Notes under the pieces: model-generated | Told to the model about the DNA's origin: nothing | The model's database searches: none | Seen by the model: the letters and a program-made list of their open reading frames with translations, nothing else | Part shown: piece by piece, positions 1 through 64,000 of the stretch | How positions within the stretch are numbered: the first letter of the stretch is position 1 | How the letters are laid out: the number at the start of each line of letters is the position of its first letter | Made by a program: the position numbers and the translations under genes | From: a phage | DNA length: 64,000 nt | Sequence record: OM867527.1 | Strand: one strand, 5' to 3'

Positions 1-2
1 GA

Positions 3-845
3 ATGATTATGTCTTGTTCTGCTGAGGTAGAAGCTAACCGACTCCTTGAAGAGTTGACTAAGGGTGATGACTTTACCCTTCCTGATATTGATATGTCTGG
101 TCCTGAGTGGGATATCCCTGGTGGGGATGGTTCTCCAATCTTTGGTGCTATTGATAAAGTAACCAACGAATCTCTTACTACCCGTGAAGTAGGTGGTAGT
201 GGTACGTTTGATGCATTAATGGAATCTGCACACAACCATCTTAAAGCTGAGTTTAAGGCTAACCGTATTACAGGTGGTGAATATACCAAAGCATACATTG
301 CTATGATGGAATCATGCATGAGTAATGCTGTTCAGTTCTTACTTGGTCGTGACCAGGCATACTGGGCTGCTGCATTGGCACAGATTCAGGCAGTTACTGC
401 TCGTGTTACATTGGCTACTTCTAAAGCTCAGTTTGTACTGGCTAAGCTTCAGGCATTATCTGCTAAGAGTGAATATGCTCTCACTAAGATGAAGATTGCT
501 ACTGAGTCTGAAACGTACTGTGCTGCATTGTTTAATGTCAATCAGATGTTACCTCAACAGCTTAAGCTTATTACTGAGCAAACCGAGTCACAACGTGCAC
601 AGACACTAGATACTCGTACTGATGGTGCAGTAGTTAAGGGTTCTGTAGGTAAACAGAAAGAACTGTATTCCCAACAGATTACTTCTTATCAGCGTGATGC
701 AGAAGTTAAAGCATCTAAGCTGTTTACTGATGCATGGATTACTCAGAAGACTATTGATGAAGGCTTGAATCCACCGAATGGCTTCACTAACGCAAGTATT
801 GATACCATTCTAACCAAGCTGAAGTCTAACAACGGGTTGAACTGA
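3..845 (+). CDS. Virion structural protein, C-terminal part (5' end lies outside the window)
   Basis: ORF open from the window edge, co-oriented and contiguous with the downstream structural genes and vRNAP. Mostly helical-looking sequence; identity as capsid, tube or other cannot be decided by eye. Confidence 0.35.
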
Positions 846-846
846 T

Positions 847-3501
847 ATGGGCTTATTCAGTGGGAAGACCAAAGTATACGTAGCATCCTCTGTCTATAAC
901 ATGGCAGGGGATATACATAAACGTCCTAACTATATGAAGACTGTAGTCATTGGTAACATTATTTCCAATACAGGATTCACTATGGCAGATACTATCTCTG
1001 ATAGTTATCTGAATGGACCTGGTATTCGTATGCGACTGTTCTCCAGCTGGAGTAAGAACCACTATGATTCAGAAGTTGGTATGGCTGGTTCTTCATTGGG
1101 TGTACTGGCTAAGATTGACCCTACTGTAATAGAGGGTCAAATTACACCACCTGCTGGAGAATCAGTCTATGTTCAGGCAGCAGAGATTGGCTTTGCTGAT
1201 TTTGAGCAATGGTGTGACCAGTATCTTTATGAGAATGCTCCAAGTCGAATCATGGAACGATTCGACATAGACATTGATGAAGATACAAATGAAATTACTA
1301 TGACCTCCCTGGATGGAGGTTCTACTATTAAATTCACACCTACTAACTTTGAACCAGGTGCTTTGTATCTCTATGCTGATTACACATTCTATAAGTCCCC
1401 TACTACTAATCCACCTGTAGTAGGTCCGACTACTGTCTATGATGATGAGGATGACTTACCATCTACTTTGTTATGGTCTACTATCTCAAGCGATACGGCA
1501 GCTAATACAACCAATCTTACTAAGACTATACATACGCATTCTGTTTACTCTGATGGTAGACCAGATGAAGATAGTACTGTCACGGAACCAAGTGTAGATA
1601 ACTGGAACTCCTACATTAAGGTTTATCGTAGAGGGTTCACTGAGAAACCTGATAATGTGACTGTAGTTGTATCTGATAGAGTAATGACTCATAAAAAGTT
1701 TGGTGAGATTCAATCCAGTACTACTGTAGCTACCAACGTAGTTGATCTAGGTGGAGGTGTTACTCGTACCGACACAATTACTACAACTACAGAGACACTG
1801 GTTCGTAAGTATTCATCTCAGACTACTCGCACTGATACAGAGATGACTGCTGTTGGTACGCCTAAGATGCTTATCTATAAGCAGAACTCTGGTAACGTTG
1901 CACTGGATTCCCTGTTTAATACTGAGGCTACTGACAATCGTTTCTACCCATTCATTCCAATCAGGAATGATAAACAATGGGTAGAGAATGACCCAATCTA
2001 CCCACACTGTAAGAAAGCTCTTTATAAAGCTACTGGTGGAAAAATCGATAAGGTAGTGACTGAGCTTAAGAAGAATAACGATATAGGAGACATTCAGTAC
2101 ATTTATGGCACATTCGGTGTATCTCTTAATTCTCCTGAAGATACTGCTAAGGAATACATCTACCGTTTCTTTCAGATGGCTACTGAAGCATTCCCACCTG
2201 ACCCAACATACCCGACACTGGAAGCAGTGATTGCAGGGTATCAGGCAGCCAATGATGCAGTTGATGCATATGTAGAATGGTGGAGTAGGACTGAAGGGCA
2301 TACTATTGGAACTCCCCCACCACTGCCAGAATACCCTGTAATACCTAAACGAGAGTTTAGGGTGCACAGTAATAAGCATTACAAGTATGACATGACTATT
2401 GGCTGGAACTATGTATTTGAAACCACCCACTCAGGGCAAGCATGGTCTGGGGCTAAGCAAGGACAACTTCGAGCCAGATACGCAGGAGATATAACTCTTA
2501 CTCGTAAGAACATACGCACTGATAATAATTCAGGCTCAGTTACTGAGTTGGATGTTACTCCTACATTCTACACTATGCAGGAATATGAGTTACTCTGGCA
2601 GGATGGCAATGATACCTATCGTAAACTCAGAGTACTGGGTTTAAACCACAATAATAGGGTATATAAGAATAAGTCAGTACATATTGATGTTGCCGGGGCA
2701 ATGGGTGATGCAGAAGAGAGTGGATTCATTATTCCATTGCATACTAACATCTACCGTTCAATGTCACTGGTTCGAAGTACTCAGCTATCCACTGCCTGTT
2801 CCTACTTAGTAATGAACTCATACAAGAAGGTTAAGAAGAAATGGTATCAGACTGGAGCATTTAAGATTGTTGTTGTTGTGGTCGCTGTGGTTATCTCTGT
2901 ATTTACAGCTGGTGCTGGTGGTGCAGGTATACTTGGGGCATACGGTGCAGTTGGTGCATCACTCGGCTTTGTTGGATTAGCTGCTGTGATAGTTGGTGCT
3001 GTAGCAAATGCTATTGCTGGAATGATTCTGGTATCCATTATCACTAAAGTATCCACTTCACTGTTCGGTGATAAACTCGGTTTTATCATTGCAGCTATTG
3101 CTTCAATGGTAGCTATGAATGTTGGTACTGCCCTGTCTACCGGTACATCTCTGTCCACTCTGGCAAGTGAAATGATGAATGCCCAAAACATCATGCAGCT
3201 TACCAGTTCAGTAGGCAATGGTATTAGTCAGTATATTAATGCATCTACGGCTGCTACTATTCAGAAAGCAGAGAAAGTAATGCAGCAGTACAATACTGAT
3301 ATGATGGCAATTAATAAGCAGTATGAAGAGATGTTTGGTACTGCTGGACAGGGTGTAATTGACCCAATGCAATTCGTGTCAATGGAGTCACTGGATTCAT
3401 TCTTATCACGTACTCTCATGACTGGTTCAGATATAGCCGACCTGTCCTTAGACATGATAGGTAACTACTCTGATATGACCCTTAATACTGACCTTGTTTA
3501 A
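847..3501 (+). CDS. Large virion/internal protein (884 aa) with C-terminal Gly/Ala-rich hydrophobic segments
   Basis: ATG 1 nt after the upstream stop (TGA 843..845). C-terminal third has long hydrophobic glycine-zipper-like runs (VVVVAVVISVFTAGAGGAGILGAYGAVGASLGFVGLAAVIVGAVANAIAGMILVSII). Sits in the structural operon upstream of vRNAP. Confidence 0.45.
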   Translation: MGLFSGKTKVYVASSVYNMAGDIHKRPNYMKTVVIGNIISNTGFTMADTISDSYLNGPGIRMRLFSSWSKNHYDSEVGMAGSSLGVLAKIDPTVIEGQITPPAGESVYVQAAEIGFADFEQWCDQYLYENAPSRIMERFDIDIDEDTNEITMTSLDGGSTIKFTPTNFEPGALYLYADYTFYKSPTTNPPVVGPTTVYDDEDDLPSTLLWSTISSDTAANTTNLTKTIHTHSVYSDGRPDEDSTVTEPSVDNWNSYIKVYRRGFTEKPDNVTVVVSDRVMTHKKFGEIQSSTTVATNVVDLGGGVTRTDTITTTTETLVRKYSSQTTRTDTEMTAVGTPKMLIYKQNSGNVALDSLFNTEATDNRFYPFIPIRNDKQWVENDPIYPHCKKALYKATGGKIDKVVTELKKNNDIGDIQYIYGTFGVSLNSPEDTAKEYIYRFFQMATEAFPPDPTYPTLEAVIAGYQAANDAVDAYVEWWSRTEGHTIGTPPPLPEYPVIPKREFRVHSNKHYKYDMTIGWNYVFETTHSGQAWSGAKQGQLRARYAGDITLTRKNIRTDNNSGSVTELDVTPTFYTMQEYELLWQDGNDTYRKLRVLGLNHNNRVYKNKSVHIDVAGAMGDAEESGFIIPLHTNIYRSMSLVRSTQLSTACSYLVMNSYKKVKKKWYQTGAFKIVVVVVAVVISVFTAGAGGAGILGAYGAVGASLGFVGLAAVIVGAVANAIAGMILVSIITKVSTSLFGDKLGFIIAAIASMVAMNVGTALSTGTSLSTLASEMMNAQNIMQLTSSVGNGISQYINASTAATIQKAEKVMQQYNTDMMAINKQYEEMFGTAGQGVIDPMQFVSMESLDSFLSRTLMTGSDIADLSLDMIGNYSDMTLNTDLV

Positions 3502-3514
3502 CAGGAGAACCCTC

Positions 3515-3964
3515 ATGGATTTGTCATTCTTTACAGGCAACCAAACCCCACAGCCAGCTGCTATGTCTTGGTTGTCTAATAACAATCGTAACTTTAGTAC
3601 CCCAGCTATGAATTATCAGCCAGGACAGGTAGTTGGTATGGATTTTTTAAACGGAAATCTGGATAACTCACTGTTTGGTTCAGGTAATGGCTCAGCTGAC
3701 CAGCTTGGTATGAACATACCCACCATCCAACTAGGACTTGGTGCACTTGGTTCATTAGCTAATATCTATGGTGGTTTCCAGGCTAATAAGTTAGCCAAAG
3801 ACCAGTTGAACTTTGCTAAGAGTGTTACTAACACTAACCTGAATAATCAGATTAAGTCTTATAACACTGCACTGGAAGACCGTGCTCGTAGCCGTGCTAC
3901 AGCAGAGAACCGTGACCAATCCACTGCTGATGCTTATATTGCAGCTAATAAGCTAACTCGTTAA
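3515..3964 (+). CDS. Small virion-associated protein (about 149 aa)
   Basis: ATG at 3515 preceded by AGGAG (acaggagaaccctcATG); the track ORF starts earlier at 3494 but lacks an RBS. Lies between two structural genes. Confidence 0.4.
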   Translation: MDLSFFTGNQTPQPAAMSWLSNNNRNFSTPAMNYQPGQVVGMDFLNGNLDNSLFGSGNGSADQLGMNIPTIQLGLGALGSLANIYGGFQANKLAKDQLNFAKSVTNTNLNNQIKSYNTALEDRARSRATAENRDQSTADAYIAANKLTR

Positions 3965-3976
3965 TAGGAAACCATT

Positions 3977-5923
3977 ATGAGTCAGATAACATGGCGTAAT
4001 GTTGATGCACCTAACTTCTCCGGAGTTGGTGACAGCATTCGCACATTTGGCAACATGATTGGTAACGCCACCTCCGGCTTAAGTGATGCACTGGGTAATT
4101 TCCAGAACGCTGCCAAGCAGGAGGCTGGCAATGCCGTCATGATGAATGCTATGCAGTATCAAGACCCTACTGAATACCGTAATGCTCTGGCATCCGGTGC
4201 ACTGTTTCAGGGGGTTGACCCTTCATTGGTAAGTCAGCGTACTCTTCAGAATCTGGATGAGCGAGCAGGTACTCTTCTGACTCAGCAAGGTCAGCAAGGA
4301 ACCAATGACTATAATGCTTATAACTTTGGTCGCTTAAAGGATGTTAACTCTGCATTGGATAATGCTTCTCCAGCTATTCGATTGCTGTCTGAGGCTTATC
4401 AGTCAGGCGACCAGAATCGTATTAATGCTGCATTAGGTCAAACCCGTGAGGCATTATCTACACTTCCTGCTGACCAACAGTTAGATTTGCTAGGACGTCT
4501 ACAAGGACAGGGTGGTGCAGCTATTAATCAGGCAACTAATCGCTTTGACCTTAACGTGCGTCAACGTAATGATGCTGATTCACAAGCTGCATCCGGTGTA
4601 CTGACGGATATTTTCCGTAGTGCTTCTACGCCTATGGATGCTCTTACACTGGCAGAGTCTGCTATGCAGAATGCTTCCCCAGGTGTACGTGCTGCAATCA
4701 TGCGAGGTGTTAACGAGAGATTCCCGGGTACTTACGCTACGTCTTCTTCTGGCTCTGCTCCTGGAACTGCTGGTACTCGTTCTGGTTCTCCTTATGATGC
4801 AACTTATACCTTTGCTGCTACTGATAAGCCTATTACTGAGATGACACTGGGAGAGGTTACTAATCATCAGCAAACTATGATTAATAACCCGTCACAAGGT
4901 CATTCTCCTGTGGGTGCATTCCAGATTAATAAAGCTACTCTGGAAGACTATGCTCCTAAAGTACTTGGCTCAGATTGGCGTAATCAGCAAATGACTCCTG
5001 AAGTACAGGATAAAATTGCTGAAGCAATCTTTAATGACCGTAAGAGTGGTAACCTTTCTAAGACCTGGGCTGCATTACCTGACTTGGGTGTGGGTGGTTA
5101 TAAGGATATGCCTTGGAGTGAAGCACGTCAGTTAATTGCACAGGCAGAAGTAGGTGCACCTCTTGATCAGCTACAGACCCAGCAAGTAGTCTCAAACATG
5201 GCAGGCAATACAGTTGCTGCACGTCAGTCTGAAGATAACACTGGAACTATTACTGCTAACTATGCTCGTGCATTACGTGATAACTCTACCATTGGTGAAG
5301 TAGCAGACCGTCTTCTTAAGGATGCTTTCAAAGGTTCTGAGAAAGGATGGATGATTGCTCGGCTTAATGATGTTATGCAGGAATCCGGGCAGTCTCCTGC
5401 TGTAGCTGCCGAGATTCTTAAGCAATCTACTACCAACGTACCAGAGGGTATGATTAGTCGAGCACTCGATGCACTTAACCCATTCATCTCCAATGAGGGT
5501 GGTGGTGGTATTCGTATTGACGATACCGTTGCCAGAGAACTAGCACGTTCAGTACGACGTGGGGAAGGTATTGAAGCTACTGCTCGTGATAATGTTCTTA
5601 CTCAGGTACAGGGTAATATTGCTAACGCTCAGAACCAGGTAAACCAAGCAGAAGCCTTGCTTGCTGATACCCGTCGTCGTGTAGCTGCTGGGCAAAGTGG
5701 ACTTGCTGCTACTATACCTGCTCGTGAGGCTGAGTTAGTAAGAGCACGTGCTGCACTAGATGCTGCTGTTAATACTGTAGTAGCTAATCAAGGTAACCTG
5801 GTTCCACAGAACTTCCGTTCTAATGCTTCAGTAGAGCGTGAGCGTAGTCGTGAAGATGAAGAACGAGCTAAACGTTATCGAAAATTAGCAGAGGGTTTAC
5901 CTCCCTATATGCAACCTCGATAA
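3977..5923 (+). CDS. Virion/internal protein (648 aa), possible lytic-transglycosylase-like segment
   Basis: RBS aggaaa then ATG 3977. Central segment (TEMTLGEV...SPVGAFQINKATLEDYA) loosely resembles the catalytic Glu and GLMQ-type motif region of lysozyme-like transglycosylases; this is motif-level inference only. Confidence 0.4.
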   Translation: MSQITWRNVDAPNFSGVGDSIRTFGNMIGNATSGLSDALGNFQNAAKQEAGNAVMMNAMQYQDPTEYRNALASGALFQGVDPSLVSQRTLQNLDERAGTLLTQQGQQGTNDYNAYNFGRLKDVNSALDNASPAIRLLSEAYQSGDQNRINAALGQTREALSTLPADQQLDLLGRLQGQGGAAINQATNRFDLNVRQRNDADSQAASGVLTDIFRSASTPMDALTLAESAMQNASPGVRAAIMRGVNERFPGTYATSSSGSAPGTAGTRSGSPYDATYTFAATDKPITEMTLGEVTNHQQTMINNPSQGHSPVGAFQINKATLEDYAPKVLGSDWRNQQMTPEVQDKIAEAIFNDRKSGNLSKTWAALPDLGVGGYKDMPWSEARQLIAQAEVGAPLDQLQTQQVVSNMAGNTVAARQSEDNTGTITANYARALRDNSTIGEVADRLLKDAFKGSEKGWMIARLNDVMQESGQSPAVAAEILKQSTTNVPEGMISRALDALNPFISNEGGGGIRIDDTVARELARSVRRGEGIEATARDNVLTQVQGNIANAQNQVNQAEALLADTRRRVAAGQSGLAATIPAREAELVRARAALDAAVNTVVANQGNLVPQNFRSNASVERERSREDEERAKRYRKLAEGLPPYMQPR

Positions 5924-5940
5924 AATCTTACATACTAATA

Positions 5941-5965
5941 AAGCCCCATACGGGGCTTTTCTCTT
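5941..5965 (+). terminator. Rho-independent terminator candidate
   Basis: Hairpin AGCCCC-ATAC-GGGGCT followed by TTTCTCTT, just after the stop of the 648-aa gene. Confidence 0.5.
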
Positions 5966-6026
5966 ACATTCACTTACTGTACAGTGAATCTTCTTATACG
6001 ATATAAGTTTGAACAGGAATCATGCT

Positions 6027-9000
6027 ATGTCAACATTTGACCGTCTGGCAGGTTTCGCAGACAGCATCACTACTGCTAAGCAAGTCGATGTCTCTACTGC
6101 AACCTCTCGGAAACAAGCTGAACAAGGGCAAAACCCTTTCCAATTAACTCCTCAGAACGCTTACCAATTACAGGCAGGCCGTGCTGGTAACTTAGGTGCT
6201 GGTGCATTTGACCCAGGATCTATTCAGGCAGATTTTACTAATGCCTCCCCTCTTGAAATCATAAATAAGTATGGCAATGAGCAAGGAATGGGCATTCTCA
6301 ATGCTCGTGTCAATGCAGCTAATGCTGTTCGTCGTGATTTAACTAAGAGTCGTACATATGGTGAAGCACTTGGTGATACCCTTTCTGGTGTTGGTCTTGG
6401 TGTTGCTAATACCCTTGGGGGCATTGCTGCTCTTGGCACAGGCTTGGTCAATGATAATGCCGGGGCATCCATTGCTTCCGGTCTTGACTGGTTGAATAAA
6501 GGAGTACACAACCTACAGTCTGATGCACTGAATGCTCGCCGTAATGTAGTACAGAACCAGAACGTAATATCTGCTCAGGAAAACGAGAAACTCTATAAGC
6601 AGGATATTGATAAAGGAGAGAGTGAACTCGTTGCTTCTCTGTCTCGTATTGGGCGTGATGCTTATGATTCTGTTGCTAACACTTTGTCCAATGGCATGGC
6701 TGCTACAGATGGTCTGGCTGAAGGCGTTGGTTCACTGTTTACTGGTGGTCCACTTATCCGTGGTGTATCTGCACTTGGTAAAGTAATGGTAGGTGGGGAT
6801 AAAGCTGTTAAGGGCATTACCTTAGCTGCTGAATTAGGTTATCGTCCTGCACGTATTGCACAGACTGCTGGTCGTGTTGCTGCACCTGCTATAGCAATTG
6901 GTGGTATGGAAGCTGGTGGTGCATACCAACAGACTGCCAATGAAATTATGGAAATGCCATTCAGTGAACTGGCTGCTAAATCTCCTGTATACCAACAGCA
7001 TATTAAAGACGGTCTGTCTCCGGAAGAAGCACGTCGTCAGACTGCATCTGAAACGGGTATCACTGCTGCTGGCTTAACTGCTCCGGTTGCTGCTCTTACT
7101 GGTCCACTGGTATCTAAGTTTGAACTTAACCCACTCAAAGTAGGTTCACTGGCTGGTGCTGGTTCTAACATGCTGCGTGAGACTGTAGAAGAGGGTATCC
7201 AGTCTGGTACAAGCCAGCTTGCACAGAACAAGGCAATTCAAGGTAATGTAGATGCTAAACGTGATTTGCTTAAAGGTGTGGGTGAACAAGCTGGTCTTGG
7301 TGCATTGTATGGCTTTGGTTCTGCTGGAGTTGCTCAAGCTCCTGGTGCAACTGTTAAGGCTGCTGGTGCTGCCGTTGGTCCTGTTGTACGTACTACCCTG
7401 GCTGGTGCTTCTCTGGCTGGTAAGGCACTAGCAAAAGTAGCTTCCCCTATTACTAACATTCTGGTTCAACGTGGGGAAGAAGTTGCTAAGCGTAATGAAC
7501 AAGCATCCCCTGTATCAGACGCTACGGTTAATGCTGCTGCACAAGAAGCTACTGCTCAGGCAGAACAAGCACAAGCAACTGTTCAGGAAGCAGTAGATGC
7601 AATGGATATTTCTCCTGAAGAGAAAGCTGCTGCTACCCAGTATGCTGCTGACTTAACTCAGGCAATGAAGTTTGGCCCAGTAGAACTGGAACAAGCTAGT
7701 CCAGTAATCCGTGAAGCTGTTTCTGGTTCCACTAACCGTGTTGAAGCTATTCAGAAGATGGCTGACCTGGTTAATACTGCTGAAGACCCTAACGTTCAAA
7801 TGGAAGCTGCAATCCAGATGTATGACAACATCATGTCTATGGATAGCTTCATTAACCGTGACCCAGGTGCATTAGCTAATCTGGAACAAGGTTCTCCTGC
7901 TGCTAATATTGTTGACCAGTTCTCCGGCCTGATGGCTAACGTTCAGAATACACCTAAGGTGCTCCGTGCATTCCGTGCTATCCATTCCATGATTCAGGAA
8001 CAGGCAGAAGCAGGTAAACTGAAAGCTACTGAAGAAGCTAACCAAGCCCAGGCAAATAATATTGCTATGGCTGCTGATATGTCTCCAGAAGTACTGGATG
8101 CAGACTCAGTGAACATGGTTCTGAAACATGCAAGTGAAGGTAAGATTACGCTGGGGAATCGTCAGCGTGCTGCCCTGCAATCTGCTGCTGCTCTATTGCA
8201 AGGAGCACGAGAATTTGACGCTAAAGCAGAAGAACTGGGCTTACGTCCTCAAGACATTGTTAGTAAACAGATTAAAACCGACGAATCTCGTTCTAATGAA
8301 GGCCAGTACTCTGCGTTGCAACATGCTAAACGCATTCGTTCTGCGTACAACTCTGGTAACTTCGATTTGGCTTCCGCTTATCTCGACGACTTTATGAAGT
8401 TCGCCCAGCACATGCAGAATAAGGTCGGAGCGTTGAATGAGCATCTGATTTCGGGGAATGCGGATAAGAATAAGTCTGTCCATTATCAGGCTCTTACCCC
8501 CTCCCGTGAATGGGTACGTAGTCGTACTGGCCTCGGTGTCAATCCGTATGATACCAAGTCTGTTAAGTTTGCCCAGCAAGTAGGACTGGAAGCCAAGACC
8601 GTAGCTGATATTGCTAACGCACTTGCTACGGCTTACCCGGAGCTTAATGTTTCTCATGTGAAAGTTACCCCATTGGATTCACGTCTGGACAAGCCTGCTG
8701 CTCAGGTAGTTAAAGAGTTCCGTCAGGGCAATCTTGATGCTGCTCAATCCCAACAGACCAATGAACCAGTGAATCAGGTTGATGAAACTCCTGTTACGAA
8801 ACAGGAACCAGTTACCCCTACTGTACAGACTAAACCTTCTGTTAGTGAAGCTGTTAAAACAGAACCTACTATTAAAGAGTCTAAACCACAGACTGTAAAA
8901 GAACCTGAGAACCAGTCTGAAAAACAGGATAATGTTGATCAGTCTACTGAATCTGAAAGAGATGCTTATGTGAAAGAGAATACTATTTCACAAGATACTC

Positions 9001-12000
9001 TTAATAAGTACGGTGACCGTAAAGAGAGTCCTTGGCTTTTTGCAGATGGTACTGTTGTTGGTTCCAATGGTGACCACATTAGCCTGTCTGATGTATTTGG
9101 TCATGATGGTTATCGTGATATGTCATTAGATACAGGTGCTATTCGCTCTACCTTCTACAAAGGAAGCGAGCAACCATTTGTATCATTGCAACTGTTTGAT
9201 AATCAGAAACTGACTACTGAACAATTCAATACTGTTCAATCATTCGTAGAAGCAAACAATGCACTGATTCAGGTTGGTGTAGATACGTCTGGACGTAATA
9301 CCAATAATGTTGAGAAGCAAGAAGTATCACTGGCTCAACTGAAAGCAGACTATACAGTTGGTGGTAAACCACTCTCTGAGATGGAAACAGTGTTCCCTGT
9401 CTATAACAACGAAAAAACACCGAACCAGTTCCTTAAAGCATTTTCTCTACCAGAAGAACCTAAGTCCCGTACCATTGGTTCTGAATCCCCTTTGACTGAT
9501 GTTAAGAAAGCACTGTCTTCTGCTGCCCGTTTCGAAGCATTCACTCAAAAAGAAAATAACGCTCTCACAAGTGATGTGATTAAGCGTTATCAGGACTTAA
9601 TGGGGTTTGGTGAAACTCTGAAGACTACTTTATCTGATCGTCTGGCTAAGTTCCTTGCTAACAAGAATGTTGGTAAACGTTTTGCAGAAGGTACTGAGGC
9701 TAACCGCTGGGTAGGTGGTAAGTTACTTAACATCGTTGAGAAAGATGGCGACACCTTTAAGTTCAATGACCAATTGTTAGAGACTGCTGTACTTGCTGGT
9801 TTGCAATGGCGACTTACTGCTACCCAGAATGCTGCTGTTAAAGACATGAAAGGCGTAGCTGCCATTACTGGTGTGGAGGCATCCTTGTTACCTGAAGGTA
9901 TCCTTGCAGAGTTTGAGAATGCTCAGACCCTGGTTGAAGCTACTAACTCACTGGCTCAAAAGATTGAATCCTATTGGGGTTTGAATCGTAATCCTAATGC
10001 ACCTCTTGGTTATACCAAGGGTATCCCAATGGCAATGGCTACAGAGATTCTGTCTTCTCTCATTGAGATGGGTGAAGTTAAAGAGTCCATGCTGGATGTG
10101 TCTGAAATTGATCCAGAATCTAATAAGACTGTTGGTCTGTATACCATTGAGAAGTTAGATGATAACGATGCCATTAACAAATTCCCTACTGCTATTGAGG
10201 AAGCTGTCCTCCTAGAACCAGAAGAGAAGATGTACTTTGGTGATGACATTCCTTCCGTGGCTCAAACTCAGTTACGTAACCCAGCTGTTAAGAATACCCC
10301 GGAACAGAAAGCTGCTCTTAAAGCTGAGCAGGCTACTGAGTTCCATGTACATATGCCGATGGTTAACTTCTATGAAGCATTGGGTCGTGACAACATTCTG
10401 GAGCTGATGGGTGCTGGTGCTCTTAATCCTGAACTACTGAATGTGAATACCGCTAAATCTCTGGAAGGTAAAAACCTGTCCGTGTCTATGGCATATGATT
10501 CCTTGTTTGGTGTAATCAACCAGATTAAGGAACAAGAGAATGGTTTGGATACACCTATTCACTACGGTTACAACATGACCCGTGTAGGTCGTATGCAGAT
10601 GCTTGGTAAGAACAACCCACAATCCAGCAAGCTGGTACGTGAAGCAATCCTACCAACTTTCTCTACCATCGACTTAAGTAATGAAAACAGTCAAACGTTC
10701 TCTGACTTCCAGCTTGGACTGGCTCAGGCATTGGGTATCAAAGTTCATAAAATGTCCCGTGAAGTTATGTCGGATGAGCTGACTAAAGCTCTGGAAGGTA
10801 AATTGAAACCTGCCGTTGATATGATGGTTGAGTTTGATAAGTCTGGGCACTTACCTACTGATGCTGTGGATATTCTGAAGACCTCTTTGGGTAATGATAA
10901 ATCATTTGTAGCTCTCATGGCTCTGATGGAGTATGCCCGTTACTTGAACAGTGATGACCGTGCTAACTTTAATACCCCACTGTACGTTGAAGCTGATGGT
11001 GTAACCAACGGACCAATCAACGCAATGGTATTAATGACTGGTGGTAAGTTCACTTCAGATTGGATTAAGAATACTGCTAAAGGTGGTTTGTTCTTCGGTA
11101 AAGCTGGCAAGACTATGAACGAGCATCATTCACATGAGGATAGTGTTGACCTGTATGAAGCATCCACTAATAGCCTACAACAGGCACTGAACGAATTACG
11201 TAATACTTATCGTAACAACGTTCCTGTTACGAACCAGATGAAGCATCTCCAGAAGTTAATGGACCTATTCATTAAAGACTTCAATCTTAAGGAAGATGGT
11301 ACTCTGGACCTGAAACGCGGTATCGCTAAAAACCCACTGACTATCACCATCTACGGTTCAGGTGCTCGTGGTATTGCTGGCAAGATGGTAAGTGCAATTA
11401 CTGATGTCATCTATGAACGCTTCAGTGACGTTCTGCAAGCCCGTGCTGCTGACCCTAGCATTTCCCCGGCTATGGCAATGTTTGGTAAGGAGGCTGCATC
11501 TGAAGCTGACGCTCAGGCTATGCTGGATACTTTCCTTACTTCTATGGAAGCACTGACTGGTAATGTTCCGGTTATGCGTAAAGGCGAGCTGTCTATTCAG
11601 CAGGTAGAAGGTGCTCTGACCGGTAAATTAGACCCTCAGAAGTTTACTGTATCCGGTAATGCTCTGAAGAACTTACAAGAGAACATGCTTCACTTGTTCG
11701 TTGAGCCAATGCGTACTGGTATCCGAAATACTGTTGGTGAAGGTCTGATGTACTCTACTGAAAATTTGCAGAAGGCTACTCAGATTCAATCACTGGTATT
11801 GCAGGATATGTTCCAACAGGCAGTACAGGCTAAACTGGCAGAAAAAGAAAAAGACCCAACATGGAAGAAGGGTGATTTCTTAACGCAGAAAGAACTGAAT
11901 GAAATCCAGGAATCATTATCTCCACTGGCTCCAATGATTGAGACTGGTTCCCAGACTTTCTATATTGCTGGTAGTGAGAATACTGATGTTGCTAACCAAG

Positions 12001-20213: not shown

Positions 20214-21016
20214 TAACGTTTACCGAACAGTGATTTACCACCAGCAGGGGTAGTACCCGTGCCAGCACCTGCACCTGGTTTAGGAGGCAAGCCACCTTTA
20301 CCATTACCACCAGCAGAACCCTTGGTCTTATCACGAGTTTTGCCTTTGTTCTTTTCAAGCCATGCTGCGTAGAATACAGCCAGTTCTGGGGTCAGTTCTT
20401 TCTCAGCCTTCTCTGCTTCCTGAGCCTCGACGACTGTGACCAACAGTTCCGGATGAAACACTTTCTGAATCTCATTTACTTCACGAGTTTCACCGGAGTC
20501 AACGTAACCGTTGTCTCCTTTAACCTGCTTGGATTCCAGAACTTTTTCCAGAGCGAAGGTAACAGTCTGACCTACCAGGTCAACTGGAACCATGACAGAT
20601 TTATTAACTTCTGCTTTAGCGTCGTAGTCGTAGACTTTGACAATCTTCTCTTCGAAGTCTGCTTCAGGCAGTTCAGTACCGGTAGCCATCAGCATCATGT
20701 CGTTAATGACAGTGTAACCAGGCAAGAAGTATTCTTTACCGTTCTTCTCGTAAGTCGGCTTGTTACCCTTAGCATTACCAGAAGTGAAGTACACCTGAGC
20801 ACGGAACTCACCGGCAGGTACGCCATCAGAGTTCTTCAGGTCTTCAATAATTAACTGCATCCAGTCTGCACCAGAGTCAGCTTTACCTACGTAAGCTACT
20901 TTTACAGTACCGGTGTAGATATCGGATTCTTTTACACCGAAGCCGCCACCACCCAGAGAGTCTTTAGCAGCTTCAACGTTTTTGGTTTTTTCTTTCAGAT
21001 TACTGAACAATGACAT
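20213..21016 (-). CDS. Putative single-stranded DNA-binding protein (N4 SSB-like by size and position)
   Basis: 267 aa, immediately downstream of the P-loop ATPase and primase in the replication module; Gly-rich flexible C-terminus. Assignment is by synteny with N4-like phages, not by motif. Confidence 0.4.
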   Translation of the reverse strand: MSLFSNLKEKTKNVEAAKDSLGGGGFGVKESDIYTGTVKVAYVGKADSGADWMQLIIEDLKNSDGVPAGEFRAQVYFTSGNAKGNKPTYEKNGKEYFLPGYTVINDMMLMATGTELPEADFEEKIVKVYDYDAKAEVNKSVMVPVDLVGQTVTFALEKVLESKQVKGDNGYVDSGETREVNEIQKVFHPELLVTVVEAQEAEKAEKELTPELAVFYAAWLEKNKGKTRDKTKGSAGGNGKGGLPPKPGAGAGTGTTPAGGKSLFGKR

Positions 21017-21055
21017 ATGATTTTCCTAATAAGTGATTAACAACCAGGCAAACGC

Positions 21056-21808
21056 TTAAGCGTAGTATTCAGCCAGATGGTCTAAGAGTTTCTGGGCATC
21101 GTTATCAATGTAAGTCTCGGACTTATCGAACATACCCATTGGGGAACGAAGTCGTTTACCAACAGACTTCTTAGTTGGACGGGTCTGGAATACGTGCTTA
21201 TACCCTAAGTCACGTTCTTCTTCCGTAATTTCTAACATCTTGTTTCCATACTTCTCCAGTTCTTTAATGTCTACACGCTCTGCGTAAACTACTGTAGAGA
21301 AGTAGGCTTCAAGCCCGTTATTCTTAAGAGAACCTTTCACTGGGATGAACGTTTTCATCACACCAGCAGCTTCATCAAGTTCGTCTTTAGCATGAGCAGT
21401 AATAATTACTGGCTTACCAAACTTAACGACTTTTTGTTGCAGCAGTATCTTAAAGAACTGTGCAAAATCTCCCCATGCTTTCTGCGTATTTGCAGAAGGC
21501 AGAACATACTGGGATTCCAGCATATCCATCATAAAGGTTGCTGAGTCAATGATGATACCATCAACATCATCTGCCATTTCTCCACCAGGAGATGCAACAT
21601 CAAATGCTTCCCAGATTTGGTATGGGTCTTCGATGTTGTAGGTATTGAATTTGTTACGGAAAGGTAGACGCTTACCTGCTTCAGTATTCAGATAGAGCCA
21701 GCGTTCCTGGTTCCGGATATTACGCAGTGATGCTGATTTACCACTCGCTGAGAATCCTGCAATCAGGATTAGCTGAGTGTTCATATCATTGGGAATTACT
21801 TCGGACAT
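21056..21808 (-). CDS. P-loop ATPase (RecA-like, Sak4/AAA_24-type)
   Basis: Walker A GFSASGKS near the N-terminus and a hydrophobic strand ending in D (GIIIDSATF). Confidence 0.5.
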   Translation of the reverse strand: MSEVIPNDMNTQLILIAGFSASGKSASLRNIRNQERWLYLNTEAGKRLPFRNKFNTYNIEDPYQIWEAFDVASPGGEMADDVDGIIIDSATFMMDMLESQYVLPSANTQKAWGDFAQFFKILLQQKVVKFGKPVIITAHAKDELDEAAGVMKTFIPVKGSLKNNGLEAYFSTVVYAERVDIKELEKYGNKMLEITEEERDLGYKHVFQTRPTKKSVGKRLRSPMGMFDKSETYIDNDAQKLLDHLAEYYA

Positions 21809-21864
21809 TATTTTTCCTCATTTAATTTAGGAGTCCTTCAAACCAAGGAAAGACTCCTGTTTGC

Positions 21865-24018
21865 TTACTTGCCAGCGAAGCGTTTAGCCACGGTGACCAT
21901 TACGGTTGCATTCAATTCATCATCTGGCAATGGATTAGCCAGTTTCTTATTGAATGAGTGGACGGCTTGCTGTACTTGGGCAAAATCCCAACCACTGTCA
22001 ACCAATGCCAGTGCGTACTTAATCATTTGATTATTACGATTACCGGTAGCAATACGACTAGCGAACCAACGCTCCAGATTATCCAACGACTGTACTTTCT
22101 TCATCTGGTTCTGGAACTGCTCGTTCTTACTAGTACGAGGAATAAAGTCACGCACGTCCAACAGATTTGCTTCAAGATTGTAATGATAGGAACCAGTCTC
22201 GCAGGACATCCACTTCTTGGCTCGCTGGTTAGCAGACTCATCCGTTTCGAATGGTAACCAAGACATGACGTTATTCATGAACTCTTTGTATTCCTCAGTA
22301 TCGAGGTGTAACTCATAGTTCATTGGAATAATCAGTCGGAATCGGTTCTCTTCATCAGAATGACGTTTAGTGGTATAGGTCATGAACTTATATTCCTTCA
22401 TCAGTTCATGGCACGTATGCAGTGGTACTCCACCATCACAGTCAATAACAATCATGTTAAATCCTGGAATAACGTTCTCTTCAGAACGATGCCCATTCTT
22501 CATGTGATGGTTTACCCAGTGCATACCGGAAGCTTGGGTTAATACATGCAACTGGTCGAACGGTACACGTTCACCAATGTAGTCATAAGCAAAGCTATCA
22601 CTATATGCCACTATCATCTCATTGATGTCAGTTTCCTTCAGAGTTTCCCCACGGAAGAACTCAATACCTTCGTTGAAGGTTTTCTTAATGATGATGTGCT
22701 GTTTGTAACCCCATGCTGTAGCAAGAGTCATCATCTCATTACGAGCTGCATTGCCACTCTTATAGAATGGCAATGACTCTAGTAAATCAGCATGAGTCAC
22801 TTCTTTACCTACAGAGGCAATGTACTTAGCCAGCTTCACATAGGCTTTCTCACGATTGAGAATACCCTGGAATGCTGCCCCAGATTCCTCTACAAGCAGA
22901 ATTGCTTGTTTAAGATGAGACATTTCAATGAATGAACTCTGGTCAACAAACGCCAGTGCTCCAGCCAGTTTAAGTGCTTTAAAGTAACGGTGGGAGATTT
23001 CGGCCTTACGAATTTCTTCGTGGTCAGCCATAGCTTCTGCTTGTTTCTCACAATCAATTTTGTAAGTAATCAGAGCAATACCCACAGCATCTTCCACAAC
23101 CATCTTAAAGCCGAACAGGTTTGGGTCAGCCAAACTATGGAAGTGATTAGCCCACTTACCTAGAGACTGTACGTTATCCTGCTTAATCAGGTTACGGTAG
23201 ATTTCTTCTGGAGACATTGTTGCATGTGCTCGCTTGTCTAAATGCCCAATGGCAAACAGACAGCGACGTGCATACCCTGTATCCAGAAAGTCATAGAACT
23301 GGTCTTCAGTCTGACCACCATCTAGCAGCTTACTTGGCGTACCAAACAGCAACAGGTTAGCTGGAGTCTTACCATCCAGTTCTTCACCACGAACGCTTTC
23401 AGCAGTGTTCTTGGTTAACTTCTGTTTAACTTTACCCTGGTCATATAGTTCCAGGAACAGGGTTAACACATCCGTGTTAGCTAACAAGTTTGAACCAATT
23501 TCATCAATCTGAAGGTTGATTGAACCACACCCAGCCATTAACAGCTTATGACGTAGTTGTTTAACTGCCGGGGGAGTACCAGAGTCAAATGTAAATGGGT
23601 ATGCCCCAGCACGTTTATACTCTGCTTCAACTTTATCAAACTCATCATTCTGGTCTGTACCTTGTCGAGCAGCACGTTCGTTAGCAATCTTCCATAAACG
23701 GTCATTTGCAATGACAGGCATGGTGTCTTCCATAAAACGTTTACGGAAGCCAGTCATGAACCCGTCTTCAATAATATTTACCGAGTGACCTTTACCGAAG
23801 CCAGACGTTGCTAATGCCATAGCGTAAATGTTGACTGGTAAGTCACCACGGTCTTTAGTGACAATGGTTGCACCCATGCAGGATGCCATTTTAGCCAGGA
23901 AGTAGGCTACTTCGACACGGAAGAATCCTCTGTCGTTGTTTTGTGTCTTGTTACACAACACATCTACAATTTCTTCAATTGCAGGGTGGTGAGTGACTCC
24001 GGTCAGGTCAATACTCAT
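21865..24018 (-). CDS. DNA primase (primase-polymerase-like), about 717 aa
   Basis: Start taken at ATG 24018, which forms an ATGA overlap with the upstream stop (track start is 24075). C-terminal region has a hhhhDxD motif (FNMIVIDCDGG) typical of archaeo-eukaryotic-type primase-polymerases. Confidence 0.5.
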   Translation of the reverse strand: MSIDLTGVTHHPAIEEIVDVLCNKTQNNDRGFFRVEVAYFLAKMASCMGATIVTKDRGDLPVNIYAMALATSGFGKGHSVNIIEDGFMTGFRKRFMEDTMPVIANDRLWKIANERAARQGTDQNDEFDKVEAEYKRAGAYPFTFDSGTPPAVKQLRHKLLMAGCGSINLQIDEIGSNLLANTDVLTLFLELYDQGKVKQKLTKNTAESVRGEELDGKTPANLLLFGTPSKLLDGGQTEDQFYDFLDTGYARRCLFAIGHLDKRAHATMSPEEIYRNLIKQDNVQSLGKWANHFHSLADPNLFGFKMVVEDAVGIALITYKIDCEKQAEAMADHEEIRKAEISHRYFKALKLAGALAFVDQSSFIEMSHLKQAILLVEESGAAFQGILNREKAYVKLAKYIASVGKEVTHADLLESLPFYKSGNAARNEMMTLATAWGYKQHIIIKKTFNEGIEFFRGETLKETDINEMIVAYSDSFAYDYIGERVPFDQLHVLTQASGMHWVNHHMKNGHRSEENVIPGFNMIVIDCDGGVPLHTCHELMKEYKFMTYTTKRHSDEENRFRLIIPMNYELHLDTEEYKEFMNNVMSWLPFETDESANQRAKKWMSCETGSYHYNLEANLLDVRDFIPRTSKNEQFQNQMKKVQSLDNLERWFASRIATGNRNNQMIKYALALVDSGWDFAQVQQAVHSFNKKLANPLPDDELNATVMVTVAKRFAGK

Positions 24019-24995
24019 GATGGAAAATATCTCTCTCTTTGTTTGCAAATGGACGCGACAGGGCAGTATAGACAACGCTTAACCTGCCCCTCCACGACCT
24101 TGATAGCACCCTTGCCACCTTTTTCAGCCATGAAGATACGAGCAGATGCCATATCGTCAAAGTTTTTGGTACTTCTGGCTCCAGGTACATCTACCTTAGA
24201 AGCATCAGAGAAGTACTTGAACTGTGGCTCTGTTCGCCACAACTCCTCGTCAGTACATTCAGGAATTTCCTCTTCGGGTGCATTCCAGTACTTTTCAATG
24301 AGGTGAATCTTCTCTTCTACCCAACGTTCAGTCTTCTCAACAGATAGCAACGGAATATCCTTATGCATAATACGATTAGCAGGATAGTTTGGATTGCTAT
24401 TAGCCATGTGCTTCATGAAGTCAGTAAAGATGTAGTTAATACGAATTACATCCTCGGTAATGATGTCGTTGTGAATCCAACGGTACAAGCTGCCCTGCAT
24501 CTTATGTTCATCATCACGGGAACCAGAAACCCAGGAATAGGTTGAGGTAGACTTAAAGTCCTGCAACAGACCTTCTGTTACAATGTCGAACTTACCACCG
24601 ATAGTCCAACCCTTAACTACCCTGGTTCCACGCTGTTCAATGTAGATTGGGATAAGGTCAGGGTTAGCATCAAAGTCTGCTTTGGTTGGGTTAATGACTA
24701 CTGCATCAATTACTCGCTGAGGATAACCTAGCTTCTTCAATGCAGTCTTATGACCCAGCTTCCAGGCTTTCTCGATAGAGTCATGTAAACCAGTACCCAT
24801 TGATGTGGAGACGAAATCCATAACATCAATTGACTGGTCACTAAGATCTACACGGTGCTTCATGACGATTTGCTTAATGGGCTTAAGCAATGTAGTAACA
24901 GACAGATACTTAGGGTTATCTACATAGTCATACTCGTCATGCAATAGCCATACAGCCAGAGCCAGTGAGACATCATGATTGTTGGTTATCTTCAT
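24015..24995 (-). CDS. PD-(D/E)XK-family nuclease with C-terminal Cys cluster (Cas4/RecB-like)
   Basis: C-terminal cysteines (CLYCPVASIC plus an upstream Cys) consistent with the Fe-S module of Cas4-like exonucleases. Sits next to primase and DNA polymerase. Confidence 0.4.
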   Translation of the reverse strand: MKITNNHDVSLALAVWLLHDEYDYVDNPKYLSVTTLLKPIKQIVMKHRVDLSDQSIDVMDFVSTSMGTGLHDSIEKAWKLGHKTALKKLGYPQRVIDAVVINPTKADFDANPDLIPIYIEQRGTRVVKGWTIGGKFDIVTEGLLQDFKSTSTYSWVSGSRDDEHKMQGSLYRWIHNDIITEDVIRINYIFTDFMKHMANSNPNYPANRIMHKDIPLLSVEKTERWVEEKIHLIEKYWNAPEEEIPECTDEELWRTEPQFKYFSDASKVDVPGARSTKNFDDMASARIFMAEKGGKGAIKVVEGQVKRCLYCPVASICKQRERYFPS

Positions 24996-25257
24996 TATAA
25001 GCCTTTTTCAATATGCGATTGGCATAGTGCACAATCTTCTCTGAGTCGTACACCGAAGAGTTTCCAGGTTTACCATTACCCATACGGGCAGCAGCATTTC
25101 GCCATAGAGCTTTAAAGGCACAACCTTCATCGAAGGTCATGCCCAGTGCTTGGATAATATCCTCACACTCTGCTTGGTATGGCTCTTGCTCTTTCCGTTG
25201 AGGGTGCTTAACTGGCACTACATACCAGTTATTCAATCCACCGGAGAGCTTAGCCAT
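24973..25257 (-). CDS. Hypothetical protein (94 aa)
   Basis: Reverse ORF tightly packed between the DNA polymerase and nuclease genes. Confidence 0.4.
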   Translation of the reverse strand: MAKLSGGLNNWYVVPVKHPQRKEQEPYQAECEDIIQALGMTFDEGCAFKALWRNAAARMGNGKPGNSSVYDSEKIVHYANRILKKAYNEDNQQS

Positions 25258-25562
25258 TATTTCTCCTTTGGAATCATGTTTGCCTGGAACTCTGGTTCAG
25301 ACATCAGACCCAGGTTGCTAAGAGACAGATAAACAATGTCTTTTAGGTCAACAGAAGTGTCGAAACGCTGATCCAGACTAATCTTCAGTGAGTGATTGGC
25401 ACGGGCCAAATCTTTATAGGTCACATAAGGTTCATCAGTGAGCAACATTGTGTTCATGGTAAGCAGGGAACCATCATCCACTTTAGGAAGTTGGAAAACT
25501 ACTTGTGCTGCTACCATCCAATGATATTTTTTGACAACAGTTTCTTTAGTACTTTTGGTCAT
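25257..25562 (-). CDS. Hypothetical protein (101 aa)
   Basis: Reverse ORF with a 4-nt overlap with the DNA polymerase stop. Confidence 0.4.
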   Translation of the reverse strand: MTKSTKETVVKKYHWMVAAQVVFQLPKVDDGSLLTMNTMLLTDEPYVTYKDLARANHSLKISLDQRFDTSVDLKDIVYLSLSNLGLMSEPEFQANMIPKEK

Positions 25563-28138
25563 GCGAATGCCTTTTGAATTATTTGATGAACTTCTTCTGG
25601 GGTAGCGTGATTTGGAATTTCAATCTCGTTAGCCCACGTTGGGTAGAATAAGGATAGTTCCCCACCCAAACCAACCTCTGGATGAGCAATATCAGGATGG
25701 TCTTGCCAGTTAACGGCTTCAACCAGATGCTTGTTCGTGAACTGCAAGGTATCCATGTTGTCACGAATCATGAAGTACTGAGCATCGTGAATGTGAATAC
25801 TAGGACGAATATCTAACCTGAACGCACTGGCTCTGACTTTACGCATAAACTCTGAACCTGCACGGTTATTCAATAGACACCAGCTTTGCCCTAAAGCATT
25901 ACCAGCAGTTCTGCCTTCTGCTTCTGCTTCATACGGAGTCTTACATGTCCCACGCAATACCTGAGCCAGTAAAGGAGTACGCACTCTCAAACCGAATGCG
26001 GCAGTAACATAACCAGTTTTGGCAGCCTCGTCTAGCTTAGCCTGAACCCACCTGTCGCTAACTACATAGAGGTCGTGATAACGTTTCTCTGTAGTTTTAG
26101 CCTTCTCTTCAGAGAAGCCACAGTTTTTCATTAAGCCCATATACGTACCACCATAGGTAAGCAGGAAGGTTGGAGCCTTCGAGTCACTACGTAATGATTT
26201 GTACTTATGCTGAATGGAGTTAATGGATTCTACCGTGTCTACTATGTCTGGCATCTGCTCACCAAAGTAAGCATATGCACGGAGACTGTGACCATCATAG
26301 CCATCGGTATATACCTTAAGCTTCTGTGGGTCTTTAGTAGTTAGTGCAGAGATTCTGTCTTCCAGCGAGGCGAAGTCCAAGCCGCAAAATATCCAGCCTG
26401 GAGGAGCTTCGAAGCATTTCTTAATCTTCTTGGCATATTTAGAGCCGGATGGAATTGTTTGTAGATTTGGCTCTGAAGCCGATAGCCTACCGGAGACTGT
26501 GCCTCCCAGATTGAGATTGCCGAACAGGTAGTGCCAGCCATCCGGTCCCGGTTGGGCATTCCTGAAAGCTGGTATAAAGCTAGTGATAATCTTATCCACG
26601 AGCTTATAGTCGATAAGTGCATTGAGTAGTTCCTTAACATCTTCACTCTGCGTATGCGTACGCAGTGCTTTAATGGTGTCACCGTCAGTAGCAGGTTGCT
26701 TGCTCTTAGTAAGACCAAGAACTGGTAAGCCGATATAATCAAATAGCAGCTTCTGTAATTGTGGACCGGAGTTAGGATTAAACTCGATGTCACAATCAGC
26801 AAGTGTTACTTGTTTCTTTTTCAGCTTAGCATTCTTATCGTCTACCCATTCCTGACGAAGCATCAGGGTGAAGTTCTTCATGAGCTGAGACTCACGAATA
26901 GTTTTCAGAGCCTGGTTCCTGTCAGTTTCCATCTCCTTAGCTACTTGGTTAACGGTATCCATATTCATGGGCATACCGGTTAACTGCATCTGGATGATGT
27001 CTTCACAAGCTGGCTTAAAGATGTTGTTGTAAACATCCAGTTGGTCATCAGCAATGAGGGTATCCCAGTGCTTCTCATAGGTGTACCAGGTACACAAACC
27101 ATCAATGAGGTTGTAGCGTAACAGTTGCTCATTAGGAATAAGACGAATGTCTTTAATGTCATCCTGGGCATAGTTACCAGCATACTCCTGAGCCTGGTCT
27201 TTCAGACTAAGGTGATTACCAGCACAACTGTTAGTAGCTAAGTAGGTGATTAACTTAGTGCAATCCCAATTACGCAGCATGATTTCCATGCCATGCAGTA
27301 AGCCTCCTGTATCAATCAGGTTATCCATGAATAACTGATAGATGAGTACATACACGTCATAGCTAATGTTGTGATACATCTGCCGTTGGGTGTACTTAAT
27401 GAAGAACTCACGTAGAAGATTTCGAACAATATCATTTCTGTTGATACGTCCATAAGGTGCTTCAGTAGCTCCAGGAATTGGCTCGTAGTCAACATTAAAG
27501 GCTATGCCTTGTGTCTTACTCCAACAGAATGTAATTGTTCCTATACCGGCGTTATAGTGTTTTAAACCGAATGCTTCAATGTCTATAGCCAGAGGCTTAT
27601 TCATTTCAAGCAACTGGTCTAGCCAGGCTTTAATCTTCTCTGGAGTATCTGGGTAGGCTTCAAACTCAATGATTCCCTGACCTGGTTCAGCATACTGCCC
27701 ACGTATGTGGTTAAGTAATGCATCCATACCCTGAGCAATCTTAGATTTCACTACAGGAGGATCATAAAAGACCTGCCTGTAGCTAGGTGCATAGATAACC
27801 TTCTGCTTACCCCATATTGATTCACAAACATAGCCGAGGTTAGCCTCTGCTTTAGCTTCTTTAGTCAGTATTTTGAAGTAATCAGAATCGGTACAGATAA
27901 TGTACTGAGTCTCTGCATCATCCAGTACTTGTTGCAATTCCTGCTGTATGAACTCTTTAATCTCCCTTGCAGGAGTCTTCTTCTTGCCGGGGGCAGAATG
28001 AAGTTCAATGAAGATGAAATCTTCCATGCTTAGGTCATTAGGCAGCAGGTAGGTTTTAATCATCTCCTCCCTTCGGATTTGATGACCGAGGATAGCAATA
28101 GGATACTTACCCGTATCTTGAGAGGTGATGTAACGCAT
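25559..28138 (-). CDS. DNA polymerase, family A (Pol I-like) with 3'-5' exonuclease domain
   Basis: Exo I motif (LAIDIEAFGL), motif A (GLDFASLEDR), motif B (KAPTFLLTYGGTYMG), motif C (HIHDAQY). Confidence 0.85.
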   Translation of the reverse strand: MRYITSQDTGKYPIAILGHQIRREEMIKTYLLPNDLSMEDFIFIELHSAPGKKKTPAREIKEFIQQELQQVLDDAETQYIICTDSDYFKILTKEAKAEANLGYVCESIWGKQKVIYAPSYRQVFYDPPVVKSKIAQGMDALLNHIRGQYAEPGQGIIEFEAYPDTPEKIKAWLDQLLEMNKPLAIDIEAFGLKHYNAGIGTITFCWSKTQGIAFNVDYEPIPGATEAPYGRINRNDIVRNLLREFFIKYTQRQMYHNISYDVYVLIYQLFMDNLIDTGGLLHGMEIMLRNWDCTKLITYLATNSCAGNHLSLKDQAQEYAGNYAQDDIKDIRLIPNEQLLRYNLIDGLCTWYTYEKHWDTLIADDQLDVYNNIFKPACEDIIQMQLTGMPMNMDTVNQVAKEMETDRNQALKTIRESQLMKNFTLMLRQEWVDDKNAKLKKKQVTLADCDIEFNPNSGPQLQKLLFDYIGLPVLGLTKSKQPATDGDTIKALRTHTQSEDVKELLNALIDYKLVDKIITSFIPAFRNAQPGPDGWHYLFGNLNLGGTVSGRLSASEPNLQTIPSGSKYAKKIKKCFEAPPGWIFCGLDFASLEDRISALTTKDPQKLKVYTDGYDGHSLRAYAYFGEQMPDIVDTVESINSIQHKYKSLRSDSKAPTFLLTYGGTYMGLMKNCGFSEEKAKTTEKRYHDLYVVSDRWVQAKLDEAAKTGYVTAAFGLRVRTPLLAQVLRGTCKTPYEAEAEGRTAGNALGQSWCLLNNRAGSEFMRKVRASAFRLDIRPSIHIHDAQYFMIRDNMDTLQFTNKHLVEAVNWQDHPDIAHPEVGLGGELSLFYPTWANEIEIPNHATPEEVHQIIQKAFA

Positions 28139-28147
28139 AGCTTTACC

Positions 28148-28678
28148 TTAGAAAATTAGATGGGAAGCTGCATAGTACTCAATAGAGGGAAGAATCTTCT
28201 CATACTGCTTAATTGCCATAGCATCACCAGCAAGAGTCCAGGCTGCTTCACGAGTACGTGGCAGTTCCTTGTACTTACCAGTCTGATCCTGGGCTACCAG
28301 GCATTCAGGTAAAGCATCCCGTACATCCTGATAGGACATACAACCGCGAACCAGACGATATACAGTCTGGTTCACAAGGTGTACTTCCATAATCAGACGA
28401 CTGGAGGCTTTCAGATACTTGTCCATTGCAGGCCATAGTTCTGGATTAAGGGTTAATCGTTCACCGTAGGTTGGCGGTCTGGCAGCGTTAGAACGCTGAT
28501 AGAACTCCCCTTGATAAAGGAATCCAGCCGATACATCAATGCCATTAATACGGTCGTTCTTATCAATGATACCGTTTAACACACTATCAAGACGAACCAG
28601 TTCCGCTAAGAACAGGTGTTTGACTATCTCACTGCTATTGGCAACTTGCCCAATAGTCGTTGAACCAATCTGAGGCAT
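28148..28678 (-). CDS. Hypothetical protein (176 aa)
   Basis: Reverse ORF between the helicase and DNA polymerase. Confidence 0.45.
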   Translation of the reverse strand: MPQIGSTTIGQVANSSEIVKHLFLAELVRLDSVLNGIIDKNDRINGIDVSAGFLYQGEFYQRSNAARPPTYGERLTLNPELWPAMDKYLKASSRLIMEVHLVNQTVYRLVRGCMSYQDVRDALPECLVAQDQTGKYKELPRTREAAWTLAGDAMAIKQYEKILPSIEYYAASHLIF

Positions 28679-28688
28679 ATATCCTCCC

Positions 28689-29999
28689 TTAGAAAGTTAG
28701 ACCACCATACTTACTGGCAAGATTGCCATAGAACACTACACGCTTACGGGCACGGGACACAGCGACGTAAAGCAGACGAGCAACCATATCAGGTTGGCGA
28801 CAGCTTGAGAGGTCATCTGCATCAATGAAGATTGTGTCGTAAGTAGAGCCTTGTGATTTATGGACAGTACATGCATGAGTAGCACGTAGGTCTGGAATGG
28901 TTTCTTTAAGACGGAAGTAAGGTTCCCAGTTCTTCTCCTTACCCAGCCACTTAACCAAGCGGTTGAAGTATTCCGGGTCAGTAGGTACTGGAACTTCACT
29001 TACAATACCACCATAACCAAGGTCCAGAGTACTATCACGAACTTCCAGTTCCAGGTCACCTGTAACTGGAATCATGCGAGTACTACTATCCTGGTCAATG
29101 AGTTTTACGTCCTGCTCGATAGACAGACGATTATCCACACCCAAGCGAACAGCAGAGTTAGATACTAGTTGTTCACCGATGGAGTATTCACCTACGTAGC
29201 CATTAGCTTCACGAATGTAGTTATTGTAATTAATAACCTGGTCGTTTGTGTAAGCAACAATACGGCTGTTGGTAGGTTGTGTGAAGTGACTGAGAACCAG
29301 TTTCTCCATCTCTTCTCCCTGTACCCAGTCAATAATGCCTGGAATACACTTAATTGGCAGGAAGCCTGTTTTACCTTCTACCGTATCACGCAATTGCTGG
29401 TGCAATGCTTTGAGTTCCGGTGCATCGGTACGCATCTGTTCAGTCAGATAGTGTGTTGGGATATTACCTGCATATACCGGAGATTTATTCTCTTTAACAG
29501 GCAGAAGTTGAGAAGCATCGCCTACGAATACCAGCTTACACTGGTGAGTACCTTCACGAGCATATTTAAGTAACTGACGATCAATCATAGATGCTTCGTC
29601 TACGAAGATGATTTTGTTCTTCTTAATATTGAATGATTTAGATGGTACGACATTAGCCTCACCAGTCTTAAAGTCATTCTTAACAATCAGTCCCTGGAAG
29701 GAATGATAGGTAGACGTTGGTCGCCCAGTAGCCTGAGCCAGAACTTCAGCAGCTTTGTTCGTGGTCGCAGTCATAACGACTTCGTTATACAGGGGCTTGG
29801 TTCCCATAAGGGAGCAAGTTTCCATATATGCAGGCATAGTGTCATCAATGAGGTGCGACATCAGGAATGTCTTGCCAGTTCCCCCTGGGCCACTAATATT
29901 GAATTCGGTAGCATTAGGGTTGAGCAGGAAGTCGAAGAACTCCTTCGCAACCGCTTCTTGCCCCTTGTTCAACGGGGCTTTGGTAGGTTTGGAAAACAT
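28689..29999 (-). CDS. SF1 DNA helicase (Dda/RecD-like)
   Basis: Walker A GPGGTGKT, Walker B IIFVDEASMI, and motifs TVHKSQGSTYDTIFID and YVAVSRAR. Confidence 0.8.
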   Translation of the reverse strand: MFSKPTKAPLNKGQEAVAKEFFDFLLNPNATEFNISGPGGTGKTFLMSHLIDDTMPAYMETCSLMGTKPLYNEVVMTATTNKAAEVLAQATGRPTSTYHSFQGLIVKNDFKTGEANVVPSKSFNIKKNKIIFVDEASMIDRQLLKYAREGTHQCKLVFVGDASQLLPVKENKSPVYAGNIPTHYLTEQMRTDAPELKALHQQLRDTVEGKTGFLPIKCIPGIIDWVQGEEMEKLVLSHFTQPTNSRIVAYTNDQVINYNNYIREANGYVGEYSIGEQLVSNSAVRLGVDNRLSIEQDVKLIDQDSSTRMIPVTGDLELEVRDSTLDLGYGGIVSEVPVPTDPEYFNRLVKWLGKEKNWEPYFRLKETIPDLRATHACTVHKSQGSTYDTIFIDADDLSSCRQPDMVARLLYVAVSRARKRVVFYGNLASKYGGLTF

Positions 30000-30032
30000 T
30001 AAAATCTCCAGTAAAAAACCCTCCGTAGAGGG

Positions 30033-30500
30033 TTAGATGTAAGGGGTTAAATCCGGGGGAGTGTAGTCTTTCCCTTTCATAACTTTCTTATTCTCATTGA
30101 AGACAGGTTCCCCATCTTCAAACTTAGAATAGTTTGAGCGATTAACTTCAGCCAATGCTCCAGGGACATTCATCCCAAGGAAAGTACCGACGCCAGTTGC
30201 TGTAACAATCTGGTCTGCCAGTGAGTCCAGCAGTTCTTTGCGGTCTTCCTCTTTAATGAAGAAGCTATCTTCCTCTTGCTTAAGCAAGTTGGATATAAAG
30301 CGTAAATGTTTACGTGCATCATCTAGCTTATTTTTATACCCAGGATATTTAGTTTGTAGTACATCCAGCATCTCTACAACTTCTTCCAGATGGCAACCCA
30401 TCTGGGTACTAATGTTCTTACTTGTCGGATTTGGTACTGCTTTCCGGAACCAGGCTTCCGTATTTGCCAGCGTACAAACGGATGAACTTGTCATGCTCAC
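30033..30500 (-). CDS. MazG-like nucleotide pyrophosphohydrolase (putative)
   Basis: All-helical protein with an EExxE motif (HLEEVVEMLD) and downstream acidic residues. True start is probably internal, since the track ORF overlaps the upstream gene. Confidence 0.4.
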   Translation of the reverse strand: MSMTSSSVCTLANTEAWFRKAVPNPTSKNISTQMGCHLEEVVEMLDVLQTKYPGYKNKLDDARKHLRFISNLLKQEEDSFFIKEEDRKELLDSLADQIVTATGVGTFLGMNVPGALAEVNRSNYSKFEDGEPVFNENKKVMKGKDYTPPDLTPYI

Positions 30501-30813
30501 TCTCTTGGTTAAGGTGGCGATTGTTATATGCCTCCAGAATCAAGTCTCTTACATATGAGCGAATCTCATAAGCAGGACCAACTTGTTCTGACAGCCAATC
30601 AGCCACATGGGTTGGTAAAGGTCGTAATACGTTTTCCATGAACGTCCGACGTGTATCGGCTGGTTCAATGTTTAGAGAACGCAATCGCAAAGTAACCGTA
30701 GTGGGGTGAACCCCCAACGTCTTAGCGATAGTTGCGAGGGACAGACCAACAGCATTCATACGAATGATGTCTTCATCGGTTGCTTTGCGATTACTTCTGA
30801 ATACTTTACTCAT
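30418..30813 (-). CDS. Small helix-turn-helix DNA-binding protein (putative)
   Basis: ATG 30813 has a GGAGGA RBS. Contains an HTH-like segment (AVGLSLATIAKTLGVHPTTVTLRLR). Confidence 0.4.
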   Translation of the reverse strand: MSKVFRSNRKATDEDIIRMNAVGLSLATIAKTLGVHPTTVTLRLRSLNIEPADTRRTFMENVLRPLPTHVADWLSEQVGPAYEIRSYVRDLILEAYNNRHLNQESEHDKFIRLYAGKYGSLVPESSTKSDK

Positions 30814-30875
30814 AGTACATTTCCTCCTCAAAATTACCCTCACTTTATTACAAGTGAGGGCTTTTGAACAGGCTA

Positions 30876-32918
30876 TTACTTAGCAGCTTTGATCAGCTTG
30901 GTAGCTAACTTAGCTTCTTCTTCAGTCAGACCCATTGCAGTGAATGACTTCTTAGCATGACGTTTATAGTCTTGCAGAGCATGGCCTTTCTGATAGTCGG
31001 AGTACGTCGTATCGTTAAGGATGCTACGCAGATTATTAGCGTGTGTTCCATTAATTGGTTTAGGGGCAGTTTTAATAGGTTTGCTTACCTTCACTGGCTT
31101 AGGTTTACCAATAGGCTTAGCTGTATAGGTTGCACGTACATCGGCAATCTTAGCTACAACATCACTACCTACGTCGAATGCACCCCAGGGCTTACGAGCT
31201 TTACCACGCAGTTCTACTAGAAGGTCAGCAGCAGCTAACTTATCTTCTGGTGTTGTTGCATTAAGGAACTCTTTGACCAGTTCCTGGATTTGTTCTTTCA
31301 CAGTAGGAGCCTTCTTAATAACAGGTTTAAGGTCGGTAGCTTTCACTGGTTCAGCTGCTACAGCTTCATTCAGTGACTCTTCCATGTTCAGTGTCTCTTT
31401 ACTAGCAACTGTACGGAATTGTTCTACTGAACCAGATGTGAGATTGGTGTATTTGAGGTTAGTACCATAATGGCCTCCAACCATAATAAGTGTGGTAGGT
31501 GAACTATGGTTCCCAACGATGGCATCATTAAGCAGCTTCTTACCTACTTCTGTCTTAGACAGGTAGATACCATTATTAACGTTATTACGTTCCTCTTCCG
31601 GTAGTTCAGCAATAATGTGATACGCAGATACACGCATCTTATTGGTGCTGTACTCAGGAACAGCAAATACATCTTCTGGAGCTACTTTACCAAGGATAGT
31701 TACGTTACCACCGAAGCTACGAATATAGCTCATGGATGCTACGTGCAGACCATTGGAACAGTCCTGACGACGGTCAGGGTCTACCAAGTCTTCTCGTACC
31801 TGCACTTTACAACCTACCCACTGACGAATGTTACCTGAGTGACAGTCAACGAATACACGCTTACCATCCTCTGTGCCTTTATATTGCAGGCGTTTGAGGA
31901 ACAGGATTGAACCATCATCGGCAATAGGCAGTTCAGCAGTTTCCATGAACTTCATCAGGTCTTCCACTGAGTGCAGACGGTCTTTAATAACCGGAGCCAG
32001 ACGCTCAAGGAACTTAGTAAAGCCCTTGTAGTCTTTCAGCTTGGCAGACTGGCGTAAGTGACGATGCAGATTCTCAACTCCAGGGATAACCCCATTGTTG
32101 GTAACAGCAACAACCACTTCATCTTCTTTCACTTCAGTATGGAAGTTAGCGTCATCGGTGCTAATAGCTCCCAATGCAGCTAACTTCTCAGAAGCAGCAG
32201 CCAGCTTATCTTGGTTCGTAGTTTTAGCTACTTCAATGTAAGGCGGTGGGGTATGTTTACGGCTGGTGAATACAATGTGTACTCCTTTGATGTGTTTAGC
32301 TTGTTTAGCAAACTCGCTCATTTCATCATCGGATACTGCACGAATTGCAATAGGCCATTCCTGAGCAAGGGTACGGCTGGTGTGGGCATAACCCCAACGC
32401 AGTACGTCGTTAATAAAGCGAACCAGTGCAGGATGGTTATGGTCCTTATCCCAGCCAGTAACCCACATCAGATTGTCACGTCTGTCGTAGCAACCGTCAG
32501 ATACAGTTACTTCTGGTTCATTAGCCTGTACAGCCAGGAAGGTATCCATAGCTTTAGACACCAGTGTCTTAGTAGGATTGCCTAGCTTAATATCGGAAAC
32601 GGTATGTGCAGTGGGAACACCAGTACCATCCTGGAAGAACTCTTTAAGTTTAGCTTTAGCTACCTTGAAGAAACGGACGAATCCGTTAGTGTTCTTCTCT
32701 GCTTCCAGATATTCAGTACGCAGGTTTACTTCCGGTGCAATGTTTACTTCTATCTGGTCTTTGGTAGTTCCCAGACCTTTGGTTTGTGCTTCAGATACAA
32801 TGCGAGCAACCCGTGGGTCGCTCTGAGGATATACAATCGTGGAGCCATCAGGCTTCCACAGTGTAAGGTTACGACTGTCAACTGCCAGTGCGATGATAGA
32901 AATCAGTTCGATTTTCAT
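30876..32918 (-). CDS. rIIB-like protein (assigned by position downstream of rIIA-like)
   Basis: 680-aa ORF directly downstream of the rIIA-like gene with a 5-nt gap. No independent motif support. Confidence 0.3.
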   Translation of the reverse strand: MKIELISIIALAVDSRNLTLWKPDGSTIVYPQSDPRVARIVSEAQTKGLGTTKDQIEVNIAPEVNLRTEYLEAEKNTNGFVRFFKVAKAKLKEFFQDGTGVPTAHTVSDIKLGNPTKTLVSKAMDTFLAVQANEPEVTVSDGCYDRRDNLMWVTGWDKDHNHPALVRFINDVLRWGYAHTSRTLAQEWPIAIRAVSDDEMSEFAKQAKHIKGVHIVFTSRKHTPPPYIEVAKTTNQDKLAAASEKLAALGAISTDDANFHTEVKEDEVVVAVTNNGVIPGVENLHRHLRQSAKLKDYKGFTKFLERLAPVIKDRLHSVEDLMKFMETAELPIADDGSILFLKRLQYKGTEDGKRVFVDCHSGNIRQWVGCKVQVREDLVDPDRRQDCSNGLHVASMSYIRSFGGNVTILGKVAPEDVFAVPEYSTNKMRVSAYHIIAELPEEERNNVNNGIYLSKTEVGKKLLNDAIVGNHSSPTTLIMVGGHYGTNLKYTNLTSGSVEQFRTVASKETLNMEESLNEAVAAEPVKATDLKPVIKKAPTVKEQIQELVKEFLNATTPEDKLAAADLLVELRGKARKPWGAFDVGSDVVAKIADVRATYTAKPIGKPKPVKVSKPIKTAPKPINGTHANNLRSILNDTTYSDYQKGHALQDYKRHAKKSFTAMGLTEEEAKLATKLIKAAK

Positions 32919-32922
32919 CTGA

Positions 32923-35490
32923 TTAGTTACCTTTCAGTTTATTTAGACGATTACGGTAGAGGGACTTAAACCCAGGAATATCCTCTGGATTTTTCTTGAG
33001 GTGTTTAACTAAACTACCTAAGTCCAGCGTCTGTAGGATGTCATTTTTATTCCAGCTATAACTGAATAATCCTTTGTAATCATTAAGTATTTGGAAATAT
33101 TTATGATTGCGCGGATTAACCATCATTGTATATGGCTCTAAGTCATCAACTGACTTAATACAACCCATTTCAACAAGTTTTTCTTTGTTGTCATGCGGTC
33201 GATTTCGTAGAAAGTCATATGCCCATTCATATTCTGGTTTAAAAATCAGATTCTGTAATGGTTTGAATGTTAGACCCAGTATGTCTAGAATTTCCCAGTA
33301 CTCTCTGTCATCCAGTCCTATGTATTCCAGAATACCAATACGGTGTTCAGTAACATATTTCTTGAATCCTTTACTGGTAATAACAGACATCAACTCATTA
33401 AAGCGAACATCATCAATGTGGATGGCACCACGTCGTTTGGCTTTGTTAGCTTCGATTTGATTACGGCAGACAACAGTCTCTGCTTTCATCTCATCGGATA
33501 ACTCATACCATTTCCACATGGTTCCAATTTGAGCAGTTGCAGGACTACCAGAACCAACCTGATTGGCTAGTACGTAGTACTTAGGCTGTTCTACTTCAAC
33601 GAAACCATATTTCTCATGACGACTTGGGTCAGCAAATTCTTTCTGAATATACGGCTTGGGTTCCCAATCTCCATTTTTATTCCGTACCTGGGTAGTATCA
33701 AGAACTGCATTCAATGAAACCAGTGCATTAGTTTTACCCCCTGCTTTGGTTTTATTGGCAGCTATTGTCTTAGCCCGTTTCTCGGCAGCTAACTTAGCCT
33801 GTTCCCTACGGAAGTTAGTTGGCTTGTCCCACTCATTATATTGAGTAAGGTCAATTACCCGATAGCCCATAGCAGTGAACTTAGCTACAGCTTCCTCTGC
33901 TGCACCCTTCTTAGGACCAACGACGTGAACAAAAGCTGTACGCTCCAAGTCACCTCGGTTGTATTCAGGGAAGTACGAGAAAGAGTCTGCACAATCAGAC
34001 AAACGTCTGGTAACTACAACGTTTTTGGTAGTGAATATACCGATACTCTGGTGAGAGTTATTGTATATCCTAAAGTAATCAGTAAGTTTACCTTTTACCA
34101 AGTCAACACGGTTACCTTGATTCATTATGTAACCAGACCACTTAATACCTGAGGTTTTTAAAGCAGCAAGTTGAGGTAGGTGCAGATGGCGATATACTAA
34201 TTCCGAGAATGGGGAGTATGTACTTTCTCCACGAGTATCCTTAAGAGCACGCATAGCCTTACCATACAACTTCTTAAGTCCTGCATATTCAGGACGGGCC
34301 AATAATGCTTTATTGGATAGGTTACGCCAGTGCTTGATGTAATGCTTGCGTTGCTTAGCCCACAAACTAGAGGACATATAGCGTTGAACGGTTCTGTCTG
34401 TAACAGCACCCAGGAAAGAAGGATATTCCCAGAAGCGGGTAGAGGATTCAGAGGCGTATTCCTCAACCTGCTTAATAGCTTCAGGAATCTTAGCCTTAAT
34501 CTCTTTCTCCATACGGTCTACTAAATCTACACACAGAGTAGTAATACCATCGTCGGTTAACTTCTGGTTAGATAGTGTTTCACGACTAGGAGCAATAGCT
34601 AGAGTATCCGGTGCAGCCTGAACTACTAGATTGTCAGCACCAATAATATTCATGAAGTTGAGGATAAGACCTACAGCTTCTTCACTAGCAGGGCTGGATA
34701 CAATTGGGTACATTACATTACCGTAACGAACGAATATGTTACTGTTGCCCATATAGCCTTTATACCAGCTATCAGACATATCATATGAACCAGGTTCAAA
34801 TGACATACCCAGCGTATTCAGTAGAGTGTAGTCACCTTGTTGAATACTATTACCTTCTTCCGTTTTAACAAGTTTAGGAATACTAAGTTCAGCTTTAATC
34901 TCACCGTTAAATACAATTGATGTGATGTAATGCACGAAGGTATTTACATCATGCTTTCCTAACTGGAATTTAACTTCCAGACCAGATTCCTCAGTGGGAA
35001 TATTGGTAACAATAGGAACAATACCAGGCTTACCATCATTCTCAATTGCAGCCTTAGCTACGTTATATACCGACATCTTTCCTTGGTTCCATGAAGTAAC
35101 CTGGAAGCTATCTGTATAAGCGAATGGGGATTTACATCCCAGACCAAAGCCACCAGTAACACTACTATTGGCTTTCTTAGTAGATGCACCATAGACGCCA
35201 TAAATGGAACCAATGAGTTCATCCGGGATACCATTACCAAAGTCACGGAAGGTAATAAAGTTATCAGTATCAATAGTGATACGGATAGGAGTATCAGTCT
35301 TACCTGCTTCAATATGAGCATCCCAACTATTACAGATAGTCTCACGAACCACTGCTAAAGTAGGATTGTTATACAGGGAAGTACTTAATACATGAAAGAA
35401 TGCTGGGTCATCAGAGATGCCAAAGGCAATTGTTTCTTTGCCACCCAGTGTCGCTGAGGTAGCTATTTCATTGGTATCTGCAACTAACAT
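32923..35490 (-). CDS. rIIA: rIIA-like protein with GHKL (Bergerat-fold) ATPase domain
   Basis: N-box (VRETICNSWDA), G1 box (FRDFGNGIP) and G2 box (GGFGLGCKS) of a histidine-kinase-like ATPase, as in T4 rIIA. Confidence 0.55.
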   Translation of the reverse strand: MLVADTNEIATSATLGGKETIAFGISDDPAFFHVLSTSLYNNPTLAVVRETICNSWDAHIEAGKTDTPIRITIDTDNFITFRDFGNGIPDELIGSIYGVYGASTKKANSSVTGGFGLGCKSPFAYTDSFQVTSWNQGKMSVYNVAKAAIENDGKPGIVPIVTNIPTEESGLEVKFQLGKHDVNTFVHYITSIVFNGEIKAELSIPKLVKTEEGNSIQQGDYTLLNTLGMSFEPGSYDMSDSWYKGYMGNSNIFVRYGNVMYPIVSSPASEEAVGLILNFMNIIGADNLVVQAAPDTLAIAPSRETLSNQKLTDDGITTLCVDLVDRMEKEIKAKIPEAIKQVEEYASESSTRFWEYPSFLGAVTDRTVQRYMSSSLWAKQRKHYIKHWRNLSNKALLARPEYAGLKKLYGKAMRALKDTRGESTYSPFSELVYRHLHLPQLAALKTSGIKWSGYIMNQGNRVDLVKGKLTDYFRIYNNSHQSIGIFTTKNVVVTRRLSDCADSFSYFPEYNRGDLERTAFVHVVGPKKGAAEEAVAKFTAMGYRVIDLTQYNEWDKPTNFRREQAKLAAEKRAKTIAANKTKAGGKTNALVSLNAVLDTTQVRNKNGDWEPKPYIQKEFADPSRHEKYGFVEVEQPKYYVLANQVGSGSPATAQIGTMWKWYELSDEMKAETVVCRNQIEANKAKRRGAIHIDDVRFNELMSVITSKGFKKYVTEHRIGILEYIGLDDREYWEILDILGLTFKPLQNLIFKPEYEWAYDFLRNRPHDNKEKLVEMGCIKSVDDLEPYTMMVNPRNHKYFQILNDYKGLFSYSWNKNDILQTLDLGSLVKHLKKNPEDIPGFKSLYRNRLNKLKGN

Positions 35491-35530
35491 TTATTTACTC
35501 TCCAGATTAAATGTTGCTTCTTAATATTGA

Positions 35531-35839
35531 TTAACGTTTACTTGCCATTGCTTGAAGGACAAATACTACAGTATCGGAAACTTGTTCATCCGTTGGTTCA
35601 ACTAATTGTCCATTCTCGTCATACATTTCTTTCAGAAGTGCATTCAGTTCAGCCATACCAGCCAGTATCATTTCCTTGCTTGGCTCTATCCATAACTTAC
35701 GTTCCTCTGCCAGTGCAGCAATGCACATACATAGAGAAGCAATGTTAGCTGGGCAAGCAGCAATATCACCTGTAACTGCAATTTCGCTAAGTGGAACAGC
35801 CTTACCGGTTTTACTATGAATTACTTCAGGGTTAATCAT
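35531..35839 (-). CDS. Hypothetical protein (about 102 aa)
   Basis: ATG 35839 has a GGAG RBS and avoids overlap with the upstream gene. Confidence 0.4.
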   Translation of the reverse strand: MINPEVIHSKTGKAVPLSEIAVTGDIAACPANIASLCMCIAALAEERKLWIEPSKEMILAGMAELNALLKEMYDENGQLVEPTDEQVSDTVVFVLQAMASKR

Positions 35840-36044
35840 GAATTTGCTCCAGGTTATGGGCAGGAATAGGGAAGCATGGATAGTCACCGGTAGGGTCCAG
35901 TGTTACTGACACATGCAGTGTATTGGTCATTTGGGTTAGCATCTGAGCAGCATTGAAATCATCCTGGATACAGGCATATACAATGTCACCCTTCTCACCC
36001 TCACACATTATGGGTGTGTCTTTGATACGGTATTTAGCAGGCAT
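35832..36044 (-). CDS. Hypothetical protein (70 aa)
   Basis: Short reverse ORF in a co-directional array. Confidence 0.35.
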   Translation of the reverse strand: MPAKYRIKDTPIMCEGEKGDIVYACIQDDFNAAQMLTQMTNTLHVSVTLDPTGDYPCFPIPAHNLEQIHD

Positions 36045-36053
36045 ATTGTTTCC

Positions 36054-36278
36054 TTATTTTTTAATAACAATGGGATTTCTGTAATCCCAGGCTCTATTAA
36101 GTTTTTCCAACTTAAATCCTGCATACTCTGCTTCTTTAGACAGGATATCTTCGGCAGTGTCCATTGCATTAATTTTGCGTAAACGCCCATCTATACAGAT
36201 GTTTTTAAAACTGCCTATGGATTCTCTGTATATTCCATTGGAATCTTTCTCTAGCATGGTTGCATACCAACTTGCCAT
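36054..36278 (-). CDS. Hypothetical protein (about 74 aa)
   Basis: ATG 36278 has a strong AGGAGG RBS at 5-nt spacing. Confidence 0.4.
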   Translation of the reverse strand: MASWYATMLEKDSNGIYRESIGSFKNICIDGRLRKINAMDTAEDILSKEAEYAGFKLEKLNRAWDYRNPIVIKK

Positions 36279-36304
36279 AAGTCCTCCTGGGACAGTTATT
36301 GAAA

Positions 36305-36333
36305 CCAAAAAAAGACCTCCCGGAGGAGGTCTT
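36305..36333 (-). terminator. Rho-independent terminator (minus strand)
   Basis: Minus-strand reading: GACCTCC-TCCG-GGAGGTC followed by TTTTTTT. Confidence 0.55.
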
Positions 36334-36337
36334 AGGT

Positions 36338-36574
36338 CTACTTACTATTTCCACCAAAGAAGCGTATCACACGTTCCTTTGCTTCATCCTGCTCCTTAAT
36401 GGCTACATAATCCCGTGCATAGTAATATGCACACCATAAGCCAAGAGTACATGCAGAGAAGCGAGCCACTACGAAGAACATCTCTTCCAGGCTCTGAGCA
36501 TTATGTAATGAAAATACAAATTCCAGAACCAGGATGATACTTATAATCATTGCTTGGATAGCTAGTTTTTTCAT
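36338..36574 (-). CDS. Small membrane protein (78 aa)
   Basis: Two hydrophobic helices (LAIQAMIISIILVLEFVF and FSACTLGLWCAYYYA). Confidence 0.4.
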   Translation of the reverse strand: MKKLAIQAMIISIILVLEFVFSLHNAQSLEEMFFVVARFSACTLGLWCAYYYARDYVAIKEQDEAKERVIRFFGGNSK

Positions 36575-37515
36575 TCAGTAATAGTCTCACCAGGAATTAA
36601 TTTACGGAATTGAATAAAGTGAAGCAGGTTACCTGAGTACAGTTTCCCTTCTTTATCCATGGATGTAACACCTTGTTCCCAGGTAACTGGGTTCATGTTA
36701 TTCACGTACTTCTCACCAAGATTCATAGGTGTAGCCTGATGTTCTGTTGGGGAAGCATGAATAGGTTGGTTTTCCACTAACTTAGCAAATAAGCCAAGGT
36801 CTTCTTCAATAGTAGATGGTCGTCCCTCAAAGTTGTTATAGGAAGCACGGGCACAGCGTGCAGCACTTACTTTGAGAAGTAGGCCATGCACTTCTGCATC
36901 ACTTGGTTCATCGCGTGTAATTCGATTACGTTTGCAGAAATTGTAAGCCCCAACACGGTCAATATGAGCAATATATGGCATATGCCATTGACCGTACGGT
37001 AATGCTCTTGGTGTGCTTTCTTCGTGTGCCTTACGCATTGCTTGAGCCAGTTCACGAATCTCTGGTTGTGCATCTTTGTGGTCACGCAGTCCATAGAAAT
37101 TAGCCCAGCTAGTCGAAGTTACCACTACACGGATGTGTGTGAATGGTTCCAGAATACGGTTAACAATCTGCTTATGTACTTGCCCACGACGCAGCTGTTC
37201 AGCATACACAGCAGCAGCAGATGCAGCGTTATCCCAGATAAACTTAGCATCCTCAATCTCCATAGGAGTGAGTTCTTCCTCTGCTTGCATACCTTTCTGG
37301 TTTTTACCCCAGTGACTTGGCATCACTGGTTCATTACGAACCTGTTCAATAAGCTTAGAGGTAGGAATAGCACGACTGCTTGAAGCATTACGGTTGAATA
37401 CACGGTGAGTCATAAACTCACTGTGGATGAATCGGGGATAAACCAATTCAAAGGTTGTGATACGAGTTCCTGTTTCTGGGTGAACGGAATCTGCAATTAC
37501 TGATGCCTTAATCAT
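36571..37515 (-). CDS. thyX: Flavin-dependent thymidylate synthase ThyX (putative)
   Basis: FMTHRVFNRNASSSRAIP fits the ThyX signature (R/T)HRx7SxR. Confidence 0.55.
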   Translation of the reverse strand: MIKASVIADSVHPETGTRITTFELVYPRFIHSEFMTHRVFNRNASSSRAIPTSKLIEQVRNEPVMPSHWGKNQKGMQAEEELTPMEIEDAKFIWDNAASAAAVYAEQLRRGQVHKQIVNRILEPFTHIRVVVTSTSWANFYGLRDHKDAQPEIRELAQAMRKAHEESTPRALPYGQWHMPYIAHIDRVGAYNFCKRNRITRDEPSDAEVHGLLLKVSAARCARASYNNFEGRPSTIEEDLGLFAKLVENQPIHASPTEHQATPMNLGEKYVNNMNPVTWEQGVTSMDKEGKLYSGNLLHFIQFRKLIPGETITE

Positions 37516-37958
37516 TAGAATGACCTTAGATAGTTGGTGATACCACTTCTCGTCTCTGTGATTCTCTTAACCTGAACGTATACCAGCTTAAACTCACTAC
37601 GAGGTAGTTCTTGTAATACTGCTACACCTTCAGTAAGAGCCACAGAACACGCTACAGCGGTTTCTTCTTTAAAGGAGTACAAGTCTTCATACATGAGGGC
37701 TTCATACTCTTTACGGAGCATACAGAGAGCATTTCTTGCCTTATCACTTACTTCTTGTGAACCAGCAGATATAGCTAAGCTGTATATGATAAAGACTTGT
37801 TCAAAAACAAAGTCCAGTAATCTATCAGGATTGTTAGTCCCTATGAATAATTTTGTTGTGTAGGAACGAGCTTTACGATTGAGTTCATACTCATCCTCTA
37901 TACCTTTCTTATAAAGAACATGGCTTCGTTCTCTTTTTCTTAGGAATGGGATACGCAT
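37515..37958 (-). CDS. Hypothetical protein (147 aa)
   Basis: Reverse ORF; start and stop coupled to the neighbouring genes. Confidence 0.4.
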   Translation of the reverse strand: MRIPFLRKRERSHVLYKKGIEDEYELNRKARSYTTKLFIGTNNPDRLLDFVFEQVFIIYSLAISAGSQEVSDKARNALCMLRKEYEALMYEDLYSFKEETAVACSVALTEGVAVLQELPRSEFKLVYVQVKRITETRSGITNYLRSF

Positions 37959-38356
37959 TAGTATTTACTACCTCTTCTATACCAGGGGTAGTGATGGGTA
38001 GTGCTCTTACTTTTAAACACATCCTTAGTACGAGGATTCTTTTGTATTTGAGCCAGATAAAGTTGTGTAACATCACCACACGGGTTAAGCCAGAACTTAT
38101 CTATGATTCGGTCTACCTTAGATTTCAAATGTGGTTCTGGGGAAACGTAAGTTTCAACAAATACCTGTCTACCTGACCATCCATTAGCTAATGTTTGTTT
38201 CATCTTGGAGAGCGTATTCTCCAGACTCATTAAATCAAACTTAGACTCAGTAATATCTACCGAGTCATGAATTCCTGCGTGTGCAATTAGTCTTTCTTCC
38301 AGTTTACTAAAGTCCAAATCATGTAGGACTGATTTACCTCGTCTATTTTGAAACAT
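37958..38356 (-). CDS. Hypothetical protein (132 aa)
   Basis: Reverse ORF. Confidence 0.4.
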   Translation of the reverse strand: MFQNRRGKSVLHDLDFSKLEERLIAHAGIHDSVDITESKFDLMSLENTLSKMKQTLANGWSGRQVFVETYVSPEPHLKSKVDRIIDKFWLNPCGDVTQLYLAQIQKNPRTKDVFKSKSTTHHYPWYRRGSKY

Positions 38357-38370
38357 AACAGTACCTGTAA

Positions 38371-38398
38371 TTAAAAAAGCCCACGGGTTAGGTGGGCT
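38371..38398 (-). terminator. Rho-independent terminator (minus strand)
   Basis: Minus-strand reading: AAGCCCAC-CTAACCC-GTGGGCTT followed by TTTTTT. Confidence 0.55.
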
Positions 38399-38471
38399 TG
38401 GGTTAGGAGATGGATAAGCAATGAGCTGGAAGTAACTTCCAGAAGTACCCTCTTAGGGATACTTCGGTTAG

Positions 38472-38750
38472 TTACTCTGCTTTACTGCCACCATTGGTTT
38501 GTACAACAGTTACATTAGTAACCTGGTTCTGACCTTTGTTGGACAGTGACCAAATCAGTGCTACTACCCAGAATACTAGTGACCAGCCTAATACGATATT
38601 AAGCACACCAATGCCCCACTTAGAGGCATGGCCTCGTGAGAAAGCAATGATAGTAGGGATAAGGTATACAGCTAATATGAATAAGAAAACAAGGATTGCT
38701 GCTAAAGATTCCATGATGGTTCCTATGTGGGGTTGAGTTAGTTTCTTCAC
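38472..38750 (-). CDS. Superinfection-immunity-like two-TM membrane protein (T4 Imm-like family)
   Basis: Two TM helices with the pattern LIPTIIAFSRGH...VLNIVLGWSLVFWVVALIWS, matching the family signature as I recall it (PTIIA-x-R-x-H ... LGW ... ALIW). Confidence 0.55.
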   Translation of the reverse strand: MKKLTQPHIGTIMESLAAILVFLFILAVYLIPTIIAFSRGHASKWGIGVLNIVLGWSLVFWVVALIWSLSNKGQNQVTNVTVVQTNGGSKAE

Positions 38751-38787
38751 AAATAGCCCAACTATGCTGGGCTATTTAGGCAGCTAC

Positions 38788-38997
38788 TTACTCAGCATCT
38801 TTGCTTGCAGGAGCAAGAGCTTTCTTCAGGTAATTACGTACCGAACGATAGGTTTCTTTGGTGTCCATAGTACTATCATTTACGAATGTGATACGTGCAC
38901 AATCAGACAGTGGAATCTGTTCCACTCCTACTACATTTGCAGCATTAATGGTTACACGTACATCTGAGGTTGCATGAGTTACTTGAAATACTGACAT
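38788..38997 (-). CDS. Hypothetical protein (69 aa)
   Basis: Short reverse ORF. Confidence 0.35.
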   Translation of the reverse strand: MSVFQVTHATSDVRVTINAANVVGVEQIPLSDCARITFVNDSTMDTKETYRSVRNYLKKALAPASKDAE

Positions 38998-39006
38998 GTT
39001 GTTTCC

Positions 39007-39513
39007 TTATTTACTTTCTTTAGCTTTTACTGGTTTATCCGGTTGATTCATGTACTTGCCATTGTAATTAGCAGGTTCCTGAACCAGATGAAATAATACT
39101 TGAGCTATCCCAGCACCAGCCGGGATATGCAATTTCTTACGACCATGATAGACCAATTCAAGGGTAAGATATCCTTTCCATCCTGGTTCTATTACGGTAT
39201 TGAACACTGATAATGCGCGTCTTGCCCATGTAGACTTATCGTGAACGATAGCTACACAGGACGGAGACATGTTGAACTTCTCAATTGCTGAAGCCAATGT
39301 GAACTTACCGAAATGGTGTGATACTTGATTTCCATCAACGACTTTCACCATTGGAATCAACCCAAATAAGCGATAGAAGGTAATATCTTGTTTGATACGA
39401 ATATCATAACCAGCTTCCCCCAATCCATAGCTTACACCGTGTTCGGATACCTTACGGTCTGGAACATCCAGCAATTGGGATGAACGATATAGAGAATTAC
39501 CGTTAACAACCAT
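39007..39513 (-). CDS. dCTP deaminase/dUTPase-superfamily protein
   Basis: GYDIR and NTVIEPGWKGYLTLEL...GAGIAQVLF resemble the dCTP deaminase beta-barrel motifs. Confidence 0.5.
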   Translation of the reverse strand: MVVNGNSLYRSSQLLDVPDRKVSEHGVSYGLGEAGYDIRIKQDITFYRLFGLIPMVKVVDGNQVSHHFGKFTLASAIEKFNMSPSCVAIVHDKSTWARRALSVFNTVIEPGWKGYLTLELVYHGRKKLHIPAGAGIAQVLFHLVQEPANYNGKYMNQPDKPVKAKESK

Positions 39514-40721
39514 TATTTCATTCCTTTAGGGATATGAACTACCTCCCCAAAAGGTACGGTAGCATTAGGATTATTCAGAACACACCAGATGATAGGAATA
39601 TCAAATGGCAATTCTTCCATTGGACGAACATACATATCAGAGAATATGATTGCAGCGGTTGGCTTATTCTTAATAATCCACTCGCGTACTGGTTCTAGGT
39701 TTGTACCACCACGACCAGTAATCTTAATCTCTTCGAAAGTATCTTCTTCAGTGATGTCTATTTCTTCTTGAATAATATCGTCAAAGGTAATTAAGGACAT
39801 CTTCTTAGGATTGAACTGGCTCTTAACGTAGGCAACCTCTGAGTTAAAACGTAGAGAGTCAGCACTACTAATAGAACCAGATACATCTTCAAAGTAGGCT
39901 AAGTGTCGTAGACGTCCTTCATCATCTTCCAGTGAAGGTAGATAGATGTCAGTGTAACGACGGTTAGGTCTGGCCCACGTATAGTGAGTGTCATTAATGT
40001 CGGTAAAGAAGTTCATGAGAACTTCCTGCCATGGAACCACTGGCTTAAGGAATTGGGTAATAACCTCTTCCATACGACCAGCACCTTTACCGGGCATCTG
40101 TCCACCAGCCATCTTCTGGCTCTGCATTGCACGTACTACGTTGTTGACAACAGCACCCTGGGACTGCCCCGAAGTGGGGGATTTCATGTCGCCAGCAAGA
40201 CCTGCTCCAGCACCCCCCGACGGCTTCTGCCTTTTCTGGGGGTTCTTCATCAGGTCATCGTAGATGTCTTCTTCAACCCATCCTTTATATTGAGGGTCTT
40301 TGCAAATGCCTTCATCGATACCAGTGAACTTGTAACCATCCTCTTCTAACTGAAGGTTAATGAAGTGGTCACACGCCTGGTTCCAGACTTCTGGGTCACG
40401 GCTTCCACGACGAATGTCATGTAGATATGCCACATGCCATAGTTCATGCATTAATACTGTTTCTCTTGCATCTGGACACATCCAGATAAAGAAATCAGGG
40501 TTGAAATGGAGTTCTATCCCATCAGTACATGCAGTGGGGCAATCCTCACGTTTCCATGAGAATTTAAGGCTACACAGTAATGAACCAAAGAACGCAGCAC
40601 TGCGTCCTAGGAAAGCCTGAGCCTGAATACGGTCATACTCACGCATGAGTTGTTCATCACTAAGTGTGTGCTGAGGAAATTGGTTCATGTTGTGATTATC
40701 CGTGAATGTAACGAGAGACAT
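39513..40721 (-). CDS. VWA-like domain protein with HExxH-like metallopeptidase-type motif
   Basis: LMHELWHVAYLHD (HExxH) in the N-terminal half; overlaps the upstream AAA+ gene by 26 nt, implying co-translation. Domain identity is from recollection of the VWA/DUF2201-type family; needs an HMM check. Confidence 0.45.
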   Translation of the reverse strand: MSLVTFTDNHNMNQFPQHTLSDEQLMREYDRIQAQAFLGRSAAFFGSLLCSLKFSWKREDCPTACTDGIELHFNPDFFIWMCPDARETVLMHELWHVAYLHDIRRGSRDPEVWNQACDHFINLQLEEDGYKFTGIDEGICKDPQYKGWVEEDIYDDLMKNPQKRQKPSGGAGAGLAGDMKSPTSGQSQGAVVNNVVRAMQSQKMAGGQMPGKGAGRMEEVITQFLKPVVPWQEVLMNFFTDINDTHYTWARPNRRYTDIYLPSLEDDEGRLRHLAYFEDVSGSISSADSLRFNSEVAYVKSQFNPKKMSLITFDDIIQEEIDITEEDTFEEIKITGRGGTNLEPVREWIIKNKPTAAIIFSDMYVRPMEELPFDIPIIWCVLNNPNATVPFGEVVHIPKGMK

Positions 40722-41748
40722 TAGCAGCAGCCTTACGCCACTCAGGTGTAGCCTGAATTTCTGGTAATGCTCTGCCTACTGTGCGGAAGTACAGAATCTT
40801 ATGGGTGAACGTTTTAAAGCGTTCAATATACTGAAGAACACCAACAAAGTTCTCTTCAGTAGTTTTGTTAGCCAGATGGTTAACGGTAGCCCAACACAGG
40901 TTGTTATCTTCCGGTAGTGCACAGCCCAGTGGGTCTTTGACTACTTTCTCAATCGTAATGATACGATTATACACCTGAGTGAATTGAACAAACTCTGTAG
41001 CCTTACCGGCAGTAACGTGACCTGCATAATAGATAGAATCTTCATCAGGAAGAGCACCTTCTGGCAGGTTCTTGAGGTCTTTGTTAACAAAGTCCCAAGT
41101 ACGTGGACAACAGAACGTTTTGTTCTTATGAGCTGGGTCGAAGTCATGTAGATAGCCTGGATTAGCATGTAAGAATGCAACCAGACGTTCATCCCATTGT
41201 TGAGGAATCATTACGTCTTCAACAAAGATGTCGAAGTTAAGTTCCATTTCAAAATGAACCACACGAGACTGCATTGCAGTACCCAGAGGGTTAACAATGG
41301 CACGGTCAGTAGCTTTGTTACCAGCGCAGACAATCATCACATTGGGATGAAGTTTTTTCTGACCAGTCATACGGTCGAGAATCAGTTTGTATGCAGCAGC
41401 TACTACCTCTTTCTTAGCTGAGTTGAACTCATCAAGGAACAGGAGCCAGCCATTATACCCTTCTGGTACTTCATCCCCTTCAATGGGGAATAAGTCAGCG
41501 AATGGAATAAACTCTGCACGGTCACCATTACGGAATGGTAAGCCAGACAGGTCTTCCGGGGCAGAAGTAGACAGACGATGGTCTATCAGCTTCATACCAA
41601 ATTCTTCTGCAATAGAACGAATGATTGCAGATTTACCCATGCCTGGTGATGAAGTCAGGAACGGTACGTTACCTGCTTTTAAGGCACGGATAATAAAGTT
41701 ACGAGCTTGACGTGAATTACATACGGTCAAGGAGTCAATGCTTGCCAT
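40696..41748 (-). CDS. AAA+ ATPase, MoxR-like
   Basis: Walker A SSPGMGKSAII, Walker B LLFLDEFN, and size (350 aa) typical of MoxR-family ATPases. Confidence 0.55.
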   Translation of the reverse strand: MASIDSLTVCNSRQARNFIIRALKAGNVPFLTSSPGMGKSAIIRSIAEEFGMKLIDHRLSTSAPEDLSGLPFRNGDRAEFIPFADLFPIEGDEVPEGYNGWLLFLDEFNSAKKEVVAAAYKLILDRMTGQKKLHPNVMIVCAGNKATDRAIVNPLGTAMQSRVVHFEMELNFDIFVEDVMIPQQWDERLVAFLHANPGYLHDFDPAHKNKTFCCPRTWDFVNKDLKNLPEGALPDEDSIYYAGHVTAGKATEFVQFTQVYNRIITIEKVVKDPLGCALPEDNNLCWATVNHLANKTTEENFVGVLQYIERFKTFTHKILYFRTVGRALPEIQATPEWRKAAANVSRYIHG

Positions 41749-41782
41749 TTACTTACTCTCCTAAAGCTAATGGGATTACTAA

Positions 41783-42112
41783 TTAAGATTTAGTGCAGGG
41801 GTATGCCTTGTGTACTGAGTACGCAACAATTTGAGATGTATTCTTCATCTTGAGGATTGCAGAGTCATAAATAACTACTTTGGCAATCTTAGGCAGAATG
41901 ACTGAATACTTAATACCTTCAGGAACACAGTTATTTGTGCTCTCGATGTAAGAGATCATACTGCCCATGAAGAATCCCTGTCCGAACGCATCACGGGTGT
42001 CATCCAGGTAAGCCTGAGCACCCTCCAGAATAGGTTCTGGTTCAATTGCTTGTGCATTTGGGGTCAAAGCTATCAGTGCAGCTACTGCAATACCTTTAAG
42101 TAAAGTTTTCAT
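41783..42112 (-). CDS. Exported small protein with N-terminal signal peptide (periplasmic, putative)
   Basis: MKTLLKGIAVAALIALTPNAQA then mature region with two Cys; classic n-h-c signal peptide ending AQA. Confidence 0.45.
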   Translation of the reverse strand: MKTLLKGIAVAALIALTPNAQAIEPEPILEGAQAYLDDTRDAFGQGFFMGSMISYIESTNNCVPEGIKYSVILPKIAKVVIYDSAILKMKNTSQIVAYSVHKAYPCTKS

Positions 42113-42298
42113 TTAGTTACCTTTCATTTCATTGAGTTTAAGTACACCGATAGGGGTTAATGACCACCCAAGACCAGTATTGAACTGTACTAAGCCCAGC
42201 TTCTTAAGAGACTGTGCGGTTTTGTTATTACGGTTGCTGGTGGCAGAGCCACCTTGAACCATGCGAAGGAAGATTGCTTGGGATTGGGTTAATTTCAT
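42113..42298 (-). CDS. Hypothetical small protein (61 aa)
   Basis: Start overlaps the upstream stop. Confidence 0.35.
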   Translation of the reverse strand: MKLTQSQAIFLRMVQGGSATSNRNNKTAQSLKKLGLVQFNTGLGWSLTPIGVLKLNEMKGN

Positions 42299-42483
42299 TT
42301 CTTCTCCGGTACGAACTGCATTACGCAGTTTTGATTACGAGGGATATTAAGTTCACATTCATGCTTGAGGGTTTGTGTTACAGAATTTGGAGTAGAACCA
42401 AAGTAGGTATTAGAAATAGCTACAAATCCTGCACCTATTAAACCACCTAGCAAGAATGAGAAGAATGCAATCTCTTTATACAT
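42295..42483 (-). CDS. Small membrane peptide (62 aa)
   Basis: N-terminal TM helix (IAFFSFLLGGLIGAGFVAI). Confidence 0.35.
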   Translation of the reverse strand: MYKEIAFFSFLLGGLIGAGFVAISNTYFGSTPNSVTQTLKHECELNIPRNQNCVMQFVPEKK

Positions 42484-42508
42484 TTCCTGGCTCCAGGATG
42501 TTTAAGTC

Positions 42509-42538
42509 AAAAAAAGACCTCCTTTCAATAAGGAGGTC
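42509..42538 (-). terminator. Rho-independent terminator (minus strand)
   Basis: Minus-strand reading: GACCTCC-loop-GGAGGTC followed by TTTTTTT. Confidence 0.5.
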
Positions 42539-42813
42539 AATAGATATCAAAGGAATGTTATGGGTTTTATCAACCCAAATAAAGCAATCAGTCTTTTTTA
42601 GATACTAACATACCGTATTTATCCAATAACTTACGTGCTCTAGATAGTGGCCCCATACCAATTCCCTTACGGTTATTGTATTTGTAATTTTCTAAGATTT
42701 CTTTAAGCATTTTTAATGCTTCATCCCTTTCTTCTTCTGCTGTCATTTTTACTCTCCTATATACACAAGAAAGCCCTCGCTAAGGAGGGCTATAACCACA
42801 AAAAGAAGTACTA

Positions 42814-43647
42814 TTACTCTGCAACAGTAACAGGGATTGTTACATCTACCTTACCGTTGGTAACTACTACAGAAGTAGCTTCACCAGCAGCCACAGGCTT
42901 AACTGTCAGTACGTTACCAGCAATGGTAGCTGTAGCACGACCAGATTCTGGAGCAGTCTTGATAGACAAAGCATCAGAAGAAGAACCAACAGGCATAGCA
43001 ACAATTGTTACAGTCTTACCATTAGTAGTATCAGCAGCAACAGACAGATCCAGTGAAGCAGGAGTAGCTACCAGTGAGCTTGCTACGTAGTAGCCTACAG
43101 CCAGCAGCGTCTCATCTTCTACCGTGGTTCCATTAGCATCAGTAACAATCACTTTATAAGTACCAGCAGAAGTAGCTGCTACATCATTAAGAGTTAGTGT
43201 TGCAGTAACAGCAGATGGGTTAGTACTGGAGCTAATATCAGCGAATGCTGCACCAGCGGTATTAGCTTTGAATTGCCATTTATAAGTAAATGGTGCTTTA
43301 CCACCTGCTACATCAACATGCCAGTCAATACCTTCACCTTCAATAGCGGAGACTACACGAGGCAGTTTGGTAACAATAGTCAACCGTGGAGTAGCTTTCA
43401 TATCAATAGAGATAGACTGCATATCCACGATGTTGTTAGGCCAGAAGCCTTCTTTACTAGGGTCTTTGGCAGAACGTTTATACAGCAGATCACGAACACC
43501 ATGGAAGATAACTAAGCTATCAGGGTAAGTGGCATCCGGGTGTACAAAAGTACCTACTTCTACGGAACCACCTGGAATAGAACCACTGGCATCCAGTACA
43601 GTTGCAACATTAGTGGTTTTGTTAAAACCTACTTTCAAAGTTGGCAT
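42814..43647 (-). CDS. Ig-like (BIG2-type) domain protein, candidate capsid decoration protein
   Basis: ATG 43647 has a GAGGAA RBS. Beta-rich T/V/A-rich sequence with Ig-like repeats. Located just downstream of the RNAP II genes, where N4-like phages place their decoration protein. Confidence 0.5.
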   Translation of the reverse strand: MPTLKVGFNKTTNVATVLDASGSIPGGSVEVGTFVHPDATYPDSLVIFHGVRDLLYKRSAKDPSKEGFWPNNIVDMQSISIDMKATPRLTIVTKLPRVVSAIEGEGIDWHVDVAGGKAPFTYKWQFKANTAGAAFADISSSTNPSAVTATLTLNDVAATSAGTYKVIVTDANGTTVEDETLLAVGYYVASSLVATPASLDLSVAADTTNGKTVTIVAMPVGSSSDALSIKTAPESGRATATIAGNVLTVKPVAAGEATSVVVTNGKVDVTIPVTVAE

Positions 43648-43693
43648 ATCAATTTCCTCATAAGTAAATAGCAGAGTTAGTATACATGACAGA

Positions 43694-43723
43694 TAAAAAA
43701 ATAAACCCTCCGTTAAGAGGGTT
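43694..43723 (-). terminator. Rho-independent terminator (minus strand)
   Basis: Minus-strand reading: AACCCTC-TTAACG-GAGGGTT followed by TATTTTTTTAT. Confidence 0.55.
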
Positions 43724-43937
43724 AGTTGTTTACGCAGTAGATAGCAAAAGCTATCCATCCCGCTATTACAAAGCAGCCTAGTGAGTATGCTCCATAATAG
43801 CAGTAAGCAAACTTAGACTTGTGGGCACGGACTATCGTAGCCAGAGCCAGTACGGATAAAACTATCAGTATTAACTGAAAGATTATTTCAAAAGTGATTA
43901 GCATAGTTGCTACCTCCAAAGAAAAAATAAGCCTCAC
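43722..43937 (-). CDS. Small membrane protein (up to 71 aa)
   Basis: Two hydrophobic helices. True start may be the internal Met, since the first codons overlap a terminator hairpin. Confidence 0.35.
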   Translation of the reverse strand: MRLIFSLEVATMLITFEIIFQLILIVLSVLALATIVRAHKSKFAYCYYGAYSLGCFVIAGWIAFAIYCVNN

Positions 43938-43954
43938 TCCCGAAGGAATGAGGC
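43921..43954 (-). terminator. Rho-independent terminator (minus strand) after RNAP II large subunit
   Basis: Minus-strand reading: AGCCTCA-loop-TGAGGCT followed by TATTTTTTCTTTG. Confidence 0.5.
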
Positions 43955-43961
43955 TAGTTTA

Positions 43962-45179
43962 TTAACTTAATGCATAGTCTGTTTCAAGAATGTCCTGCCA
44001 GAGGCTGTCATCCAGCTTACCAGCAGAGAACTCTTGCCCCAGTACCTGAGACAGAATGAAGCCCAGCAGGTCACTCTTAGCAATGTCAGACAGAATCTGA
44101 TTGTACTGACGACGTAAGTCGTTACCGTAGTTAGGATGGCAACGGAAGCAGTCATGTACAGTCATTACAGGGAATGGCTTCTTAGGCAAAGTATTGAGCA
44201 TAGTTAAGATTACATCTGTATCTACCAATGCAATGGTTTCTGAATCCAGGTAATCAAAGATACGGGTAGACAGGAATCCAGACTTCTTATAACTAGTCCA
44301 TAATGTATTAACCATTTCATGGCTAGCACCTGGGACAACTATGTATTCACTGGTTCCCTCACAGAGGGACTTAATATAGTTCACCTGGTTCATGTTGAAG
44401 TTACAACGACGCAGCATCTCACGTACCACCATTCCATCAATAGAGTGAGTGATGTTAGCAGAGAGCATACGGGTCTTTTCTTCAGTACCCTGAACCATAC
44501 GAGTGATGTCGAATGGCTTACCTAAGAAGTTAACAGTCTGTACCTCTGGAACCATGACCTTAATGACAGCATGGAAGTTGTCAGGCAGTACCCATATGTA
44601 ACGGTTGGCATCAGGGTTACCACATTGCAGTAAGAACTTGTTGAGTGCCCAAGGACCACTAGCAACAGTTTCCATTACATTCTCAAAAGTCTTGAGACGA
44701 ATACCTTCACCGAATACCTCTTTAGGCTTGGCTTCTGAGCCGTAGAATGCAGTCATAACAGCCTGCTTAGTGTCACTACGTTTAATACGTGATGCTTCAC
44801 CAAGGATGTCCAGCATCTTATGATAGATGACTGTATAAGCATCACGGCGTAATGGTTTACCATTCTCACCCATGTAATTAACTACGTTACACAGTTCAGC
44901 AGCAGAACGGTCACCGGTCAGACAGGCCAGTAACTGCAAGCCTGATGATGTAGCATCCAGAGCTACGGCATAGCCAATAGGCTTACCTGCTTTCATATCT
45001 TTCCATGCGTTTACACCAGCAAAGAACAGAGCAGAATCTTCAGCTTCATCTACCAGATTAAGCAGGTTAGCTTCGTTCTCATCGAACCAGGCAATACGTT
45101 CATCCCATGTCTTCTTATCTAAGCCATAGTTATTAGCAATATCTACTTTCAGGTATTCTTTAGCGGTTAACAGTTGCAT
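43962..45179 (-). CDS. Phage RNA polymerase II, large (catalytic C-terminal) subunit, T7-like
   Basis: Motif B RSDTKQAVMTAFYGS (RxxxKxxxxxxxYG), motif C TVHDCF, and C-terminus ILETDYALS comparable to the T7 RNAP C-terminus. Size (405 aa) matches the N4 RNAP II large subunit. Confidence 0.8.
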   Translation of the reverse strand: MQLLTAKEYLKVDIANNYGLDKKTWDERIAWFDENEANLLNLVDEAEDSALFFAGVNAWKDMKAGKPIGYAVALDATSSGLQLLACLTGDRSAAELCNVVNYMGENGKPLRRDAYTVIYHKMLDILGEASRIKRSDTKQAVMTAFYGSEAKPKEVFGEGIRLKTFENVMETVASGPWALNKFLLQCGNPDANRYIWVLPDNFHAVIKVMVPEVQTVNFLGKPFDITRMVQGTEEKTRMLSANITHSIDGMVVREMLRRCNFNMNQVNYIKSLCEGTSEYIVVPGASHEMVNTLWTSYKKSGFLSTRIFDYLDSETIALVDTDVILTMLNTLPKKPFPVMTVHDCFRCHPNYGNDLRRQYNQILSDIAKSDLLGFILSQVLGQEFSAGKLDDSLWQDILETDYALS

Positions 45180-45236
45180 TTTATGTTCCTTTTGCTTCTT
45201 GGCTCCCCACTATGAAGAGCCTGCTTATTGGGATTA

Positions 45237-45851
45237 TTACTTCCAGGCCCACTTAAAGCCTTTGTATGTTTTGGGGTTATAAATATGACCTCTGCCATCC
45301 TTCACAGGGATACCATTGGCTACCGTTATAATACCCCACGTTCTACCACTTACATGGCGTGCAGCATCTGCTGTAGTAACAAATTCTTTATAGAATGTAC
45401 CGTCTAGGTGATAGGCGATAACAGGTTGTGCAGTGGCAATGTTACCTTCTTTCTTGCTACGTGCTCCTTTATCCCTATTCTCTTTCCAGGACATTAGTTG
45501 AATGTTATCCAGAGTATATGGTTTTTGGTCATCTATACGGTCTACAGATGGTTTATAGTCTTTTGCATAGTCACTCGCTACATAATCATCCCATAGTTGA
45601 TGAATATTTGGTTGTTTATCCAACCATTCATAGAAATCTTCTAGTGAATAGTTGGGTGGTGGGTGTCCTCTTTTAATAGAGTGAGATAGTTGAGTTAGAT
45701 AAGTCTTCCTGAACATACATACCGGGTCGGCTTTGTTATACCTCAAAGTCCGACATTTACGGCACCGTACCTCATAACCGTCTTTGCAGGTTGATTTTGG
45801 TACGAACTCTGTGAGGTCTTTTGTTTCCCCACAGTCCTTGCAGATTTTCAT
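45237..45851 (-). CDS. HNH homing endonuclease with N-terminal zinc finger and C-terminal NUMOD-like DNA-binding region
   Basis: CKDCG...CRKCR zinc ribbon; HNH-type core SVDRIDDQKPYTLDNIQLMSWKENRDKG; C-terminal helix AARHVSGRTWGII. ATG overlaps the stop of the upstream RNAP II small-subunit gene. Confidence 0.65.
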   Translation of the reverse strand: MKICKDCGETKDLTEFVPKSTCKDGYEVRCRKCRTLRYNKADPVCMFRKTYLTQLSHSIKRGHPPPNYSLEDFYEWLDKQPNIHQLWDDYVASDYAKDYKPSVDRIDDQKPYTLDNIQLMSWKENRDKGARSKKEGNIATAQPVIAYHLDGTFYKEFVTTADAARHVSGRTWGIITVANGIPVKDGRGHIYNPKTYKGFKWAWK

Positions 45852-46666
45852 TAGTCCTCCACGAGTTCTTTATGTGCGAACTCTATTACTGCCTTATTCC
45901 ATGAAGTACCCGCATAATTAATATGGTAACCACAGGCATATGTACGCCCACGTTTGTCATATTTGTGAGCCAGAGAGAAATTATTACCTTCTTTGGTCAC
46001 TAACTCCATTACTTCCTTAGCTGTACGACTGTATTTCTCAAAGGCTTTGACTCGTTTCTCATATTCCTGACGGGTTTCACCTTCTTTTGGTTTATCCATG
46101 TTAGGACGAGAGTCTTTTACGTAGTTAGCAACGTCCCAGTTAATGCAGAGACGTTGATTGTTCATACGGTTGATGTGGTCAAGACAGACATCCATCTCAT
46201 GATGGTTCTTCTTGAGGATGATGCTACCCCTGCTTTCGTAGTAACCAGTATCACGGTTACATTTAACAGGCTTAGGAGCACTTACGATAGGCAATGGATA
46301 CTGGAATGCTTCTAGTTCCATCTGTACATCTTCACTAATCTCATAGATAACACCGAACTTGTCGATGGTAGGGTCATAGTTGAAGCAGTCATTCTCTGCC
46401 ATCTTATACAGACAGTCAGCGATGTACTGAGCATCATCTGAGTGACTCATAAGAGAGCCAATCATAGTCTGAATGTCAGCACGTTTATGTAGGGCAATCT
46501 GCACCATTGCATCAATGAGCAGCTTATAATCAATTTCCAAATAGGCAGCGAATGCCTTAAAGTCAATTTCTTCGGAGTCCTCGAATTCCTTCCTCATGCG
46601 AGGGAGTAATTGATTCTTGTTGAAAAGGATTTCAAGTCGCTTCTGATGTTCAATAGATGAGTACAT
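45851..46666 (-). CDS. Phage RNA polymerase II, small (N-terminal-like) subunit, T7-like
   Basis: KYDKRGRTYACGYHINYAGTSWNKA resembles the T7 RNAP segment DWRGRVYAV...NPQGNDMTKG. Size (271 aa) and position match the N4 RNAP II small subunit. Confidence 0.7.
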   Translation of the reverse strand: MYSSIEHQKRLEILFNKNQLLPRMRKEFEDSEEIDFKAFAAYLEIDYKLLIDAMVQIALHKRADIQTMIGSLMSHSDDAQYIADCLYKMAENDCFNYDPTIDKFGVIYEISEDVQMELEAFQYPLPIVSAPKPVKCNRDTGYYESRGSIILKKNHHEMDVCLDHINRMNNQRLCINWDVANYVKDSRPNMDKPKEGETRQEYEKRVKAFEKYSRTAKEVMELVTKEGNNFSLAHKYDKRGRTYACGYHINYAGTSWNKAVIEFAHKELVED

Positions 46667-46686
46667 CGCATATTCTCCTAATTAAT

Positions 46687-46920
46687 TTAAACAATACTTG
46701 CTATTAGAGTCCTAGTTTTATGTTCACTAGCACATCGGTAATACATTCTTATGTAGTTTCCATGGAAGTTATGTCTCCATGCCCACGGGAAGGGTAGTTC
46801 TACTTCACACCAGTTATTAGGGCTTTCATATGCCCCTTTAACTGCTTCTTTAATCTTTGGATAATTACCCCATTTATGTTTATGTTTCTTAGCTATGATT
46901 TGCTGAATTGATACCGACAT
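46687..46920 (-). CDS. Hypothetical early protein (77 aa)
   Basis: Short reverse ORF in a tightly packed early array. Confidence 0.35.
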   Translation of the reverse strand: MSVSIQQIIAKKHKHKWGNYPKIKEAVKGAYESPNNWCEVELPFPWAWRHNFHGNYIRMYYRCASEHKTRTLIASIV

Positions 46921-46947
46921 TGCATATCCTTAAGCTGCGGAGCAGCT

Positions 46948-47298
46948 TTAACTCCAGTAGTTGTAAGCATCACCTAAGTATTTACGCCATGCTTCTGGTA
47001 ACAGCACGTTGCCAGTGACATTAATGAACAGGTATGGGTCCATAAAATCCATTCTCATTACTTTGAAATCCCATTGCGGATTAATAGATGCATAAGCAAT
47101 AAAACCCTCAATGAAGCCATAAATAGCACCTTCTTTGATCCGGTCACCACTACCATCTCTTACCGGAATGGCGAAGCTATTACCATAATGACCATAGGCC
47201 ATTCCCCATCGAGCACCATGCTTCTTATAAGCTAATTTGGCAGCAGCATTAGTATGCTGCCCTAGTGTATTGGTAGTGAATACTAAGATTTCTTTCAC
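46948..47298 (-). CDS. Hypothetical early protein (116 aa), Rossmann-like N-terminus
   Basis: N-terminal beta-strand/Gly pattern (EILVFTTNTLGQHTNAAAK...GNSFAIPV). No firm family assignment. Confidence 0.4.
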   Translation of the reverse strand: MKEILVFTTNTLGQHTNAAAKLAYKKHGARWGMAYGHYGNSFAIPVRDGSGDRIKEGAIYGFIEGFIAYASINPQWDFKVMRMDFMDPYLFINVTGNVLLPEAWRKYLGDAYNYWS

Positions 47299-47492
47299 AT
47301 TAATCCCCTTACTTCTTTATAGAATTTAATAGCATCTTCCTGAGTTTCAGGCTTAACTTCATAAACACAGTCAAGAGCTTGTTCATGGTCACGTTGCTCC
47401 TTCTTTGTTCGGCAATGACCACATTTACCATCCCATTGGGATACATGGCCTTTACCACATTTACATTGCTTATCCATTTGGATTCTCCACAA
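47295..47492 (-). CDS. Small zinc-ribbon protein (65 aa)
   Basis: CxC...CxxC pattern (CKCGKGH...CGHC). Confidence 0.4.
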   Translation of the reverse strand: MWRIQMDKQCKCGKGHVSQWDGKCGHCRTKKEQRDHEQALDCVYEVKPETQEDAIKFYKEVRGLM

Positions 47493-47850
47493 AGTAGTTA
47501 TACATAGCCTTTACTAGCTTCTCTTTAATAACCTCACCATGACATGGTTTTGGATAACAGAAGCACTGTAAGGCTAATCCTTTCTCGTCAATGGCTTTAT
47601 TACCAAGACGATTTAATTCATCCAGTACAACTGGATTCTTCCTCATAATTTGTTCATTAAGCCATACTCGATATTTGGCTATAACCTGTTCTCTTGAACC
47701 GTCTTTACCAATGACAAATGGATTGCCTAATGGTGAACCACGTCCAATATATTCACCGGATTTACCGTGATGTTTATTAACAATAATGATTGGACGTGCA
47801 GATACACCTAGTAAAGCATTGGTGTCGTCACCTAATGACATAATCTTCAT
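47470..47850 (-). CDS. Hypothetical early protein with GNPF motif (DUF4326-like by recollection)
   Basis: GRGSPLGNPF and downstream CFCYPKPCHG. Family assignment is tentative and needs an HMM check. Confidence 0.35.
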   Translation of the reverse strand: MKIMSLGDDTNALLGVSARPIIIVNKHHGKSGEYIGRGSPLGNPFVIGKDGSREQVIAKYRVWLNEQIMRKNPVVLDELNRLGNKAIDEKGLALQCFCYPKPCHGEVIKEKLVKAMYNYFVENPNG

Positions 47851-48161
47851 GGCTTAAGTACCTGGAATGGGAACACAGGACGTTTACTACTCCACTGGTT
47901 CATAGCTAATTCACTAGTTTCAGAACCATCATGTAAGTCGTAGATAAATGAAATTACATAGTCTGGTTCTTCCGGGAAGTTTTCTGTAGAGAAGGGTAGA
48001 CCTGATTCCTTAAGAATAGGGACTAGAGGAGAATCAGCATTACAATAGAGGGTAAACTCTTCATTGAATGCTTGGCTTGTCTGAGATACATAATCAATAT
48101 TACGCATCATCTTATCTACATCAGTAAATGTAGAATCATGTACTACTAGAATAGTTTTCAT
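47847..48161 (-). CDS. Hypothetical early protein (104 aa)
   Basis: N-terminus MKTILVVHDSTFTD parallels the neighbouring 118-aa protein (MKLIVAGGRDFTD), suggesting a shared fold. Confidence 0.4.
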   Translation of the reverse strand: MKTILVVHDSTFTDVDKMMRNIDYVSQTSQAFNEEFTLYCNADSPLVPILKESGLPFSTENFPEEPDYVISFIYDLHDGSETSELAMNQWSSKRPVFPFQVLKP

Positions 48162-48349
48162 ACTGGCTCCTTGCCTGTAAATGCTACTACTTTTCCTGAC
48201 ATATTTCGTATGGTTACCTGTGCTGAGTTAACATCAGCAAATTGCTCTGCAACCCAATTAAGCATCTCAGGTTCATTATTTAATTGTTTGTTAATCACCG
48301 TTTTACTATCTGCTGTTACTAAAGTGATTTCATAATTTTCAATATTCAT
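48158..48349 (-). CDS. Hypothetical early protein (63 aa)
   Basis: Start overlaps the upstream stop. Confidence 0.35.
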   Translation of the reverse strand: MNIENYEITLVTADSKTVINKQLNNEPEMLNWVAEQFADVNSAQVTIRNMSGKVVAFTGKEPV

Positions 48350-48603
48350 GATACTTTCTCCAAAGTTAAGTAAGTCTTATTATCTTCAGGCACATAATTA
48401 CAAATACCAATCTCTTCCTGCCTTCCTTTAGATACCCAAGTACCTTCAGCAGTTAGTTTGGGCTTTCTTGCAAAACCCATAAGAGAAGAGTTATTACTAG
48501 TATATGTACGTGGTAACAGGGCAACATATTTAACCCATAAAGGTATTGCAATTGTTTGCCCCATGTAATTGAACGGTCTACAGGTAGGGTATGTAATAAT
48601 CAT
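48346..48603 (-). CDS. Hypothetical early protein (85 aa)
   Basis: Start overlaps the upstream stop. Confidence 0.35.
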   Translation of the reverse strand: MIITYPTCRPFNYMGQTIAIPLWVKYVALLPRTYTSNNSSLMGFARKPKLTAEGTWVSKGRQEEIGICNYVPEDNKTYLTLEKVS

Positions 48604-48960
48604 TTAGTACCTCACAATATATACAGGTTTATTTAGCCTCTGCATGATATCAATCATGTGCTTGGTTCCTTTGGATTTACCATCCCAGAAACATACAGCA
48701 GCATCTGCAAATTCCCCCATTTCTTTATTCCTACGGAATCCAGCAGACTTGCCATAGGTATCCCATTCAGCAGGGAAGAAATGTATTTGCATATTCGCAG
48801 ATTTCCATAGATAGAAAGCTCTTATATCTGCACCACGAGCCATACCACATACTAATTCTGGGCATTCAGGTATACTTCCTGAATTTACTAACTTCTGTAG
48901 TTCCTCAACCATACGATTGGTATCAGTGAAGTCACGTCCACCAGCTACAATTAGTTTCAT
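48604..48960 (-). CDS. SLOG/DUF2493-like Rossmann-fold protein (putative nucleotide-binding)
   Basis: KLIVAGGRDFTD...VCGMARGADIRAF...AAVCFWDGKSKGTKHMI resembles the DprA/LOG-like small Rossmann domains found in phages. Recollection-based. Confidence 0.4.
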   Translation of the reverse strand: MKLIVAGGRDFTDTNRMVEELQKLVNSGSIPECPELVCGMARGADIRAFYLWKSANMQIHFFPAEWDTYGKSAGFRRNKEMGEFADAAVCFWDGKSKGTKHMIDIMQRLNKPVYIVRY

Positions 48961-49178
48961 TTCTGATAACCCTCTATGAAGTTAGTACGACGAATAAGCT
49001 GAGTAGATGCCTTAACGGCTGTCTTCTTGAACTCATCTTTGTGTTGGTTTTCCAATATCTTATCCCATTCTTTCTGGTTCCGTTGTTTCTGTAGAATACG
49101 ACTACACTTCTTATGATTAGCAACTCCTTTACGTTTGCTACATACAGGGCAAACACCATAATCAGTTGAGTACATCAT
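48957..49178 (-). CDS. Small zinc-ribbon protein (73 aa)
   Basis: CPVCSKRKG...HKKCS. Confidence 0.4.
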   Translation of the reverse strand: MMYSTDYGVCPVCSKRKGVANHKKCSRILQKQRNQKEWDKILENQHKDEFKKTAVKASTQLIRRTNFIEGYQK

Positions 49179-49483
49179 TGGCTTAAAGCCTCCAGTAATA
49201 TTTTACGAATAACATTTACGTCAGATTCAGTACCAATTAAGCCAACAGGCTTACCTGTACTATCCATTACAAAGGATGCAATCCTTTCCATCTCTGCTGT
49301 AATTAACTTGTCACCACTAATAAGACGATTACGAAGGTAAGCTTCATAAGCTACCTCTACATCTTCTACCGTGGTTCTTTCATTACGAGTGAATGGATTG
49401 CTTAATGGGAATGGTAGGTGGATACGTATATTCCGGTCAGCTATCTTAGCTGAATGTGGAAGTATACAAACAATTTCATTCAA
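49175..49483 (-). CDS. Hypothetical early protein with NPF motif
   Basis: HLPFPLSNPFTRNERT; shares the NPF motif with the 126-aa protein at 47470..47850. Confidence 0.35.
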   Translation of the reverse strand: MNEIVCILPHSAKIADRNIRIHLPFPLSNPFTRNERTTVEDVEVAYEAYLRNRLISGDKLITAEMERIASFVMDSTGKPVGLIGTESDVNVIRKILLEALSQ

Positions 49484-49525
49484 GGTTATTTCTCCTATTT
49501 AAATACATATCTAACTATTCAAGAA

Positions 49526-49558
49526 TAAAAAATAGAAGCCCTCCTAATGGAGGACTCC
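49526..49558 (-). terminator. Terminator-like hairpin (minus strand)
   Basis: Imperfect stem (GTCCTCC / GGAGGGC) followed on the minus strand by a T-rich run. Confidence 0.35.
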
Positions 49559-49565
49559 TTACAGT

Positions 49566-49778
49566 TTAGGAATATAGTTTGAATAGTTTTACTCCTAGCT
49601 CCATTACAAACCAAATTGTATAACCAATAGTTACACCACTGAGTAATGAACTGAAGTAACCCAATACAACAGCAGCAATATAATTGTTACTGCTTTTAAG
49701 TGCATGCAGTGCTTCTTTACCATTACGCTTCTGCCAACCGTTCATGATTAGCAGGGTTACTAAGATGATAATTTCCAT
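49566..49778 (-). CDS. Small membrane protein (70 aa)
   Basis: Two TM helices (IIILVTLLIMNGW and AAVVLGYFSSLLSGVTIGYTIWFV). Confidence 0.35.
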   Translation of the reverse strand: MEIIILVTLLIMNGWQKRNGKEALHALKSSNNYIAAVVLGYFSSLLSGVTIGYTIWFVMELGVKLFKLYS

Positions 49779-49896
49779 TAGTTGTTTCCTAGGATTGGAT
49801 GATTGAAGGTTACGATACGACGTACTGATTCAGATGTCTGTTTCTTAGTAGCCAGACGTTCTTTCATCTTTTGCACGTCAGCTTTAGTTCCCATGA

Positions 49897-50079
49897 TTAA
49901 TGATTTACGCATGATTTAGTACTCCACATAAAGTTAAAAGGTTTATTGTTACGTACAATTCTTACAACCATTTGATAGCCATTGAGTTGCACAACACCAT
50001 AGTGTCGTTTCTGTACACCAATGTGATACCTACGAAAGATACACTCTTCAATGGCATCTTCTATGTTAGTGAATATCAC
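49897..50079 (-). CDS. Hypothetical small protein (60 aa)
   Basis: Short ORF; start overlaps the upstream gene's stop. Confidence 0.25.
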   Translation of the reverse strand: MIFTNIEDAIEECIFRRYHIGVQKRHYGVVQLNGYQMVVRIVRNNKPFNFMWSTKSCVNH

Positions 50080-50294
50080 TGGTTCCTCTTAGCAAACTTT
50101 TCAGCTTCATTAGCCCAGAGTTGCTTACGAACTTCTTTGGCTACAATGGAAGCAAACAGACACTTAACGAATACAACTGGTAACTTGCAGATAAGTACCA
50201 GCTTAGTAATTACCCACTTGGCTCCATTGAGGATGTAACCACGTAGGCGATACAGCACATAGCAGAGTATTACAAACGCAATGAAGTCCAACAT
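50076..50294 (-). CDS. Small membrane protein (72 aa)
   Basis: N-terminal TM (MLDFIAFVILCYVLY) and a second hydrophobic segment. Confidence 0.35.
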   Translation of the reverse strand: MLDFIAFVILCYVLYRLRGYILNGAKWVITKLVLICKLPVVFVKCLFASIVAKEVRKQLWANEAEKFAKRNQ

Positions 50295-50298
50295 AGTC

Positions 50299-50484
50299 TT
50301 ACGCCTTATGAAGTTTACGGATTTGTTTACGAGTAGGTTTAGCTACAAAGAAGTGGTCATAGCAGTGACCATTTTCATCTTTTACGGATACCTGCCAACG
50401 AGCATTCAGTGTCATCTTACTGCCCCAAGGTTGCAACATAACAATCATCTTCTGTGAGTTATAACGGTTACATAATGTACGCAT
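50299..50484 (-). CDS. Hypothetical small protein (61 aa)
   Basis: Short ORF. Confidence 0.3.
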   Translation of the reverse strand: MRTLCNRYNSQKMIVMLQPWGSKMTLNARWQVSVKDENGHCYDHFFVAKPTRKQIRKLHKA

Positions 50485-50590
50485 AATGGTTACTCCTTCA
50501 TCTAATATAAATCTATATCTATCTGGTTACTGTTTCAGTACCCTTCGTCTAAAGATACTCAAAAAGTAGAAATAGCTTATCGTCTAGTTA

Positions 50591-50618
50591 AAAATAAAAG
50601 ACTCCCCGAAGGGAGTCT
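50591..50618 (-). terminator. Rho-independent terminator (minus strand), UUCG tetraloop
   Basis: Minus-strand reading: AGACTCCC-TTCG-GGGAGTCT followed by TTTTATTTTT. Confidence 0.6.
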
Positions 50619-50627
50619 ATTGATTGA

Positions 50628-51008
50628 TTAGAAAGTCAGTTTACGAGCATATTTATTCTCGTCTGCTGGGATGTCAGCAGCCTCTGCTTTCACACGACGA
50701 AGTTGAACTTGCAGGTTAATGATACCTTCCTCACCTGGTTCCAGGTTCTGAGCATATGCAATTAACTGTTCAAGCAAGTCATTCTGTGCACAACGCATAG
50801 CACGGAAGTCAGCATTGCTGCTATTAGTAGGCAGCGGTTCCTGAGTATCCAGTGGAATACCAGTAGGCAGAGAGATGAATTTCTCATCATCAGAGCCTTC
50901 GTTAGCTACATAACCAATGTTCAGCCAGAACTGAGCTTTAGGCTTATCAGTTTTAGCAGTGGTAGCAGCAGCGTTAAATTGACCGAAAGTGAATTTTTGA
51001 ATAGACAT
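50628..51008 (-). CDS. Hypothetical mildly acidic early protein (about 126 aa)
   Basis: ATG 51008 has a GGAG RBS (track start 51107 is upstream of it). No recognisable motif. Confidence 0.45.
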
Positions 51009-51194
51009 TTTGTACTCTCCAGATAAATGATTGTTTGATTTATGGGTTTGTCCGTCGGTGACTAAACCCAAGAAAAGACTTAGGATTTCGATAAGAAGTG
51101 GATTCATTCTTATCCTTTAGACGCGGAGCGTCTTGGTTTTTAGAAGTAGAAGTAAAGTAGATAGTTATCTACTTTTGACTATCTATCTAATGTT

Positions 51195-51222
51195 CAAAAC
51201 AGGAGACTCCGAAGAGTCTCCT
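51195..51222 (-). terminator. Rho-independent terminator (minus strand), UUCG tetraloop
   Basis: Minus-strand reading: perfect 9-bp stem AGGAGACTC-TTCG-GAGTCTCCT followed by GTTTTG. Confidence 0.6.
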
Positions 51223-51229
51223 AAGTGGC

Positions 51230-51553
51230 TTAGTCTTTAGTCAGGATGTCAATTACTTTGGAATATTCTGCGTTATAGATACGAGCGTTCTCTGAATCCT
51301 TGCAGAATTCCTCAATACTTTTCTTACGCAGAGTCTCAGTCATAGCTGTTTCCTCTGCCAGTTTATTAACAAAGGTATGCATTTCTAATTTAGTACGAAT
51401 GGCTTGTTTCTCTGCCATAGTACTTACATATGAATTAAGCATACCTACTGCTTTAGTTGCTGTACTGAATGTATCTGCAACAGTAGTAGCAGCTGAGTTA
51501 ACAGTACCAAGTAAAGTTCCTGCGGTCATACGTACAGTAGCTTGAGTAGTCAT
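51230..51553 (-). CDS. Hypothetical early protein (107 aa)
   Basis: Reverse ORF; helical-looking. Confidence 0.4.
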   Translation of the reverse strand: MTTQATVRMTAGTLLGTVNSAATTVADTFSTATKAVGMLNSYVSTMAEKQAIRTKLEMHTFVNKLAEETAMTETLRKKSIEEFCKDSENARIYNAEYSKVIDILTKD

Positions 51554-51637
51554 GATGATAGCTCCAATAGTTGATGATAGGACGACATGTCCATAACATG
51601 CGGAGCATGTGTAACGTGTAAGGTGGGGTAGGGTAGT

Positions 51638-51688
51638 GGCTACACCGTCAACATACCGGGGGGGCTAGTTGAGTGTAAGGGTGTAGCC
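51638..51688. repeat. Inverted repeat GGCTACACC ... GGTGTAGCC, 9 bp arms, 33-nt spacer
   Basis: Arms at 51638..51646 and 51680..51688 inside a 550-bp ORF-free gap; the spacer contains a G7 run. Confidence 0.45.
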
Positions 51689-51787
51689 CCAGCCACACCA
51701 CTATAGCCATGCATAACTATCACAATTTTGACATGCAAAAATATTATAGGCACTGTCTCTATAAGCAGATAACTTTGAGGTACTAAC

Positions 51788-51913
51788 ATGAAAGATGGAT
51801 GGGGTAACTACAATCCTACAGACCCTGAGAACTGGTTGCACTTTATTGCCTGTGCTTGTGCTGTAGGATTCATAGGTATTGTACTCTTGTCACTGGTTCT
51901 ACCTTATTTATAA
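51788..51913 (+). CDS. Candidate small hydrophobic peptide (41 aa) on the opposite strand
   Basis: ATG 51788 with upstream GAGG; encodes MKDGWGNYNPTDPENWLHFIACACAVGFIGIVLLSLVLPYL, which ends in one TM helix. Below the ORF-track length cutoff. Confidence 0.3.
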   Translation: MKDGWGNYNPTDPENWLHFIACACAVGFIGIVLLSLVLPYL

Positions 51914-52102
51914 ATACTATGGGGGATATCTATCTATCCCCTATTCATCGTAGCGTTTGATACTTAAAACCTCATATAGCCTACCATTTACAAGCAATGG
52001 TCCACCTACTTCTATGAAAGCTAGGCTGTGTACTATCACTGGTTCAGAGGAATAATGCAGTAAGTTAGTACCTTTCATTCCTAATAGTTTAACGTTCATG
52101 CT

Positions 52103-52387
52103 TCAGTACCTTTCCTTATAGATTGGGGTGTTGTTCTCGAAGGATAGGATGTACTTGTCTGTATTGAGATGCCAAGGGCTAAAGCTACCCTGCCAGGACA
52201 TTGGTGTACCTGGTTCAAGTAGATGTACTACCGAATTCTTATTGTATAGGAAGAGTAATCCTTGTATCTCATGTAGGGACTGTTCATCTGGAACCAGGAT
52301 AAGTACATCAGCATTCAGGTCAGCTATTTCTTTATGGAGGATGTAATTTTCCCCATTAGGCTCTGGATAAATTTTACTGATAACCAT
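52103..52387 (-). CDS. Member of a tandem paralogous early-protein family (94 aa)
   Basis: Shares the motif block LILVPDEQSLHEIQGLLFLYN...LLEP with the neighbouring ORFs. Confidence 0.45.
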   Translation of the reverse strand: MVISKIYPEPNGENYILHKEIADLNADVLILVPDEQSLHEIQGLLFLYNKNSVVHLLEPGTPMSWQGSFSPWHLNTDKYILSFENNTPIYKERY

Positions 52388-52707
52388 TAGAGACTCTTGC
52401 CGCTAGATAAATATGAGGTAGAAGGGTAGAGGGTAATAAGCCTGCCAGTTAAGGTAGTTACTACCATAGGTTCATTTTCAGAGAGTATGTACACGGAGGT
52501 GTGTTCCGGTATTTCCACGGAATCTACTATCTTAATGAATTGGATAGGTTGCCCTAACATTAAGCAAGTACCTATGAACACATCTGCTTCTTCACTTGGC
52601 TCATACAAGATGGCAGTAACTCTACCCTTACCTGCCAGAATATTATCCAATGTGTATGGGGATAAATAGCAAGTAGTGGCAAAGCTAATCAGGCAATACA
52701 GGTGCAT
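52387..52707 (-). CDS. Divergent member of the tandem paralogous early-protein family (106 aa)
   Basis: Weaker match (AILYEPSEEADVFIGTCLMLG...IVDSVEIPE) in the same position of the protein. Confidence 0.35.
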   Translation of the reverse strand: MHLYCLISFATTCYLSPYTLDNILAGKGRVTAILYEPSEEADVFIGTCLMLGQPIQFIKIVDSVEIPEHTSVYILSENEPMVVTTLTGRLITLYPSTSYLSSGKSL

Positions 52708-52710
52708 ATC

Positions 52711-53088
52711 TTACTTCCTTACATAGTAGTAACGGTATTCCCCCTTCTCATAACGACTCTCCCACTGATAGTCATCAGATACCATCATGTATGGGATAGG
52801 GTCATTAGCGTTATAGTTGGTATAGACAGAAGGAGGAATGATACATACAACCTTACGATCAATACCTGCTAAGAAAAGTTGACCCCTTACTTCATGGTAG
52901 TCCTCTAGAGCAGGAACTAAGATTACTTGATGAGGATTACTGCATATGACTTCTTCTAAAGTGAAGTCAGTTGTATACATAGGCTCCCTTTCATCATAGC
53001 TGGGGATGGTCATTATGAATTTCATGATTGATTTTCCTTCCTTTAGGGATAGGTCTGAAGTAAATGGAAAGTGTTTTATTAAAGACAT
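52711..53088 (-). CDS. Member of the tandem paralogous early-protein family (125 aa or shorter)
   Basis: VILVPALEDYHEVRGQLFLAG...CIIPP. Start is probably an internal Met, since the 5' end overlaps the upstream ORF. Confidence 0.45.
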   Translation of the reverse strand: MSLIKHFPFTSDLSLKEGKSIMKFIMTIPSYDEREPMYTTDFTLEEVICSNPHQVILVPALEDYHEVRGQLFLAGIDRKVVCIIPPSVYTNYNANDPIPYMMVSDDYQWESRYEKGEYRYYYVRK

Positions 53089-53389
53089 TATGGGCAGCTA
53101 TCAATTCCCAACCAGGTATTTTATAGAAACGTATACCAGGGAAGAACTCTTTGAAACCGTCATAACAGGTGAGGTCATACACCTTTGGTTCGGTAAGTAT
53201 CTCGGTATTGAGTTGTAGGTTTGCTAAGAAGAGAGAGCCAACAATCTCATGGGATTCTTCACAGTTAGGTAAGAACACAGATTGCCAGGGAGCAATGAAC
53301 TTACTTACTGTTTCTGGTTCCCCAAGTAGATAAGGTTCTTGCTTATGAAGTACTCCGGTAATATCAATATCAAAAGCGTAGATGCTCAT
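52994..53389 (-). CDS. Member of the tandem paralogous early-protein family (131 aa)
   Basis: VFLPNCEESHEIVGSLFLAN...ILTEP. Confidence 0.45.
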   Translation of the reverse strand: MSIYAFDIDITGVLHKQEPYLLGEPETVSKFIAPWQSVFLPNCEESHEIVGSLFLANLQLNTEILTEPKVYDLTCYDGFKEFFPGIRFYKIPGWELIAAHNVFNKTLSIYFRPIPKGRKINHEIHNDHPQL

Positions 53390-53402
53390 ATTTGCATACC
53401 TC

Positions 53403-53440
53403 CTGAAAAAGAAATGGGGTAGAGCCTCTCGACTCTACCC
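53403..53440 (-). terminator. Terminator-like hairpin within the paralog array
   Basis: Perfect 9-bp stem GGGGTAGAG / CTCTACCCC with 8-nt loop; T-rich run follows on the minus strand (ATTTCTTTTTC). Confidence 0.45.
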
Positions 53441-53589
53441 CTTACCGTTTTCTATCACGGGTCAGTTCATCACCCTAGATACATGTGTATCGTTAGCCTA
53501 CTAGGTAGGAAAGGAGCCGGGCAACCCTGACTGTAGAAGTTATTAACTCTTTACGAGTACCGCCACTGTCTACTAGGCGGCATGACTAA

Positions 53590-53880
53590 TCACATCGTCA
53601 CCGTCATCCGAACACTGTCTTTGCTTCGCCTGACGGAGACACTATGAGGTAATTTTGTGAAGAACACAAGAGCTGAAAGGCGTTTTTCTAAAGAGTAAGT
53701 TTCTCTTGGTTCTAAGATTTTAATGCCTGGACGATTCTCTAAAAGCATCATCCCAGCTAATTCATGGTAGGTGTCTTCATCATGTGTGATAATAATGTCA
53801 TCTGAGAGAATACCAGCTTTAGTGTGGTCTAGTTCTTTGTATTCATCTTTAGAGTCCTGGACTCTCATATAGATTCTCAA
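53590..53880 (-). CDS. Member of the tandem paralogous early-protein family (96 aa)
   Basis: IIITHDEDTYHELAGMMLLEN...ILEP. First gene of the reverse early block. Confidence 0.45.
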   Translation of the reverse strand: MRIYMRVQDSKDEYKELDHTKAGILSDDIIITHDEDTYHELAGMMLLENRPGIKILEPRETYSLEKRLSALVFFTKLPHSVSVRRSKDSVRMTVTM

Positions 53881-54051
53881 AGGTTACTCCTTTTAGTAAT
53901 AGGGTCATCGGAACATTACATACTATACAGTATCATGAACTTTTTCTATATCATGACTAAAGTGTAACTGTATGGTATCGTTTCTTCAAGGGGTAACTCA
54001 CCCCAAGAAAAGAATCTTCTTTAATAGACATAACTTTGTAGCGAGATAAGT

Positions 54052-54741
54052 ATGAGTGAATTAACTAAGCAGCAGATTATTAATGCCTTACCTGCTAACT
54101 TCAAAAACAGTGTGACCCAGGAGTTGGTAGACACGATTAACAACATTACCCAAGACCAACTGGTTGCTGAGTCCTTCCGTGAAAACTTTATCTCCTACTC
54201 TGGTGTAATGAAGGAAGGTAAGTTTAAGACGCAGGACTACATGAATGCAGTTCAGTATGTGACTTACAAACATATGGGCTACTCAAATAAGGAAGCCTAC
54301 TTCAAGACATTCCCTAACCGACAAGCAGAACTCGTAGCACGAGGAACCAGTGAGAAAGATATTAGTGCTTATGTATCTGCTTATCACAGAGGTAAGCTAG
54401 TTAACCTCATCATGGAACAAAGTTTGGTTCCAGTGTGGATTGTGAACCAGGACAATTATCAGAAGGCTATCAATGTTCAGGTTGAACTGATGACTACAGC
54501 AGTAAGTGAGAAAGTAAGATGTGATGCAGCTAACTCTATCCTTACTCACTTAGCTAAACCAAAGGATCAGGTAACAAATATCAATCTGGACTTGAGAGAG
54601 AACTCTGGATTAACTGACCTCAAGGCAACACTTGCTGCATTAGCTGAACAGCAAATCAGTGCAATCAATAGTGGTGTACCTACCAAAGAGGTTGCTGGTT
54701 CTAAACTAGTACGTGCAGATGAGGACATTACAGATGTCTGA
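54052..54741 (+). CDS. Putative terminase small subunit (by position upstream of the large subunit)
   Basis: 229-aa ORF whose stop overlaps the terminase large-subunit start; first gene of the forward late block. No motif confirmation. Confidence 0.35.
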   Translation: MSELTKQQIINALPANFKNSVTQELVDTINNITQDQLVAESFRENFISYSGVMKEGKFKTQDYMNAVQYVTYKHMGYSNKEAYFKTFPNRQAELVARGTSEKDISAYVSAYHRGKLVNLIMEQSLVPVWIVNQDNYQKAINVQVELMTTAVSEKVRCDAANSILTHLAKPKDQVTNINLDLRENSGLTDLKATLAALAEQQISAINSGVPTKEVAGSKLVRADEDITDV

Positions 54742-56323
54742 GTTAATTAAACAGGAACTTGACGAATGGCTAGACCAGGTGGATTACTCCCACCTAAATT
54801 CTTCCAATTATGTTCCTAGTCAGTTTGCTCTTACCTTTGCCAACTTTATTAAGTTGGTTAATGGCAAAGAGGGTGAATCCAACAAAACACCTCCAGTTCA
54901 CCTGAAGATGTTGGATAAGATGATTAGCCCTAACCAGTATGTAGTTAACCTGTGCTTCCGTGGTGCAGGTAAGACTGCTGTATTCATGGAATACTTTACT
55001 TTATTCCTGGCAGTGTTTGGGCATTTACCAAGCCTGGGTAAGGTAGAAGGAATGATTTACGTATCTGACTCAATGGATAACGGTGCTAAGTCTGCACGTA
55101 AAAACATTGAGTTTCGTTACAAGAATAGTGAGTTCCTTCAGCAATGGATACCTGAAGCTACCTTTACGGATAACCTACTGGAGTTCCGTAATGTAGAAGG
55201 ACATCGGCTTGGTGTTAAGCTGTTTGGTGCTAAGACAGGTCTTCGTGGTACGAAGATATATGGTAAGCGTCCAACACTCTGTGTACTGGATGACTTGATT
55301 AGTGATGGTGATGCTAACTCCAAGACGAGTATGGAAGCTATTAAAGACACCGTTTATAAAGGTGTGAACCATGCTCTTGACCCAACCCGTCGTAAAGTAA
55401 TCTTCAACGGTACTCCCTTTAATAAGGAAGATATCATCATTGAAGCAGTAGAGTCTGGTGCATGGGATGTCAACGTGTGGCCTGTGTGTGAGAAGTTCCC
55501 CTGTAGTAGGGAAGAATTTCAGGGTGCATGGGATGACCGTTTCTCTTACGACTACATTAAAGCCCAATACGACATGGCAGTTAAAACAGGTAAGCTGGCA
55601 GGCTTCTATCAGGAACTTATGCTTCGTATCAGTTCAGAGGATGAGAGACTGGTTCAGGATAGTGAAATTAGATGGTATAGCAGACAGCAACTGTTAAGGA
55701 TGAAGTCCTGCTACAACTATTACATTACAACCGACTTTGCTACTTCGGAGAAACAGACCAGTGACTATAGTGTCATATCAGTTTGGGCTTATAGTTCTAA
55801 TGGAGATTGGTTCTGGGTTGATGGTGTGGCTAATCGTCAGCTTATGGATAAAAACTTTGATGACCTGTTCCGTCTGGTTCAAGAATACCAACCACAAAAC
55901 GTTGGGGTCGAAATCACGGGGCAGCAAGGTGGATTCATTTCCCTTCTTCAGAAAGAAATGATTAACCGTAATGTCTTCTTTAACTTTGCATCCTCTGAGG
56001 GTGGTAAGCCAGGCATCCGTCCTGTAACTTCTAAGCTGTCACGCTTTAACCTGGTAGTTCCCTGGTTCAAAGCTGGTAAGATGTACTTCCCAGAAGAGTT
56101 GAGAGATTCAACTATTATGGGTCTGTTCATGGGCCAGATTAAACTAGCTACCATTAATGGAATTAAAGGTAAGGATGACTGTATTGATACTATCTCCATG
56201 CTGGGTTATCTCAATCCTTGGAAACCGCAAGCAGGTATGACTATGGTGGATAACAAGGGTGACCCAATGTGGGATGATGAAGAAGAAGATAGTGTTAACC
56301 CACTACGTTCATACATTGTGTGA
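54734..56323 (+). CDS. Terminase large subunit
   Basis: ATPase motifs (LCFRGAGKTAV Walker A-like, LCVLDDLISD Walker B) and a C-terminal RNase H-like nuclease segment (ITTDFATSEKQTSDYSVISVWAY). ATG 54734 overlaps the upstream stop. Confidence 0.8.
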   Translation: MSELIKQELDEWLDQVDYSHLNSSNYVPSQFALTFANFIKLVNGKEGESNKTPPVHLKMLDKMISPNQYVVNLCFRGAGKTAVFMEYFTLFLAVFGHLPSLGKVEGMIYVSDSMDNGAKSARKNIEFRYKNSEFLQQWIPEATFTDNLLEFRNVEGHRLGVKLFGAKTGLRGTKIYGKRPTLCVLDDLISDGDANSKTSMEAIKDTVYKGVNHALDPTRRKVIFNGTPFNKEDIIIEAVESGAWDVNVWPVCEKFPCSREEFQGAWDDRFSYDYIKAQYDMAVKTGKLAGFYQELMLRISSEDERLVQDSEIRWYSRQQLLRMKSCYNYYITTDFATSEKQTSDYSVISVWAYSSNGDWFWVDGVANRQLMDKNFDDLFRLVQEYQPQNVGVEITGQQGGFISLLQKEMINRNVFFNFASSEGGKPGIRPVTSKLSRFNLVVPWFKAGKMYFPEELRDSTIMGLFMGQIKLATINGIKGKDDCIDTISMLGYLNPWKPQAGMTMVDNKGDPMWDDEEEDSVNPLRSYIV

Positions 56324-56329
56324 GGAACC

Positions 56330-57040
56330 ATGCAAAAATTATCGGAAGTATATCGTGGTTTGGCACTAAGTACCTTAAAGGGTACTGGTGCAGTCACGGA
56401 TAACAGATTAGATATTGAACCAGATAGTAAGCCTGAGATACTGGCTGCTATTAATGAGGGGCTGGTACGACTACATAGTCGTTTCCCTTTGAGGACTAAT
56501 AGCTGCATTGTGGAGATGAAGGAAGGTCGTACTGATTATCCTCTTCAATCCAGATATGCTTACTCCAGATTTACTAAGCCTACTCTTGAGATTCAATATC
56601 CATACATCATGGATGGGTTCATGAAACCTTTCCAGGATGATGTTATTAAAATCCTAAATGTGTTTGATAACTCAGGGAATCGACGTAGACTGAACGACGA
56701 TTCAGACCCTCATGCAATTTTCACTCCTCGGCCTGATACTATTCAGTGTATGCGACCTCGACACTTCGAGGCACTTAACGTAACTTATCAAGCTAAGCAC
56801 CCAGTACTTACGGGTGATGAAGAACAGGAAGTTGACTTAGCAGACACGCTAATGACAGCACTTCATAACTGGGTGGGTTATCGTTACCACACTGGTTTGA
56901 ATACTCCGGAAGCTAATGCTAAGGCAGCAGAGTATCTGCAAACATATGAAAGCATCTGTGGTGAGGTTGTTGATTACGACCTAGCTAATGGAAGTATTTC
57001 AATTACCGAAACTAAATTTGAACAACGAGGATGGCGATGA
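56330..57040 (+). CDS. Virion structural protein (236 aa)
   Basis: Located between terminase and the tail fiber genes; start 7 nt after the terminase stop. Confidence 0.4.
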   Translation: MQKLSEVYRGLALSTLKGTGAVTDNRLDIEPDSKPEILAAINEGLVRLHSRFPLRTNSCIVEMKEGRTDYPLQSRYAYSRFTKPTLEIQYPYIMDGFMKPFQDDVIKILNVFDNSGNRRRLNDDSDPHAIFTPRPDTIQCMRPRHFEALNVTYQAKHPVLTGDEEQEVDLADTLMTALHNWVGYRYHTGLNTPEANAKAAEYLQTYESICGEVVDYDLANGSISITETKFEQRGWR

Positions 57041-59934
57041 ACGCACATACCCCCTTTGATGCAAATAAGGATTGGACCAATCCTTACTGCCAGAATAGTT
57101 CCAATGACCCGATGGTAGATGCACTGCTCGGTAATGCTTACCATGTGGTTCGTACTGTGTACTGCAACCTGGGTAATCTTAAACTCATTTATGATTTCTT
57201 GAATAAATACGGAATGGTGTTAGGTGTTCAATCAGAAACTGAACTGAAGGCCATGCCTACCAGTGCATCTTATGTACGACTGTATGGTTTTGATAATACT
57301 CTTAAAAGAGTTGTTACAGACTATCTGTATGTAGAGGGTGACCGTACTGGTGTAATTCCAGATGACCCTTCCGCTACTGGTTCCTGGATTTTGGTTGCCA
57401 CTTCTAATTCAGACAGTGGGGGAGATGATGGTGAAGGTAAAGCATCGCCACCGTATATTCCATACTCATACAATAATGGTTCTGCTATCGGTGGTGAAAC
57501 CACTATTCCAGTGCCTGCTGGTACGATTGGCGTGCCGATGATTGTAATTAACGGCTATACCAACTTAGTTGGTTATGGTTTTACTTATGATGCATCTACA
57601 CTAACTGTTACTCTGGCTCAACCATTAGAACCAGGTGATGAAGTACACCTGTTCTTAACTGGTACTCCAGCAGTTCCTAATAACCCTAATGTGTCTGACT
57701 GGGTTCAGATTAACTGGTTGTATAACGGTGGGTATGCTTCGGGTGGCGAGCAAGTAATTGCTATTCCTTACACATTTGAATCTGTACCGGCTATCTATAA
57801 GAATGGTGAACGTTACTACGCAGGTTTAGCAGATAAGTCTTATGCAGTTGATGCTGCTAACCAACGCATCCTATTGACTGAGCCATTAGCTACTAATGAC
57901 CGTCTGATTGTTCAGATTGGTGGTGAATCCACTACTCTCATTATGTCTGACCGTACTGTTCAGGAAATAGCTCGTTCTGCTAACGTACATGAGAATGATG
58001 TTATTCTGAGTACAAATACCACTCAGTATTTGAATGGTATGAAGGTCTTATATGATGTGGTAGGGCAGAAGATTTATGGTCTTCCTACTCTACCTACTAA
58101 CGTTTACATCAATTCTGTATCCAACGGTCAGTTAACTTACTCACCAGGGAATATCACAGTTGACCTATTGCCAATGCCTAGTGAAGCGTTGTCTGCTTTG
58201 GAGACTTTAGAAAATAGTTTAAATTCTCCACTTGGCTTTACCAATATCGGACGTGTGCAGTCATTCGCTGCCCTAAGAACTTTGGTTCCACCTTCAGCTG
58301 GTGCACGCGTCCTTCTGTCTGGGTACTATGATAATAGTGATACTGGTGGTGGTGAATTTATTGCTCGTTCAACTACAGGTATGTCTGAAGTACCTGACGA
58401 TGATGGTGGGGTGATTGCAACAGTAAATTCAAACTGGTATTGGGAACGAGTAGATACTAATAATGCTACTGTAGAGGATTTTGGTGCAATCTCTTATACC
58501 GGGGATGACACAGCAGGTATTGCTGATTCTTCCGATGCATTCCAGAGAATGTTTAACTCCCTCAACCGAATCTTTTCCGCAGAATCAAGTAAGAGATTTG
58601 TGATTGATGCACCCATACTGCTTAAGGGTTCCCACTTTAAAATTGATTTATCAGGGGGTCGTGTAGCAAAAAGAACATCCACTAAATCAGGCATTACCTC
58701 TTTAATACCTGTTTTTGGTGGGTATGCTCCTGCTAACATTAACTGCGTATTCATGGCTACTGAGACTGTGCGTTACTTCCAAATTAAGAACATAGATATT
58801 TGGTGTAACGAGGCTCCCATTGGTGACCGTCCAGTTGGTATTTACATCCCAAGTGCTACTAATTACAGCACAGAGAATATAAATTTCCGTGGATGTTTAT
58901 ATGATATCTGGTGTAAGAATGCATGGCGTGGAACACACAAAGACATTCGTGGTAATGATACTATTTCCCACTCTTGCTTCTACGACGGTACACGTACAAA
59001 TGCTGAGGGAGTACCTATTGCAGATGCTCAATCTGCTACCAGTCTACTGTTTGATGGGTACTATGCTAATTCACCGGGTGGTTCTGGTTTTTATTTGAAC
59101 GGAGTAGACTACTCAAACTTTGCTATGGCTGCCGTAGACCATGCTAAGTTAGCTTCTTATACATTTATCAATTCTAACGTTACAGGTACGTTAGGTGCAG
59201 AATATGCTACGGTAGAGTACATCAACGTTGACGGTGGGGTAGTTGATGCCTACCTTAGTACTTATGATGATACTACTGATAATACTAACTATGTTGCTGT
59301 AGTGAAGGGTACTACCGGGGCTATTGTTAAGCTATGCGGTCGTTTCAGGACTCAGAAGTACCGACTTGCTAATGTCACTGGTTCGGATAATGTTGTAGAA
59401 ATTGATATTAGTAATTATTGGAACGGTTCTTCTAAAAGCGTTCCACAATCAGTATGTACTATTGGTAATTATCTTGATGTAAAACTTGGTATCGGTGGGG
59501 CAATTCGTAGATACCGGGACGGTGTTTTGCAGGAAGGAAGAGCATCGGCTCCATCTTATACTACTACTCCAGGTGCTACAGGTTCCCCATACTCATCCCC
59601 TATTCTAAGGGTTGGTATGGTTAGTCCCAGTACTACTATCCAGATACCTATGTATCGTATTAAAGAAGTGTTCCCTAACTTCAACAAGACTGGTAGTACT
59701 TTAGTAGAGTTCTTGCGTATTAAAACCACCAACGGTAATGGATTAGCAGTAGGTGCTCTTTTCATGTGTTCCGACAATACTGTAGTAAGTAGTAAACTTG
59801 ATAATCAAATTCAAGTAGGTAGCGGTGCAGCAGCAGCGGTTATAACTGCAATTGCAGCTGACTCTGGCAACCTTACTATTACTTTTACAGGCACCGTTGG
59901 TTCTGGTGCTGTAATTGAGTTAAGTTACGCTTGA
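57037..59934 (+). CDS. Tail fiber/tailspike-like protein (about 965 aa)
   Basis: ATG 57037 forms an ATGA overlap with the upstream stop and has a GAGGA RBS. Long beta-rich Gly/Thr/Ser/Asn-rich sequence typical of receptor-binding fibers. Confidence 0.55.
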   Translation: MNAHTPFDANKDWTNPYCQNSSNDPMVDALLGNAYHVVRTVYCNLGNLKLIYDFLNKYGMVLGVQSETELKAMPTSASYVRLYGFDNTLKRVVTDYLYVEGDRTGVIPDDPSATGSWILVATSNSDSGGDDGEGKASPPYIPYSYNNGSAIGGETTIPVPAGTIGVPMIVINGYTNLVGYGFTYDASTLTVTLAQPLEPGDEVHLFLTGTPAVPNNPNVSDWVQINWLYNGGYASGGEQVIAIPYTFESVPAIYKNGERYYAGLADKSYAVDAANQRILLTEPLATNDRLIVQIGGESTTLIMSDRTVQEIARSANVHENDVILSTNTTQYLNGMKVLYDVVGQKIYGLPTLPTNVYINSVSNGQLTYSPGNITVDLLPMPSEALSALETLENSLNSPLGFTNIGRVQSFAALRTLVPPSAGARVLLSGYYDNSDTGGGEFIARSTTGMSEVPDDDGGVIATVNSNWYWERVDTNNATVEDFGAISYTGDDTAGIADSSDAFQRMFNSLNRIFSAESSKRFVIDAPILLKGSHFKIDLSGGRVAKRTSTKSGITSLIPVFGGYAPANINCVFMATETVRYFQIKNIDIWCNEAPIGDRPVGIYIPSATNYSTENINFRGCLYDIWCKNAWRGTHKDIRGNDTISHSCFYDGTRTNAEGVPIADAQSATSLLFDGYYANSPGGSGFYLNGVDYSNFAMAAVDHAKLASYTFINSNVTGTLGAEYATVEYINVDGGVVDAYLSTYDDTTDNTNYVAVVKGTTGAIVKLCGRFRTQKYRLANVTGSDNVVEIDISNYWNGSSKSVPQSVCTIGNYLDVKLGIGGAIRRYRDGVLQEGRASAPSYTTTPGATGSPYSSPILRVGMVSPSTTIQIPMYRIKEVFPNFNKTGSTLVEFLRIKTTNGNGLAVGALFMCSDNTVVSSKLDNQIQVGSGAAAAVITAIAADSGNLTITFTGTVGSGAVIELSYA

Positions 59935-59942
59935 TAAACAAA

Positions 59943-59966
59943 CCCCTCTTCGGAGGGGGATTCTTA
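59943..59966 (+). terminator. Terminator-like hairpin with TTCG tetraloop (plus strand)
   Basis: CCCCTC-TTCG-GAGGGG followed by GATTCTT. Confidence 0.45.
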
Positions 59967-59985
59967 GAAAAACAAAGAGGTTATT

Positions 59986-62271
59986 ATGAACGAAATGTTC
60001 TCCCAAGGTGGTAAAGGCTCTGCTGGTATTCTTACCAATAAGCAAGCCATTGCCCGTAAGTTTGGTGTTAAGCAGTCTGAGATTGTTTACTTCTCAGTTG
60101 GTATACTGCTTGATGGGTACAAAGTTATTTATGACAAGGCGACCCAGCGAGCATACTCCTTACCGGCTAACCTTGGCTCTGGAATTACTGCTGTAAGTCT
60201 TAGTATTGCTGGTGAGCTAGTTCACTCTGCTGGTAGTGTGGACTTAGGTGCTTTAGCTGTTACTCGTGAAGAGTATGTGACTTTACCCGGATCATTTTCT
60301 ACCGGAGTAACTGTTAATGCTAAGAATGAGTTAGTCATCTTTACAGATGGTAAGTATCGCTGGGAAGGTGAATTACCTAAAATCGTTTCTGCTGACTCAA
60401 CCCCAGAGAGTGCTGGTGGTGTTGGTCTAGGTAAGTGGGTTAGTGTTGGTGTTGCTTCTTTGCGCTCGAATCTGGCATCAACTCAAGACGAAATGTTAGG
60501 AGATAATTTAATTGGTGTAAAACTGCCATCTTACGGTGCGATTGCCAGAACGCAACATGATAAGAATGCTGATTTACTATCAATTCAGGATTTAGGGGCT
60601 ATAAGTGGTGTTGGTAACCCAGCTGTTGATGATAAGGTTATGGCGGTGCTAAATGCCAATGCAGGGCTATTAATTCCAGCAGGTTTTGTGTATGTAACCA
60701 CCAAACCCCTGCACACCGCAGCAGGGAAGTCTTTTAATATCATCTGCCCTAACGGAAAAGCCACTATTAAATCATCTGGTGGATACACAATGTTCACGCA
60801 AGATGGTCCATTCAAGTTCCAATACTGCACTTTTAAAAATATTATTTTCGACGGCTCTGATATTACGAATAGTGCTAACATTTTCATGGAATCTGCCGCT
60901 AGCAGTTGTGTAGCGACGTTTACTACTCATAACTGTGTATGGCAAGGTTTTCATACTGTATGGAAAGCGATATGGATTGCTGTTTACCACTATAATCCGA
61001 TATTCAAATCGGTTAGCGATTATGGCTACATTGTTGATACTCCTGTAGATGAGGGTAATTTTGCATCGTTTAATTTAAACTTCATGGAAAGCCCCGTCTT
61101 TCTTGGTTCTCGCGCCAGAATGTTCTTCCGTATCATAGGCGGGTTTAACTTCACCATTAACAACCCGTGGTTTGAGAAAAACGAAGTATTTGGTGGGGCA
61201 TTTTTCTATTTGCGTCAATTCTTTAACTTTAAGATTAACGATGGCTGGTTTGAATACTTTAAAGGCCAAAATCTGATTTATCTTAAAACAGACGGCACCG
61301 AAAACACCCAGTCAGACCACATCATTATAGATGGGTTGCATATTAATAACTCTCGTGCTGATTCTGGATTCAATGGACTTGTTCTTATGGATCCTCCGCA
61401 ATACACAGGAAACTACACAGACCCTAAATGTGTGTTTAAAAACATAGTTGAGCATAACAACTCAGTGGCTGGCTGGTACTTGCTTAAATCCGGTGAAGTT
61501 ACAAACCGGGCAGAGTCTCTTACAGAAATAAAAAACCTTCGTCTTAAATACGGGCAACCTTCTTGTTCAGATGGGATGACAATAGCAAGAACTCAATCAG
61601 GTGGTAATCCTGATATCATAAACTCAATAAGAAGCCTTAGCACGCAGGGGCTTCAGTTTCTACCAAGAAGTTATCAAACAACGAACTATCGCACAAAAGA
61701 CGGTCTGTATCAGCATCAACAAGTAGTTGATAACGCAGCAAAAATAGCATACTGGAAAATAGGTGATTCAGCAGTTCTTACGTGGGGTGTTGATTATGTT
61801 CGCCCCGGTATAAACAATGCTCAAACATGCGGAACATCTACTTATGCATGGTCAGGTGGGTATACACAAACTGCTTTCCAAATCACGTCAGATCGCAATG
61901 CTAAAATGGATGAAGAGGCTATTTCTGATGCTGTTCTTGATGCCTGGGGGGATGTTCAGTATGTGTCTTATAAACTAAAGGATAGTGTAGCCAAGAAGGG
62001 GTCTGAAGCCCGAAGACATATTGGGGTCATAGCTCAGGACATCAAGGCAGCATTTGAAGCCCACGGAGTGGACCCATTTGAGTATGGTATCCTTTGCTAC
62101 GATGATACCCCTGCTACAGAAGCTGTCTATGATACTTTAGAAGATGGTACTCAGGTAATGCTTCAGGCTGCACAGGAAGCTCACTCAGGTTACACAGTAC
62201 GCTATGAAGAAGTACTTTGTCTTGAGGCTGCGTACATGCGTAGGGAACTTTCACGATTAAGGTCAAACTAA
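59986..62271 (+). CDS. Tailspike/tail fiber with C-terminal intramolecular chaperone (peptidase S74-type) domain
   Basis: C-terminal signature TSDRNAKMDEEAISDAVLDAWGDVQYVSYKL...RRHIGVIAQDIKAAF matches the autoproteolytic chaperone domain of phage tailspikes and endosialidases. RBS aagagg then ATG 59986. Confidence 0.75.
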   Translation: MNEMFSQGGKGSAGILTNKQAIARKFGVKQSEIVYFSVGILLDGYKVIYDKATQRAYSLPANLGSGITAVSLSIAGELVHSAGSVDLGALAVTREEYVTLPGSFSTGVTVNAKNELVIFTDGKYRWEGELPKIVSADSTPESAGGVGLGKWVSVGVASLRSNLASTQDEMLGDNLIGVKLPSYGAIARTQHDKNADLLSIQDLGAISGVGNPAVDDKVMAVLNANAGLLIPAGFVYVTTKPLHTAAGKSFNIICPNGKATIKSSGGYTMFTQDGPFKFQYCTFKNIIFDGSDITNSANIFMESAASSCVATFTTHNCVWQGFHTVWKAIWIAVYHYNPIFKSVSDYGYIVDTPVDEGNFASFNLNFMESPVFLGSRARMFFRIIGGFNFTINNPWFEKNEVFGGAFFYLRQFFNFKINDGWFEYFKGQNLIYLKTDGTENTQSDHIIIDGLHINNSRADSGFNGLVLMDPPQYTGNYTDPKCVFKNIVEHNNSVAGWYLLKSGEVTNRAESLTEIKNLRLKYGQPSCSDGMTIARTQSGGNPDIINSIRSLSTQGLQFLPRSYQTTNYRTKDGLYQHQQVVDNAAKIAYWKIGDSAVLTWGVDYVRPGINNAQTCGTSTYAWSGGYTQTAFQITSDRNAKMDEEAISDAVLDAWGDVQYVSYKLKDSVAKKGSEARRHIGVIAQDIKAAFEAHGVDPFEYGILCYDDTPATEAVYDTLEDGTQVMLQAAQEAHSGYTVRYEEVLCLEAAYMRRELSRLRSN

Positions 62272-62275
62272 AATT

Positions 62276-62300
62276 AAGGCTCCATTTGGGGCCTTTTCTT
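62276..62300 (+). terminator. Rho-independent terminator after the tailspike gene
   Basis: AAGGCTCC-ATTT-GGGGCCTT (one G-U pair) followed by TTCTT. Confidence 0.5.
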
Positions 62301-62354
62301 ATATAGAGCATACTGTTTTCATTGCCCTATCTAACGTCTACACATTATGTCTAG

Positions 62355-62390
62355 ATGTCTCTAATCATACTAAGTATTATCTAAGAGCCA
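62355..62390 (+). promoter_or_regulatory. Candidate sigma70-type -10 element (TATTATAAT) upstream of the lysis cassette
   Basis: TATTATAAT at 62381..62389, about 55 bp upstream of ATG 62443. The -35 region is poor, which would fit activator-dependent late promoters, but this is a single unverified match. Confidence 0.25.
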
Positions 62391-62442
62391 TATTATAATG
62401 CGGCCTTATTAAGGTTCTTAACCACACAGTTACGGTAATATT

Positions 62443-62772
62443 ATGAATGAATCGGGTGAACTGCTTCTAGTCAGACTGGAGGAACGATTGAAGACTCTGT
62501 TTGATAACCAGGCAAGAGACAGACAGGACCGTGAGAAACTGGAGGAAACTCTGGTAGAACTACGGGATTCAATCAATGACATAGGTAATAGACTAAAGAA
62601 TGTGGAGGATAGTTTAGCTAAGAATGAACCTACTATTGAAGAGTTCATCACCATTAAGCATAAAGTTGTTGGTGCTGGGATTTTTGGTAAGTGGGTATGG
62701 GCTGGTGCAGGTGCAATTATTGGTGTATTGGCTGCTGCAAGACGGGAGATATTCGCATGGTTCGCAGGCTAA
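62443..62772 (+). CDS. Lysis-associated protein with coiled-coil N-terminus and C-terminal glycine-zipper TM (holin or antiholin candidate)
   Basis: Charged helical N-terminal region followed by VVGAGIFGKWVWAGAGAIIGVLAAA; first gene of the lysis cassette. Confidence 0.4.
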   Translation: MNESGELLLVRLEERLKTLFDNQARDRQDREKLEETLVELRDSINDIGNRLKNVEDSLAKNEPTIEEFITIKHKVVGAGIFGKWVWAGAGAIIGVLAAARREIFAWFAG

Positions 62773-63017
62773 AAAGAAAGGTAGAGTTAGTACCAAACTG
62801 GAAAAGATGCTGGAAGTGGGCATCTATTCAGATTAGTACGCTTGGGTTAGTTCTGTTTTCTGCTATAGATATCATTCAACCAATGCTGACAGGGTTACCC
62901 CGTCACATCCTGGAAGATATTCCTCATGGTTCCAATATTGCAATCGCACTATTTGCCCTAAACATCATTGGCAGATTGATACGATTCCGTCCAAAGGATA
63001 ATTCACATGAAAGCTAA
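62757..63017 (+). CDS. Holin candidate (two TM helices, about 86 aa)
   Basis: ATG 62757 overlaps the upstream gene's end. Predicted TMs ASIQISTLGLVLFSAIDII and NIAIALFALNIIGRLI, with a charged C-terminus. Stop overlaps the endolysin start. Confidence 0.45.
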   Translation: MVRRLKRKVELVPNWKRCWKWASIQISTLGLVLFSAIDIIQPMLTGLPRHILEDIPHGSNIAIALFALNIIGRLIRFRPKDNSHES

Positions 63018-63642
63018 ACAAAAACTTGCTGCGAAAGGTGGTGCAGTGGGAGGAGTTATCGCTGCTATTCTGGGGGCAGTGTTTTATATGGAAGGGGGGT
63101 ATGTAAACAATCCCCGTGACCCAGGTGGGGAAACCAATCATGGTATTACCCATTCAGTAGCTAAGTCTCACAAAGAAGTTCTGGCTACTGAATACGGTTG
63201 GGACGGTTCTATGAAAGGTTTATCTAAAGAGATGGCTGCTGAGATATACATTGATGACTACGTACTTAAACCCAACTTCGTAGCCTTCGCTGATATATCT
63301 CCTGCTGTAACTCACAAGCTGGTAGATGCTGGTGTTAACACTGGTGTAACCCGTCCTGCTAAGTGGTTGCAGTTATCTCTTAATGAGATGTCCCGTAATG
63401 GCAAAGACTACCCTAAAATACAGGTTGATGGTAAAGTCGGTACAAGTACTGTTAATGCATATAAAGCATTACAGAAAAAACGAGGCAAAGTTGAAGCATG
63501 TAAGGTAATGATTAAGTTACTTGATGCTAAACAACTGAACCACTACACCTCATTAAACATGCCAGACTTTACGTATGGTTGGGTAGCTAACCGAATAGGC
63601 AATGTGCCACTGGAGGCATGTAATGAAGATGCTAATCTCTAA
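63007..63642 (+). CDS. Endolysin, N-acetylmuramidase (GH108-type) with peptidoglycan-binding C-terminal region
   Basis: EGGYVNNPRDPGGETNHGIT matches the GH108 catalytic signature found in the N4 lysin family. Confidence 0.8.
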   Translation: MKAKQKLAAKGGAVGGVIAAILGAVFYMEGGYVNNPRDPGGETNHGITHSVAKSHKEVLATEYGWDGSMKGLSKEMAAEIYIDDYVLKPNFVAFADISPAVTHKLVDAGVNTGVTRPAKWLQLSLNEMSRNGKDYPKIQVDGKVGTSTVNAYKALQKKRGKVEACKVMIKLLDAKQLNHYTSLNMPDFTYGWVANRIGNVPLEACNEDANL

Positions 63643-64000
63643 AGGTTGGCCTTATCTTCTGGTGGTGGTCCTAGGGGCCACCATTTACTTTTGGGGTAAC
63701 TCCAATGGACAGTCTACTGTTCAAAAGAAGTGGGATGCCCAAAAGGTTGAAGATCAGAAGGCACTACAAAAATTACAGGACAAATACAATGCTCTCCAAA
63801 GAAACCATAGTTATGAAGTCGGGTTACTCACCTCCCGGTTGCAGACGGCTGAGAGTAATTACGCAAGCGAGCTTGCTCGCGTTAGCAGTGATTACGACAG
63901 CCGGATGCAACAGTCTGAAAGACGAGCATCGGTATATAAACGTCAAGCCGAAGCCGGAACCTTTGAGTGCAGAAGTCTTGCAAGCCATGCAGCCAGACTC
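63623..64000 (+). CDS. i-spanin (Rz-like), 3' end outside the window
   Basis: ATG 63623 overlaps the endolysin end. N-terminal TM (WPYLLVVVLGATIYFW) followed by a charged, Q/K/E-rich periplasmic coiled-coil-like region. ORF still open at the window end. Confidence 0.55.
   Translation, partial: MKMLISKGWPYLLVVVLGATIYFWGNSNGQSTVQKKWDAQKVEDQKALQKLQDKYNALQRNHSYEVGLLTSRLQTAESNYASELARVSSDYDSRMQQSERRASVYKRQAEAGTFECRSLASHAARL
63813..64000 (+). CDS. Embedded o-spanin candidate (Rz1-like lipoprotein) in the +1 frame of the i-spanin, 3' end outside the window
   Basis: Alternate-frame ORF encoding MKSGYSPPGCRRLRVITQASLLALAVITTAGC (lipobox-like TAGC) followed by a Pro-rich stretch (KPKPEP). Start codon choice is uncertain. 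Confidence 0.4.
   Translation, partial: MKSGYSPPGCRRLRVITQASLLALAVITTAGCNSLKDEHRYINVKPKPEPLSAEVLQAMQPD

Follow-up and report, generated by a model that had tools for sequence, protein, structure and literature searches.

N4 gp70 and gp71 belong to one Schitoviridae-specific family of small proteins whose head gene is linked to a structured RNA at the right end of the genome

The DNA analysed here (the window) is a stretch of 64,000 nucleotides from Escherichia phage HK2, a member of the genus Gamaleyavirus, and a preliminary description made from the letters alone had already taken it, correctly, for a lytic, N4-like phage. The HK2 record (OM867527.1) is circularly permuted. Five consecutive ORFs that had been described on the minus strand between 52103 and 53880 are all present, and are designated p1 to p5 below. 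In G7C/N4 coordinates the array corresponds to gp70, gp71, gp71.1 and gp71.2, and lies at the right end, where it adjoins the right terminal repeat and runs divergently to the terminase genes. The gene order is gp69 (leftward) and then, rightward, gp70, a structured RNA with a terminator, the operon gp71-gp71.1-gp71.2-gp71.3-gp72, and the terminal repeat. The features of the locus are as follows:

53881..54051, no strand assigned: divergent intergenic region between gp69 and gp70, with strongly conserved elements
53982-54014: palindrome
53955-53968: motif GTTACACTTTAGTC, in which ACTTTAG is invariant in 11 phages
53914-53937: hairpin
about 53897-53902: invariant CCTATT
53590..53880, minus strand: p5, 96 aa from TTG 53880 (in the annotation, 92 aa from ATG 53868), orthologue of N4 gp70
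53405..53592, minus strand: conserved structured RNA of about 190 nt on the immediate 3' side of gp70; its fold includes a three-way junction and a pseudoknot
53560-53581, minus strand: hairpin P1 of the RNA
53569-53573 with 53533-53537, minus strand: pseudoknot of the RNA, P1 loop GUAGA with linker UCUAC
53539-53544, minus strand: conserved AAUAAC of the RNA
about 53519-53531 (5' strand) with about 53461-53476 (3' strand), minus strand: long helix P2/P3 of the RNA
53511-53516, minus strand: junction CUCCUU of the RNA
53497-53509, 53478-53491 and 53445-53460, minus strand: hairpins of the RNA
53406..53441, minus strand: intrinsic terminator, 11-bp stem GGGGTAGAGTC/GGCTCTACCCC, loop GAGA, T-run ATTTCTTTTT
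52994..53389, minus strand: p4, 131 aa, orthologue of N4 gp71 and G7C gp71, phrog_9160
52711..53025, minus strand: p3, 104 aa from ATG 53025 as the most likely start (longest ORF 125 aa from 53088, 52711-53088), G7C gp71.1 type, phrog_11661
52387..52707, minus strand: p2, 106 aa, G7C gp71.2 type, phrog_12099, the divergent member, with motif AILYEPSEEADVFIGTCLMLG
52103..52387, minus strand: p1, 94 aa, the fifth copy, phrog_16338
51941..52099, minus strand: gp72-like ORF, 52 aa, last gene of the right-end operon
51922..51941, minus strand: hairpin GGGGATAGATAGATATCCCC, immediately after the gp72-like ORF, a weak terminator-like operon end

For p3, the preferred start gives a protein beginning MKFIM and matches phrog_11661 as well as the annotations of G7C, PhAPEC5 and HK2. 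The TTG codon is probably the right start of p5, as it yields an N-terminus (MRIYM) that aligns with the MRLFY of the family, and a Shine-Dalgarno sequence (AAGGAG) lies 6 nt upstream; the 92-aa ATG start of the HK2 record is probably wrong. The Shine-Dalgarno sequence of p4 (AGGAGG) directly follows the T-run of the terminator, and no sigma-70-like promoter was found between gp70 and gp71. The operon is tightly packed, its genes either overlapping (p3 and p4 by 32 nt at the p4 end; the p1 start with the p2 stop, in ATGA) or separated by 3-nt gaps, and the gene boundaries are conserved, with translational coupling. The p1 type is absent from G7C at the same position and present in ECBP1 (locus L012) and PhAPEC5, with a 108-aa variant in other phages. 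The gp72-like ORF is homologous to N4 gp72 in its C-terminal part, and its first 28 or so residues match the N-terminus of a family member of PhAPEC5 and IME11; it is not itself detectable as a member of the gp70/gp71 family.

The array had been placed at the leading edge of the early block. Membership of the vRNAP-transcribed early genes was judged here by a hairpin promoter upstream of the genes, of the form NNNGC-TCC-GCNNN followed by T(A/T)TGGA, together with a location at the left, first-injected end. Promoters of this type (GCTCCGC..TATGGA) occur at 51590-51610 (before gp1), 51113-51133 (before gp2) and 46928-46943, and none was found between 54050 and 51612. The array is made up of the rightward genes that come after gp69 (small terminase-like) and before the terminal repeat and gp1, and in all relatives the cluster has the terminase genes (gp68 and gp69) on one side and the right terminal repeat on the other. 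The DNA enters left end first, and its entry is not complete until the middle transcription machinery has been made (PMC4496689). Because of the right-end location, the lack of an upstream vRNAP promoter and this order of injection, vRNAP-dependent early expression of the array is very unlikely: the genes form a right-end cluster before the terminal repeat, on the last DNA to enter the cell, and their apparent early position is a misreading that results from the permuted assembly. This location constrains the roles that the genes may have.

The five ORFs make up one Schitoviridae-specific protein family, that of N4 gp70 and gp71. Four of them share the motif block that had been noticed, namely a strand, an acidic loop, an H-E-x-x-G-x-L-F-L helix and a second strand, and a loose regular expression for the motif, run against 287 ORFs from 20 loci, retrieved array members only. 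When family alignments were compared with hhalign, probabilities of 84.5% (p5-p1, E 7e-6), 91.7% (p4-p3, E 8e-7) and 90.4% (p3-p1, E 1.4e-6) were obtained, against less than 0.5% for all of the controls (gp72, gp1 and gp2). Taking an hhalign probability of about 50% as the threshold for significance of the motif, the claim stands for these four ORFs and fails for p2, which scored below 1% in direct hhalign comparison and in which the His of HE is lost. The p2 protein nevertheless joins the family in an iterated HMM (E about 1e-5) that converges on 85 ORFs, all of which are array members, and on none of about 200 other ORFs. Its AF2 model is of low confidence (pLDDT 54.8, versus 82.9 for p5) and shows its secondary-structure elements in the order seen for p5; fold searches of BFVD with the two models returned the same set of array proteins of N4-like phages and nothing else. 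Thus, the proposal of five paralogues, four clear and one divergent, was sustained, by hhalign for the four and by the iterated HMM, secondary structure and fold cross-hits for p2, and structure prediction agrees on a common fold, in the case of p2 through the low-confidence model and the cross-hits.

The identity of the family is given by its N4 and G7C members. p5 matches N4 gp70 with E values of 3e-9 (tblastn) and 3e-22 (blastp, local set); N4 gp71 was found by the family HMM (E 5.7e-5, and 7.8e-13 after iteration), and similarity of the p4 type to N4 gp71 is noted in the records of G7C and PhAPEC5. The N4 proteins (YP_950548 and YP_950549) and their G7C counterparts (gp70, gp71, gp71.1 and gp71.2) are true homologues and orthologues, having in common the position (as the first rightward genes after gp69), the motif and the RNA with its terminator after gp70. 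Databases split the N4, G7C and HK2 copies into five separate families (PHROGs 7213, 9160, 11661, 12099 and 16338, all of 'unknown function'), which are here joined in one. Each member is a single alpha/beta domain about 90-130 aa long. It opens with an N-terminal strand (M-x-h-Y/F), a further strand and an acidic loop; a helix of 12-13 residues, in which one Gly is invariant, leads to a second strand and a beta-meander, and a Pro close to the C-terminus is again invariant. In an alignment of the five window proteins with 12 homologues, the Gly (G39) and the Pro (P74) are the only invariant residues, and several orthologues lack the His of the HE motif; conserved catalytic residues are thus absent. 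The proteins are acidic to neutral (pI 4.7-6.4) and soluble, with no transmembrane segment. Two enzymatic assignments were considered and rejected: a HAD-like DxDxT catalytic motif in gp70 (DEDT) is conserved neither in the paralogues nor in distant orthologues, and the proteins do not qualify as the RecA-like domain 2 (C-terminal domain) of SF2 helicases such as DEAD-box, Snf2, RecQ and Cas3 proteins, for which a match to helicase motifs IV-VI or the Helicase_C profile, together with an adjoining RecA1 domain, was required.

Searches of Pfam, NCBIfam, PADLOC and PDB sequences with the array proteins gave no match, in keeping with the view that the family has no recognised relatives, and no characterised relative emerged from searches of PDB sequences, Pfam, PHROG and BFVD. 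In the literature we found no functional statement on N4 gp70, gp71 or gp72, no description of the RNA and no statement uniting the gp70/gp71 copies as one superfamily. A search for related loci with a narrow gp70 alignment gave 12 loci, and an exhaustive search of 1.84 billion protein representatives gave only 29 small single-domain clusters, all of 54-132 aa; conserved homologues in public data number in the hundreds. Copy number does vary between related phages, as had been supposed, from 1 to 6 among 28 related loci (two copies in N4 and five in HK2), and a variable group of short right-end ORFs is also reported by the authors of the KP8 study (PMC6950046). The suggestion that the array is under diversifying selection, however, is not borne out at the level of whole genes: median dN/dS values of 0.17-0.27 for the five genes across many orthologues (0.19 for p5) indicate purifying selection. 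Identity within each orthologous group is 75-95%, with no signature of an arms race. No DNA-level repeats were found between the paralogues, and the tandem duplications through which the family grew at the right end of the genome are therefore old.

The terminator-like hairpin said to interrupt the array is real, although it is no mere interruption: it is the 3' end of a conserved RNA tied to gp70. Its stem occupies 53441..53416 and its T-run 53415..53406 on the minus strand; seven of the 11 pairs are G-C, all 11 show compensatory changes in relatives, every one of which has a covarying stem, and the records of PhAPEC5 and JWAlpha independently annotate a terminator at the equivalent hairpin. 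Over the RNA as a whole, compensatory changes were seen at 38 of 42 pairs, with 96.9% of cells paired and a covariation score of 0.622 (0.187 in shuffles and at most 0.091 in slid controls); for the pseudoknot, 46 of 50 cells are paired, as compared with 35.3 +/- 2.6 in shuffles. A covarying structured domain of this kind would be expected of a riboswitch-like or attenuator leader RNA. All loci examined carry the RNA 3' of their gp70 homologue and in the same orientation; they comprise 16 distinct types from phages of E. coli, Klebsiella, Pseudomonas and Achromobacter and from metagenomic relatives. The gene after it is a family member in most loci; locus L020 has gp70 and the RNA, no paralogue array, and an unrelated HExxH ORF as the next gene. 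Between the terminator and the start of the next ORF lie 200-300 nt in L020 and L029, so that the RNA is not a typical leader.

The RNA is previously undescribed and absent from Rfam: cmscan of window positions 50000-54200, on both strands and at E<=1, returned no matches, ARAGORN found no tRNA or tmRNA, and the element contains no direct or tandem repeats. Several resemblances were also discarded. The small hairpin CCTAC-[TCC/CTA]-GTAGG within the RNA has neither the GC-TCC-GC closing pairs of a vRNAP promoter nor the TATGGA that lies downstream in such promoters, and is not conserved in N4; a C/D-box or kink-turn reading of UGAUGA...CUGA is incompatible with the spacing in HK2; and no match to a hammerhead core was found. 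ToxIN type III toxin-antitoxin loci are likewise made up of an RNA, a terminator and a protein gene. The HK2 RNA, in contrast, has no tandem-repeat structure, the locus encodes no endoribonuclease-like protein, and the downstream proteins are without PADLOC or Pfam matches, for which reasons a ToxIN-like system was rejected. On the other side of gp70, the gp69/gp70 intergenic region probably serves the gp70 unit as promoter and 5' leader. Non-coding sequence flanking gp70 is more conserved than the gp70 protein, and a scan of viral contigs with the pattern of the upstream element retrieved only N4, inbricus, JWAlpha and one further relative. The upstream motif occurs once in the window, and was dismissed as a repeated class of phage promoter.

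The reading that we favour, with a probability of about 0.45, is that the array proteins are small, acidic, non-enzymatic binding modules serving as accessory host-interaction factors, gp70 being expressed from its own region and the downstream copies by read-through. It follows from the soluble, acidic-to-neutral character of the proteins, the lack of conserved catalytic residues and the copy number differing between close relatives. Each paralogue would bind a different host (or phage) macromolecule and so tune infection, host takeover or counter-defence, the role proposed at the outset and still a reasonable guess, being the likely kind. Expression would take place only once the whole genome is inside the cell, in the middle or late phase; gp70 would be transcribed from its conserved upstream region, and the downstream copies would be made by assumed read-through of the terminator at the 3' end of the gp70-linked RNA, in which case the terminator would set the ratio of gp70 to the array. 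The class I 0.x genes of T7 and the pre-early genes of T5 are small, fast-diverging, non-essential-looking and variable in number, and usually act on host proteins. The HK2 locus resembles them in being a variable array of small accessory genes at a phage genome end; however, theirs lie at the first-entering end and are truly early, whereas that of HK2 lies at the last-entering end and is built from copies of one fold, its head member being conserved across subfamilies. What tells against the favoured reading is that we infer a host-interaction role from general features of the proteins, and that purifying selection and the high identity within groups show no arms race. Moreover, gp70, the founding and most conserved member of the family, is strictly coupled to the RNA and the upstream element, an arrangement that resembles a core regulatory module more than an accessory gene.

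A tentative further reading, which we regard as possible and somewhat doubtful, is that gp70, the RNA of about 190 nt (here a new class of structured phage RNA) with its exposed, anti-Shine-Dalgarno-like CUCC(U/A) junction, and the equally conserved upstream element form a core regulatory device of N4-like phages, with the paralogues as effectors under its control. Such a device might be a ribonucleoprotein or RNA switch gating the right-end operon, or a stable small RNA acting on host or phage translation. Rather unlikely, by our estimate, is the explanation in which gp70 and the RNA form a conserved regulatory or ribonucleoprotein module, gp70 binding the RNA or acting with it on the transcribing polymerase. 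Here gp70 might be an antiterminator or attenuator of the downstream operon, or the chaperone or partner of a stable small RNA derived from the 3' end, and the downstream paralogues would be duplicated variants of a nucleic-acid-binding scaffold. The presence of the RNA after all 16 types of gp70 homologue, even in L020 without an array, and the strong conservation of the flanks both fit this explanation, as does the order gene, RNA, terminator and operon, which resembles the layouts of antitermination and attenuation systems. Lambda N/nut-tL1 and the HK022 put RNA (listed in PMC4496689) similarly have a structured RNA and an intrinsic terminator between an upstream unit and a downstream operon; the HK2 RNA, however, has neither boxA/boxB nor a put-like two-stem architecture. 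The pI of the proteins is unusual for RNA binders, and the distance to the next ORF in L020 and L029 also argues against the explanation. Inspection of the HK2, N4, inbricus and JWAlpha sequences showed no alternative pairing with the terminator arms that all four retain; pairing between the linker UCUAC and the terminator 5' arm occurs in HK2 only and was rejected as an antiterminator.

A function at the genome end, in which the proteins would act with terminase or the right terminus in terminal-repeat generation, packaging initiation or termination, or end replication, and the non-coding elements would be DNA sites, seems improbable. The constant position of the cluster between terminase genes and terminal repeat would suit it, as would the unusual conservation of the non-coding sequence beside gp69. 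Core packaging or replication factors, however, do not typically range from 1 to 6 copies; the strand-specific T-run terminator, G-U pairs and pseudoknot of the element separating gp70 from gp71 fit an RNA and not duplex DNA sites; and the Gamaleyavirus array puts 1.5-2 kb between this element and the terminal repeat. Lastly, the notion that the ORFs, or some of them (especially p2, with its insignificant direct hhalign scores against the other four and its poor AF2 model), are non-functional and the motif a product of chance or of decayed duplication is largely refuted by the low dN/dS of all five, the hundreds of conserved homologues, the conserved and coupled gene boundaries and an iterated HMM wholly specific to array members.

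N4 ranks among the classic model phages, and its relatives are commonly candidates for therapy, yet the genes at their right end have been without an assigned function. Uniting gp70, gp71 and the variable short ORFs as one fold family turns a block of 'hypothetical proteins' into a defined module in which a variable tail of paralogues follows one conserved head gene and the RNA attached to it. Should the RNA prove regulatory, it would represent a new class of phage RNA, spread across phages of Escherichia, Klebsiella, Pseudomonas and Achromobacter.

Over this region, the window matches Escherichia phage HK2 (PP514361; Schitoviridae, Enquatrovirinae, Gamaleyavirus) at 100% identity and 58 other G7C-like phages at 80-92%. 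The five ORFs of the preliminary description are all present on the '-' strand, and all are labelled hypothetical proteins in the HK2 record. Their G7C equivalents, gp70, gp71, gp71.1 and gp71.2, lie at 70.2-71.7 kb of the 72.9-kb genome, where they run up to the right-hand 'terminal repeat' feature and diverge from the terminase genes gp69/gp68; in N4, gp70, gp71 and gp72 occupy the equivalent place. The last 1160 bp of the G7C record are the same as its first 1160 bp, and the left end of G7C corresponds to ~51695 in the window, reading downward; thus, the HK2 record, like the window, is circularly permuted, with the terminal repeat collapsed. Beyond the right-end cluster, the window crosses the collapsed repeat and reaches gp1 and gp2, early genes of the left end. 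The layout is as follows:

54052 onward, + strand: late genes
53880 to 51941, - strand: right-end cluster, made up of the next six features and a gp72-like ORF
53590-53880, - strand: p5, gp70 type, 96 aa
53405-53592, - strand: structured RNA element
52994-53389, - strand: p4, gp71 type, 131 aa
52711-53025, - strand: p3, gp71.1 type, 104 aa (longest ORF 125 aa)
52387-52707, - strand: p2, gp71.2 type, 106 aa
52103-52387, - strand: p1, 94 aa
51590-51610, - strand: virion-RNA-polymerase-type hairpin promoter, before the gp1 homologue
51113-51133, - strand: the same type, before the gp2 homologue
46928-46943, - strand: the same type, further into the early region

Virion-polymerase promoters of the KP8/N4 type have a stem ending in GC, a TCC loop and then TATGGA (PMC6950046); those in the window follow the pattern xxxGC-TCC-GCxxx, then TATGGA, AAAGGA or TTAAGG, and show where the early block truly begins. 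No promoter of the KP8/N4 type was found upstream of the array in the window. Injection begins with the left end and is completed only once the middle transcription machinery has been made (Lenneman and Rothman-Denes, PMC4496689), so that the array, at the right end, sits on the last DNA entering the cell; it is not at the leading edge of the early block, where it had been placed. On the opposite strand, a hydrophobic ORF of 41 aa (51788-51913, +), a CDS in the HK2 annotation, lies in an otherwise non-coding stretch beside the presumed genome terminus, and its reality is doubtful.

Each array ORF falls in its own PHROG, of unknown function, and cross-hits among the PHROGs are weak. Arrays were compared as family alignments, gathered from 20 related loci and aligned pairwise with hhalign.

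Pairwise hhalign probabilities and E values
p4-p3 (gp71 type vs gp71.1 type): 91.7%, E 8e-7
p3-p1 (gp71.1 type vs 94-aa type, 75 columns): 90.4%, E 1.4e-6
p5-p1 (gp70 type vs 94-aa type): 84.5%, E 7e-6
p5-p3: 32%, E 5e-4
p5-p4: 8%, E 0.004
p4-p1: 3.9%, E 0.011
p2 (106-aa type) vs any other copy: <1%, E 0.06-0.7
Any pairing with a control family (gp72, gp1, gp2): <=0.5%, E 0.11-0.82

Through the p5-p1, p3-p1 and p4-p3 matches, four copies are joined in a chain, with p2 apart, in agreement with the division into four clear copies and a divergent one made earlier. The true motif of p2 is AILYEPSEEADVFIGTCLMLG-QPIQFIKIV, and when homologues were added to a MAFFT alignment p2 fell in register, one Gly and one Pro being invariant in 17/17 sequences. 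The four clear families were also used to build an HMM, which was iterated over the full set of 287 ORFs from the loci at an inclusion E of 1e-3; it recruited the 106-aa family at iterations 3-4 (E ~1e-5) and converged on 85 ORFs, all of them contiguous array members, and on 0 of the ~200 others. The AlphaFold2 model of gp70 (pLDDT 82.9, pTM 0.70) consists of a short helix, a strand, a 13-residue helix, a strand and four more strands; it was made from a 92-aa form, which may account for its disordered N-terminus. The p2 model is of low confidence (pLDDT 54.8) and has the same order of elements. In Foldseek searches of BFVD, both models matched one common set of uncharacterised array proteins of N4-like phages, among them three Klebsiella KP8 proteins, several Achromobacter Axy and JWAlpha/JWDelta proteins, OLB145 gp71 and proteins of IME11, PhAPEC5 and PhAPEC7, and no match of known function; the gp70 model matched the 106-aa family's BFVD model at a probability of 0.99. 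All five proteins are very probably homologous, and the array represents a single family that shares one fold and is specific to Schitoviridae.

The family is tandemly expanded and variable in number. The motif is carried by both gp70 and gp71 of N4, and the iterated HMM counts one copy in Moo19 (whose record ends there) and the related locus L020, two in N4, three in L018 and inbricus, four in G7C and JZBo1, five in HK2 and ECBP1, and six in pSb-1, IME11 and others. Seven further divergent metagenomic relatives, found via gp70 homologues, all have the order gp69, gp70, gap, 1-6 genes of ~100 aa, gp1; many of the ~100-aa genes are matched by the HMM and others show the motif by eye. A profile of the five window proteins and their homologues, scored against 1.84 billion representatives (E<=1e-3), returned only 29 clusters, all of 54-132 aa and most of them gp70 orthologues (MRLFY..DG..W.E..K..GD.I.CH.E....G..L....FFTKIP). 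Searches of Pfam, NCBIfam, PADLOC and PDB sequences with the array proteins gave no match.

Several loci depart from the common arrangement. Pseudomonas phage inbricus (L006) has an under-annotated third member at ~3440-3753 (+), with the motif ILLPDTDEGHSIAGWLML; its CDS call covers the last 58 codons only (3577-3753), the frame being open from 3229. In some relatives (L003 329-643 (-), PhAPEC5_76; L020 4738-5061 (+)), the array is interrupted or replaced by an unrelated ORF of ~105 aa that carries an HELNHF (HExxH-like) motif. On a short metagenomic contig (L030 245-750 (+)), a NinH-like gene precedes the gp70 homologue on the same strand, replacing the divergent gp69, which may reflect a different genomic context or misassembly. 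Compared with G7C, HK2 has an insertion of 648 bp (window 51773-52420) bearing the 94-aa copy and the gp72-like ORF (52 aa, 51941-52099, -). The latter looks chimeric: its first ~28 residues are the N-terminus of a 106-112-aa family member of PhAPEC5 (L003 1-339 (-)) and IME11 (L010 6121-6441), and its C-terminus matches N4 gp72, pointing to recombination or truncation at the array's distal end.

Median Nei-Gojobori dN/dS values among orthologues of the five genes are 0.19, 0.20, 0.17, 0.27 and 0.24. This indicates clear purifying selection, and thus real proteins, making it very improbable that the ORFs are non-functional; the diversifying selection proposed earlier is not seen gene-wide. The proteins are soluble, with a pI of 4.7-6.4, and the only invariant residues of the family are the Gly and the Pro; several gp70 orthologues (inbricus, JZBo1) lack the His of the HE motif, which is evidence against a catalytic site. 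For gp70 itself, the TTG at 53880 (96 aa, MRIYM...) is preferred, since the resulting N-terminus agrees with that of the family, MRLFY, and an AAGGAG lies 6 nt upstream of the codon; the ATG of HK2 at 53868 (92 aa) is probably wrong. From gp71 through gp72 the genes overlap or are separated by 3 nt, and no sigma-70-like promoter was found between gp70 and gp71.

In Gamaleyaviruses, conservation of the ~200-nt gp70-gp71 spacer exceeds that of the flanking genes, and the spacer can be recognised in N4, Klebsiella JZBo1, Pseudomonas inbricus and Achromobacter JWAlpha. The hairpin previously seen here as terminator-like (53441-53416, with a T-run) is indeed a canonical intrinsic terminator, but it does not stand alone, forming the 3' end of a larger RNA element. 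RNAalifold (z = -2.7 in one of two runs) predicts a GC-rich hairpin, P1, then a long helix with interruptions that closes a three-way junction bearing two small hairpins; another hairpin and the terminator complete the structure. A covariance model of eight sequences from the Gamaleyavirus group gave full-length matches in inbricus (60 bits), JZBo1 (43), JWAlpha (34) and N4 (32.5), and matched 8/8 additional divergent loci (E 1.6e-14 to 8.8e-6). At each locus examined, the gp70 homologue is followed immediately, on the same strand, by the element (L005 4362-4566; L006 2862-3051; L007 2853-3027; L008 2759-2988; also L018, L020, L025 and L027-L033). In 16 sequences, 96.9% of pair cells are standard, and 38/42 pairs show compensatory changes. 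The covariation score reaches 0.622; shuffles score 0.187 (0/500 reach 0.622) and slid partners <=0.091; the alignment was model-fitted, which favours the structure, though the margin is very large. In addition, five P1-loop nucleotides pair with the linker immediately 5' of the long helix, in covarying sets (GUAGA/UCUAC, GUGG/CCAC, GCGGA/UCCGC, GGAGU/ACUUC, GGAGA/UCUUC, GGAGC/GCUUC, GGGGA/UCCUC); over 10 distinct combinations 46/50 cells pair, against 35.3 +/- 2.6 in shuffles (0/2000) and 33-55% in slid registers, which supports a pseudoknot. The unpaired positions that are conserved comprise the P1-loop ends, A.UAAC and an exposed junction CUCC(U/A) resembling the anti-Shine-Dalgarno sequence. 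The element has no match in Rfam 15 at E<=1, and ARAGORN found no tRNA or tmRNA. In L020, gp70 and the element are followed by an unrelated ORF, and in L020 and L029 the next ORF begins 200-300 nt past the terminator; thus, the element is tied to gp70 and not to the array.

The gp69/gp70 spacer (53881-54051; L005 3950-4055 and equivalents) is also unusually conserved in 11 divergent phages of E. coli, Klebsiella, Pseudomonas and Achromobacter (~95% identity over 75 nt between N4 and inbricus). It contains an invariant ACTTTAG inside GTTAGACTTTAG, a hairpin (GUCUC-CUUAC-AAUA-GUAAG-ACA-GAGAC) in which some changes are compensatory, and, ~20-45 nt ahead of the start codon, an invariant CCTATT; a palindrome lies beside gp69 (53982-54014). 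The spacer could be a promoter, a 5' leader, both, or something else; a repeated promoter class was ruled out, the motif being unique in the window.

Thus, the array lies at the right end under purifying selection, its head gene, gp70, coupled to a structured RNA and terminator. We infer, with a probability of roughly 45%, that its proteins are non-enzymatic binding modules acting as accessory host-interaction factors, a reading with which the loss of the HE-motif His is in keeping. Expression of the array would follow complete genome entry, and the array would be reached via terminator read-through. The main rival, that gp70 and its RNA work together as a regulatory or ribonucleoprotein module and that the family is a nucleic-acid-binding scaffold, draws on the tie between the RNA and gp70, a tie that does not extend to the array, and we regard it as unlikely. 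A genome-end or packaging role for the cluster, suggested by its position, is less probable still, and the remaining probability falls to something else.

The array genes are already deposited and numbered (N4 gp70 and gp71; G7C gp71.1 and gp71.2), and a variable group of short right-end ORFs was noted by the KP8 authors (PMC6950046). In the literature we found no statement that these genes form one superfamily, no functional data on them, and no description of the gp70-linked RNA or its pseudoknot. The array is a variant of a familiar kind of feature, the variable sets of small accessory genes that lie at the ends of phage genomes; the RNA linked to gp70, which appears to be an undescribed phage RNA motif, is the more unusual of the two.
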